A stretch of DNA of 64,000 nucleotides, from NCBI GenBank assembly GCA_047495785.1, contig JBLDXI010000056.1:434001-498000 (forward strand), given 5' to 3'. The notes beneath the pieces were generated by a model. It was not told where the DNA came from. It saw only the letters and a program-made list of their open reading frames with translations, and did no database searches. The stretch is from Lepidodermella squamata (taxonomy: Eukaryota > Animalia > Gastrotricha). Made by a program: the position numbers and the translations under genes. This document shows, piece after piece, positions 1 through 64,000 of the stretch (within the stretch, counting starts at the first letter, position 1; every line of letters begins with the position of its first letter).

Positions 1-1
1 A

Positions 2-226
2 CACGAAGCCGCTGTGAAAGCCGGAGCTGCTCGTAGCTTGGATGACGACCCTAACACGCCCCGGCTAACTAATTTTTTCACTGATGGCTTGCATTTTGGC
101 AGAGTAGGCTCTGAACTGGTTGCTAGTGTCGTGTGGCCGCATGTTAACCGTATTACGAAAGACTTGCGTGTCCTTCTTCCCAACTGGCGAGACGTCGATA
201 CTAGCAAAATTCAATTTGATGACTGA
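2..226 (+). CDS. IAH1: 3' end of isoamyl acetate-hydrolysing esterase 1 homolog (SGNH hydrolase), 5'-truncated by the window
   Basis: Open frame from the window edge. SGNH block V 'FTDGLHF' followed by 'VWPHV...LRVLLPNWRDVD' matches the IAH1 C-terminus (DGLHL...LWP...LPLLLPYWRDV). Confidence 0.8.
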   Translation, partial: HEAAVKAGAARSLDDDPNTPRLTNFFTDGLHFGRVGSELVASVVWPHVNRITKDLRVLLPNWRDVDTSKIQFDD

Positions 227-338
227 AAAGCTGTTGACTAGTTATTGAAATACTTAGTAGTCTTGCTGTGATCTCGAGATGCTTAATCAATTGATTTATG
301 GTTGACAAATTCTTATGTCTTTTGTAGGAAGTTGAAAA

Positions 339-1493
339 ATGCCACTTTGGCGTATTTATGTCGAGAAAGCGCGTCAAGCTGCTCTTGGTATAACTGTAAC
401 CGTAGCCTTTACTTCAGGAGCATTGTACGTGTTCACCAATGCGACTTATTATGGACTAAGGAAGTTCAAGCGTCGGCATGTGTTGCGCAGTGATAAAAAT
501 GCTCCTTTAGAGTTGTCAGATCAAACCGAAACTATTGCCTGGCAAGCTATGGATGACGCTAATATTAGTGGCTACCAGCGCGGTAATTTACTGCTTTTCC
601 CCTCGAAACACGCGAGCAAAACCTTTAACAACGTTGCCGAACCAGTTCGAAGCGGTTCTTTATACCTGAGATCAGGCGCAGCTGTTGGTTTGCCTTTCTT
701 CTACAACTGGGAAAAGCCTGAAGATGTTAATCTTCAACTGATTGCAAAAACTTGGGGTTTACCTGTCGAAAACCTTAGCCCTGAGGATGTGAAAGAATTG
801 AAACATTGTTGTGTTTTGTCGTCTCAAGCTCGTCGTTATGCAGTAGCGAGGTCGTTATCTCTTGGTTACAACAACGAAGTTCTCTACGGAATCCTCCACT
901 TCGAATTTTTCCTCTTCACAACGCTCATGACCGCAACCTATATGTGGAACGCTCATTTACCAGCAATTTTCAACGCTGCCGGATTTTTCGTCAACGTTTC
1001 TCTGTGGAGAATGGTAACACTGTGGTACAGGCATCATATTTACAAAAATGCCGTCACATCTGCGACCTGTTTATCCGAAGTCACGGCTTCTGGAGCTGAT
1101 GAATTCTACGATAAAGCGATTCGCTTGAATAAACTGGCCGAGAAACTAAAGGGACAAAGTGTCCCTGGGTTAGATATTGTGCGCAAAGTCTGGTCTTACG
1201 TTTTCTCTATGCGGCCTGATGGAATGTCGCTAGAATCAGAAAGGACAGTTGCTTTAGAGGCGAAATCGAAGCTAACAACCGGGGAGTTGGTCTACAAGCC
1301 TTTGGCGAAAGGCTACAGTGGACGGAGAATGGCCATGCCACCAGTTCCGATTTTGCCAACGAGTGAGGCGGTCTCTGAGCCTGAAAAATTCCTGAAACGA
1401 AGCGGATTTGAAGGCGACATGGAACAGGAGTTGCTAGCCGGACCTCATTTTCGTCATCTGCATCAAAATGCGTCAACGCCTCAATCAAGCTAG
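339..1493 (+). CDS. TMEM177: Transmembrane protein 177 homolog (mitochondrial inner membrane), intronless, 384 aa
   Basis: Motifs EPVRSGSLYLRSGAAVGLP, VLSSQARRYAVAR and CLSEVTASGADEFYDKAIRLN are collinear with TMEM177 (QPVSAGFPRLPAGAVVGIP, TLSREAQKFALAR, SLSAAYACGGVEFYEKLLSGN). Hydrophobic segments are present. AATAAA at 1503-1508. Confidence 0.8.
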   Translation: MPLWRIYVEKARQAALGITVTVAFTSGALYVFTNATYYGLRKFKRRHVLRSDKNAPLELSDQTETIAWQAMDDANISGYQRGNLLLFPSKHASKTFNNVAEPVRSGSLYLRSGAAVGLPFFYNWEKPEDVNLQLIAKTWGLPVENLSPEDVKELKHCCVLSSQARRYAVARSLSLGYNNEVLYGILHFEFFLFTTLMTATYMWNAHLPAIFNAAGFFVNVSLWRMVTLWYRHHIYKNAVTSATCLSEVTASGADEFYDKAIRLNKLAEKLKGQSVPGLDIVRKVWSYVFSMRPDGMSLESERTVALEAKSKLTTGELVYKPLAKGYSGRRMAMPPVPILPTSEAVSEPEKFLKRSGFEGDMEQELLAGPHFRHLHQNASTPQSS

Positions 1494-1603
1494 TCGTGCC
1501 CAAATAAATGCTAGTTTTTCTATAAAAAAAAGCTCAGGGAAATAATCGCGAAGTTATTCGTAATGTAAAATTTATTTGCTTGATTTTAAATGTTTCGTTT
1601 AGA

Positions 1604-3575
1604 ATGGGAGTTGTTAATAATCTTATTTCGCCGGTTTTCGCCCATCGAATTGGTGCGAAACAAATTTTGGCTTTCGTGCTGGTTGAAGCCTTCCTGGTTA
1701 CGTTTATTATCAAGAAAATAAAATGTAAGATTTTCTTGTCGAGTTATCTCAGTAAGATATTGATTCAACAAAATACCGAATTTTTCTAGACACGGAAATC
1801 GATTGGATCGCCTATATCCAGGAAGTTGAAGGTTTTCTCAATGGATCTCGAAATTACACGGAACTCAAGGGTGACACTGGACCTCTCGTCTACCCAGCCG
1901 GTTTCGTCTACGCCTACTCAGCCCTTTACTACATTTACAAATGGAGCCAAGATTTGACGACTATGCAATTCATTTTCGGCGGTCTGTATCTTGCCAATCT
2001 CTACGTTGTGTTTCAAATTTACAAAAATGCCAAACAGGTATGTTGAAAAATTGATAAAAATCCCGGAGTTTTGCTGTTGATTTTGCAGACGCCATTTTAT
2101 GCGTTGTGTTTCATTACTTTCACTGCCTATCGAGTTCATTCGATTTACGTTCTGCGACTTTTCAACGACCCCGTGGCGATGTTTCTACTCTACATAGCCG
2201 TTGCGTTGTTTCAACAGCAAAAGTGGATGGTTGGTTGCGTGTTTTTCAGCTTGGCTGTCAGCATCAAAATGAACATTCTGCTGTTCGCGCCCGGCTTATT
2301 CGTCCTACTGCTGTATTTCAAAGGCTTTTCGAGCACGATTTACCACATTTTTGTTTGCGGATTCATCCAGGTAAATTTTATCTTATAATTTCGAGCGAAA
2401 TTCGATAAATGCGTTTCAGCTCATTTTGGGCCTGCCGTTTCTTCTCTACGACCCGATTGCTTACATAGCTGGATCTTTCAATTTGGGCCGAGTATTTTTC
2501 TACAAATGGACGGTCAATTGGCGCTTTGTACCTGAGGAAATTTTCCTGTCTCGCCCGTTTCATATTGCACTGTTTGGCCTTCATCTGCTCAGTTTAGCTC
2601 TTATTGCCTACTTGTGCTGGAAAAAGTAAGTCTAAAAGTATACAGAAACGAATAACAGCCGAGGGCAGCCGAATCAGAAGAATTAGAAGTTGAGCAGTAA
2701 ATATAGAGGAAGAACATCTCAATCGTCAACAGTTGCCTTGAAAGTTTGATCTCAGGATGATAAGACTTGAATTTCAAGCTTGTTCATCATGATCTGCTAG
2801 AAAAAATTGTTTGTCTTAAACTTTCGGAAATTGGTTACTTGAAGCCGAAGATACCAACCGAAACGTTCCCCGGTCTCCCGGTCTCCCGGTCTGCTCAGAT
2901 AGTTTTTTTTATAGCTGGATGAATTTTACGTGGAAAATGGGAAAATCTTCATTTAATTCAATACCTACCCATTTTATTTGGTTATTTAACTGGCTAGGGT
3001 CAGGTTAAAGTTCGAGGCTGGGTCTTAAAATTGGGGCACTGGTTGGAATAATATGGTATGGAATTAAATAATAAGTATTTGGTAATGAATTCACCATTAT
3101 ATTGGAACCTGGAAATGCTCTTCCATGTTTTACGGAATTATTGCAAGATCTATAGAAATGGTTGCGGGGACATTCTGACATTACAAATTGCGTTTACTTT
3201 AGGTTGCTCAGCAAGCCGGCGGCGAAACATTCGGCCGATGAAATATGCCGCATTGTTCCGTTCATTTTGTTCACATCCAACTTCTGCGGCATCGTATTCA
3301 GCCGATCGCTGCACTACCAGTTCTACGTGTGGTACTTCCACACGATTCCATTCCTGCTGTGGAGCACTCGCCTGCCAACTGCCGTCAGAATCGCAGCTAT
3401 TCTAGCGACTGAATACGCGTGGAATACTTACCCATCGACAAACGCGAGCAGTTTCACCCTGCTGGTTACTAATTTGCTAATTTTGCTAGCTCTGCTAACG
3501 ACTTCGGTCGAAAAAGTGTCGAAGAACCAGTTTTCATTGATTTCTCACCAAGGTGCTGACAAAAAATCCGACTAA
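1604..3575 (+). CDS. ALG3: Dol-P-Man:Man5GlcNAc2-PP-Dol alpha-1,3-mannosyltransferase; exons 1604-1724, 1790-2037, 2089-2370, 2420-2625, 3203-3575
   Basis: Hallmarks YTEIDWIAY, GDTGPLVYPAG, RVHSIYVLRLFND, SIKMNILL, FFYKWTVNWRF, SRSLHYQFYVWY and WNTYPST. C-terminal KKSD ER-retrieval motif. All introns are GT-AG and phase-consistent. Confidence 0.95.
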
Positions 3576-3652
3576 TTTAACTTTCTCTGGTTGTGGGATT
3601 GCAATAAAATTGCAGTTTTGTCATTTTGTTCTAGGCTTATTTAACTAAAATA

Positions 3653-4167
3653 ATGGATTTGGAAGGGGATCCGATTGGACCGACTGATGATAATTACTAT
3701 TCGCGGTTGCGCGATGCGTGTTACAAAGATTCGTAAGTGTGACCAAGGATAGTATCATTCAAAATTTGGTAACATTATTCTTCAGTTATGTTGAAGCTTT
3801 GACTCAAGCGCGAGACGAAACTCAATTTGCTAGCCACTATGCAGTTATAGAAAGGCTCTTTCCTCTAACTGTGAAAGCAGCGTTGTTGGTAAAATTATCC
3901 GAAAATTCGTCGACTGACTTGAAAAGTGCCGTCGAGTCGCATCGGGACTATGCGACTACCGCTGCGTTTGATTCGCTCCAACTGTCCGATGGCTATCGCA
4001 GCATTGGCGAGCTGAGCGACATGAAAACCCAGACGACGGCTGTTGTTGACAGTTTTGTCAGCGAATATCAACGTGGCTTGTCACAGGCGAGTAGCCAATT
4101 CGTTGAGCCGACACCGGTGCCAAAGTCAAAGGCTTTGCTTAGAGATCTACTAATAAATAATTGTTGA
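3653..4167 (+). CDS. Uncharacterised 153-aa protein; exons 3653-3732, 3786-4167
   Basis: ATG follows a ttttgttctag acceptor. A 53-nt gtaagt...ttcag intron joins two open frames in phase. AATAAA at 4206-4211. No family recognised. Confidence 0.65.
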
Positions 4168-4764
4168 TTGTTTGTTCATGCTAGTATGCAAAAGTGGTAT
4201 TTTTTAATAAAAATTGTTTCAGTTTCTAATTTTTATTCACAACATCCCCAAAACCTCTGATATGCGCCATTTATCAAATAATCGAATATTCAAAATGTGA
4301 TCCGCCACGGGTAAATGAAAAATAAATGAGTTAAAAGTTGAAAATTAACAGAAAACTGTGCAGAAAATTGTACTATTATTTATTTAGATGAACCATGTAA
4401 TTCCCGAGAATGTTTGAAAGCCGCTTTTCGGCGATTCAAAATTTTGAAATACTTTTTTAATTTGAAGCCGCATTTTTTAATTTTATGAATTCATCGACAT
4501 AATGAAAATGAAAAATTCCCAACGTTTTTGCAGTGGAAAATTGAAGCATCACAACAGCCTTAAGGTAAACAGGCAATAATCTGCCACGTACTTTATAGGT
4601 AGGTGCCGCCAAAAACCCTACCAGTACTTGTACGAATTTCGGGAAAAGGTCTCGAATTTTTCCACTTGAAGTTCTTTTTCAATGTCGATTTCGTAATGGC
4701 CCAAATTTATTCTCCATTTTTTGCTAGTTATTAAGTTTTCCCTGTTTCCTCACAATTCTAGGCC

Positions 4765-6629
4765 ATGTCTGATTTATTGAAATATTTTGGCTTGGAAAAC
4801 GGCTACGAATTGAAATGGGCCCACGCAGCTAATTCTAGATACCAGCTGAAAAAAGCAATCGAAGGTAATAAAGTACTTATACCATGAAACCCTCAATAAC
4901 TAACTGGTGTTTGTTTTAGATCCTTCGGTGCACATGATCGAAGTTGACGTATCATTGGCTCGAGACGGCGTTACGCCTATTTTAGCCCACCCGCCAGATA
5001 ATTCCAGCGATATAACACTGATGGAAGCCGCGGAAACTCTATGGGGCATCAGCCAGCCTAAAGAAAAGCGTCAAATCCTCCGAAAAGGTATTTGAATAGC
5101 TGTCACCAATGCCGTTGTTAAATTATTCGTGAAAACAGGTCTAAAATTGGACTTCAAATCGACTAACGCCGTTATCATCGGATCTACTCTCCTTGCACAT
5201 TACATGTGCCCGAAAGACGGAGATGCTGCGCTGTTGAACGTTTGGCCACCTTTGGTTCTAAACGCTGATATTTTAATTGGACCTGGTTAAAAATTTCAAA
5301 TTCAAATAGTTCACAATTGTTTCACATTTGAAATAGGTCCAGGCAAATCGGACTCGCCACCTGTAGACTGGAAGGATGTATTAGAGGCGAGTAAAAAGCT
5401 GCCATTTGCTAGCTGTTCGTTGGGCTGGACGACTTCGGCGGCTAATATAGTCCTATCTGCCGGGACGTTGAATAAAAAACGGCCGAATGACAGCGACGAG
5501 AAGCCTATCCATTACACGGATGAAATGATCAAAGAAATGGCGGCAATCGTCAAAGATTTCACTTGTGCGATTTCCATCGTGTTTCGGGCATGTTACATTG
5601 TTAATAGGAAGGAGGATGACAAATGGTTCGTTTCAATTTCACATCAAAATAATTCTATATTTTGAATTACCGAAATTAATCGGAAAAACCCGTTGGTGAC
5701 TGGTTCGAGAGTTTTCTGTAAGGAAGTTGATGAAACACTAAAGAAGCTTTGGGAATTCATGAAAAGAATTGTCATCAAACCAGGTTGCTAACCGGAAATT
5801 TTAACAATTTACCATCTGTTTTTTGGATGTTCTTCGAAATTTGACGTGCTTTCAGTAGCCTTCAGTGCTTGAATTTAAAAAGTATATTTGCGATGTATTT
5901 TTACTCCGCATTGATGATTGATTAATTGCACAAATAATGGTGTGGTATTCTGGTACGAATTCGGGTTTTTCTATAGTTTATTAGCTATTTTGTGATCTGT
6001 AAAATCTTCTGCGATCAATGCATTTTTTACCGCTTAGAAAATTGTGCCTTTTGAGAGGTTAGAGGCGAACCAACGGGTTTATTCTTCGTCCCGTTATCAC
6101 TAACCGTGATTTTCTGATTATTTTTTTAACTTTTAGGTGGAACGATGTGGTGTTGACGCAGTTTTTCGGCATGGACCCGCCTCCTGAGATCAAGCTGGAC
6201 GCTGACGGTGACGTAATTCGCTCCACGGAGGCTAAAAAGCCCAGCAAATGCTACTGCGCGATACGAAATCGGATCTCGTTCTTGCTATGGTCACATGGCC
6301 GTGACGACATAAACAGCGACAGCATTCAGCAATTCGTGTTACGGCAATCTGTCATCGAAAAACCGCCGAAAGACGACAAGAAAAAGGCGGCGGCGGAGGA
6401 GGAAGAAGTGCCTGATGTTGAGCCGCGGTGTTTGGTTTGCGGCTGCGATGTCAAGTCGCCTTGCGTGCTGCTGCTCGACTTGCATACGAAACACGCGGCT
6501 TTGCTGGACAACTGGGAAATCGCGCACTACATTAGCGAGCACGTCGGCAAGGACGCGACCATGCCGGCGCTGATCATGTCCCACGTTTCGGAGAAATTCC
6601 CTAATAACAAGCGTTTTCGTTACACTTGA
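4765..6629 (+). CDS. FAM151/menorin family protein (FAM151B-like); exons 4765-4864, 4920-5087, 5139-5285, 5337-5625, 6137-6629
   Basis: Motifs WAHAANS, HMIEVDV, PILAHPP, GLKLDFKS, LNADILIGP, SLGWTT and YTDEMIKEM occur in the FAM151 order. GT-AG introns are phase-consistent. Confidence 0.85.
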
Positions 6630-6719
6630 AATTTGTTGACAAATAAAGCTTTGTGATACTCTGTGATACCGTTGTTTGTTTGTTTTATCTGGGGACAGCA
6701 CATGATTGAAGGGTTGGCA

Positions 6720-6900
6720 ATTCTGAGCCGTTTCTAGGCTCGCTGCTTTAGATTCAAGCAAGATGAGCTGTTTTAAGTTGGAATCCCGGCCGAATTCTTG
6801 GTGGTTCGCTGACTTAAAGACTGACTTACGCCAAGTTGATGATGAGCGGGTATTGCCAAATATGTTACTAAATACCAACGTAAAGGTTCTCAGAAGCATC
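6720..6900 (-). mobile_element. Possible decayed hAT transposase C-terminal (dimerisation domain) fragment
   Basis: Frameshifted minus-strand peptides 'EPLRWYLVTYLAIPA' and 'SSTWRKSVFKSA...NLKQLILLESK' resemble the hAT motif YLAIPASS..SERVFS...LEQLIFLK. Heavily degenerate. Confidence 0.3.
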
Positions 6901-7810
6901 TTCCAGCTTGGTTGCATCAGCATTCCAGCATTAGCAGGCCCACTGCTCAACAATCCCAGTAAAGGCATCACCAGCCATCAGCCGTATGGTGTTCATAGGA
7001 TCGGTGGCGAAGTTTCCTGATTATTTTCAGATTTTCCGATTTTCTTAGATTCAACCAGGCACCGAGCGTGGTTATCGGCTCAGGAAGCTTATTTCGGCCC
7101 TCCGCCAAATTTAATAATTCCGAAGCCTAGTAAGCGGATTGAGAAAATGAGATGAGAAAATACCCAGAAATACATTTATCTGGAGGCTCGGTGCTTGTAT
7201 ATGAAACGAGTCGTAACTATTTTTCAGCTGACAGCAGAACGTTACAGAGAATATTTGATAGGTTAAGGAATACCTTAACGAATCTTTAGCCGTTTTCTCG
7301 ATTTTTAGGGATTCGGATGTCCGATCAGCTTTATGGTCCTCGGAAAAACCCGGTGGTAACTTCTGATCGGTTTTGGTTCATTGCGACATGTGGATGAAAG
7401 ATTTTACCGGATTATACGAATCATGGGTTTTTAATTTCTGGCCTGCCAGAAACTGGTCACTTTCCCATTATTGGGCGCTGTAGAACTCGGCGGGAGGTCT
7501 TGGAATTGAAAAAGTGATAATTTTTGGAACCATTCAAGATTGCTCAAGTAACTGGTGAGGAACTAAACAACCGTCAAGCTTACAAAACACCATTAAAATA
7601 CAAAAATAGTTTATTACTCTTGCTGATTCAGGAACATGAAGAATAAATTATTGCCAAAAAATGATAAACACTTTAAGTGCTCCAAAAATTTGCACATTTC
7701 AGAGGTATATAGCAACAAAAAATTGAGACCAATTACATACGATTGCATGGTTTTTCTAATATCAGGGGTTTAATATAAAATGGAGATATAAAAAATTGTT
7801 ATCCGCCGTC

Positions 7811-10800
7811 TCATCTGAACGCAGTGTTAGGCCGGCGGGATCCTTTGAAGCCCTTGCCGCCCGGCCTCATGCCTCTGCCATCGTTCATTTTTCGGTCCAA
7901 CAACCTGAAATACGAATAGACAAAAGCTGGCGATAGCGATATCTCAGTCGCCAGTTTCGACCGTTGTTCTCGCAAGTCCAAGGCAATAGCCATGCGCCGG
8001 TGCGCCTCCTCCGCCGCCGCCTCCCTCGTCAGCCGCTCCGCCTCGTCTTCGTCCTTGAAAATTTTAGCCAGGGCGTCGCGCATTTTCGTCAGTTCTTCGA
8101 CCTGGCTGCGCTCGGCGTCGACGCGGCCCTGGATCAGCTCTTGTTCGCGCAGTTGAAGCGCGGATATTTTCGTCTCGCTAACAGCTTCGTTCGCATGCAA
8201 AACGCTGTTTTCATTTTCGATTTGAGCACGCTGAAAAATGATGAGAACAACTGATTATATGGCCGACAAATCAAAGTACTTTTAGGGGCTAATCTACTTT
8301 GGTGGAACTGTTCTATATCAGGGTGTCTAAAAAATTAGAAGTAGGTATGATAAATTCTACTAGAAGGGTGCAGTTAATATTCATAGCTAGAATCTAGAAT
8401 CAAACGTAAACAAACCCAGTTTTGACTCTGCATTACAACAGTAATTTGTTAACCTCGCGCCTCGCGGATAAATTTCTCAGGAAATATTTTTTCATTTCTA
8501 AGTATAAATGTGAACAAATCGAGAAATATTCCGAGAGTACTGGAACAATTGTCGAAGCCTAGAGTCAGTGCCTCAAATTCTGATTCGATTTAAATCAATT
8601 TTTCTCGATGGTTAGGTTGAAAATAGTTTGCTAGAATGAAAAATTGCCCTCCTTTTCATTGATAAATAAACAAGAAACCTATATTTGATCAAACTAATTT
8701 TCGAGAATAAAGCTTTAGCACATCGAAACGTTTTGCCGCTTACCTGTTGGGACATTTGGTAGCGAACCTCGCCGAGTAGTAGCTCTTCCTCGACGAGTTC
8801 AAGCCGGCGAGCTTCTTCCTCCTCAATATCTAGCATCGCGTCGATTTCACGCTCTCGTTTTTCGAGCTCGATTCGCTTCTGCTCAGCGTACTCCATCGCC
8901 AAGTTGTCGAGTCGGATCAGTTCGTATTCACGCATGTCGTACTAGATAACACAAACAAATAGTAGATAAATCAGAAACATCCAATCCGATGATAGGAAAA
9001 GGCCAATAGGTATCTAGAAACTAATGTTTTCAAGGAAATCAATCTTCGCATGAATTTCAAAAATTTCGAAATTGCTTAGGACTAGAAAAAATATAGGTAT
9101 ATTGAAAACTGACATCGATCAGCATCATGGCTTCGTCGCGCTGATTTTCCAGCGCCAACTCGAGCTCATTCGGCTCGTCGGCGTCGGCCTGCGCGTTCGC
9201 CTTCAGCCGCCGCGCCTTGTTCTCGCGCTGCACGGCTCGTTGCGCTCGGTCTCGCTCCCGCTTCGCGTAATACCGTTCGGCCATTTCTCGCTCTTGCACC
9301 GATATGATGTCCAACTCGGTGCGGATGCTGCGCACGCGTTTCGCCGTGCCAACCGCCATCTTGCGCATCTCAACGCGCTCACGCCGTATTTCGGTGCGGA
9401 TCGAACGCAGGAGAGCAAGAAAATTGAAGCGGTCTTGTTCCTTATTCTGAAAAGACGTACAATTCAAGCATGTGTGTACTTCAAAAAAATTACGAATCAA
9501 TTATTTAAAATTATAAATTTGATAAATATTGATCGATGATTGATAAAATAAAAAGCTTTCCGTTTCGATACCTCGATTAAAACTTAAAAAAGCTTGAAAT
9601 TCTTAAGATTTTTGACGACTTATGAATTAAGTTCTAGATTTGTCTCGAAGCTTTGAAACGGAGCATCAAACCATTTTCAGCTTCGCAAAAACTTGCAGTT
9701 GTTATCGAATTTTTCATTTTACAAAATTTACTCACCATTAGTTGAAGGCGTGCATTTTCCGACATTTGCTCAAGGATTTCCATCTTCGGATCTTTGTGAT
9801 GGTGTCCCTTGCGATGGCGATGTTTTATCGGCGATGGCATTCGTGTCATCAATTTTGCCCTCAATTGCTCGATTTCCATAATGAGCCTAGCCGCAGTGGC
9901 CGTCCATACCCACCACCTTTCGTTCTCTTCATAAATCTCAACCTCGCCCTCTGAGCCGAGAAACTCCGACTCGGACGACGTTTCCTCGTCACTGTCGTCG
10001 AACTCATCCTCATCTTTATCCTCCTCCATCAACGTTTTATCATCGCGCATGTAAATGAACTCGCTGTTCGTGTCGTCATTGCCGCTCTCCGGTCCAGTTT
10101 CGTCACGCGACGGTGAACTCGCGCGAGACATTTCGCTATTCGTCGCAAAACTACCCGCCACGCTCGTCCGACTAATCGACGATTGTTTCCTCATTTTCTT
10201 CGGCCGCCTTTCGGATGACTTCACCAAAATCGGCGCTGGGACTGGTTCCGGTTCTGGAGCCACGATTTCCGGAGCCGCAGCTTGAGCCGCCGTTTCAGGG
10301 CTGGAACTTTTCGTCTCAACAGATGTCTTTTTCATGAGAGGAGGCGGGCGTAGTTTTTTCAACTGCGGGTTGCTCAAATCCAGCATTTTTCGAGACGACG
10401 GCGGCCTGGCGGCTCGATTTTCATCGTTACTAGGCGACTGGCTGCGAGCTAAGGGCGGCGATAGCATAGCACTGTCAGTTTTAGCGCCTTCAATCGGCTC
10501 GGCCGCATTCGTTAGTTGCGTTTTCATTTCAGCAACCTTATCAACTTCCGGGTCAATTTTAGAATTTTCCGACTCCTTATTATCGGTTTTAGACTTTGAA
10601 ATCGAAGGTCGATTTCTTGCTGAATTTTTGCCTGTCGGTTTTTTCAGTGAAATCAACGCTGAGCTTGACCGTTTTGCGGCTGATTGCGATTTCGTTGTTG
10701 CATCTGACGGCGCTTTAGTTGACACTGTCATGACGGTCGACATTCGAGATTGCGTGTCTGAGTGGTTCGAGCCGAAGTTTGGAGTAGCGGCGACAGCTGA

Positions 10801-13277
10801 AAATCGGCTTTTCGCGGATGAATTGCCAAGTTTCGAGCTTGACTGATCTGGGTCATGTTCCTGGTATGGCGGTGGTTTCCCAGGGTCGTCTAATTTCGCT
10901 GGAGATTTCCTGCAGGAAAATTCATTTTAGAAATTCAACAAATTAAGGAAATATTTTCAAATCCGGATGGAGATTTAGCCAATTTAGAGCTGAGATGGAA
11001 AAGAAAAATGATAAATTAATAGACGGTCGAAGATCAATTGGAAGATCAGAAAATCTCTTTAAAATAAAGTAAAAATAGCGCGTCATGAGATTTTTCCATC
11101 TTTTCTGAGGAACTTGTTTTAGGAACCTCAAAACCGGCTTGATTTCAGGATAGGAAATCGGAGATTGTTCTCCTTTAGTTATGTGGTTTCTACAGCCCAT
11201 TTACTCATTTTTTGAGAAAGGAAACCATTTTTTGCAGAGAAGGTAAGCTTTCTAAGATAACCTTTAGCCTGAATCTTGCCTTTCAACGTAAAGAGCTGTA
11301 ACACTTGAAAAATAAGCATCAAAATTCTGAATTTAAAAACGCCAACGAGGATAGAATTATGCTCACATCAACATAGAGCTGCTGTCTAATCTTGATGGCT
11401 CTGGAACTTTCGCAACCTGGTCGACAGTTGGAGGCAACTTCGGCGGCTTTGGCTCCAAAATTATGACAGTTTTCGGCGATTTTACAGCCCGCGGCTTAGC
11501 TTCAGCTTCCTCTTTGCTCTCCACATTTTCGAGCTTATTTTCCGGCTGTTTTTCTCGATTTGTCAACGGCCGTTCTGTGTTTTGTTTAGCCGCTCGTTCA
11601 ATGTCGGTATTAGCATTAGTTATTGCACCTTGAGTTGTAGCATTTAGAAGCACAGATGAAGCTTTGTCGTCAATAGGCGATGACGGCGGAACGTCTTCGT
11701 TCTCATTCTCACCCGGTAGCAACTCGTCAGCGCTCGAGTCCATATTGTTTGCATTACTTATGGACGAAATACCTAAACTAGGTATCATGACATGAACGGG
11801 TTTTTGCTTGTTCGGAGTGGAACCGAGTTTCAGGCGCAATCGATCACGTTCTCGCATCTCCTTATCGCTCCGTTTTTGAGCAAGCGCCTCTTTCACCATC
11901 CGAATTTTATCGCCATAGGTCGATTGAACAAATCCGGTATATGCAAGATGACGCGATGCTGGCGCCGATTCGCTCCTCTTCGCCACGTTAGAATCCATCA
12001 TATGAACTGAAGGGGATGGGGGAGGGGCATGGTCGTTGCTTTTCGAAGAGTGCACCGCTGAAAACCGGAAATTAATTTGTGACATGGCGGTCATTATTGC
12101 AAGGTTACCGTTCAGGAAAAACATGGTCTTATTTTCAGGCTCGAGTGGCGAAGGTCCGATACAAGCTTCAACAACGTTCATTGAGACTGAAGTGTCGCTG
12201 CGACGGCTCTGTAGTCTCAGTGGGCCGTGGTGCTTGGCGCATTTGCTACACGGGGTAACCGTCAATCGAGGAGTCGGGCGAACTGAAGCTGTTCTGATTC
12301 GCTTCGGAAGACGAACTGTTATCTTGTCGCTCTTGTCACCACTAAACGATGAAAAGTCAAATGTTTTCAACTACCTTTACAGAAGTAAAACTTACTCCTG
12401 AGACTTGGCTTCGTCTCCCGATTTTTCGCCCTCACTTTTCGTAGCAGGTTTGTACGGATTTTTGAGGGATTCTTAGAAAGCTTTCTGTAGCTTGGAAGTG
12501 ATGTCATGAATCGCAAGTTTATCCTCTGGTTCAAGCCAGTGTAGAGGAGTGCTACGTCTGCAATGCAAATTTTTAAAACATCATCTCAGCGAAATAGCAG
12601 TTATAATTGCACACTCGTTGCATGCTACACAATGTGCTTTTAATCATGCTAGTATACATGTAGATAGCACAATCATTCTAAAGTGATTAACACGATTAAT
12701 ATTAAGCTACTTGGTTTTACCAGAAAAATGATTGAATCAGCTGAGAGATTAAAAATTGTTACCTTTATGTGAAATTTTATCTTGATAGAAAAACAAACCT
12801 TGTGTTGAGTTTTAGCTCAGAAATGTAATCGATCATTTCTCCTTTTCTGGGAAATGCTAATGTCATTTCATCAACAGTTTCGCCATCAGAATCTGAAGCA
12901 TAGCCAGGGTTCGAAAGTGAACTATGCGGGCGAATACTGTCGCAATAGCAGAAATGAAGACATGGTGCTTCTGGTTTCTCGCACGTTCGAGTCATTACAG
13001 AATGCTGATTAGATGTAAATTAAGAACTGGACTGTCGTTATAAAACAAATTTACCGGAAAATGTTTGCCATACTCCAAAATCAAGCGTTGTAAATGACCA
13101 CAATCTTCGACAGTTTCTGTCGCATTGCTCCAGACCGGCACCCTTGCGCCTGCACCCAGTGGAGCTCTATATATTATTGGATGCAAGGTAGATTATTTAT
13201 TTATAAAAAATAAGTATAACTTACGACATGGACCGCTTGCCATACCCGCTCGGAAGGATCTGAACCTTTTTTAACAT
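7811..13277 (-). CDS. Large low-complexity/coiled-coil protein, KIAA2012(DUF4670)-like; exons 13277-13225, 13166-13055, 13004-12799, 12557-12396 (contains in-frame TAA), 12341-11367, 10909-9736, 9446-9114, 8941-8744, 8230-7811
   Basis: Nine exons join with consistent phases. E/R/K-rich C-terminal coiled coil. Terminal motif 'LSPAFVYSYF' resembles the recalled KIAA2012 C-terminus (SRPWVYSYF), and N-terminal 'VQILPSGYGK' resembles its start. Minus-strand AATAAA at 7610-7615. The gene structure is firmer than the family call. Confidence 0.55.
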
Positions 13278-13619
13278 TCCGAGCGGATCTATTACAACAC
13301 CTACAAGCATTAAGGAAGCGATACTTAGATGAGTTAGAATCAATGAAGAAAAACGAAAGGTGAATGGCGAAGTAATTAATAATGCGCGATTCATAAAATA
13401 CACGAGATCAAAGGCCAATGAATTGACGTACTATTTTTACTTGGATTAAGGAAAACCGCAAGCACAATTGATGTACGATACGGTGAAAGATACTCTGCAT
13501 GTAAAGGATCCGATCGCATGTTTACTTCGTCGCTTAGCAATATTATTTCTAAAATTGTGTTATGTTAAGAATAATTTGTTTTTAGTCATATTTAATTTTT
13601 TACATAGCAAAGTTCATAA

Positions 13620-14890
13620 AGTATTATTTATTATTTTGGCGCGCAGGACTTTTGAAAATCAGGGCGGCTAATCTCTTGTGTTTTTGGCGAGTGCAGATTC
13701 CTGAGTGTACAGGTGGTGAGTAAGGCGACTCACTTTATGCGCATTACTACTTTGTATTATTATGCTTTTACCAGCATCATCATTCACTAAGAAAAGCTTA
13801 TCTTATGTACTCAAGTTACTACGACTCGCTACTCATTTCTGCTCGCGGCCAAGTTATTTTTTACTTGCTTGGTCTATGTATCATGTTCTCGTCGATTCTG
13901 ACAGTACTTTGAGAGGTCCTGGATTCAGAATTCAAGCCGGTTTAGTTCTATTTCCTATCAAATTTCTGCTTTCTGATCATTTTGGTAGGTTTCCATCACT
14001 GCTTACATCCTTTCCCCTTTGAGAGAAGAGAGAAGTAGAATCAATCGATCAATCAATGAATCAATCAATCAGTTATTTTGTTATTCCTTATTCAAATTGA
14101 AAATCTTGCTCTTATAGTATAATAGTTTTAAAATTCGAACAAGAGTACGCTTGGCACCCAAGACCAAGATACTCACAATTGCTATAATGATAATATGAAG
14201 GGCATCAACTACATATAATGCTAATTATAACAATATAAGTATTACGGAGGTTTTTACGATGAAGCGAAATGTATCATCGTCAACTGATAGATTTTATGCT
14301 GATGACATAGGTATAGCATATAATGTATCACATTTGGTTCCTACATTTGAGTAAATGAAGGTTAAGAGAACAATAAGGTACTACATTCTGTGAAAAATCG
14401 GCCCAATATGGCCCAACATGTATGGACAATTATTTCGCCTCAAAAAATCTTCCCTGCTTCTCTGCAACCTGTGCGATTTGCGTGCTAGAGATTATATAGT
14501 TCGTTTTTATTTTAATAATCCAAAAGTATGTAATTTCGCATACTATTAGGTATTATTTGCATTGGTTAATAGCTATACTCCCGCTCCTGCTTACAGCCGA
14601 ACGTCAATTACTTAATAGATTTTCAGAAAGGCAGAATTGTCAAAGCAGATCTGGTTCTTCAATTCAGAAGCCTTCATGCATGATTTACCGTCATCTCTGA
14701 GACCTGCGACTTATTAATAGTGGATTTGACTATTCTGGCACTAACTAATTTAGAAAAAACAAGCATGTTCCTAATTCCTAAAGAATTAAGTTCCTGTTTC
14801 TTTCTTCATCTTATTCAAATAAGTACCGTACAGCCGTATCGTTCGGCTAAATACATTTTCAGTTCATTGACTTTAGTACTAGTTTGTTTC
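13620..14890. repeat. Dispersed repeat copy A (about 13620-13840 plus about 14795-14890), split by a roughly 950-bp insert
   Basis: Both parts align collinearly with the contiguous copy at 16240-16545 (e.g. gaaaatcagggcggctaatctc, gagtgtacaggtggtgagtaaggcgactcactttatgcgcattactactttgt, attcaaataagta, tacattttcagttc). Confidence 0.75.
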
Positions 14891-16239
14891 AATGATTTGA
14901 TCTGTGTCAAGTTGTGAGCTGTCAGCTTCAAGTGTCACGTTGATTGATCTGCTGCTGCTGCTGTTGTTTCTTAAGGTGTATAGACGGCGTAGCAATAACA
15001 GTATACCTGCGATAAAGATTGATAACAAATTGTTTGTGCGAGTCCCTTGTGTTAGTTGGCCGTAATGATACCACAATGCGCGGGGCAAACACTTGACCGC
15101 ATTATGTTTATTCAACTGTCACGTCAATTTAGCTTTTGCTGGTATTTTTAGCCTGGACGTACATGCTATCAAATTACCTCGCAGCATTAAAATTTGTGGA
15201 TATTGTGGTTGTATACATGGATGTTTGCTGGCGACAACGTTGAATGGCCGTGTAAATTACACATTAGTTTTTTCCTTGAAGAAGAAGCTTGATATATATA
15301 TTTCACTATAAGCACGCGTCGTCAATTTCAAAGCAGCAAAGCGAGGCTAATATTTTGAGTCTAGCAAATGGCTGTGATAATCATAAATTTATGCAAATTT
15401 CACCTCAGTTGAAGAGATTAGCCGCTGTTCTACTGAATAGACGTAAACTCTTACCGACTACTATTCAGGCATATAGTTTCTACACATTCATGGAGTCTAA
15501 AGAACAATAAACCAAAAGTAATAATATTGTGACCTCTCACTCGCTCGCTCACTCACTCACTCAGCGTCGAGCAAGAAAGAATGTGCCCACGGTGCTTGTG
15601 CGCTCCTTGTTTTCAGGGCTCTAAAATCCATGTTATAGCGAGGTTGGTTACTGGTTCGATTAGACTTAATGGCGAGCGGCTGTTAGTGTCTCTTGAGGTT
15701 TTCGCAGCCGTAATGTATCACTTTACATGGTACCGCCATCTGTTGTTCTTCCTCTTCCATCTCTTGCTGTTGCTGTTGCTGTAGAGCTGGGTGAGCGTTT
15801 TATCGCAGCGGAATTTCGCCGCCTGCATTCCACTGCGTCGCATGGACTGCGTAATGTAAATGGGCTTCCGAGCGACAATTTCCGCGTCATTATTGCGTAA
15901 CAGTAACAACAATGTGTTGACATTGATTGTTTACTTTCGAAAGACTTTCGACGCCGCCCCTTTGTTACTCGGTGCGCGTATATAATCAATTATTAGTGAA
16001 ACATTATGATTTCGCGTAAATGGCATATTACTATGGATTCACAGTTATTCTCGACCGAGAAGACAGAAATCTGTCTTCGGCAGTGAAAGGGTTAAGAGGC
16101 CGAATTGTAATTCAGAAATTTTTTAACCAACTATTGCTCTCAATTTTTGTTCAAGAATAATGGCCTAAATGCACGCGTTTGTTTGTTTGTCTGGAGATGC
16201 GTCAAGTTTGAAATTGGTCAAAAATGAAGTTCATAATGT

Positions 16240-16545
16240 ATTATTTATTGTTTTGGCGCGCATACGACTTGCGAAAATCAGGGCGGCTAATCTCACTTGT
16301 GTTTTTGGCGAGTGTACAGGTGGTGAGTAAGGCGACTCACTTTATGCGCATTACTACTTTGTTATCTAGGCTTTTACCAGCATCATCATTCACTTTAAAA
16401 AACTGATCCTATATAATTTCGTCATAGTTACTACTTACTACCCATTTCTTCATCTTCATTCAAATAAGTATTGCACAGCCTTCATGTTATGCTAACTACA
16501 TTTTCAGTTCGTTGACACTTTACTGAAGTTCATCAGTTTGTTCAC
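16240..16545. repeat. Dispersed repeat copy B (uninterrupted)
   Basis: Direct, diverged copy of 13620-13840 joined to 14795-14890. Confidence 0.75.
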
Positions 16546-16673
16546 CGCATCAAATTTCCACTAACAATGCGCGCACTAATAAAAAATAAAAAGTCCGCCT
16601 TAATAATTTTCAAAATGAAATTTGTCGCAAGCTGATTGGCTCGCGTCAGCGACTCAAAACTGCAGAAATTTTC

Positions 16674-16680
16674 TATAAAA
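16674..16680 (+). promoter_or_regulatory. Candidate TATA box of the NCAM/FasII gene
   Basis: TATAAAA preceded by ATTGG (inverted CCAAT, 16635-16639) and followed by a purine-rich, CpG-rich leader, 2.2 kb upstream of the ATG. Confidence 0.35.
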
Positions 16681-18878
16681 GGGAAGAAAGGAAGAGCGCC
16701 GCGTCAGAGCCGCGGCGCAATTGGAAGAGTGGAAGAAGAGTGGAAGAGAGAGAGTGGGAGAAATAGAAGGAAGAAGAGGGAAGAGGGAAGAGGAAGAATT
16801 TCCGCGCCGGCATGTTGTGTTCTTGTTGCATCACGTATCATAACAGGCGGACACAAGGCGGACACGCCCTCTCGAACGCGCCTAAATGCACGCGTTTGTT
16901 TGTTTGTCTGGAGATGCGCCTGTCCTTGACGCGCGTCGTCTTGTCGTCTTACCGAGGTCGTGTGGAGGTCGACTGAAAAACCCGAATAATTCGGAGCTAC
17001 CTGATGTAAACAATCAGAGCTAACTCGTTTAATGCGCCCTATTTTTTCTCATGCCTCATTGCATTTAGCAGCAGTTTTTCGGTTTTTAGCGCGTTTTTAG
17101 CACGCGCCTTCAATTTTATTACTATTCGACAAACAGCACATTTTCGGCGCGTGCCGTGAATTGCATCAACTTTTCTCAATCTTTTTATTGCAGATTTAGG
17201 TTGACCTATATTACGGTCCGCGCGAGTTCCGCGAAATTTCAACACGCGCCCTGTTTCTAAAAACACGCGTCACGCAAACGTGAAAGAACTATTTAAAGAA
17301 CGGTACGAAGGTCACCGTTAGGTCGGTAAACGGATAATTACCGTGCGTCTCGTCGTCGTCGCTCCCATTTTTCGGTCGCGTTGTTTCGCGCGCGCCAGTC
17401 TTGACACTTAGTATTTAAAGTTGAACGTGATATTTATTGAAGGCGTGTGCGCCTCGCCTGACCTTTTGTTTTGTCGTCGTCGTCGTCGTCGTTATTGTTG
17501 TTGTTGTAGTCGCCGCCGTCGTCGTCGTCGCTTGCACGAGCAAGATGGCCGCTTTGCTACCTCAACTCTGCTACTACTGCTACTCGGCGACTGCTGCGAA
17601 ATTAAACGCGATCGCGCGTGTTATTAGCCAGTAATGAGAGTCGACACTCTCACCGGCGCCACTCTTATTACACTTTCTTCACTTTTATTTTGAATCGAAC
17701 TGGGTAGATGCTCACCTGGCCGCGAGTGCGAGAGTTTACACCGGACCTTGTGACCTTCCGCTATTTCAGTCTTAATTACTTACGCCGTGCTTAATTACTA
17801 GCAGACGATGACCTTATTTTTTTCCCGTTTATTTAGATAGCTACTAGGTATTATTATTATTATTTGATACTGCACGTGTTTATTTTCAGAAAAGTGAGAA
17901 AACCGCGATTTGTCACTTTTATTACCTACTGACATACGATGTGTTTGTGTGTGCGAAATACGCATTTTATTGCTGGCAATAAAATGGAAAAACAGCGCTG
18001 CGCCATTAAAATGCGATTAAGGCGCCCGATTTTTCTCCCGTTCGCTCTCTTTCTCACCTTTCGCAATAGTTAATTAATCGTTGCACCACTTCTGCCGGGT
18101 GATGAGAGACATCGGCCTTGAGACTAAAACGGCAACTGTTCAGCCATCAGCCACGCTTGAATGCGCCCTTCGAGCATATGGCGCGTGGCGCGATGAAAGG
18201 CGCTGAACAGCCCGCGGGTGTTGCGCAAGGCATCGCGGCGATCGATTTCACGAGTGGATTACATGCGCTGGTAGTATTAGTAGCAGCAGTAGTAGCTTTA
18301 TAGCCACCAGCAGCCGATCCAATTTCGCAGGCTGTTCTCGCCTCCTGTTCGCCGGACAGACAGCTAGGCGATGAGTTCAATTGCAGCTTATAGTAGCCGA
18401 CGGGCTCATTATTATTTCATTACTGTTTACCACCACCAACCACCCCGCCCATGCCAAAATTATTTACCGACCTAACTCGCTTTTTGCTTTTCTTTTTGTT
18501 GATCATTAATACTTTCTTCTAGCTTGCCGGTTGTTATTATTAAATATTAACGACTTCTCGTTCGTGTTTGTTGGCGTGTAATGTCCCACTGCGTCGTTTC
18601 GTTAATTACAAAAGCCACACCAGGTAGCAGCTACTCATACAACGGCTGGTTTTAAAATTCGCATTAAATTACGCAGCCGTTATGCTTTCTCGCTGATTGA
18701 AATTCTATTTTATTAGGTCATACCTGCTTTTCTAGTTTTATTTTCGAAGAAAAAACTTGTGCGTTGCTGCTTGACCTAGTGCGCGGATTACGTTGTTTTA
18801 TTACTATCAATTAAAACAGCAAGTGCGCTGTTTTGCGATTTTATTACTTGCTAATTGCTGTTATTTCTGTTTTATAGA

Positions 18879-21800
18879 ATGGGTCGTCCGCCATTACTTT
18901 TACACTTGTTGATGATTTTATTTAAAAACTCGTTGTTAACACTGCTGGTTTTATTAACTTATTCTTCTTCTTCATTGGACGGTGGTGTTGTCAGCGCTCA
19001 GCAGCCGCAGCAGCAGAATGAGGCTGCCGATTTGATAGTCAGCCCTAACATGACGGTGATTTACAAAGCGATAGGCGACGGCGTTGTTCTGGGCTGCACG
19101 GCCCGCATGACCCGAAACCCGCAATTATCGTGGTACTCGCCGGACGGGTCCGAAGTGTGGGAGGAGGTTCAGACTTACCGCATTTCGAAAGAACAACAGG
19201 ACAACACGTTGAAGCTCATCATCGCCAACATTCAGGTAATTATTCCTAAAGCTTGATCGAATTTTTGATGCATTATTCTTTATTGTTATAGGACAACGAC
19301 CAGGGTGACTGGACGTGCCAGGGCGTTGTTGAAGGCCGAACACTTAAGCGTACAGTGTCGCTGCGAATTTTCCAGAAAATCTCGTTCGAGAATTTCGTCG
19401 AATTTCAAAAGCCGATCGCCGGCACAACAGCGACAATTCGGTGCGTGGTGCGCGGCTCGCCGACGCCGATCGTCACGTGGATGAAGGGCGAGAAGACGCC
19501 GGGGCGGCAGTCGTCGATGATCAACAGCGGCGGGCGGTACACGATAACGCAGGACGGCCTGCTCATCGAGAATGTGTCGCGGGCGGACTCTGGGTTTTAC
19601 AAGTGCATCGCGCAGCAGTTGAATTCGGTCATCACCGAGTACGCGTCGCGTGTCATCGAAGTCGAGGTGCATGTGCCGGCGAAGATAGTCGCCTACAACC
19701 AGTCGGTGGTTATGATGGAAGAGTCGGAGGGCATCGCCACCGAGTACCGCGTCTACTGCAATGCAACCGGCTGGCCGGAGCCGTCCTTCTACTTTTACAA
19801 GGTGCGAAAAAACAACGATGCGCTATTACATCAATCGAGAGATTCATAAATATTTCAGCTAACTGCTAACAATTTCTCAAATTTCGGAAAATTTAAATTC
19901 AAATTTTGAGTTTAAAAGTTTACGAGCGATTATTTTTAGGGTCTCTCAGAGATTATTAAGAGCCGAATCGATTAGCAGAGGTTAAAATTACGAGGAATTT
20001 GTAGGTGACTGGTGAAAACTGATTTGACTTGTTTTCGCAAAAGAAAGTCCCATTGAATCCAGTTTAGTTTATTCAAAACATGTGAAAAATGACACGATTG
20101 TCTTATAAATTCCCTGAATTTGCTTTGCTAGCAAAACTTGGTAGAATAATTTGCCAACCGCGCTAGTTTTGCTTGAATTCGTTGTTTAGCTTGATTGCTT
20201 TCCAAGGTAACTGAGGGGATTTTTAGATATTTTGCACTGTAAGGTAACAGGCTTGCAAGCTGTTTATAATATCGAAAAAATCGTAAATTAAAATATGCTT
20301 TAACTGTCATAATTTTTATAGGTATCTTTCCGAGCTTGAGAGGGAGTATTTATAAATGTTGGGGCATGATAAAGCGTTTTTTAGCATATTCCGCGCGAGT
20401 TTTCAAATCTAAGTTTTCAAAATGAATTTTTAAGTGACATTTGTGATCAGACTGGGGAAAGAGTTTCAACTTGGAGACAAATTTTTGAAAATTCGCAAAA
20501 CAAGACTCCAATATTGAACCTTGAACCCCGATATTTCGCGTTTTTATATCGAAATTCTCAAACTCGTAAGCTCTTCTGTTTGAATCGAGGGATTTCACAT
20601 GTTTTTTTTTTTATCAAATTGTGTTGATATTTTGTTATTAATATGTTGTTGTTGTTGTTATGAATAGGGCACATCGCCGACACCTGAGCGGCGGCTTGGC
20701 AACAGCCCGGACAACCGGTTCTTCATCGAGACGTCGTCGCGTGAAGGCTACGGCGCGATGGTGTTCCGGCGCGTGCGCATCGAGGACGGCGGCGACTACA
20801 CGTGCGAGGCGTACAACGGCGACTACGACGCGGACCGCAAGCTCATCCACGCGCGCATCATCGTGCCGCCGCGCTTCGACCGCGTCTGGAACATGACCGT
20901 CCGCGAGTCCATGACCGCCCAAGTCATTTGCGACATCAACATTTGGTAAATTCCTAATTTTACCCTTCAGACATTTGTAAATTGGACGATTTCAATTTTT
21001 GTGAATACAAAATGATGCTCACTAGTTTCGAAAAATCTTTTTTTGGACGATTCCAAGGCAATATCTTGAATACCTCAATTTTTTCTAAATATCGGAAATT
21101 CCTGAATTTTTCTAATCAAATCCATTCGTTTCAAAATTCAAGTGTTTTTGTACCCATTTTTAGGACTACTCAGCCGATGACGTTGAGCTGGCGTAAAAAC
21201 AACGGCTCTGAGCTGGTGATACCCGAGGGGCAGACGGGCCGGTTCAAGTCGTGGTTCCAGAACTTCACCGAGCAGTACCAGTTCTCGCGGTTCTACCTCG
21301 AGATCGCGAACACGCAGCCAGACGACCTCGGCAACTGGACGTGCGATGCGCGCAACGAGGGCGGCAACCGCTCCCACAACACCTCCGTCTACGTCAACTT
21401 TGTACCCAGATTCCCGCCAGATATTCAGGTATTTTTTTTCATTTTTCAAAAATTTCAAATCTTTTATGAATTTTCGAAAATTTTAATTTTCTAATATTTG
21501 TTTCAGGTGTACAAGTTGTATGGCTATCCGCAGCTGTTCATCAACCTGACGTGCTACATCAAGGCGTACCCGGAGCCGTTCGGTTCCGTGTGGCTGCACA
21601 ACGGCCAAATGATCACCGGGCACAACGCGACGTATAAAACATTTTACGAACGCTATACGGGGCCTGATGTGTTTCAAATGACGACGAATTTCACGTTGAA
21701 GTTACTCGTGAATATTCCGGCGGGCGGGTATGCGGAGGACAACTGGGTCTACGGCAAGTACGACTGCCAGATATCGAACGAGGCCGGCGTGGCGACGCAT

Positions 21801-24800
21801 TCGATTTACCTGAACAAGGCCGAGCGACCGTCGCCGCCCACTGCCACGCTGCAACGTGTCACAGCGACAACAGCCGTCATCCGAGCGACAGCCCAACATT
21901 TCCAGGTAAAAAGCCTGAGAAAGAAAAGCGTGGGGGGTCTGTGCTCCAAATTTTTAATCTGCTTACCTTAGGAACTTCGATTTGTTAATTTACATTCCTT
22001 TCCTATCTAATATTTGTATTCTTCTGATTTTAGGAGGGCGTTCCGATCACGTATTTTGAAATCGTGTACCGAGGCGCAACTGGCACCGTCGACCGGCCGA
22101 TGATGTTCGGCGCCGACGAGCCGATCATTCTGCGCGGCTTGAAGGCCAACACGCAGTACCGTCTCGAAGTGCGAGCCGTGAATGCGGCTGGAACCGGCGA
22201 GCCAGGGTTCGTTGAATTCTCAACGGCTCGCGTTTCACCACCCGGAACGGTTGAAATCACATCAGACCCGAAAGCGACCTATTCGAATGCGTACCAGCTG
22301 ACGTGGCGGTTGATCTACGAAGACGACGGTGGGGCGCCAGTCACCATCTGGGAAATCTCATACATTCCGGTGAGTTGAATGTTTGAAAAGATAAGAAAAT
22401 CCTACGGACAATCATAAATTGAGATTCAATTTCATAATTTGAATTTTTAACTTATTGATTTATTCTGATCAGGTTTTCTACACATCCAACTATACGAATA
22501 GCTACGTACCAGTGCATGGCGCAACGGCGAAGACAGTGGAAGCGAAAGGCGGCAGTCTGCGCATGTTCCGCATCGAAGGCCTCGCCCCCAACACGTACTA
22601 CGAGGTGCGCATCAGGGCCATCAATGCCATCGGCCCAGGCGCTTCGACGCCCATTGTCATCAGCACACTTGATGGTACGTTTTCAAATCGCTTTTTTATG
22701 ACTCTTTTCGAAGAGAAGTAGTAGAAACAGCTTTTTAAATGTTGTCAACTAAAATCACACTAAAACGGGTCCAACAAATTCCAAAAAGCACTAAAAAGAA
22801 AACAGCGAGCTTGTAAATGCCCATCTCACACTTTTCCACCTGTTGCATGTTGTTCGTTCGTATTAATTGACTAATTAATCAATGTGATTTTTCTAATGAA
22901 TGTGATAATATCTTCGATGTCTTTCATCGTCAACTTTCATCTAACGTCTCGTGAATCGGGCCTTTCGCTTTCATCTAAACAAATTAATTGTTGCCTCTCA
23001 TACTTATATAATTATTTGTGCATGTTGTAAAATTTGACGCTTCTTTTTAAACCAAATTTAATGTTTATAACGCCTCGCTGTTTCAGCACTAATTAGTAGT
23101 TGTGTACCTATGTTTTCATCTTGAATGTTGTAATCAATTTTTAGTTTATTTTTTCTGTGATTTTTCTTAACTGAAAAATTTCCCACCCTAAAACAGGGCC
23201 TCGAACCGGTTTCAGCCTCGGCCAGCCAGCTTACGACCAAGCGAGTTCATCACGTAGCCATCTCCGATCAACAGTGCCAGCAGTAGTTGCTCTCGCGTTA
23301 TTTATCGCCGCCAAGCAGCTTTTAAGAGTATGATGATGATAAAAGAGATGAGACGAAAAAATCGACAAAACAATCTAAGCGCACGTTTTCTACGCACGGT
23401 TTTCGACTGCAATCGCCGACGCTTTCCTACATCCAAGACGTTTCTTTCTTGCCGACATGTGCCACATTTTATCAATCTACAAACTCTTTTCGTTGTTTTC
23501 TTGTTTAATATCCGAGTCAATAGACAATCTTTTGTGCTTTTCGCTCAGCTGCCTTGAAAAAGCGCCGCCGCCATCGGTTGTGTTCTAACAGTTTAACTAA
23601 CCTCAAGTCATCGTTTTTCTTCGGACTATCTGCAAAATCGCCCAAAGGTGCAATAATCGCAATTGCTAATCATCTTCTTCACCTGCATATTACATTTCCA
23701 GTAGCACCCCTGTTGTTCTTGTTGTTGATCTTGTCAAGCGCTTCTCTCAACTTTTCAGGCCTTTTTCTCAGCCATAATTTGTAAACTATTATCGTGTCTT
23801 ATTATGATTTGGAAAAATACTTATGCTTGAAAAAGTGTCAAAAATGATCATGATGTAAATGACGCTATACTCCTCTTATCGTTGTTGTTTTTTTTTCACT
23901 CGAGAGGCAAATTTTTGTATTCGATTTACGGCTCGCTGTTGGTACTCGCATCAAAACAAAGCATAGATTATTATGCTATCGATCAAGAAGATTAATTGAT
24001 TGATTGATTGGTTTGAAATTAAAAATGATTGCGAAATCAATCAATAAAGAAGATTTTTCCATTGAGCGAGTCTTTTTCTAGTAGAATTGTGGACAATGTT
24101 TTATATTTAAACAATTTTAAATGATTTTAGTATCAGGGTGATTCAAGGCTTTTCCAAGGCACCAGAAGGGTCCATTTGAAAATATGCATATAAAACTGTT
24201 GGAGCTCAAGAGTTCATAAGATTTCGAAAATAATTAGTCAAACATTATTTCGGTTTTTTCTTCAATTTTTCAAAAAAATTACGATATTCTCACAGGCAAA
24301 TCAGGCGCGTCCAGCTACGCCGTGGACACTGTTTCGGCAGCCGGCCTGCCCATCCACGTCATCATCGGCATCGTCGTCGCCTCGGTCATCGTGCTGTTCG
24401 TGTTCATCGACATGCTGCTGTGCATAACGCGCGACGCCGGGTGTTTCGCGGCCACGCAGCGCTACTGCTTCTCGCCCGACCCGGCGCCCGACATCATGCA
24501 CGGCGGCTATTCGGACATGACGAGTGAGAAAGTGGCGGCGCATCTGCACTACTCGAGCGGAGCCGGCGGCCAGGTGCTGATGACGCATCACGGCGGCGCA
24601 TCCAACTCGAACTCGTACTCGAACAATTCGTCCGTCGACAGTCCCGAATTCCCGCCTCGAGGTAAGAGTACGTTTCTACTCCACGTTTCTATTCACATTA
24701 GTCTGAAAAATAGGTGATAAATGATTGATAGGGATTAATAGGGATTAATAGGGAAAAGTATATGTATTATGTAAGCATATTGTCAGAAAAGTTAACTGTT

Positions 24801-25713
24801 ACGAATAAATCGGACCAAACAATGATAATCGAAAGCTAAACAAATTTGAAAATTCCTACTAGTTCACAGATTTATTAAAGCTATTTGGAGAATTTCAAGT
24901 TTAATCAAAATTTCCATTCAAGGTCACTGAATACCTATGCTGAGCACATCTGGCAATTCTGAGGCCTCCAGTAAAACCTTGGTCGATCTTATATTTGTAA
25001 AATTTTAGTTTTTATTTTGATTATTCGACCAAATGTATTGATTGGCGATTGGCGATACCCTGAAAGTATAATCATTTTTTCAGCTAAATCCCGATCGCGA
25101 TGGGCTCAAAATCTCAAATAAATTTCAACAAATCTGCTGAGGAAAATTGTTGAATTTTGAAAAATTCCTAGAGATTCTCAAATTTTTCCGATTTTCTCGT
25201 TTCCGATTGCAATCGATTTAGCTCAACATAAGGAATTATTTGGAAGTTTCTGATGTCAAATCAGAAAAAATTCCAACTTTTTAAAGTGTTTGAAACCTTA
25301 CGAAAATGTTTTTTAATGTTTCAGGTACGCCTATGATGAATAATACGAGTCATTCAGCGGCGATAAATGGCAACGCGAGTTTCAACACTTCACGCAGTTC
25401 TGCGGCCGGGTACCCGGGTGGGGTGCCCATAGGCGCATTCCCGCTGCCCGGGCTCGCCGGCGGATCGCCAGCCGCCGTCGAGACCGACCTCGACGACCCG
25501 AACAACTCGCTGCCTCTGCTGCGGCCGAGCATGTCGCAGCAGCAGCGGTGGACGCCCGGGCGGCACGCGCACCACCACATGGCCGACAACAATGTGTACC
25601 TGTCGCCGGAGCAGCTCGCCGCCCGCACAGCAGCAGCGGCTGGTGGCGGTGGCGGCGGTGGCATGCAGCTCACAGTCGCCCCGCCCAGCCAGTACTATCC
25701 GACCAATGTCTGA
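18879..25713 (+). CDS. NCAM/Fasciclin II-like adhesion molecule, transmembrane isoform; exons 18879-19235, 19292-19801, 20668-20945, 21164-21428, 21507-21905, 22034-22369, 22473-22674, 24296-24661, 25325-25713
   Basis: Signal peptide; five Ig domains (DQGDWTC, DSGFYKC, DGGDYTC, DLGNWTC, YGKYDC); two FN3 domains (GLKANTQYRLEVRAVN, GLAPNTYYEVRIRAIN); NCAM-type TM 'IIGIVVASVIVLFVFIDMLLC'; C-terminal class I PDZ ligand -TNV. All junctions are phase-consistent. Confidence 0.88.
23197..23333 (+). CDS. Alternative terminal exon encoding a GPI-anchor signal (GPI isoform of NCAM/FasII)
   Basis: The cag acceptor is in phase 1 with the donor at 22674 and reads GPRTGFSLGQPAYDQASSSRSHLRSTVPAVVALALFIAAKQLLRV*. 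Small residues, spacer, hydrophobic tail. AATAAA at 24043-24048 lies before the TM exon. Confidence 0.65.
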
Positions 25714-26870
25714 TGGCGCCGATTCGTCGTCACTCGCCGATCTCCCTATTTGTGTTCTCTTGTGAATGTACTTCACAACAAATTCGTATTCAAAGTATAA
25801 ACTGCCGTTGATTTGAATCATTGAAAATCGATTGAATTCCCACTGAAAATTCAATTTCAATTTCAAAACCAGAAATCGGGAAAAATTCAATGTTTATATT
25901 TGATCATGATTAGCAAATTATTTTATTCAAGACGCCAAAGCTAGATACTCTCGAGACCATAACCATTGAGTGTGGAATTAGTGAGATTTTAATTTTTCAA
26001 ATCAACCGCGTTTGTATTTACTGTCGCTTTGACGGCCCCCAAGTCGTGGCCCGGTTTTCAGACTGGGGCCGTCGTTAAACAAAGACTTGCAAAACTTGAA
26101 ATCTGAGCTCAATTTCTATCTTCTATAATCTATGATGTAATGTTGCATGAAAAGTGCCGATATAGTCCAAATTTACGACTTTTTGTCTTTTCGCACTCAT
26201 GGCTGCTTTTTTGTTGTTTCTCTAATCGAAAATCACTGCGACACTGCGATTGTTTCCAATATATATTGGGCTGAAAATGCGTTATTAGCCAAAAATGACG
26301 ATAATACATCTTTGACATGTTTTATTATTGTCTGATTTTATCTTCATATATTGTATAAAATAAATTCGCGTTCAAAACTCGTGCGAATAATTTTCGATAC
26401 TGTGTATTCAAACTTGACTTCGTGTCCCTACTTTTTGATACCATGCGCCCTCTCATTGTACATTGTTCCTCTCTACTATTGCTATATCATTGTTTGTATC
26501 GTTGTTTCGACACCTTTTCTTGTGAGAGTGTACCTTCTTCCAAAAAGTCTTTATTATTATAATAGTTATGATATCTATTGCAATGTCTAATAGTACTATC
26601 TGTTCTTGTTGTATCATCAACATCATCTTCAGCTGTCGATATTGTCAGAAGGCGACGAAATTTCTAAAGAAGTGAAATCTAAAGAATAAAAATGGTGAAA
26701 TCTATTTACACGCCTTTGAAACAACATGAAATCGATTAGAGCTGGTCGAATTTTGTCGAACTTTGTTAGGCTTGACTAGGAAACTGAAGAGCAGAGAAAT
26801 GCAACCGAGTCAAAGTATCATTTTGTGCTTAACCATTCGCGGGAGAATGAGAAGATTGAAGGTTGCCTGG

Positions 26871-27375
26871 AGGGGTTTTTTTTATTCGCAACAGAAAATA
26901 CAGCTACAGCTACAGTTTATTGCATTCGAAAATTCGCTACAGAAATACTGTATTTCTCCTGTATATTCTACGAATTCGAATAAAAAATACAGAAAATACA
27001 GCCCTATTTTTCCTACAAAAAATACAGCCAGAAAAAGTGTGCAAAGTGTAGAAATGGGGCTGTTTGTGCGCATAAAAAGTGCTGGGGTGAAAATTAGAAG
27101 AAAAAAAATGGCTTGACCCCACGAGGAGTCGAACCCTCCACATCGATTTCGCCTAGTAAACAAAGTCACATTAGCGAATGGTTTACTATTTCTGCATTTT
27201 GCACAGATTCAAAAATCATGTGTTGGAAAAATACACTTTATGCTGTATAAAACAGCGAATTTACGAACGCGTAGAAAGTTATTGCATTTTTTGTAGAAAG
27301 TGCTATTTTCGAACGACAATACACAAAATACAGTATATACTGTTCGAAGTGTTGCGAATAAAAAAAAACCCTCTG
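26871..27375. mobile_element. MITE, about 500 bp, Tc1/mariner-like right end
   Basis: Inverted ends ggg(t)8attcgcaaca (26873-26893) and tgttgcgaat(a)9ccctctg|ta (27350-27377). Internal aaaatacag repeats. Left tip is degenerate. Confidence 0.6.
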
Positions 27376-28093
27376 TATCTACAGATCACTCCCTGGATCA
27401 CTGAGTTTTCATCGCCAATAATTATGTTACGAGTAAATGAATGAAAAGCGGGCGTCAAATGATAGTTTGCAAGTGTCGATTGTCCAAGTATCCGGAAGCT
27501 GATCTCTGATCGCTCGCCGTCAGCTTTCCACTAAACCCACCTTTGTGTTACCGCTTAATTCTCCCGAACGTGGACGGACGATGACCAAATGATCAGATCT
27601 ATTTACGAGTGCGCAAGTACTCACGGTGCAGCAGATCCTCTGCTTTTTCTTATAATTTTTTGAGACTATATTTTGAGAATAATATTTTCGAGAGTTAATT
27701 CTGGTATTTGGCTGGCAATTTAATTTTCCTGCACAATGGCTATGCACTGACTGATATTGCAAGATCATTCCATCAAAAAATAGCTATAGCTACTTCGACG
27801 AAGGAAATGGTTCTGGGGCTGATTAGATGACACAAGGAAACTAGTGAGTATCGAATCGGAGAAAAAATCAAATTCGTTTAAAAACAGCCCAGTTTATTGA
27901 ACAATCATTTTTCATTAAATTAATAGCACCAACATCAGTAAACAATCAACAATCATTGGATGCAGTTTCAGTGTTACAGGAGGCAGCCAGAACTCGTGAT
28001 AACTCGAGCGCAAAAGTGACTTCGCCAATCTGAAAGTAGAGAATAAATATTAGTCAAGTGGCAGAGGATATGTTTACAACTATAAATTTGATA

Positions 28094-28171
28094 TTTGTCA
28101 GATGGGGAAAGAAGACTAAAAAGGTTTTCATCAAATAACTCAGGAGCTTGATGGTTTGTATCATCACGGTA
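28094..28171 (-). ncRNA. Box C/D snoRNA guiding 28S rRNA (snR190/SNORD12-like target)
   Basis: Box C GTGATGA (28167-28161), D' CTGA, C' TTGATGA, D CTGA (28101-28098). The 13-nt guide GTCTTCTTTCCCC is antisense to conserved LSU GGGGAAAGAAGAC. The D' guide TCAAGCTC matches the nearby GAGCUUGA. Confidence 0.88.
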
Positions 28172-28338
28172 ACCTTAAGATTCAACCCTAAAGAAATCCA
28201 ATATTCCTCACCTTTGTATCGAGACCAACGGCGCAGCAAGGAGAAATCGGGGTAGTGCGTGCTGGATCTGAAAAAAAGATCAACATGTTACAGACACCTT
28301 CCCTTCTTAAGATGCTACTTCAAAGATGCAAAAAGATA

Positions 28339-28436
28339 GGATATGGCGCTGCGTTCAATATTAGTCCGAGCGAAACACGACTTCAACGCCCGAGGGCAAT
28401 GAATCACGCACTTTACGGACTGGCTAATCTATATCC
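28339..28436 (-). ncRNA. Unclassified intronic structured RNA (about 98-nt interrupted hairpin, no C/D or H/ACA boxes)
   Basis: Nested stems GGAUAU/AUAUCC, AGUCCG/CGGACU, GCGUGA/UCGUGU, UUCA/UGAA and GCC-CUCG-GGC. The G-U pairs work only on the host (-) strand. Confidence 0.55.
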
Positions 28437-28565
28437 AATGCAAACAATACTTACTTGTAATATGCGGCAGGTTGGATCGGCCAGATCTCAGCAAATGATA
28501 CCTGAAACATAAAACAGACTTAAGATATGGAAGAACAAAGAATGTGTTGAACTTCATGGAGATAA

Positions 28566-28641
28566 AACATCAGAGACCCGTCTTAAACTGAAGATACACA
28601 GTTCTCATGCATGATCAAAATCTCCAGAAATCATCACAAAA
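28566..28641 (-). ncRNA. Box C/D snoRNA guiding 28S rRNA (U21/SNORD21-like region)
   Basis: Box C GTGATGA (28637-28631) and box D CTGA (28573-28570). The guide GTTTAAGACGGGTC is antisense to conserved LSU GACCCGUCUUGAAAC (10 nt perfect, then one bulge). Confidence 0.85.
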
Positions 28642-28783
28642 AGTTTAGAAGTCGAACGACAAAAAAGCAAGACGGCTTACCAAATTAGATCAGCCATTTT
28701 ATTCCATTTCGGACCAGCCAAGAGGCCATGTCGAAAGTCTGAAAGTAAAAAGAAAAATATAGCACCAGTCGTGTCAACCTCAA

Positions 28784-28930
28784 GATTGTGAGTCCTAAGG
28801 CCATCGCCTGTGATGACTGTTGGCGACAACTAATGCACCTAATATTCTTCCATTACGGAACCTAACGGTCACGGCGACTCCGAGCCGGGTTAGAGCTCGG
28901 GTAACTACCGAGAGGTACGGATAGGAAGCC
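28784..28930 (-). ncRNA. Candidate box H/ACA snoRNA
   Basis: Hairpin 1 (CUUCC...GGAAG, with inner CGGU/ACCG and CCGAGC/GCUCGG), H box AGAAUA (28848-28843), hairpin 2 (GUUGUCGCC/GGCGAUGGC), ACA at 28789-28787. Confidence 0.6.
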
Positions 28931-29078
28931 TTATTAACTAATATCAATATCGAAACATACCTGAATCAATTACCAATTAGGCAGCCGATGCGGCGCGAAG
29001 CACGAGCCAAAATCTGGAAAAGAACAAGATAGTTAGAGAAACAACAAAAGGTAATCTCTCTAAGATGATATGAATGAG

Positions 29079-29171
29079 AATCAGACATCCAAGGAAGGGC
29101 TAAGTACGTCTTCCCCGCTATAAACGAGCAGGTCCGTGGAAACCGCGAAAATGGAAAAGGTTTCATCAGAT
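29079..29171 (-). ncRNA. SNORD14: U14 box C/D snoRNA, copy in host intron 2
   Basis: TGATGA box C, domain A TTCGCGGTTTCCAC, and domain B plus box D CCTTCCTTGGATGTCTGA, the U14 signature. Confidence 0.93.
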
Positions 29172-29322
29172 AAATGTTGTTCAATGGCCCATAAAAAGTA
29201 AGGAATACTTACATCGGACAATTTTCCGTCAAGTCAGCATTGAATTGGAGAGATTAAACCTGAAATAGAACAAAAGATTAATCCATGGCACGGAAATCAA
29301 TGGATCATGGATTTCGAGATTA

Positions 29323-29415
29323 AATCAGACATCCAAGGAAGGGCTAAGTACGTCTTCCCCGCTATAAACGAGCAGGTCCGTGGAAACCGCGAAAATGGAA
29401 AAGGTTTCATCAGAT
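29323..29415 (-). ncRNA. SNORD14: U14 box C/D snoRNA, copy in host intron 1
   Basis: Identical over 93 nt to 29079-29171. Confidence 0.93.
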
Positions 29416-29531
29416 TTGGCTTCTAAGAACTAATTATTCCAAGAACTTTAACGTACCTCGCAGAGACCAAGGGGTATTGCTTAGCTCGACGGAAATGACA
29501 CGAGCTGAGTCTTGAAATCGAAGCGATCGAT

Positions 29532-29548
29532 GAGAAGAGGAAATAGAG
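29532..29548 (-). promoter_or_regulatory. TCT-initiator / 5'TOP-like pyrimidine tract at the inferred start of the snoRNA host
   Basis: Minus-strand CTCTATTTCCTCTTCTC contains YCTYTYY (CCTCTTC), about 80 nt upstream of the first donor. This start type is typical of snoRNA host genes. Confidence 0.5.
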
Positions 29549-30032
29549 ATAAATGATCAATGATCAATGCTTGATATTGGAATGCGGCGACAGCCGGTGT
29601 TAAATACCAGTTTTGCACGCCTCGCATCCACATACGCACGCTGCAGCCGCAACGGGTGAGCACGTGTTTGCAGTTCAAGGTTGAATTATATAAACATTTT
29701 AACAGCAAAATTTATTGACAAAATAATATTTCAATAAGTATTTAAGAACCAAGGCAATTTACTGTAATTAATTTAATAGCAGCATATTTTCGAATTTTCG
29801 GGCATGCCTCCGACTCCATCAGACGAGACGGAAACAAGCACCAATAACCGTAAACTTTTCTTAGTTTTCGGTACTTTTAATTATTCCGTTGGCCTCTGTT
29901 TTTTGCTTGTTCTTCGGAATTTTTAGGGGGCCAGTGGCAGAATAATTGCATAAATAACCTTCTTGACAATTCCAGAAAACTTCATCAGCTTTCGTGCCCA
30001 ACTTTATGGACTCGCACTTTTCTTACGTAACA

Positions 30033-30500
30033 CAGTGTGGTCCAAGCCCAAAAAGTTTGGAGTCCGCAGTCGGAGCCCAAAAAGGCCGGGGGAGTCCGCA
30101 CAGGGTATTCAGTAAAATTTGGGGGTGATATGCTTTTTTATGGTTTTTTTGAGGGGGGGGGGTGATATGTATTTACCTATTTACCATTGGGTTCAAAAAA
30201 TTTGTGGCCTGAAAAACTGCTCAGTTAAGTCGACTTGCGAGCGAAGCGAGCTTTAGCTAACGCTTTTTTGAGCATTTTCAAGCCGAAAATGGGCTTAAAA
30301 TGCATTAAAACTTCGAGGATTCATTAACAACCTCTAGTTGGTGACCAATTTCAGGTGAGGGAGTCCGATGGAGCCTGGCGGAGGCCAGGTTCGGAGCCCA
30401 TTTGGAGTCCAACCTCGAAAAAACCCAAAAAACGTTCCGGAGCCCACAAAATGTCGAAAAGAGTCCAAAAGGCTCCGGAGTCCACGTTTGGACCACACTG
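30033..30500. mobile_element. Non-autonomous hAT-family element (468 bp)
   Basis: Perfect 13-bp TIR cagtgtggtccaa / ttggaccacactg, perfect 8-bp TSD acgtaaca (30025-30032, 30501-30508), and repeated subterminal ggag(t/c)cc motifs. Confidence 0.9.
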
Positions 30501-31214
30501 ACGTAACAGACTCTAACACTGTAACGCGATGTTTTTCGCGAGCCTGAAAGGATTTGGCGCAATCTGACGATAGCTCTCATGATTCAGGAGTCATTCTGCA
30601 CTCGGCATTAGATGAATTAGATAAAGCTCACTTCTCCAATCATTTCTTCTCAATATGCTTTCAGTTATGCCATAATCCAAAATGGGAGTCACATTTGAAA
30701 GTCTTCTCCGCCGAGCTAGTCTTGCACTCGACCCATCAAAATCGCGACCCGGCCGCGAATGATCGTAATCGAAATAGGGCCGCGACCAATTTGCGTTCGA
30801 GTCAAAAGTTGGTCGAGTCGAAAACCGGGTCGAACCGTGTTCGCGATAAGATTAATCATCGCATTAGACTTGTATTTAACGCCTAAATTTGCTACTAGGC
30901 AAACTCGCACTGGATCACATGTGTATACTCGTGATATTATTTGCTTCATATGTAGGGACACATATATATTCGAGGTTACTCATTTTCGGCGGTGAAGAAT
31001 TTCTAAGAGCTCAAGCTTTTGCCAACCAACTCGTGGTAACGCTTAATTTTAATTTACAAATTATTAAAATTTATTTCAACACGCTCAAATTTAAATACGG
31101 CATTATTGCGTATCATATGACAAACGGGTCTCCATCGGCTTTATAGCGTCGTCTCAAGTCGGTTCTAACCACCAACAGCCAGGAATTTCGGGCGCAAACC
31201 GGTTTTTCGGCCCG

Positions 31215-32460
31215 TCAGCAGCCACAAAAGCGAACAGCTGGCGATGCACCTAAAAGCAACCGGCTAAGCGCGATAGGAAAGCTAAAACAAGCAGAACCAT
31301 AACTGAATCGGCAGCATCGACAGCTCAAGCCGCCACTCAACAACCAACATCGCAGATGCCGCCGCTGCCAACGTCGACCACTGCTGCTACTGCTGTCGCC
31401 GGTCGCCGCCGCCGACGCGCCTTCGAATAGTGCTGACGAAGGCGGTGTTGCTGCTGCTGCTGCTGCTGTTGCGAGTTCGGCACTGATCGCCCCTGGCTCC
31501 TGCGATTTCAGCTTGCCGGCATTCGCCAACTACCTCAAAGCCAATGGCCGAATTACTGCACTGCGTGTCAATGTTATAAGGAGCATTTTCTTTTCAATCT
31601 CAGCAAATAAGCGCAAATTGTTGATTGTGTCTTCAATGTCTCATCTTTACATTGTCGTTGTATTGAACATTTTCAGGAAGTAATTTTACGCGCTAAGCTT
31701 ACGATAACGCGCGAGCGACTGGCCTACAACGTGCCAAACGTAATGTTCGACGGCCATGTTCGTCGCAGGCCTTCATCGGCGAGCTGTTGCCGGCGCAAAT
31801 AAACCCAGCTACTGAATTGCTGCCGCTGCGTGAGTTGACAGAAATGGCTGTCACCAGCCTCGACGCCGCCGCCATCCGCGCGAGCCCGCAGTACCGCTAC
31901 ACCATCGACCGCGCCAAGTGCACCGTGTTGCTGACGTATGTTGCTGACGCGCTCGGCAATACCGCCGACGATGTGCGTCAGTACGTGTTGCAAACGGCAC
32001 CGGCATTCCTGCCGACCGACATCGAGAACGTGCGCCTGCGAAAGAGCCAGCGCTCGACTGCGTGCGCCGCCATCGTCCGCCTGCGCAATGAGCCAATGGC
32101 GGGCGAATTCATCGATCGAAAACGAAAGGCAGCTCATCATGCAGGCTCTTCTGGGTGTGTTACTTGTTATCAGCTATGCTACTAAATTATCCTCGAAACA
32201 AGTCGAAACAAGTCGAAACAAGTCGAAACTCGCCAACAGCGCGACGCGTTCTGCCGCGCTCGGCCTATATCGTACGGCCGCATGGTGGTAGCTGCGTCGC
32301 CTTTTCTACAACACGCGTGCTGGAGCCGAGCGGCCAGGCGTGGCGGCAACTCGACCCGCGCTTGCCTTGTACGTTACACCACTCATCTGCAAACCGGCAG
32401 CGACCTGGTTCAGCTGCTTTTTCGACGACGGCGAGCAGCCGACTGCTGCGACATCATAGA
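31215..32460 (+). pseudogene. Decayed GC-rich coding-like segment of unknown origin (pseudogene or transposon ORF)
   Basis: Coding-like composition and peptide 31787-32185, with flanking frames broken by frameshifts and stops. Internal (gaaacaagtc)x3 tandem at about 32194-32229. Confidence 0.3.
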
Positions 32461-32924
32461 TTTGAAATATTTGAAAAATAATCCTCCTCCAACCAAACTG
32501 CACTAGATCGAGCACTAGATCCTCCAACTGCTCTAGATCGAGACGAATGGCGTAAAGTTGTCGAGACTTTGGAAAATTTTGAATTTTACAACAAAAGCAA
32601 GATACTCTCGGGGGGTGGGTGCGGGTGACTGATTCTTTTGGTTTGCTTTGCCTTCGCCTTCCTCGAAACCCGAAAGGGTATAGACGCTCAGTCGCGGGGA
32701 AGTAAAACAATATAATCATTTCATTTCCAACCAAACTCATCATTTGACGTAATAAAACGAAATCAACACGCTGGAAAGTTTACAACAAAAATTACTGCAG
32801 CTAGGGCAGCTGATTGCTTGATTCCAACAGAAAACATGAGAATATGAATTCTTGAATTTTATTGCCTTCGTGTAATGCTGCATTATAGCAAAAGTCAAGC
32901 CCAGGATTAAACAAGCAATTCAAG

Positions 32925-34364
32925 CTAAAGATGCTTTGCCAGTGTGTCGTGCGCATGATTGATAGCAACCAATCGCGGTGTCTCTTCTTTATTGTTGCGA
33001 ACCTCCAAACTTGCGCCACCTCTGACCAGCCGGAGTGCTGCTTCCGTAGCACCTTCAGCAGCAGCTTTATGCAGCGGAGTTTCATTCCAAATATCACAAT
33101 CATTCGGGTTGGAACCTGCTTTTAGCAGCAAGTCAACTACAGGAGCCGCGTTAGACAAGGCGGCGAAGTGAAGCGGGGTCCATTTGGTCGTAGAAACTGG
33201 TCGAATCGGCACATCATGCCGTAATAATAAATCTAATTTAGAAAACAATGGTATCGATGAATCCATAAAAGGGGAGTTCCAGCTTACCGACGATATCTGT
33301 TCGCTTGAATTTACACGCCAGGTGCATAGCATCGAGCCCATCGGAATTGCATTTTTCGGGAGAAGCGCCTTTACGCAGCAGATAATGAACAGCTGCTATG
33401 TTATTCCATTCGATGGCCAAGTGAAGCGGTGTTCTCAGTTGCGCATCATAGCTGTTAATTTTCGACTCATCGTCGATAGTAAAAGATGACAATTCGTCAA
33501 CTCCTGCCGTTTTCACCAGCTGATGAAGGCTCCTATAATGTTACTAATTAAATGCAATTTATATTCAGCTGAAAGTGAAATTTACCCAGACAAGATGCTG
33601 GCTGAGAGAGGCCTACTGATGGGCCGAACAGGCGACTGGTCGCGGGGAGTACTAGCAGCTAAGGGCTCCGATGATAGCATGCTGGTGGGACTTGCGATGA
33701 TTTCTTCAATCGCACTGTCGTCAATTGACGTCGCACGTCGAGCACCTGACGATCTATCGGCACTTGACATACAAGAAGATGTCTGCGTCAAGTAGCCTAA
33801 ATCTTTCGACGGCGTTTCAATAATCTGCGAATCGAATGCGTAGTCTGTCGAGTTGGTTTTCCGATAAGGACTTGACGAAGGGGTCGGCGGCGGAGTCTCA
33901 GGTACATTTTCCTCCTCGATATTTTCGTTCATAAGCCGAGTTTCATCGTCCTGGGGACAGCGTTTTTCTTCAGATGGTGCCTTGGTGCGACTTTTGACGA
34001 GGGCAAAATAGGCTAACGTAGCGGCGAGACTGATCAAAGAGATGAATAACGCTGTAGCTGAGGATGACCACGGTTGGTTCATCGGTCGCTGGTCGCCGCG
34101 GGACGGTGCGGTGCCAGCAGCGCCGAGCATTAACTCTTCAGGATGATTTGTCCGATGGCCAGCAGAATCAGCAGCATCGACTCCACAGCGGGCAATTAAA
34201 GCGAGAATAACAATAAGACAGCAATAATGTTGCGCACATCCTTTGTTGAGAAACGAGAGAGCAAGCACGCTATGGCCTGGGAATCGTACAAAACTCTTCC
34301 GCACAGCTGTTGTTTTTACCGTCGCGTTTCTGCGGTTGCTCCGCATCAAACCGAGTGATGACAT
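32925..34364 (-). CDS. Ankyrin-repeat protein with N-terminal hydrophobic/TM segment(s); exons 34364(start uncertain)-33586, 33532-33288, 33232-32925
   Basis: ANK motifs RTPLHLA, LDAMHLA, WTPLHFA, ETPLHKA and ETPRLVA. Two short phase-consistent introns. TM-like ALFISLISLAATLAYFALV. Confidence 0.75.
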
Positions 34365-35793
34365 GTTTGGGTGCGGCCGGCTCGCGGTGGAAACAGCAAT
34401 ATTAGCAGTAGAGTTGCTCGAAAACAGGATGCAGCTAGCCAGAAGACGATAGAAGTGCGAGGCCGTCTGTACCTAGGCTATAATGTAAAGCAACAACTGA
34501 AACACGATGCCAGCTCGCCTATAGTCGCCGTTTTGTCGAGTAATGACGACCACCTAAATAAAGGAAAAAAATCAACGGAAAATTAAAGCTGGCCGGAACA
34601 ACTCTTCTTCTTGGTACTAAACACACACAGGCAGGTAGGTGAAAGCCACATGTTCTGATTGTAAAAAAAATTATTGCTTCAAGGAACTGATAAGCCGTAT
34701 TTCGCCTGAATTGGCAATATGGCTCGCACCTGGGAACCGAAATGGCGATTTTAATTATCCAGCAAGAAGTAGTAGGCTAGACGCACAAGATGGAGACTAA
34801 AACATCATGAAAAATCAGACTAATTTTTATTATCTCGAGGAGTTGGAACCGGAAGGCTTTCCCGCATTATACAAGGACTGAGATTGAAGATAACGCGGAG
34901 GCGAAAAGCGTGGCGTTCTTCCGGCCAAGCTTTTACAAAGGCGACGCATGTGATAAGCGGCGGCCCATTCAGCAATACGCCTTAATTCGCTCTGAAAAAA
35001 ATTGAGGCGCCTGCCACGCTCGTGCCTCCGTCGCGAAACTGTTACGCAACTTGAAATGAAAATTGAACCATCAATAGAAAAAAGAGCCAGCACGCGATTT
35101 TCTTCATTTTTTGTTTTATTTTTTTTCGCTCGGACACAATTTACAATTTCAACTCGGCGGCGGCGACGACTCAAGGAATGGCCGAGTTGCGAGTTGAGCA
35201 TACAAAACTGAGCTTGACCTCACCGAGCTTTCGTTTTTATTGTGGATGATAAATAGAAAAAACAAAGGATACTGAGATGGTGTCCACCAAAGCGGTTTTC
35301 CACCAAAATCAAACAACAATAGCAGTATCGCAGCACGAAAAACAGAGCATTTTTCAAGAGACTATTTACACCGAATGAGAGCGGCAGAAAAACTCAACGT
35401 AACCGATGGCCACCATCCAACATCCCGAAAATACGTATAACGAGTAAAAAATATTCCACCTACAACTGATCGATTTTCGAGTGTTTTTTACAGTTTTTTC
35501 GCATTTTTTCCAAACAATATAATGTATCCGAAGTATATGGCATCTTCCGCTCGGCTTCTCGTTTCAACGCAGGTATTTGTAGTTGCTAGAGTAGTAAATA
35601 GACTCGAGAGAACCATGAGCGTTGACATAAATATAATAAGGATGAGGTAAATAATATTATCATATAGCATAAGTAGTATGTAAGTAGTACAACTAAAAGA
35701 AATGATCACAATTTACACTCAGATCGACACTGGCGTCCAGTTTTTCATCTGCTGCTGCTGTTTGCTGAGGTTGAACAGACAAAGGGAAGCCCT

Positions 35794-38700
35794 TCACAGG
35801 TAGAACAGCTTGTCGCGCAGTTTGACGTGCGGCTCGCTAAGCAGCACCTGCCCGACTTGTCCGGCTAGCCGATCGGCGTACACGACAGGGGCCGGCGAGC
35901 GAACGGTGCCGGGCCTGCAAAAATACCGAAAAATTACCAAATCGAAAATTAATATTGCGCAGGTCGAAAACTGCGTAATCAAAATAATATTTGAAGAAAT
36001 AAAATGACACAATTACTTATTATCAATTTTCCTTATTATGAGGCCGCACGGGAAAAATTGAAAAAGCAGCTCAAAAAAGCACTTTTTATACCATCAGATT
36101 TTAATGAATCTTGAAATTTCCCTCATTTTCTCTCGAAAAGTTGAAATCTACGGTTTTCTTTTGTTTTCATTGCAGTTTCGGTGTCACAATTATCAACAAT
36201 TGCGAAAGTGAGAAAAACTGCGCTCCAGAAAGTTCATTAATCATGGCAGATATTCAACAGGGTGGCCAAAAAATTGGGCATAGCAGGAATTCGCTGCGCA
36301 TCAATTTAATGAGGAGTTTTAAGAAGTTGAAGAATTTCAAGCATTCTTTTTCCAATGGAATTCCTCAATTTCTTGAAACTCCTCATTAAATTGATGCGCA
36401 GCGAATTCCCGCTCTGCGGAATTTTTTGGCCACCCTGTAAAAACGTCTAAAAATTTGGTAGTAACTATAGAAACCAGAAATTCAAGGGCCGGATTTTCCA
36501 AATAGAATTTCAATTCCCAGCAAGTAGTTGAAAATATCAAGAAGAAGAACTGACCAGTTGTAGTAGAGATGCGTGAACTTCCAGGTGAGGCGCTGGATCT
36601 GCGAAGCCGTGTACTTGGACGTGTCCTCGATCACGACGTAGTGCGTCGGCGACACGGCGCCCTGCCGCACCGCCTGCGACACCAGGTAGAAGTCGTACCA
36701 GCCCGTCTCGCCGATCATGCGGTCGACGACCGTGCCCGGTGGCGGGTTCGAGTAGTTGCCACCGCCGCCGCTGTCACCGCCCCGAGACATCGGCCTGCCG
36801 CCGCCGCCGCCGCCCAGTGGGTTGAAAATGCGGACGCCGATGCGTTTGACGCAGACGATGAAGACGAACTCGGGGCTGTAGGCGCCGTCGGTGCCCTGCT
36901 GCTTGAACGCCTCGCGGATCTGCTTGATCTCGAACTCCTGCGACATCTTGAACTGCGAGCCGCTGAGGCCGTCGCGGAACACGATGATCTTCTTAGGCAG
37001 GGCGCCGTTGACCTGGCGGTAGGCGGCGAGCAGCTTCGAGAAGCCGAGCGCCACGCCGTGCGCCGCCTCCTCGCCCGGCATCTGCCGGCACGCCTCGCTG
37101 TAGTAGCGCGTCTGCTGCTGGTTCAGCGAGCCGACGAGCGCCACCCACGACGGGTTCTTGCGGCCCGGGTCGTGGAACACGTCCAGGCCGACGACCATCA
37201 GACCCGCCGGCGGCATCGACATGCCCCACAGCTCGCCGCCCAGCTTCGCCTCGATCTGCAGGAAAATGCGCCGCACGATCGACGTCACTTTCTTCGGGTT
37301 GCCGAGCTAGATTAAATAGCGAATAAGAAAACTAGGCGAATAGAGAGAGAGAGTAAGCGTGCTTACCGTTTTAGCGATGATGCACTGCGATGGGACGCCG
37401 ATGGAGTTGCACTCCTGTTTCACGGCCTTGTAGTGCTCGTCGGAGCGCGAGCCCAGGATGACGACGATCATCGACGGCTGGCGAGTGGCGGCCGCGCGAA
37501 TCGCCGAGATGTACTCGCTGGCACGCGGCGACTGCAGAGTCTGCTCGAACGGCGGCTCGACATCCACGGAGACTTGGCGCGAAGTCTACGAATTCACAAA
37601 ATAGCAGCATTTCGTATGGAAATTTCCAACAGGACAACAACAACACAACAATAAAATGGACAAGAACTGTTCTCTAAAATTCTAAAATTCTGCAATTTTC
37701 CAGTGATTTTCGTCCAATTAACAAAAAGAAACATCAAATAGTGAATTTCGGGACATGAGCGAAAAATGACGCCAAAGAAGATCATGCAAAATAGAAAAAG
37801 CTGCTGAAGTATGACGCGATCGAAGTGAAATAAATTGAAAAGGTGTTTACCTGCATAGTGAGCTGAAGGAATTCCTGGGCTTCACGGCTGTTGTTGCGGC
37901 CGTAGACAATGACCCAGTTGCCGACGGGCACGGTGACGAGCGGCCGCGCGCGGTTGATGTGGTTCGAGAAGTCGCCGGCGTCGTACTGGTCGCAGCGCTC
38001 CGCCTCGGCGCCGCGGCCGCCCGTGAAAATCGTCTCGGGCGCGTACAGGTGCCCGTCGACCTTGACGAGGTCGGGCGTGACCGACAGCTTCCACTTGGCG
38101 AGGATCTGCTGGCACTCGGGCGAGCGCTGCACCGAGTTCAGGAACGTGCGGATGGCGCCGACACGCGCGACCGGCGTCAGCCGCGTGAACTCGCCCACGT
38201 CGCGCATCAGGTTGAAGTTCGACCGCTGCGAGTCCGCCAGGCCGGTCAGGTAGCACAGTTCCGGAATCAGAAGCACCTACACGCAATAACACGCAATTGA
38301 TAACAATTTACATTTTCAAAATCATTCAACAGCAATTTACGAGTGAATAATTCGGGGCCATAAAAGCAACTACCGAACTGCCCGAAAAAATGTCAGCCTC
38401 AAATAAATGTCAGAGGTTAGAGGTCGCTCGAAAACATAAATGTCAGGTCAGTGGCGGGTACAATACTGAAGTTCACTAAAATAAGGTAATTTTAGCCATT
38501 CTGATTGGATATAATTTCTACTCTTGGCACTTAGAAAGGTCAGGGACCAATATTCAAACTACGTAGAATCTCAGGGAAATGTATGCCATTTTAGTTAACT
38601 AGGCAGTTACTTGTTGGTTCGGATAAATAAATGTCAGCTCTTTTAAACGTCAGGGGTTAATAAACGATAGAAAAAAATGTCATGGTTTTTGTTTCGGGCA

Positions 38701-41700
38701 GTAGGGTAGTCGCGATTGCCACTTTGTGCCAATTTTGTGAAAACGAAAAGCTATGAAACCACAGTCTCGGGGTTGCACAGTCTGATGTTCAAACTGCGTC
38801 TAAAATCTATCCGCTCATCCACACTGCCAATAAAACGCTCCGATCTACACCATGCACTGCAACGCGAATTTTCGTCACTGATATCTAACCTGGTAGGACA
38901 GCGCGACGATGACTACTCTTATCAAGGGATCAACCGCCCTTCTAATATGATGCGTCAATTTTCTTCCCTTTTAGTTCCACATTCAGTATGGGTGCGAGCA
39001 TGAATCTGCGGCCATCATTGTTGCTCAACGCGATCGTGGAGTCGTCATTAATTCGCGTGGTTTGATGCTGCATCCCTCTGGCGTGATGGCTGCTGGTCCT
39101 GATGGCGATTATGGTTACCTGATGGTAAACTTTCAGTCTTGCAGCTAACATCGATTTGATCCCAAAGCTGCCCTTGTAGACTCCGATTATGGCATTGAGC
39201 TCATCGCTCGCGATACGTTTCGATTCAGGGATAAATCCATCTTCTATGACTAAGTACAAGCTCAGCTATATACTACTGATAGGACCAATTGTATTTTCAT
39301 ATTATATCTACCTGATTCTAGTTTTATTAAGGACGTTCCTCGCCATCCAAATGGGAAGAAACATTTAACCCATACTTTTATTGGAAAGATGTTTTCACTG
39401 CTATTCGTCTCATGTTGGTTCTCTTGAATCTGAAGTTGAGTAAAATTCTCAATTACCTGCGCGCTATTTGGCGCTGTTTTGTTTAATGTTCCGTGAGGCT
39501 CTATTTCTGAATGCTCAAATCATGTCTTCGTTCAGCCTTTCCTTTTATACGCACGCTTGTTCAGACCCTGCCATCACAGCAGTGCGTAACACCGAACCTT
39601 TGAATGAAGTAAGCTTGAGCCCCACTTATTTGGCAATGTATTTATTTGTTATTCCCTTATCCTTGCTTAGGAGACTCTTCCCGTCATCGACCAGGGCCAG
39701 CCTTGCTTCATTGCTGTTAAGAAGCCCGACACTTTACTCGTGATGGCGGAGCAATTCAACTAATTTCGTTGTGTTCTTATTATAATTATTTTATATTTTA
39801 TTTCATTCTTTCCTTAATCCTGTGCCTTGAGAATTCTAATGTGCCAATAAAATGCCGACCAGAGATTAAAAATGATTTTTATAACAATGGTGAACCCGCG
39901 GGAAATAGCAGCAGCTGAAAGTAGGTGAACGAAGATGAAACAGATAAGCTGAACCGAACTGAATCAAATCAGGTGAAAGGAGGGGTCAAAACTGTTTCAC
40001 CTCCGTTCATCAGTAGCGTAGATAAAAATTGATAGAGCCGATAAAAAACTAATAAACAGGTACTTACGGTTCGCTCGGGCGGGGCCGGTCCCTTCGGCCC
40101 GCCCTTGCCGCCCCACTTGCCGGCCTTGAGCTTGCTGATGAGCAGCGGCTGCCGCGCGTCCTGCAGCTCGATGCCGTGCTGCGTGCGGTAGTAGTCGATG
40201 AACGAGATCACGTTGCCGTTCGACTGCTCGAACGTCGACAACGGGTTCTTGTCCCAGTCGATGTCCTCGATCTTGTACGTCCGGTTGTTGTACCGCGTCG
40301 ACACCACCTCGTTCAGCACTTGCCGCGTCATTTCGTTGCGCACGTCGCCGCCCCGCGATTCCGCCGTGATGCGGCGGAACAAATTCAGGACGGTCTCCGA
40401 GCGCAGCACGTGCGAACTCACGTCCATTTCGACGAGAAGAGCGCCGTCTTGGCTGCGTTTGCAGCTCGTCGCGAATCCAGGCCAGATTTCGAGCTGATGT
40501 TGCCGCAATTCATGCCGCACCTTGGGGTTGTCTAATAAACACAAAAATCCCAAAATTAATACGAAAACACAATTCGAGTTCATGGCTGGATTCGAGATAG
40601 CAACTGCAATATATTTAGCCTAGGCTGCGCTGACTTTCGAGGCTAAGGCAAATATTTCCTGGCACAAGGCGACCTCTATGTTACAGCTAGGAGATTCCGG
40701 TGACTTTCGAGAGGGAGCAAAAGATTGCCATCATTACCAGCTAGGCCACAGGCTAGAAATATTTTATATTATATTACCCGCTAGAAACCCACTATTTCAT
40801 GGATGTGACTATGAGAACAATGCTTGAGCAAATTCCATGTTCTTCTATTTTGTTTCAATCGCTATTCAGTGAACATTTGATCTACTATTAGAGCTTTTCC
40901 ACTGGAATTTTATCCATAATGCCATAATGCTATCAATTGCAGATTTCTTGGTTTATTCTACCAGGCTCCATCGATTCAGTTACCTACGATCAGCGTTGAA
41001 GAGCACTGATTACTTATTACTATTTCTGCTCCCGATTTCTACAATACAATTCCACCATTTTAAGAGTGGATCAATGCACCAAGACCAAGCCGCTGATCGA
41101 ACCGAGAAGGGGTTACCGCTAGACCGCTCGCGACATGCCTATTACATACAGCTCGACATAGCGCTGACTAACTTAGCTCACGAGGCCATGATTGAGAAAA
41201 ATCGTAAGATATGCCTCATCGTGGACAACTGCCCGTCCCATCCGCAGGACATAGAATTGGAAAATATCAACCTAGTATTTCTGCCGGATAACACCACTAG
41301 TAAAACCAAACCTATAGACCAAGGTGAGAAACTTTCAACTCTCAACATGAGTACAGGTGAAAACTACATATGACGTCAATTTTTGCAGGAGTTTTATCCG
41401 CAATTTGAAATTTGAGTACAGACAGTTGCTCTTCCAATACTTGGTCCGAGAGATGGAGTCGAAACATTTCAAAACGTACAAACAACTCAATTTTACTCTC
41501 ATGGACGCCATCACATTCTTGCGGGTGGCTCAAGACCAAGTCTTTGCAAGTCTTTTTTTAAATACAAAATCCCGAAGACTAGTCTTTAAGCAAATCAAAT
41601 ATTAGACAAGTTGATCTGCTGAAAATGTATCCCATGTAGCTTTTAAAATAAACCAGCGGTTGCTATTGTAAAAATGCAACAAAAACGTACAGTAGTGGTT

Positions 41701-43220
41701 GTCGCGGCCGATGCGGACCCACTCGAGCGCCTCCATGAGCTTCTTGATGATGCCGTTGAAGAAGAACATGAGGTTGCCGAGCTGCACGACGTTCGTGAAG
41801 TTGATGGACACGGTGACGGGCGAGCCGGAGACCGGGTGCGTCGCCTTGACGCGCACCGAGCCGAGGTTGATCGGCAGGAACAGGATGCCGCCGCCGTCGT
41901 AGTTCGCCACCGGGCCGATGACGTCGACGACGGCCGGCGAGCGCATCGTCTGGATGCGCAGCCGGAAGTTCTCCACGTCCGGGTCGAACGAGACGTGGTG
42001 CTGGCACAGGCCGTTGCCGGGCAGGTCGCACTGCACGCGCAGGTAGTTGACCTCCGTCGGCAGGATCGACTCGGGCGCCTGGTCCGCGAACTTCTTCGCC
42101 GGCCGTGGCATCTCAGGTGGGCGTTCGCGTCTACCTGGCGGGCCCCGAGCTCCGCCTGCCGCTGCTCCTCCTGCTGCTGCTGAGGGGGCCTCCGACGATC
42201 GCGCCTTCTCTACTAACGTTGCGGCTTGTTGCAGCAGTGCCGGCGGGGGCTTCGAGGCGGCTTGCTGGGGTGGGCTTGTCGCGACTGCCTCTGGTCCGGC
42301 GGCCTGTGACGGCGGTCGCGGTTCAGCGGTCTCAGGGCGAGAAGTTGCAGTGGCGGGCCTGCAAATGAAAACACACATTAAACTTTGTAAATTAGAGATA
42401 TCCGATCATAGCGATGAATTTGGAATCATAGATAAGTGGCCATCAAGCTTTGGAATTTTCATTCCCAAAAATTGTCAAGGAGCATCGGGGCTTGAAATGG
42501 AAATGTTGATTTTACCTAAGTAAGCAATAAATAAAGAAGCTAACTATTCACAACCCGAAGCTTAGAAATCAATTTTGGCCCTTCAAAGCATCAAACTTTC
42601 AAAATATGCTTGAGAAGGGCTTCGAAATCTGTAGAAATAAATGTCTAATGTTAGGGTATCTTCGACATCGAAAATAAGAAACTTCAAAATCACCAAGCAT
42701 TCTTCTTATACTACAAAACACAACAGTGAGGAAGGAACCAGTAACTATTCAGGCTGAACTTCATATTTCATCTTTAGCCAAATAATCTAATATATCCATA
42801 AAAGGTATTGTAGGTCAGGCCGAGCCTCATTAGCCGATTTCAGTTCGATAGTAGAGATATTTCCTGAATTTGAGAGCCCCGACAAATGAACTCAAAATCA
42901 TTCGGAGGCATTCGAAGGATAGGTCTCGTATATAGAGAAAGAAAATAGGCATTCCAAACAATAGGAACAGCTGGTAACCGTTCAAGTCCCCAAATGTTAG
43001 TCTTAATTTCTGAAATTTGGTTTCCGCTTTTAGAAAGCTAAATCAGTAACCAGGATCTCCAAAACTACTGACGAAATGACTCGAATGCCAAATTGTCGTT
43101 CTAAAAGTTGAAGATGGATTAAGAAGCAAACCGTGAAGTAGCGAGGCGCTGCATCAAGGCGGCGGCGCGTCCGCGGGCCTTGGGCGCCGGGGGTTGATTG
43201 CTGGGATCGCCTTCCGACAT
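35794..43220 (-). CDS. piwi: PIWI-clade Argonaute; exons 43220-43132, 42358-41691, 40531-40068, 38276-37851, 37585-37367, 37306-36555, 35914-35794
   Basis: ARGRA N-terminal motif; LEIWPGF; PAZ (TRYNNRTYKIEDIDW, QPLL, LIPELCYLTG); MID (YKAVK, VPSQC, QIEAKLGGELW); PIWI (VGLDVFHD, FRDG, NPPPGTVVD, DFYLVSQ, SPTHY, HLYYNWPGTVR); terminal KLFYL. All junctions are phase-consistent. Confidence 0.95.
36258..36437. mobile_element. Foldback MITE (180 bp), Tc1/mariner-type ends, in piwi intron 6
   Basis: Ends cagggtggccaaaaaatt ... aattttttggccaccctg|ta. Internal arms ggaattcgctgcgcatcaatttaatgaggagttt / aaactcctcattaaattgatgcgcagcgaattcc are perfectly complementary. Confidence 0.85.
38366..38713. mobile_element. 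MITE (about 350 bp) in piwi intron 3
   Basis: 22-bp imperfect TIR gcaactaccgaactgcccgaaa / tttcgggcagtagggtagtcgc (3 mismatches). Internal aaatgtca(g) repeats near both ends. Confidence 0.65.
38940..39400 (-). mobile_element. Decayed Ty3/gypsy-like pol fragment (RNase H, then integrase Zn-binding region) in piwi intron 3
   Basis: Peptides GLNVSSHLDGEERP (cf. GLGAVLSH..DGEERP) and then FIPESKR...GSFGIKSMLAARLKVY (cf. IP...HxGHFGI..M...AR..VYWP), in gypsy domain order. Confidence 0.45.
41180..41545 (+). mobile_element. pogo/Tigger (DDE_1, CENP-B-like) transposase fragment, antisense in piwi intron 2
   Basis: RKICLIVDNCPSHP...INLVFLPDNTTSKTKPIDQG, then IRNLKFEYR...TLMDAI. Frameshifted and truncated. 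Confidence 0.85.
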
Positions 43221-44504
43221 TCCGGCGATCGGCAAAACACGCTAAATCTTCTCGTGTAACACGAATCTGCGCAACGGGTGGTTGTTGTTTTCTTCTAGTA
43301 ATATTCTAGCAGCGAAATGTATCTTCTTCAGCTGCCACGTAAATTTCGAACAATTTCACAACTTCAGCTTCTTCTTCAGCTCTTCTTTTTTTGCGAAAAA
43401 TTGAGAACAAAAACCTACACAAAATAGTTGTTGCAATGAATCAATCGTTTTCATCATCGTTTTACTTTGAAAATTCCTCTCACTCTTCGAAATTGATAAT
43501 TCCTTTTTTCCCATCGACCAGTAATGCAATCGATAATAAGAACAGTCGCAGTAGTAGCAATTATAAACATTGAAAATAAAACAATTTTTCGTCAATGCCC
43601 AACAAAACAACAGCTGATAGTCAATAATAATCAGGTTAACAAACGAAAAAGGGGCTTTCAATTAAAATCGGGGACTAGCATTCCTCCATCGCGTAATAAT
43701 GAGACAAGAAAAAAATATATAGATCATTCAAATTCGATGCGTAAAACAATAAGTCATGAGGCGAATTATGTATTAAGATCGTCGCCATCATAATTCTTCA
43801 GATACAGATCAATGGTATTTGGTTGGCAGCGAGAAAAGTTTGCAGATACGGCGAGAGAAAATAATAAGTAAAGAAACTATAGAAGGCATCAATCATCGCA
43901 ACGAAGAAAATAAAATATTAGAGACAATCCCGACAATTATTATTAGTGTGGAGATGGCAATGTTTTCCGCTGCTGCTGCTATTCGCTTTTTCAACAAAAG
44001 GGCAAACACTGAATTGCAACTGTCCACGTGACCACTTACTTTCAAACAGCGAGCCATTCATAGATAGATACTTATTATAGGTATTTTAGATAGAATTTTT
44101 CAAGTTATCAGAACAAGGCAGTTCACCGGACGTGCGTTGCTGCTCGTAGTTGAATTTCTTGCTGCAAAATATCATCAGATAAATCCATACATGTATAAGA
44201 GACCGAACGGGGAAGTGAAATACCAATAGTTTTTCATGTTGCGCTATGCTCTCAGGTTTTGTTGTTGTTGTATTCTCAACGAACGATGGCGGCGACAAGC
44301 GAGACAACTCAGTAATGTATAAGACAAGCATCATCACCATCAGAAAAAATAGCTGGCTGGCGGCGGGGATAGATAGGATGGAGAAGACAAATATATGCCA
44401 ATTCGATTTTTCAAATTCAGGTTTGTTTTTTCGAAAGACGAGTTTTTTCATCTGTTTGTATAGAGAGAGCCTCATTTCATTCAATCATTCAGTCAACTTG
44501 ACGC

Positions 44505-47500
44505 TCAGTTGACGTTCAGAGTGACTCGGGCCGTGGCGCCGGCCGCGTGGCAGGCGTACACGCCGGCGTGCGCACTCGCCGCCGCACTTGCGATGCTCAG
44601 CGTTAGCGTGGTAGTTGTCGAATCGTCAGACTGCGACGACGACGAGGAGACGCCGGCCGGCAGCGAGTCACTCGTCACGCCACTGCAAGTTGCATCCGAT
44701 GTACAGCCGAAGTGCCAATATGCCGAGGCTTTACTAGTCGATTGGATCTAGTAGACGAAAAAAACGAAAAAAAACACAATTAAAATGGTATAGACGCCTT
44801 GATTTCCCCGCGAAACCCGAAAATATCATTAGAATAAGACTATAGGGCTCTATCCTAGGTAAATTTCTCGACTTATTCAACCAGCGCGTTAGCATACACA
44901 CACTTCCTCTGAATGCAGAATTAACCTGCCAAATCTTAAAAAGTAATTGTCACCCAAGGCCATCGTATAACTTGAGCTCTCGCGATTTGTCTACAACTTA
45001 GAACAGCGCTCTTGTGAACTTGAATCAACTGCATCGAATATTGATTTGCTATCGTTGAATTTGACCGAAGAGTCAATTTTTACTTATTACCTGATCCGCC
45101 GTTTTCATCTAGTACAATAGGAAATCCCTCTGGCTTCAGTTACATACCAACCCCTAAAATCTTGAAGTTCGACATTAACGGATCTGTCGACTCCTCTACA
45201 GTAGTTCGGTTAATGTCTTATTACCGTCAGTTTACGTCTGGCCCACTTCGAAAAGGCCTTAATAAAATGGAAGAAAGTTGCTTACTTTGCATGTGAAAGT
45301 AGCGGATTCGCCGGCGCGAACCGTGAGCTCGGCGGGCAGCAGAGGTTCGACGAAAACAGGCGATTGAGGCGGCGGCGACGTCGGCACCTCCGACTGCTGT
45401 TGCTTCGAATGTTTCTTGGAGGAGCGCGGCCGGAAGAGCTTATCCAAGAAGCCGCCCTTCTTCTTTGTTTTCGACTCCTTGTTGCAACTCGAGTCGGACT
45501 TGTTGACGGAGGCACTGCCGCTGGAAGACGACGAGGCGTGGTGCTGGTGGTGGTCGGTGGAGCTGCTGCCCGGGCTCGACTTGTGGCTCTTGAGCGGCTC
45601 AGGCGCCGGAAGACTGCTGTTGTTGCCGCCGCTGGGCATGGTGCTCTGTTTCGGGTCTTGCTTCTTGATGCTCTCGTAGATCTGCGACGCGGCGCCGCCC
45701 GCTTTCGGCGCCGGCGACGCGCCGCCCATCCCGACGGAGCCGAGCTCGAGACTCGCCTTGGGGTTCGACAGCCGGTCGACGAAGCTCTTCTGCATCTGCA
45801 GGATGGAGCGGATCTCCTTGACCCAGGCCGCGGCCGTGTCGGGCGTCGGCGTCTGGAACACGAAGCGCGTCTCGGGCGTGGTCGAGCGGTCGTGCACGAA
45901 GAAGCGCGTCGGCTCGCTGTCGTCCGTGTGCAGCGACATGCGGTTGGCGGCGATCGACGCCTTGAACACGAGGTCGGCCTGGGCGAGCGCGGCGAGGGCG
46001 ACCTTCGTCTTGCGCTCGATCGACTCCGAAACGATGATGATCTGGTCGAAGAGGAAGACGTGGCGCTCGGCCGGCGGGCCCTTGACGTTGTCCGGCTCCT
46101 GCACGAGCAGCTTCTCCTGCAGCAGCAGCTTGCCCTGCGCCGTGATCGACTGCGTGAAGCCCTGCAGCCGCCCGACGAACATCATATCGTTGCACGACTT
46201 GGGCACCACGTGCATCACCTCGATCGCCCGCCGCAAATCAGACGTGTCCACGCCCGCTCGTTCAGTCTACAATCGAACGAAAAAATTATAGTTCATCAAC
46301 TTAGTAACTTGATCGGAATTATACTCAGTTTATTCGAACAAGGGCTTGAAATCTTTCAAACCACCAAAGATTCACCAATTCAGCAAACTGTTGCATCGAA
46401 ATTTCGAAAATTCAGAATCTTTACCGTCAAGGCCCAAGACTCGAACCAAACTCGGAGGTCATTTTATAAAAATCTTATCAATTCAAACACAAGGGTAAAA
46501 TACTGTGTGGGATTCAATTTTTGGTTGATTTTAGTTCTGGTTTTTTCGGAAACGGCCCGAAGTAATCAATGTTGGCATTAGGTTTGCATGTTTCCAATTT
46601 TCGGTGATTCAGGAAAATCAACAAAAAACAGAGCCATATACAATGCTCCGATTCTAAATGCCCAAATTGCGTAGACTAAGCTATACGACAGGGCTTATCA
46701 ACCCAAATCATCGACGAACACAGCAAATTTCGTTTAAGAATGCCACGACCACAAATACGTTTTCAAATTGTCCTATTTTTTAATTAACCCAGCCCTTAAA
46801 CTTGAAAAAACCGGACCTGAAATTCGGAATTTCTCAGCTGAATGCGAACATTTTCACTCGATTTCCTCTCGCCGTTCCGAAAATTTACAAAATATTCTCT
46901 AGACTAGTATCTTTAGGATACCCCCTGTTTTCTCCTTTTCCGAAGAAATTTGTGTCTAGTTTTAACAATAGTCGCATTCTAACCATCAAAAGGCTAAAAT
47001 CTTTCCACATGAAATCTATCAAAAGATAAAAAATAACCCGAGTACCAACCTGTTTAAAGATGTCCTTGATGAGAAGCTGGTACTTCATGATGCGCTGCAC
47101 GGGCTTGATGAGCAGATCGGCGACGTTGAGGCGGTGGCCGAAGCGCACGCGCAGCTCCTCGAAAAAGTCGAGGAAGTCGGCGACCAGGTAGTCGGCTTTC
47201 GGCTTGTTCTCGCAGTACTTGACGTACATGAGCAGGCGGCGCTCGTAGCGGTTGAAGGCGGACGCGATGAGCGCGCCCGCGTCCTTCGCCGAGCCGATGG
47301 CGGCCGGGTCGACGCAGCGCTCGATCTCGGGCAGGAACGTGTCGCGGTGCCACTCGTAGATCTGCTCGATGTTGCCGAACACCACCTTGTCCTTGCCGGC
47401 GAGGCCGTCCGGCAGCGGCCCCGTCGCCATCGTCGTCTTGTAGTCGTTGACGATGAGGCCGAGGTCCTTCACGTAGTCGCGCTCCGTGTCCACCAGCTCC

Positions 47501-50500
47501 TGGATTATGTACCGCCGCTTCAGCAGCGCCTGTTCCTTCTTCGCGTCTTCGGCCGAGGCGGCGGCGGTCGCGGCGGCACTTGGCGCCTCGCTCGTCGAAC
47601 CGCTCGTACTGCCGCCTGGAGCAGAGAAATCACACACAAAGTTGAGTAAAATGCACGAATTCATTTCATTCAGCAAAAAATGAAGCGAAATGGAAAATCG
47701 AACTTGGATTGAGCTGCTATTTATAAATTTAATCGGAAATTAAACCAGTAATCCTGTGACAACTCCCACCCTCCTTCCCACTCCTACGACTTACACCTAA
47801 TAATAGCTAGTAATATCGATTCAAATCCGATTATAGACGCCGCTGATACAGATCAACAATACGGATTAAGTCCGAGAAATCGCGAAATTGAATAATCCCA
47901 GCGAGATTAGAAAATTCTAACATTTTTAAAACTTCAAAACAAAGATTTTTGAATCTTATTTATGCACTAATTGAATTCCCAGAAATTGATCGTCAATAAT
48001 GAAAAATAATTCCGGCAGAAAACTTACTAGGATCGGGAGGCTGGGTGTCCGATGGGCTGGCTAGCGGCGATTGCGGAGGGTTTTCTTCGCTCATATCAGA
48101 AGTTGCAGTCGTAACCGGAGCAGGTTCAGAATTCGCATCGGCAGCCTGGTTCAACAGACAAATTAGTCTTGGGTGGGTTCAACTTCTGTTTCGTTCTGTC
48201 TCTCTTTCTAACGGCGGCGAGGTGTAGTTGGTACTTATGTAAGTAGGGTGTGGCTAGACGACAAGCAGCATCACCGACGACATTCACTAGCTATATTAGT
48301 CGACAATTACTGATTAATATATAAGCTAAATGATGAGGAAACAACATTGACATTATCAGAGGGAGAGGTTAAAATTCAGCATGTAGAGCAGGTAAAGTTT
48401 AGAGCGAAAATCGCGTTTTTATTGCGTATTTTTTCTTCATAGTCTTCGCAAACAAGAAAGATCTTTGTTGCATCATCGTTGAACAAAACTTCTCAGATCA
48501 AAATGTAAGGCCTCAGAGTTGTACATACACATAGGTAATCGTTATTATTATTATTATTAGTCAAATTTTAGTACGATGCTGTGTGGCTGTGATTGCGAAA
48601 AAATAAGAAATAATAATGGCGGCAATGAGGATGATAAAAACAAACTAAAAGGCGTCTACAACACGTTGTTTGCGCGCGGCTAAATGGAAATGCTAATACA
48701 GCAAGAATGCGATCTATTGAAAAATTCACGGCGGCGAAGTTGGACGTTGAATGAAGTCGCCACTGCGCCCGCTCGCTCGCTCGCTGAATGAGCGCGCGCG
48801 CGCAGTATAACACAGTAATAAATTATGAATTGGGTCGGTCTTTCGCTCCGAGTCTAGCGGCGGCAAGCAGGCAAGCAAGCAGGGTGAGATTGATTGACTG
48901 ATTGACTAATCATCATCATCACGATCATCATCAACATTGAGCAATTTATATAGAAAAAACGAAGTCGGGAATGGCGGTGACTAACAACAACAAAACCGGC
49001 GACAGACACGCACACTATCGGGGCGGTGGTGTTACCTGGTCGCTGTTGCCGCCGCTGCCACCTGTTGCGACTGCGACTGGCTCTTCACTACTGGACATAG
49101 CAGTGGGATGCGCACTATCCGTTTCTCCTTCTTCTGCTGTAGTTGTTGTTGGCACACTGACAGAGGGCGGGGCGGGCGGCAGTTGCTGCTGCTGCTGCTG
49201 CTCCTCAGCTGCTTCGTCGGCAAAGTCCGCGTCCGCTACCGACGGCAAGTGAGCACTGCTCGTTTGAAACAACTAGACAAAAAAACCGAAAAAAGTGTAA
49301 CAAAAAAGTCAGGGTTTTTAGGTCGAGAGAAAACACGCGAATTTTTTCGAGCGGAGCGCGCGATCAAGATATTAATTGAATAGGATCCTAATTAGCCGCA
49401 TGACAGGCAACCGTGATGCCAACGAAATGTCGTATATCTAGGATATAACTTGAAATATCTTCACATTCCGAAACCCAAAAGGGGCTGAATTGTGAAAATT
49501 AGCAATTTTACAACGCTTTCCAAAACAAAAAATTTATGACTCAAGAAAACGGATCCTTAATTAGATTCCTAATAAGATGAAGCTCCAGGAAAATGATCAA
49601 GTTTAAAGTGAGATGCGTAGTTCACCGCACCCGACTAAAAGCCTCCTGAAAACCGCTAAAAGGTAGCAATGCTTGTAGATCAAACTTCCGACTGAAAACT
49701 AAACCTAGTAAAGAAAAATGATCAGTTAAGGTGGATCGCGACAAATTTAATCGGGTAAAAAGGTTCAATGCGTTTCAACTCAAGTAAATTCAGTTGAGAT
49801 GAAATGTGTGCAATTGCCGAGAAATAAATGCAGATGGTTCGATTTTAAAGATTAGGATGCAAAACTGGTCAATGACTCAGCTAAAATAATTTGACTTGAT
49901 TGAAATTATTCCAAATTTCCGTCCATTACAGATCACCAAATCACAGACAGCATTCATTATTAGAGCTGAATGACATAGGTATTTGAGAAAAACTAGAGCA
50001 AACTGACAATTTGCGGGTGCTTACAAAACAGTAGCCTGGTAGTCAAATAGTGCGCAGCATTAGATTTCACGTTTTGTCAACAAATTTAACAAATGCAAAT
50101 ATTTAAATCGATTTCTCCGTGTTCCAGTTAAAACAACAGAGAAAGCGGTTCATTACTACTCGAGTTGAATTCGCGTTTTTTCGAGAACGAATGAATGGAG
50201 TCAGGGTGGGCACGCAGCAGTCGCTAATGAGGCACAGAGGTAGGCTAGTAGTAAGTAGTACTAATATCAGCCAACACACCTGCCGAGCGATAAAAACTTC
50301 GCAGAGGAAAAGCAAAATACATGCGAGGCGATAAAAAGCTACCTGCTGCTGCTGCTGCTGCTATCGATATCTAATACTACTACTACGACTACAAAGGTGG
50401 GCCTGTGTTGTGAACAACAACAAGTAGACACGTGAGGATGATCTCAACACAGCAGCGTGTAAGAAATAGAATCTGCGATTTCGATCGCTAGCGGCAGCCG

Positions 50501-53500
50501 AAGCAGGAAGGCAGCGGACTGCTGTGCGGCGACAAAAGCGAACAATTTATTGCGAATCTTTACCACCACTACTCCTACTACTACTGCTATTACTACTACA
50601 CAACTAAAACACAGTGTTATTTTATAGTCGGGCGCATCAGCCTATGAAAGCGTATACACACACATAGTATGTGTATGTGCGCATGGTGAGGGTGAGTGAA
50701 AAATGCGAGAAAAAGAGAATGTGTGTGTGTCGCCATCGATCGATCGATCGATAAATATCGCCGTTGCCGCGAAATGCAATAGCAAGCAGCCGCAGCAGCT
50801 CAGTGCACAAGCCGTCGTCGTCGTCGTCGCCGCTGCGATGAGCAAGAAAATGACGAAATTTCGGCACACTCGCATAAACAAATAATAATATTGCGATTTG
50901 ATGCCGGCGAGCGAAAAGAGACACAGTAATCGAATCGTCGTCGTCGTCATCGCCCCGTCCCGTCCGCGGCCCAGAAGACGCATGAAATGCGGTTACAAAA
51001 ATAAGACAACGCAAGTGGGCTGCTGCTGCTGCTGCGGCGACGACGACGATGACTGTGGCCAATCGAAAGGTGCATTGAAAAATACCAGCAGTTGAATGGA
51101 GGAGGGGCTGGGCTGATGATGCCCGCATCACGCAGCAGCAGCAGCAGAACAGCAACAAGCAACAACAGCGAATGCACATGTTGAATACGCCGCGCAGATG
51201 GATATGCAGAGAGAGAGGTATACACATACATGTGTGTATACGCAGATTTTGACTCTGGCTGATTATCACGAGCAGAAAAACGGCGGCGCTCGATCTTTCG
51301 ATCGCTCTATACCTACCACCGATATATCTGCTGCTGCTGCTGCGTTTTTATTATAAGGCTGGCAGCAACGGACCAGAAAAAACCGGCCGCGTGCGCGCGC
51401 GCTTCTGCTAATGATTAGCGCGCGGCGAATAAAATCGCGCTGCGAGATGTGTGGTAGTAGCAGTCGTAGTAGTAGTAGCCATGAGGCGATTCACGTAATA
51501 ATCACGATGAGGAATCACGCAATACCGAAGGTGCGCCCAGCTAATCGATATTCGATAATGGGCGGCCGGCTAAGAGTTTTTTGCGATTTTGCGCAAAAAA
51601 AACCGTGACCTAATCTAGGCTCTCGCTCAAGTCGTTAAAAAGCGATTCACCACCACGCGCCGCGCAATGCGTTATTACTGACCTGTGACGAAAGACTGAG
51701 CGGGATGGGTACGGCTGAGGAGGAGGAGGCTGCTGATCCATTAGAGCCCATCGCCATCGCCATCGCAGGTAGCGCCGATGGTTCGGAAATGATGCGGGCC
51801 GGTGGCTGCAGGCTCGCTTTTCGCATATTCGACGCCGCGTTCGAAGAACCACCACCAGCGCCGCCAGTGCTTGATGATGTGTGGCTGAGGTCGACCGATC
51901 GCCGGGCACTTGGGCTGTGGCTGCTGCTGCTGTTGTTCGTCGGAGGCAGCGTCATTTTGTTGAACTGTTTTCACAAAACACACAAATTATTTCAGTTGAG
52001 AGCGAGAGAAAAAGTTCGTGGAAAATTACATCGCTCGCACAAATCATACTCGCTTACTCAGCTGAAAACTTGATAACAAATGTACAGACACTGTATCGCG
52101 CACAGACTAACAAGTCACGAAAGTCAGAATTCTCAAATTAAATTAAACGCTGACATGACACCTTGATACTTTATAATCAGCTATAATGTCAAGTGAAAAT
52201 AGCGACTCTCTGACGTCTCAGATTGTCTATCGCATTTCCGCGTGATTTTTGCAAAGGGTCCTTCATCCTTCAGTAACGGACGGTTTCCGTGAATTTAATT
52301 TCGCATGTCTATGCATTTCAGACAGAATGTATCGTAAAATTAAACAAAATTATGATCGCTTGACGTATTTGAAACTATCGTCACCTGTTACTAAAAAAAG
52401 GGCTACCTGGCTGATAAACAGACGATGCAAAGCAAGGCCCTCCGCTCTGCAGAGGATACCCACGTTGAGCAATTCAGATCAGGCTGACGAGAAAACAGGA
52501 GTGTCCGAATGAGTTTATTTCCCAGTGAAATGAGCCCACTTATGCATAGGCATAAATTTGGTGATTGCTGGCTAACTCAGCTAGATAGTGAGTGGCAGTG
52601 GGGGACATTGGAAAGGCCGAAATGAGGAGACTTAGAAACCGGGAAATTTCGGCGAATGCTCCCGCTGATTCCTGCCTCAGTACCTTCAGATTTTAACATC
52701 ATTAAACACTGTCTACAGTTAGCCCCATTTTACGCATACAGATGAGCCAATCAGCAGAGCTAGACATCACGTACTCGTCCGTGTGCGATATGCCTTGATA
52801 GTTACTCTAACTTAATGTCTTCTCTGTCCTCAACCTCTGCAGCAGTCCTATATCTACCTACTTTTTGCATAATAAATCGTCTATCTGTCCTCTCTTGAGC
52901 GCTAAAGCTTCAAAACACATCATGAATTATTTGATCAATACTTGGAATACACTGACAATCAGACGTTAGACGTTAAATATCAGTTGGCGCTGACATTTTT
53001 ACGACAATCAGCCCTCATCACATTTGAGAACAGCGACGGCGTCAAATTCGAATAAAAAATGCAGAAAGCCAAAATGTATTGGCAAGCTGTTCGAGTAATG
53101 CAACAATTCAACGGCACTTCTTTCGTTCAATTGCTCGAGATTCTACTGGCTTGTAGCAAAAAGATCTGTTTCAAATTGCCTTGATTCGATATATCGTAGC
53201 ACAGGCATAACCCAACTTGACCAAAATTGAAAAATCGGAAAATAGCCATTACCTGGTCGGCGGCTGAACGACGCGCGGCGAGTTGTGCGGCGACAGAGGG
53301 CGATTGCGGCTGTTTGATGCGCCGCTTGCCGGAGAACCACCGCCGCAGACTCGCGACCGTTGTCTCTTGCTTTACCGCAACCGTCGCTTTGCCCGAATCC
53401 AGCAAAACCGCACTCGATCGTTGCGTTTGCTGTTGATAGAACAGCTGGTTGTGATGGCCACTGGGCGATGCGGCTGAGCCCCGCTGGTCGTCGGCTGTCG

Positions 53501-56500
53501 TGCCGCTGAGACTGCCGACCGACTTGGCGCGCGACAACTGGCACGTCGGGATAAAGAAGTCGTGGGCGGCGACGCGGATGACGCTCATCTCCGGCTGCCA
53601 GTCCACCACCTCCACGTGCTGGCCCTTCGTCAGCACCACGTTGTTGTTGCTGTTTTCGAAGTCGCCGCCTCCTGTTGGCGAAGTCGGTGTTACTTCGTCG
53701 CATAGTTGACCGTTGATATTGCTAGCCTGGTTAGTGGCGTTGTTCAGTGGCAGCGTAACGTCCGCCAATAGAATGGCACATTCGGCGACATTCTGTTCGT
53801 TGAAAAAAGAGTACAGAAATCAAGATAAACGAATTGAACTATTGGAATCGAAATTATCTCGAAAATTGGCTTTTTTCCGAATACTACTGTTGCACAAAGA
53901 AATGCTGCTACAAATTATTCAAATTAGATGCACTATGGTTGATTTCTAATCAAATCTTTCCCCATCATTCCCAAACTAATGACATTACCAAATTAATGAA
54001 AGATCCGTCAACGTTCAATGTTCAATCCTAAAACCCCTAACTCGCAGCCAAGCCCCAGATTTCCAAATTTCGAACCGGAACTCTTAAAATTAGAAACCCG
54101 GTAATTCTGATTCGCCGATTTTTGAGGGGTTATTATCAATTTACAAGTAATATCGGCTTTCCAGCTTGAAGCCTTGCATATAAGCACTTTGACCATAACT
54201 CAGACCAGGAGCGACAGTGTTACCTTTGCTGGCGGTGCAATAGCTGGCTGTTCTGCGTGTAGCGGTTCGACTAAACGGGTGTGGCGACTCGCATGTGGCC
54301 GCCGCAGTGAGAAAAACCGGCGCACATTCATGGCGATGAAAAACTAGGTAGGAACAGGCTGAATATGCTGACGCTGACTACTGACTACTACATAAATCGC
54401 TTTTCTAGACTGGCTAGGCGGTCTTTTCGCAATAATGGGCACTTCGCCCGATTTCACGCGCGCGCGCTTATCTCGCCAGCCGCATATGGCTCGCGACATT
54501 TCCTATATATATATACGATGATGTTGTAATAATCTCGCAGATGATATTATCATCATTATTATTAGTAGTATTAGTATTATTGGGTATATTTTGACTGGGG
54601 TGAAATAAAAACAAAACGTACACGCTCATCGATCGACGACGTATCACCGGCACTGTTCGTCGGATCGGTCTGCGAACCAGCATCGTCGTTATCCCTAGAC
54701 AAAAAAGAGAATAAAACAGTTCAAGTTCACGATGAATAAAATGCCCCTTCAAATAGTATTGCTACTTGGAGAGTAAGCCGTAAGTACTTCCGGATATAAT
54801 TTTTTGATAAAATTTGAATGTTTCAAGAAGGAAATATTGAGCACCGTTTGGAGCCTAGACGAGCTAATTGAGACCAGGGAATGAGCAAATGAAATTATAC
54901 ACTACATTTACTCACAAGTTCTACTTCGTCTCAGAAATTGGACCTTTTTATCCGCGAAGTTGGCTCCCATTCAAGACGGTCAATTTCGGCAAAATTTATG
55001 GGGAATTATATTTCGGCAACAAAGTTTCCAGATTTATTGAAGAATCGGAGTCAAGTCTCAAGAAATAAATTGTTACCACAAGAACTACGCTGGAATCGGA
55101 TCTGTTTCATTCATTTCGCACTAAACGAAAGACTTCGGACTTCGAAATATAACAGCAAAACATCAACAATTTGTTAAGTTCAGTGTTAGAGCATGAATGA
55201 CTTCACTTATGGCTTTTTTTCGTCCCCATAAAAACTTTAATGTGTCACGTTGCAAAAATTAAAATCTACGTCATTCTAAGCTTTAAAAATCTCAAAAATT
55301 CCAAGCCTAACATTGCTGTGGAAACTTACGGAGCTATGGCGGCGGTTGCGAGTTGCATGAGGTTGTGCCGCGAGATGGCGTGTTTCATGGCCGTGAGCCG
55401 CGACCGCTGCAGCTGCTCGACGAGGCGCGAATCCGGCAGATCGACGAGCCCGCGCAGCAACTCGCGAATCTTGCGCACCCACAGCGCCTTCACGTCGGGC
55501 CGCTGCGACTTCAGCACAATGCGCACGTCGTCGGCACACAGGGCGAACCGACAGTCGCTCGGCTCGGACTGGTTCTCGTCCACCGAACCCGGCTTCGCGT
55601 CCACGTTCTCCAGCACGGCTAAATCCCGCAGTGGTAACTGGCTTTTGAAGACGTACCGCATCTTCGCGGTTTGCTGCGGCACGGCTTGTTGCGACGAATT
55701 CTGCAGCGAAGTGTTGGTCTCCTTCGAAAACACAACGCAGCCGTCGAAGAGGAACACGTGCCGATCGCGGCCCTTCCGAATCGCGCCCAACACCCGATCT
55801 CGGCCAGACCACACTGTGAACACGTCCTGTAGGTGCAGTTCGCCGAGGGTGGCCTCGCTTAGGCTGGGCGGCAGGCCGACTAGTAGGGACAAATGAATGG
55901 CGTCATTGGCTTTTTTCGGCACGTTCGTCATCACGTCGAGCGCTTCCTTGATTTCGCCATTCACGTCGTCGCAACACGCCAGCAAATCCTTCAACAGCAA
56001 CTGGTACTTCGTGATGCGCTGAACCGGTTTGATCAGGTACGACCCGATCGGGTCCAGCAAACCGGCCTGAGCTTGAATTTCGTCGAGGAAACTTGACCCA
56101 TTCGCGAGTAGCAGCGCGTCAGATTCCGGCTTGTTCTTGCAGTATTGCACGTACAGCACGTTGAAACGATCGGCGAAAGTGACGAAGACGTGGCCCATGT
56201 CTTCGGGCACATCTTCGTACACCTCGAGGTGCTTCAGGAACACGTTGGCGTGGAAGGCGTGGATTTCGGCGAGGTTGCCGAACAGCACGTCGCCGCGGCC
56301 CGCCCACTGCGGTGGCACTTGGTTCTGGGTGAAAATTGGCACGAAGACGCGCAGGCAAATTTCGAGGTTTTTGATGTAGGCTCGTTCGGTTTGAATCAAC
56401 TCGCATACGATGTAGTCTTTCCGCCGCGACAACTTCTTTGCCTTCTCCGTCTCGGCTGACGGCTGCTGTTGTTGGGCGATTTCCGAATTCGACGATGCGA

Positions 56501-59500
56501 TTGATTGCGGCACTGAGTCACCACCAGCAGTACTACTGCCCAGGCCGTCGTCGATCAGAGACGATAGCACGCGACTCGCTGCTTTTTGCAACGGCTCCAC
56601 CGATCCGCTGATTTCGTTTTCAATGCGAGCAATCCACGCTGAAATGTCACTCGAATGCACGTGTTGTCGCGTGTTCTGCGAGCCAGTCAAATGGCTACTG
56701 CTGTTGCTGCTGCTGTTAGCCGAATTTCGGCCGTTGTGCAGATTTTGCTGGTGCTGGTGGTGTTGTGTCGTTGCAGTGACTAGGCGCCGGCCGACTCCGA
56801 CCAGCGAATCGGCGTGTTCACGCAGTTTCCGAGTCGATTGAATCACCTGCAAAGTCACACATTAGAGTTTCAGAGTTAGATTTTCCATTAAAGAATATCG
56901 CAAATTTGTGCATAAATGTCGTCTCAAATCCTGGGTGAAAAAAGCTTGGGTGAAATTTCAAACCCTTTTAAATTTCATTTTAGAGTAGTTTTGATCCACA
57001 ATCCACAAGATAAGCAATATCGACAGTATCGCGTTAAAATTAGCCAAGTCGACTCATGTCGTTGTGGAGTCGATATTGCCAATTTCTTCAAGTCATAAAG
57101 TTCAAGGCGTTTCAGCTTTTTCCAACTAAAGGAGGTTCAGCTAATCAACAGAATATCAAATTTGTGTACATTTTTGCTGGAGTTTTTCTACTCGACTACT
57201 GTTTGCTTCATTTACATATTTCATTTTCGGACGAATTGCCATAGTAAGGTCTAGCTTCATCAGATAGACTTCTCCGCTCTCACCTATTATGGACCAAAAC
57301 GAAAATAGGCTGTAAAATTACCTCTTCAGCGTCTTTTTTTAGCTCAGGCGGCGGCGAAGGGGCCGACCGAGCCGCTGGGAGGAACCCGCGGTGGCGACCC
57401 GCAGCCTCGGCTACTCGCGTCAACACATCAGCGGCGGAGAGTTCGAACAGCGCAAACTGCAGGCACTGCTCCAGCGCCGTCTGCTTCTCGCACCAGCAGT
57501 TGAGAACAGCCTCTTCCAGGGCTAGCAGCCTCGCCAGCCGGTCTCGAACCGCCGCCTCGGGAGACCCGCCCCTCACCAGCTCACGCGCAGATTGGCCGTG
57601 GAAGTAGTGCTGCGCGACGTAGTGGTCCAGATGCTTGAGAAACGCAGCCGCCCTCCGCCTGGCCAACGTACACGCCTGCAGAAACTCCTCCTTCTGCCGC
57701 ACATGCTTCTCCTTCGCAGCCTCGAGCAGTTGCGCCCGGGTTTGGTCGACAGTCGACTGAGCGGCTAGCTGCTGGCAAACATCGCCCGCACTGCGGTACT
57801 CGGCTATCAGCGATTCGAGGACAAGGAACACGCGTTCGACGGTTTCGTACCACTGTGCGGCGAGCGAGGCGACTTTTCGCCGGTCTTTCCACTTGCCGAG
57901 CAGTTGCTCCCACTTGTCGACGATTTGTTCGGATTTCTGGTGCAGGATCGGCAGGTCGCAGCCGGAGTCGACGAGCGCCTGTATCGACTCGACGACCCCA
58001 TTTGCGGCCGCCATGGCTGGGGCCATTGTTTTCTCGAAGAACCCGTCCAATTCAGCTGTGGTCCGCTCGGCTTCGGCCTTGTCTCGAGGGCACGATGACG
58101 AGAATACCGATTCGGATGAGCCTAAAATAAAAGATTTTTTTTACAAAATCATTTTCGCAACAAGAACACACGGCATTTTAGTATCGATTTCACAATTCGA
58201 TATACAAATCGAATACATGTTGTCCCTAAATTTAGGCAGCAATTTTCGAACATGATCAACATTGGAAATTTCGCCCATGGGTATTCAGGTGTATGCGCTA
58301 TTGCAGCTTAATTCTGTCTGATCTTCTCTAAGCTCGAGTTCATGGTATCATTAAAATGACGCATGGTTATAGGTGTAATCCGATTAGTAGGCAGATAGAC
58401 TCAGTACTACACATTTTCTTGATAAACAAGGGATAAGCCAATACAATGTGTCTGGAGAATGAAAATTAACGAAAAATTTAGACCCATAGCCCAATTTTGA
58501 AAATTTCGAAAATCGAAAAATGATCTGGAATTCAGAAAGTTAGATTTTCGGGCAGAAATCAATTGGAAAATAAAAAACAACTAAATAAAAATTAGTGAAA
58601 AATTCTGTACCTAACAAGCCGTCGGCATTTCGCAGTAGGAATAGCGCATGGGCGTGTTCGGACTCGAGCTGCACGAGATGGCTCATCTGTTCGATGTCTC
58701 GCCGGCGCCGCGACACGTTCTCATCGGCGACCGACTCGGCCTGACACGCGGCGAGCAGCAACGAGTCGATGTAGACCCTGGCCAGGACGAGGCCACTCGC
58801 ATCCGGGCTCGAACCCCCGGCATTGTTCGACAGCGAGTTCGATGAGGCTGATCGGTTCGACTGTTGCTGATTCGATTGCTGTTGATTGCTGTTAGTCATC
58901 TGCTGCTGTTGGTACGAGGAGGACGAGCGAATTCGCAGTTTATCCGCAAACCCGGCTGTTTCGATGAGTTTCCGCAGCTCAGCGGCGATCGAGGCGATGC
59001 GTTGCCGCGTCTCCTTCAACTCGGCCATTTTATCGACAACAACCGCCAACTGTCTCGCCGCTTGTTCGATCGACGGCGCTGACATTGCAAGGGAGGTGGG
59101 GCCTAGGATGGGCCCACCTGAGGCTGAGGTGAACAACGCTCGGGACATTTCGTCGAAGCCTAGCATGACATCTCGAATGTCGTCCTCGAGTAGCAGGACT
59201 TGGAAGGCGAGGGTCAGCTTCTGGATGCGAACATCCCAGCGCGATTTGTAGTCGTCAGCCATGACCTGAACCTTCGCGAGAACCACCCTGGTCCGTTCTA
59301 GATCAGCCTCAACACCGGAATTGCCGGAATTATCAGACGACGATTCATTGTTATTCATCGATAAATTAGCTGCGTCGCGTTGCTGAAGCCGCAACACGTC
59401 GTGGCCTTCGTCGAGCGTGCGCTGGATTGCCTCCAGCGTGGAGACGCGCTGTTGCTGGTACTCGAAGATGACCTCCTCGAGTTCGGCGGACCCGCCCAAC

Positions 59501-62500
59501 GCGTTCACATCGTCGGCGCCCAGCTCGGCGTCGAGTTTGTCCAGCCACTGCGCCACTTCGTCCGCGTGCAGGTAGAACGCCATCGCCACGTTCAACAAAT
59601 CGTGTCGAGTTTCCAGTGCAGCACAAAATGCCTGAAATAAGAAACAGGAAAATGAATCAAGGAAGTTTTAACATTCGCGTATTTCTAACAGGCGGATTTC
59701 GTAACGAAAATGCTCACACTAGCAAGCTACTTTTGGTCCTTGCTTAATTTTCAATTTTCGGTTTCGAAGTTTTCATTTTTTACTATATTCACAATAAAGT
59801 TTCCAAAAAAAGAATTAATATAACCCAATGAAGCAGCAGAAACTTCAAGTTCCCATTTAATTTCCCAAAGAGAAAATGACGCTATCAAAAGGACTTTTTT
59901 ACCTGAACTCTGGCTTGAAGAGCTGCTTTCGCGGGCGCCAGTTCCGGTTCGCCAACAATAGCCCGCGCCACCAACTGATCAGCGTACTTGAGCAACTTGT
60001 CCGAATTGTCAATCGCATTCTTGGCGCAGGCCTCGAAGTTGTCGTGCACATGCAGCAGTTGCTTCGCCTCGGGCCACGACGCGCCGAAACGGCGATTTTG
60101 CCGCAGAAACGTCTCGCCGTGTTCGCCGAGCCACGCTAGCACTAGCTGAACGTCACGGTGGAAGTTGCGCACCCGCAACTCGCGTTCGATGTGCGATTTC
60201 ACGCGAGCAACTGTCGCTTCTAGCACCCGCCACTGCTGCAGGTTCTCGTGGGCCGCGTCCATGACGAGAGCGGCGGCGGCGGAGAAGTCGGCCCGGTGCA
60301 TCACCGACTGCGCGACGTCGATGTCCCAGTCCAGCGAGCCGCAACTGCCGCGGTCGTCCTGCTGCGGCGGGGCGGGCGGTGTTTGGATGGCGGTCAGCAG
60401 GCGCCGGCCGTCACTTGCCACCTCACCGTAGGCGCGCGATATCTCAGATTTGAGCGCTTCGAGTTTTTCGACGTCACTCCGCATCGCATCCGCATCCGTG
60501 TTTTCACCGCTGTTCTGTGACGTATTTTTCACGAAATTGTCGACCTAAATATGAGAAATAAACTATTAGAACACCCGATATACCGATTGGCAAATTATAT
60601 AAGAATTGGTGGCTTAAGGTCTAATGGCATTGGATTATCAAATAATCCACCAAATAATCCTTGGTGCAATTGGAAAAACTGCAATATGAAGGAGAAAGTA
60701 ATATTTTCGAATTTTGGCCGTTTTTTCATGTGCCCAGCTCAATAAGGTCAGATCTTCCCGAAGGACCAATCGCTCATTAAAAGCACACAAGTAGCGAGAC
60801 GAACAAAACGTATGCACCCATCGCTGCCCTAGACAGAAGCGAAATTATTTCAACATTACGTCATCAAATGCACCAATTGCCATTATGTTGACATTCGAAA
60901 ACTTCCCTATGAATCCCACAAAACTGAAAATTATACCGAAAAGTTTGAAAATTAATCAATTCAGGTGCAGTTTGCCTCATCTCTCCAACACGCTTCTAAT
61001 TATCGTGAACTTTCATCCGCTGTCATGTTCTTTTCCAACCACTATGTAACGTGCTCATCGCTAGACGAATCCTCCGGTTTAGTCTTTGATTAGCCCAAAT
61101 CTCACCGGGAAATCCAGTCCTTGGCTAATTTTGATAATAATGAAACAGAAATCACGACCATCGTCTACTGCTATACCGTATCATCAGTCTCTGCTTGAGT
61201 GTTTTGTTAACAACTGCTGGACCCAGCGACAACAATGCGTTCAACTGCCTCGAAGACGCAAATCAACTGTCCAGGAATTTTTTGCGAGGCTTGCCGGAAG
61301 TAGGATCTATCGATCAGTAGCTACCGTGGAAGCTCTTGGCCTGTCTTCATCGAAAGTACTAAAATTCACCCCAAGACTGAACTTTGTCACAGGGCGCTAA
61401 AAAGCCTACAAAATTACGAATTCCGAGAACCGTATAAATCGCCACCCGCCAGGGCACCAGTGACAAGGCCGACTGGTCCCACGACAGCGCCGATTGCTAC
61501 ACAGACCCCAGCACAAAAGAGAGGCTTCCGATTGCTGTTTGCGACTTGTTTTCTCTATACTCTTGGAAACGTGGTCCCGCTTGAACTCATCGACTGCCTC
61601 GAAGACTGACGCGCTTGGTTTGGTTTTGGTTGTACAGCTGGGGTTTTTTGACTGAATGATAAGATCTACTACTGAATGCTATCGAAACAAATCCTTGTTG
61701 GAAAAATATAACAATTCCAATCTCCCTACTCTCTTTTAGCAGTTAGTGAATACTGTGTACACATAATGCATAATCCAAAACCATAAAATTAGCTATTCCG
61801 TTCTCTACAGTGTTGTATTCTGCGCTTCTACATGCTCGGTGGCCTCGGAAAATGATAAGTGAAATGGTAAATTTTGCTACAGTCAGATCGGGCTTTATTT
61901 TGGGAACTAACAGAGGTTATACAATTTCACCATAAATCAAGACATTTCACCACGAATTTTGCCAGTAATTGCGGTACTTCTGCCCGAATATTTCCCAAAA
62001 AGCAGCTGATAAAAACACCGGCGGGAATTTTTTAATTAGCCGGCAAATTCCGTTCCTTAGGTGAAAGTTGCAAATTGACAGAAGCCCGTCAACATTTATG
62101 GCAAAAAGCATTGTAAATTGAATTATTGCCGAAAAGAGGGTGTGAATTACCTGAGCGTGCCACGACGGGAGTCGCGATCGAAACGACTCGAGATGCGCGT
62201 AGAAATCGACGGCGAGCGCGAGGATCTGCGACCGTTCGTCGAGCGCCGCCGCGAAATTGCGCCACTCGGCGTCGAGTTTCGCCGCGGCCCGGCGTACCGT
62301 CGCCTGGGTCGACGGCGGCGTGCCCTGCGCCAGCTGCCCCGCAACCGCCCGAACTCGCGAGAAGTTGGTCTCGAAATCGCGGCACAGCCTCGCGACGTCC
62401 TCGTGCTGCCGCCGCAACTCCTCCGCCTCCGCCCTCGAGTGGCCGATGCGCGAGTACACCGTCAGCAAATCGGCGGCTGTGTGGTGCAGCCACGTCAGCA

Positions 62501-63466
62501 ACTTGTCACAGTCTTGCTCGAACACTCGCAGTTGGTACAGCTGCTCGAGCCGTTGCCGCTTCAGGTACCACAACTGCTGGGTCTGCTGGCGTTTCGCATG
62601 CAACCTCGCGATGAGTTCGGAAACGAGAGGCAGTAGTGATCGCAAATCAGGATTCGCCAGTTCAGCCAACGCGTCCGGCTCCTGGGCGTTCGCGTAGCCG
62701 CAAATCGCCTCGAGCAAGTCGCGGCCGTGGCGTTCGACGAGTTCGACGGGCGCTCGAGCCACGAGCGGCTTCAACGCGCAGTGCTCATCGAGCGACTTCT
62801 TCGCACTCAACACGTCGACCTGCGACGACGACGAGGACGCCGCCGAGTGGGCGGGCGACTCTTGCGGCGCGGCGGCTGCGACGACGCGGTGCAGGTCGTC
62901 GAGGCGATCGAGCAGGTTCAGCGCCCGCGACAAGAAGTCTTCGATGTGCATGCGCAGCTCGATCCAGGCCGCGTGGTTGTACTGCTGCAGGCCCTTGAGC
63001 TCGGCGGGCAGCTGGTCCGGCTCGATGTAGCGCGTGAGGCTGTCCAGGCTGATGACCATGGTCTCGAAGGCGATTTTGCCGACGGCGATCTGCGCCTTCT
63101 GCTTCTCCCAGAACCGGTCCGGCTTCAGCACGTAGAGCGCGTGCACGGCGAAGGCGAAGTTCTCGTGCAGCACGTTCAGCAGCGGCTTCGCGTTCGCCCA
63201 CGACGACCCGCGCAGGTCGAGCACGACCGAGAAGCCGAGGTCGCGCGACTGCTGCGCCGGGATCGACGCCAGGTACTCGAGCACCACCTTGTACTCGTCG
63301 GCGACCGCTTCGATGGTGGCGGCCGGCGCGTGTTTCGTCACCGGCGGCGGCGGGCACACGAGCACGGGGCCGCCGCGACGGTCCCGCCCGCCCGGCAGGT
63401 ACGCCAGGCCGCGCTGCAACTGCGGCAATATGTCAACTGCTCGCACGCCTTCTGTTCGTTTTGCGT
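44505..63466 (-). CDS. trio: Trio/Kalirin/UNC-73 family dual RhoGEF (5' end outside window); exons 63466-62151, 60544-59903, 59631-58611, 58121-57322, 56846-55330, 54694-54622, 53792-53253, 51964-51683 (optional), 49272-49036, 48253-48028, 47615-47050, 46266-45286, 44747-44505
   Basis: Sec14 domain (AYLPGGRDRRGGPVL), spectrin repeats, DH1-PH1 (ELIQTERAY, YLIKPVQRITKYQLLLKDL), divergent SH3, DH2-PH2 (ELVDTERDYVKDL, LLIKPVQRIMKYQLL), terminal Ig (HAGVYAC). All junctions are phase-consistent. Confidence 0.93.
54224..54343 (-). CDS. Alternative (internal first or cassette) exon of trio, MNVRRFFSLRRPHASRHTRLVEPLHAEQPAIAPPAK
   Basis: Acceptor 12 nt upstream of gccATG (54331), and a strong aag|gtaac donor in phase 0 with the SH3 exon. 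Confidence 0.5.
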
Positions 63467-64000
63467 CTGCAAAATTGGAAAAAAAACAACTCTGGTTTAA
63501 ACAAATCTGAAATACCCTCATTGTTTAGCAAATATTCACAAAATTAGAGCTCATTCAAGTCGGCCTAGTCGTCCAGAATGTATTTTGATTCATTTATACC
63601 TTCAAATTTTTATTTCTCCACAAAACTCAATGATTCAATGATAATTACACATACGTATACTCAATTCAAAATTGGCCGTTTTTCGAACTTGAGATAGAAT
63701 CTAGAATTCTACAGCTATCACATGATGTAATTCAGCTTATTAGGAACCCGTGCTTAAAGCCTGGAAAATTCGAAAACGGGATAGGATAGCATAGCATTAG
63801 GTTCATTTTATCATAACAAGCAACCGGGTAAGGTTCAAGTTTTTCTATGCAGTTCGACATTCTAGATTAACGTGATATGAAATTACCAAGAAGAAAATGT
63901 CGAAGGCTGTGATACCCCGAAGAAGGACTTTTCGACATTTATGCTCAATTTTTAATATAGGTAATAAAAACCCCTTTCCCCTCAAAAATTCGATTTTTGT

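Follow-up and report, generated by a model that had tools for sequence, protein, structure and literature searches.

What kind of gene lies on the minus strand between positions 27880 and 29540 of the 64-kb window (the whole stretch of DNA analysed here), and does it matter beyond this one animal? The locus is surrounded by Piwi-like, Trio-like, ankyrin and fasciclin-II/NCAM-like genes, and the window is animal DNA. An earlier note had proposed a seven-exon transcript with tiny exons, acting as a non-coding host of the UHG/GAS5 type with one structured RNA per intron. To us, too, the locus looks like a spliced non-coding snoRNA host of about 1.7 kb, with a predicted guide RNA in each of its six introns (Table 1). 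At the level of sequence, what is seen for it comprises splice signals, boxes, spacing, complementarity and synteny, and we consider it very probable that it is a dedicated host gene of the UHG/GAS5/dUhg type.

Table 1. Features of the putative snoRNA host gene (positions are those of the window).
Feature	Position	Strand	Details
E-box CACGTG, extended context MAACACGTGY	29660..29669	-	holozoan ribosome-biogenesis promoter element; fly-consensus match
TATA-like GTATTTAA	29600..29607	-	same 8-mer downstream of CACGTG in the relative (L001/L002)
TCT/5'TOP-like YC+1TYTYY motif	29534..29540	-	candidate C+1 at 29539
Exon 1	29457..29539	-	83 nt; 5' end uncertain, may reach ~29575
Exon 2	29213..29259	-	47 nt
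Exon 3	28961..29013	-	53 nt
Exon 4	28681..28738	-	58 nt
Exon 5	28455..28501	-	47 nt
Exon 6	28212..28267	-	56 nt
Exon 7	27880..28029	-	~150 nt; AATAAA at 27898-27893; 3' end approximate
Introns 1 to 6	29456-29260, 29212-29014, 28960-28739, 28680-28502, 28454-28268, 28211-28030	-	n=6
U14/SNORD14 copy 1, intron 1	29323..29417	-	C box 29412, domain A 29393-29380, D guide 29342-29329, D box 29328
U14/SNORD14 copy 2, intron 2	29079..29173	-	93 nt identical with copy 1; unrelated flanks
H/ACA snoRNA candidate, intron 3	28784..28929	-	146 nt; H box ATATTA 28845-28840, ACA 28789-28787
Predicted C/D snoRNA, intron 4	28568..28641	-	C box 28636, D guide 28587-28575, D box 28573
H/ACA-like snoRNA, intron 5	28283..28424	-	142 nt; hinge ATATTG 28361-28356, ACA 28288-28286
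Predicted C/D snoRNA, intron 6	28096..28171	-	four perfect boxes: C 28166, D' 28143, C' 28133, D 28101

Gene model and proposed mode of action

Strong donors and TTYCAG acceptors number exactly six each in the gene region and follow one another strictly in DADADADADADA order. Dinucleotide shuffles of the region contained 1.3 acceptors on average, with six or more in only 1 of 500, and a mean of 2.5 donors, six being reached in 18 of 500. The introns that these signals delimit are 179–222 nt long, with 5' ends of the form GT(A/G)(A/C/T)G and 3' ends TTTCAG or TTCCAG. TGATGA is found five times in the gene region against a shuffle mean of 0.9 (2/500 shuffles match), and the pattern of C box, D box, 55–80 nt and acceptor appears four times in the 64-kb window, every time inside the host gene. 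The D boxes of these four C/D RNAs end 65, 67, 68 and 68 nt before the acceptor, the last figure being that of both intron 4 and intron 6. The alternation of donors and acceptors beyond that of shuffles supports the proposed exon–intron layout, the AATAAA that had been listed with it is present, and splice signals, boxes and spacing together support the interpretation as a non-coding host whose introns each carry a snoRNA.

[quoted passage not shown] Two U14 RNPs would serve 18S processing through domain A and direct Cm formation at the C414/C462 site, two C/D guides would direct LSU 2'-O-methylation at G2395 and at a C near the U21 site, and two H/ACA guides pseudouridylation at the LSU U960 site and the 18S U71 site. 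The spliced exon RNA, about 490 nt with short ORFs only, would be a by-product and is probably degraded.

The intronic RNAs and their predicted targets

An Infernal/Rfam scan, which the earlier note had suggested as a check, supported the identity of the U14 copies and of no other cargo RNA convincingly. No match anywhere in the window reached its gathering score, and in E-value mode U14 alone was convincing, the remaining cargo RNAs being assigned to no family. Copy 1 matched RF00016 with 46.2 bits (E 4.9e-8) and copy 2 with 38.7 bits (E 5.5e-6), against a gathering score of 64. Since six of seven U14s in other invertebrate contigs likewise fall under this score, we regard the shortfall as a limit of the Rfam model. 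The window U14 aligns with these other invertebrate U14s and has the C and D boxes, domain A and the domain B guide, and its D guide makes a 14-bp match to the 18S C414/C462 site (Cm414/Cm462) that none of 60 rRNA shuffles could equal. The placement of U14 in introns 1 and 2 is supported by the sequence. Compared with SNORD14/U14 as modelled in RF00016, the window copies differ, besides their scores, in a C before the C box, an internal 6-bp hairpin and extra U's before domain A. The two copies are identical only within the snoRNA, and the intron sequence around them does not align, which suggests selection or conversion limited to the RNA.

The two extra U's, at 29397-29388 and 29153-29144, set these copies apart from the other invertebrate U14s, and they may reflect an altered 18S sequence in this animal. 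Elsewhere, an invertebrate contig (L004, 2873-4916) carries five U14 copies in apparently one intron of an RPL7A-like gene, with SNORD36 and two further C/D RNAs in its other introns, and a contig of another invertebrate (L006, 806-904) has U14 in an RPL5-like intron and an H/ACA-like RNA in the preceding one; both gene names were read from the exons.

Guide targets were scored on the rRNA of other species, using two fungal rDNA units deposited as plasmids together with invertebrate-type rDNA found as contaminants. The former (NZ_CP130289.1 and NZ_CP087163.1), deposited as bacterial plasmids, are complete eukaryotic rDNA repeat units of fungal type. Among the fetched contigs none looked human, and one (L008, 8560-8650) joins a virus-like contig to a eukaryotic LSU rRNA fragment and is probably a chimeric assembly.

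Both C/D guides that had been claimed to match the LSU, in introns 4 and 6, held up on these sequences with 13 bp each, a length that was equalled in 0/60 shuffles for either. The intron-4 D guide pairs with LSU GACCCGUCUUGAA in 8 rRNA sets, and the D+5 rule would place the methylation on the middle C of GACCCGUCUUGAA, 2 nt 5' of the U21 target, which itself lies 10 nt before the U18 site. This RNA matches no Rfam family, and no sequence homology to U21 (PMC2794176, PMC2653536) was detected. The D guide of intron 6 (28116-28104) is predicted to target the third G of GGGG, LSU G2395, the site of snR190, snR107 and SNORD12 (yeast numbering, counted from the U2417 and U2421 sites), and the RNA gives a weak snR107 match in Rfam (E 0.06). 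A methylation role for its D' guide was rejected: the best match, 21 nt 3' of G2395, is only 8 bp long and 23/60 shuffles did as well, which is not above chance. The second TGATGA of this RNA was likewise rejected as a true C box, as no D box follows downstream. We found no clear counterpart for the shifted methylation sites in the published literature, among the matches listed.

The RNA of intron 3 folds into an 82-nt 5' hairpin (z -2.96), followed by ATATTA, a weaker 3' hairpin (z -1.6) and ACA, with the pocket at the canonical distance (14–16 nt) from the box; the H/ACA candidate reported for this intron thus has its boxes and its two-hairpin layout, the 3' hairpin being weak. Its 5' pocket could form 5+5 bp with 18S ACGGGUAACGG, on either side of the U, which precedes the U14 site by 56 nt, and the same offset separates Psi367 (U71/snoR86) from Cm423 in chicken. 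This match was reached in 6/200 shuffles with a hand-picked pocket and in 29/200 with a rule-based one, and the pocket weakly fits the U71/snoR86 site, less strongly than the intron-5 match to Psi960. An identity of the intron-3 RNA with snR30/U17 was discarded, given that the m1/m2 motifs are missing.

Intron 5 had been described as holding a boxless hairpin. What we found instead is a 142-nt arrangement of hairpin, hinge, hairpin and ACA, each hairpin with a z of about -2.5 (-1.84 for the entire fold), with a pocket at the usual 14–16 nt distance from the ACA that would fall on a conserved Psi site. The hinge ATATTG is one base off the H box ANANNA and sits in the same register as the H box of intron 3. 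The 3' pocket is predicted to pair with LSU UUUCCCUCAGGAUA by 6+6 bp that enclose its U, in 8 rRNA sets (0/200 shuffles hand-picked, 5/200 rule-based) and fits the yeast Psi960 site (snR8; human Psi1664, ACA56). The 5' pocket might pair 6+3 bp around a U lying 44 nt further along the LSU, perhaps the Psi1004 site (snR5/ACA52); yeast Psi960/Psi1004 and N. crassa Psi940/Psi984 are also 44 nt apart. Hand-picked pockets had been chosen after looking, and in the rule-based repeat, run with 200 shuffles, the two of the four H/ACA pockets other than the Psi960 and U71-site matches were not above chance. The predicted targets of introns 3 and 5 coincide with the sites of snR8/ACA56, snR5/ACA52 and U71/snoR86 (PMC2794176, PMC2653536), no sequence homology to these RNAs was detected and the equivalence is by target only. 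Only 21 nt separate the intron-5 ACA from the end of the intron, and the branch point probably falls in the same zone. A pre-miRNA was rejected in view of the 6x6 internal loop, the second hairpin and the ACA, and on balance we take the intron-5 RNA to be, with good probability, a real H/ACA guide.

Promoter, neighbourhood and a syntenic relative

Sequence searches recovered a metagenome contig (L001, with variants) in which Trio, Piwi, membrane, ankyrin and fasciclin genes follow one another in the same order, at 65–77% DNA identity to the window. At the same place and on the same strand it has a two-exon non-coding host (intron ~13347-13529, AATAAA ~13620); no closer relative with a six-intron host was found in these searches. 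The intron holds one C/D RNA (13386-13457), which is without domain A and whose D box ends 74 nt before the acceptor. The guide of this RNA, 13 nt long, matches 18S in the U14 region, and the methylation predicted from it falls three bases 3' of the U14 target, at a position flanked by that site and the U83/snR52 site. Homology of this RNA to any of the window cargo RNAs was rejected, no local alignment being significant, as was purifying selection on it (0/69 vs 13/394 substitutions, p ~0.1).

Upstream of the host gene, CACGTG followed by GTATTTAA is found in both the window and the relative. The alignment of the two promoters is overall not significant (297/1000 shuffles), so the orthology of the hosts rests on position, strand and this pair of elements. 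The E-box of the window matches 10 of 11 bases of the ribosome-biogenesis consensus of the fly (PMC2570694), and its extended form has three matches in the window against 0.5 expected. The earlier note had placed a TCT/5'TOP-like start at this gene. The motif is there, and as a start it is doubtful: it is common (139 matches in the window), it was not found at the relative's host gene, and the TATA-like element common to both species would place the start at ~29575, about 35 nt upstream of the TCT candidate. snoRNA hosts with dual YC/YR starts have been described (PMC6954239).

A second GTATTTAA is present on the plus strand within 29660-29745, about 80 nt past the palindromic E-box, and could make the promoter bidirectional. 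Immediately upstream of the promoter lies a 468-bp non-autonomous hAT-like element (30033-30500). Its terminal inverted repeats are perfect over 13 bp and start with CAGTG, and its target duplication, ACGTAACA, measures 8 bp. Downstream of the host, a MITE-like element (26870-27373) has 24-nt terminal inverted repeats that are 96% complementary and no clear target duplication. A GC-rich insert at 31200-32500, missing in the relative, contains a 132-aa ORF (31787-32185, plus strand) without a Pfam match and is possibly a mobile-element remnant.

Rival readings and known host genes

A real host gene whose intron 5, and perhaps intron 3, lacks a functional H/ACA RNA and holds a chance hairpin or other small RNA is a reading that we rate as rather unlikely. 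The imperfect hinge, the ACA overlapping the probable branch point, the modest z of the whole fold, the lack of an Rfam match and the pockets initially picked by eye all speak for it, and have to be balanced against a 12-bp pocket at the canonical ACA distance on a site conserved between yeast and human, a hinge in register with a perfect H box in an RNA of nearly the same length (142 vs 146 nt), and the occupation of all the other introns. Far less probable is a second role of the host, be it in coding for a micro-protein or as a functional lncRNA. Dual-use hosts have been published, an own lncRNA role being claimed for GAS5 and mamRNA, and the longest ATG ORF of the joined exons (494 nt) has 67 codons, over exons 4–7. 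However, the starts of three shorter ATG ORFs precede it, the internal exon lengths break frame, and no exon was similar to the relative's intergenic DNA at the locus in exon-by-exon blastn and tblastx, the relative's host having two exons only. The 100% identity of the 93-nt U14 repeat might even recall a dead copy or an artefact of assembly or duplication, but it does not extend beyond the snoRNA, the intron sequences on either side differ and every splice signal and box is intact, so that this explanation deserves next to no credence. We therefore keep to the dedicated non-coding host in comparing the locus with genes already described.

Like vertebrate UHG (SNHG1), GAS5, U17HG and ZFAS1 (PMC7277114; 10.1101/2024.10.03.615557), the window gene has short non-coding exons, one putative snoRNA per intron and a poly(A) signal; it shares their pyrimidine-rich start as a candidate only. 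ZFAS1 hosts SNORD12, which guides the G2395 site, and the window host carries a predicted guide for the same site. It differs from the vertebrate hosts in its cargo set, mixed C/D and H/ACA, and in its compact 1.7 kb, and vertebrate U14 sits in HSPA8/hsc70 introns, unlike the U14 copies found here in a non-coding host. The Drosophila Uhg genes are also polycistronic untranslated hosts, some with both snoRNA classes, as described for the mixed Uhg-46E3 (PMC5932544); in the open-access literature we found no report of a fly Uhg with the window's cargo set. The earlier note had implied that the combination of cargo was novel. This we cannot follow, given that five of the six cargo RNAs are aimed, by prediction, at known eukaryote-wide sites, that mixed non-coding hosts have been described (PMC5932544), and that snoRNA locations drift between broadly expressed hosts, which makes reshuffling of cargo the published norm (PMC3511168). 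As the layout is well known from flies, mammals and fungi, the gene is a new example rather than a new mechanism.

The U14 copies and the G2395 guide stand on one transcript model in the window. In three fungi the two kinds of RNA likewise come from a single non-coding transcript, namely the snR190-U14 dicistron of S. cerevisiae, mamRNA/snR107 of S. pombe and cluster V of N. crassa (PMC8536666, 10.1101/2024.10.03.615557, PMC2780460). The pairing could thus be a chaperone cassette inherited from an opisthokont ancestor, the animal counterpart of the fungal snR190-U14 unit, a reading that we hold to be unlikely. In the window the order is reversed, four further RNAs are present, and the G2395 guide is a 70-nt RNA in which no second element pairing with LSU domain I was found. 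Its G2395 element lies upstream of D, and not upstream of D' as in snR190, snR107, CD16 and SNORD12. Guides are known to move between D and D' at times (PMC5824354). Neither RNA is present in the relative's host, U14 lies in the RPL7A-like and RPL5-like introns of other invertebrates and in HSPA8 in chicken, and intronic location is unstable across eukaryote evolution (PMC3511168). Coincidence is likelier than inheritance, given the reversed order, the D-side guide, the lack of a second element and a host in the relative that carries neither RNA. It is improbable in our judgement that this animal keeps an ancestral opisthokont link between U14 and the G2395 chaperone/guide, so far seen in fungi only, along with guides shifted by 2–3 nt that methylate sites unmapped in yeast, fly and human. 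If ancestral, the link would be the sole aspect of greater specialist interest.

For snoRNA biology at large, the dedicated host described here appears to keep its position as its cargo turns over, with six RNAs in the window and one different RNA in the relative. Such turnover at a fixed locus would illustrate the 'constrained drift' model (PMC3511168) and poses no challenge to it. For the animal itself, the locus contributes five predicted rRNA modification guides that Rfam missed at its standard threshold. To our knowledge, it has no published snoRNA catalogue, and the gene described here is the probable main U14 locus of such an animal.
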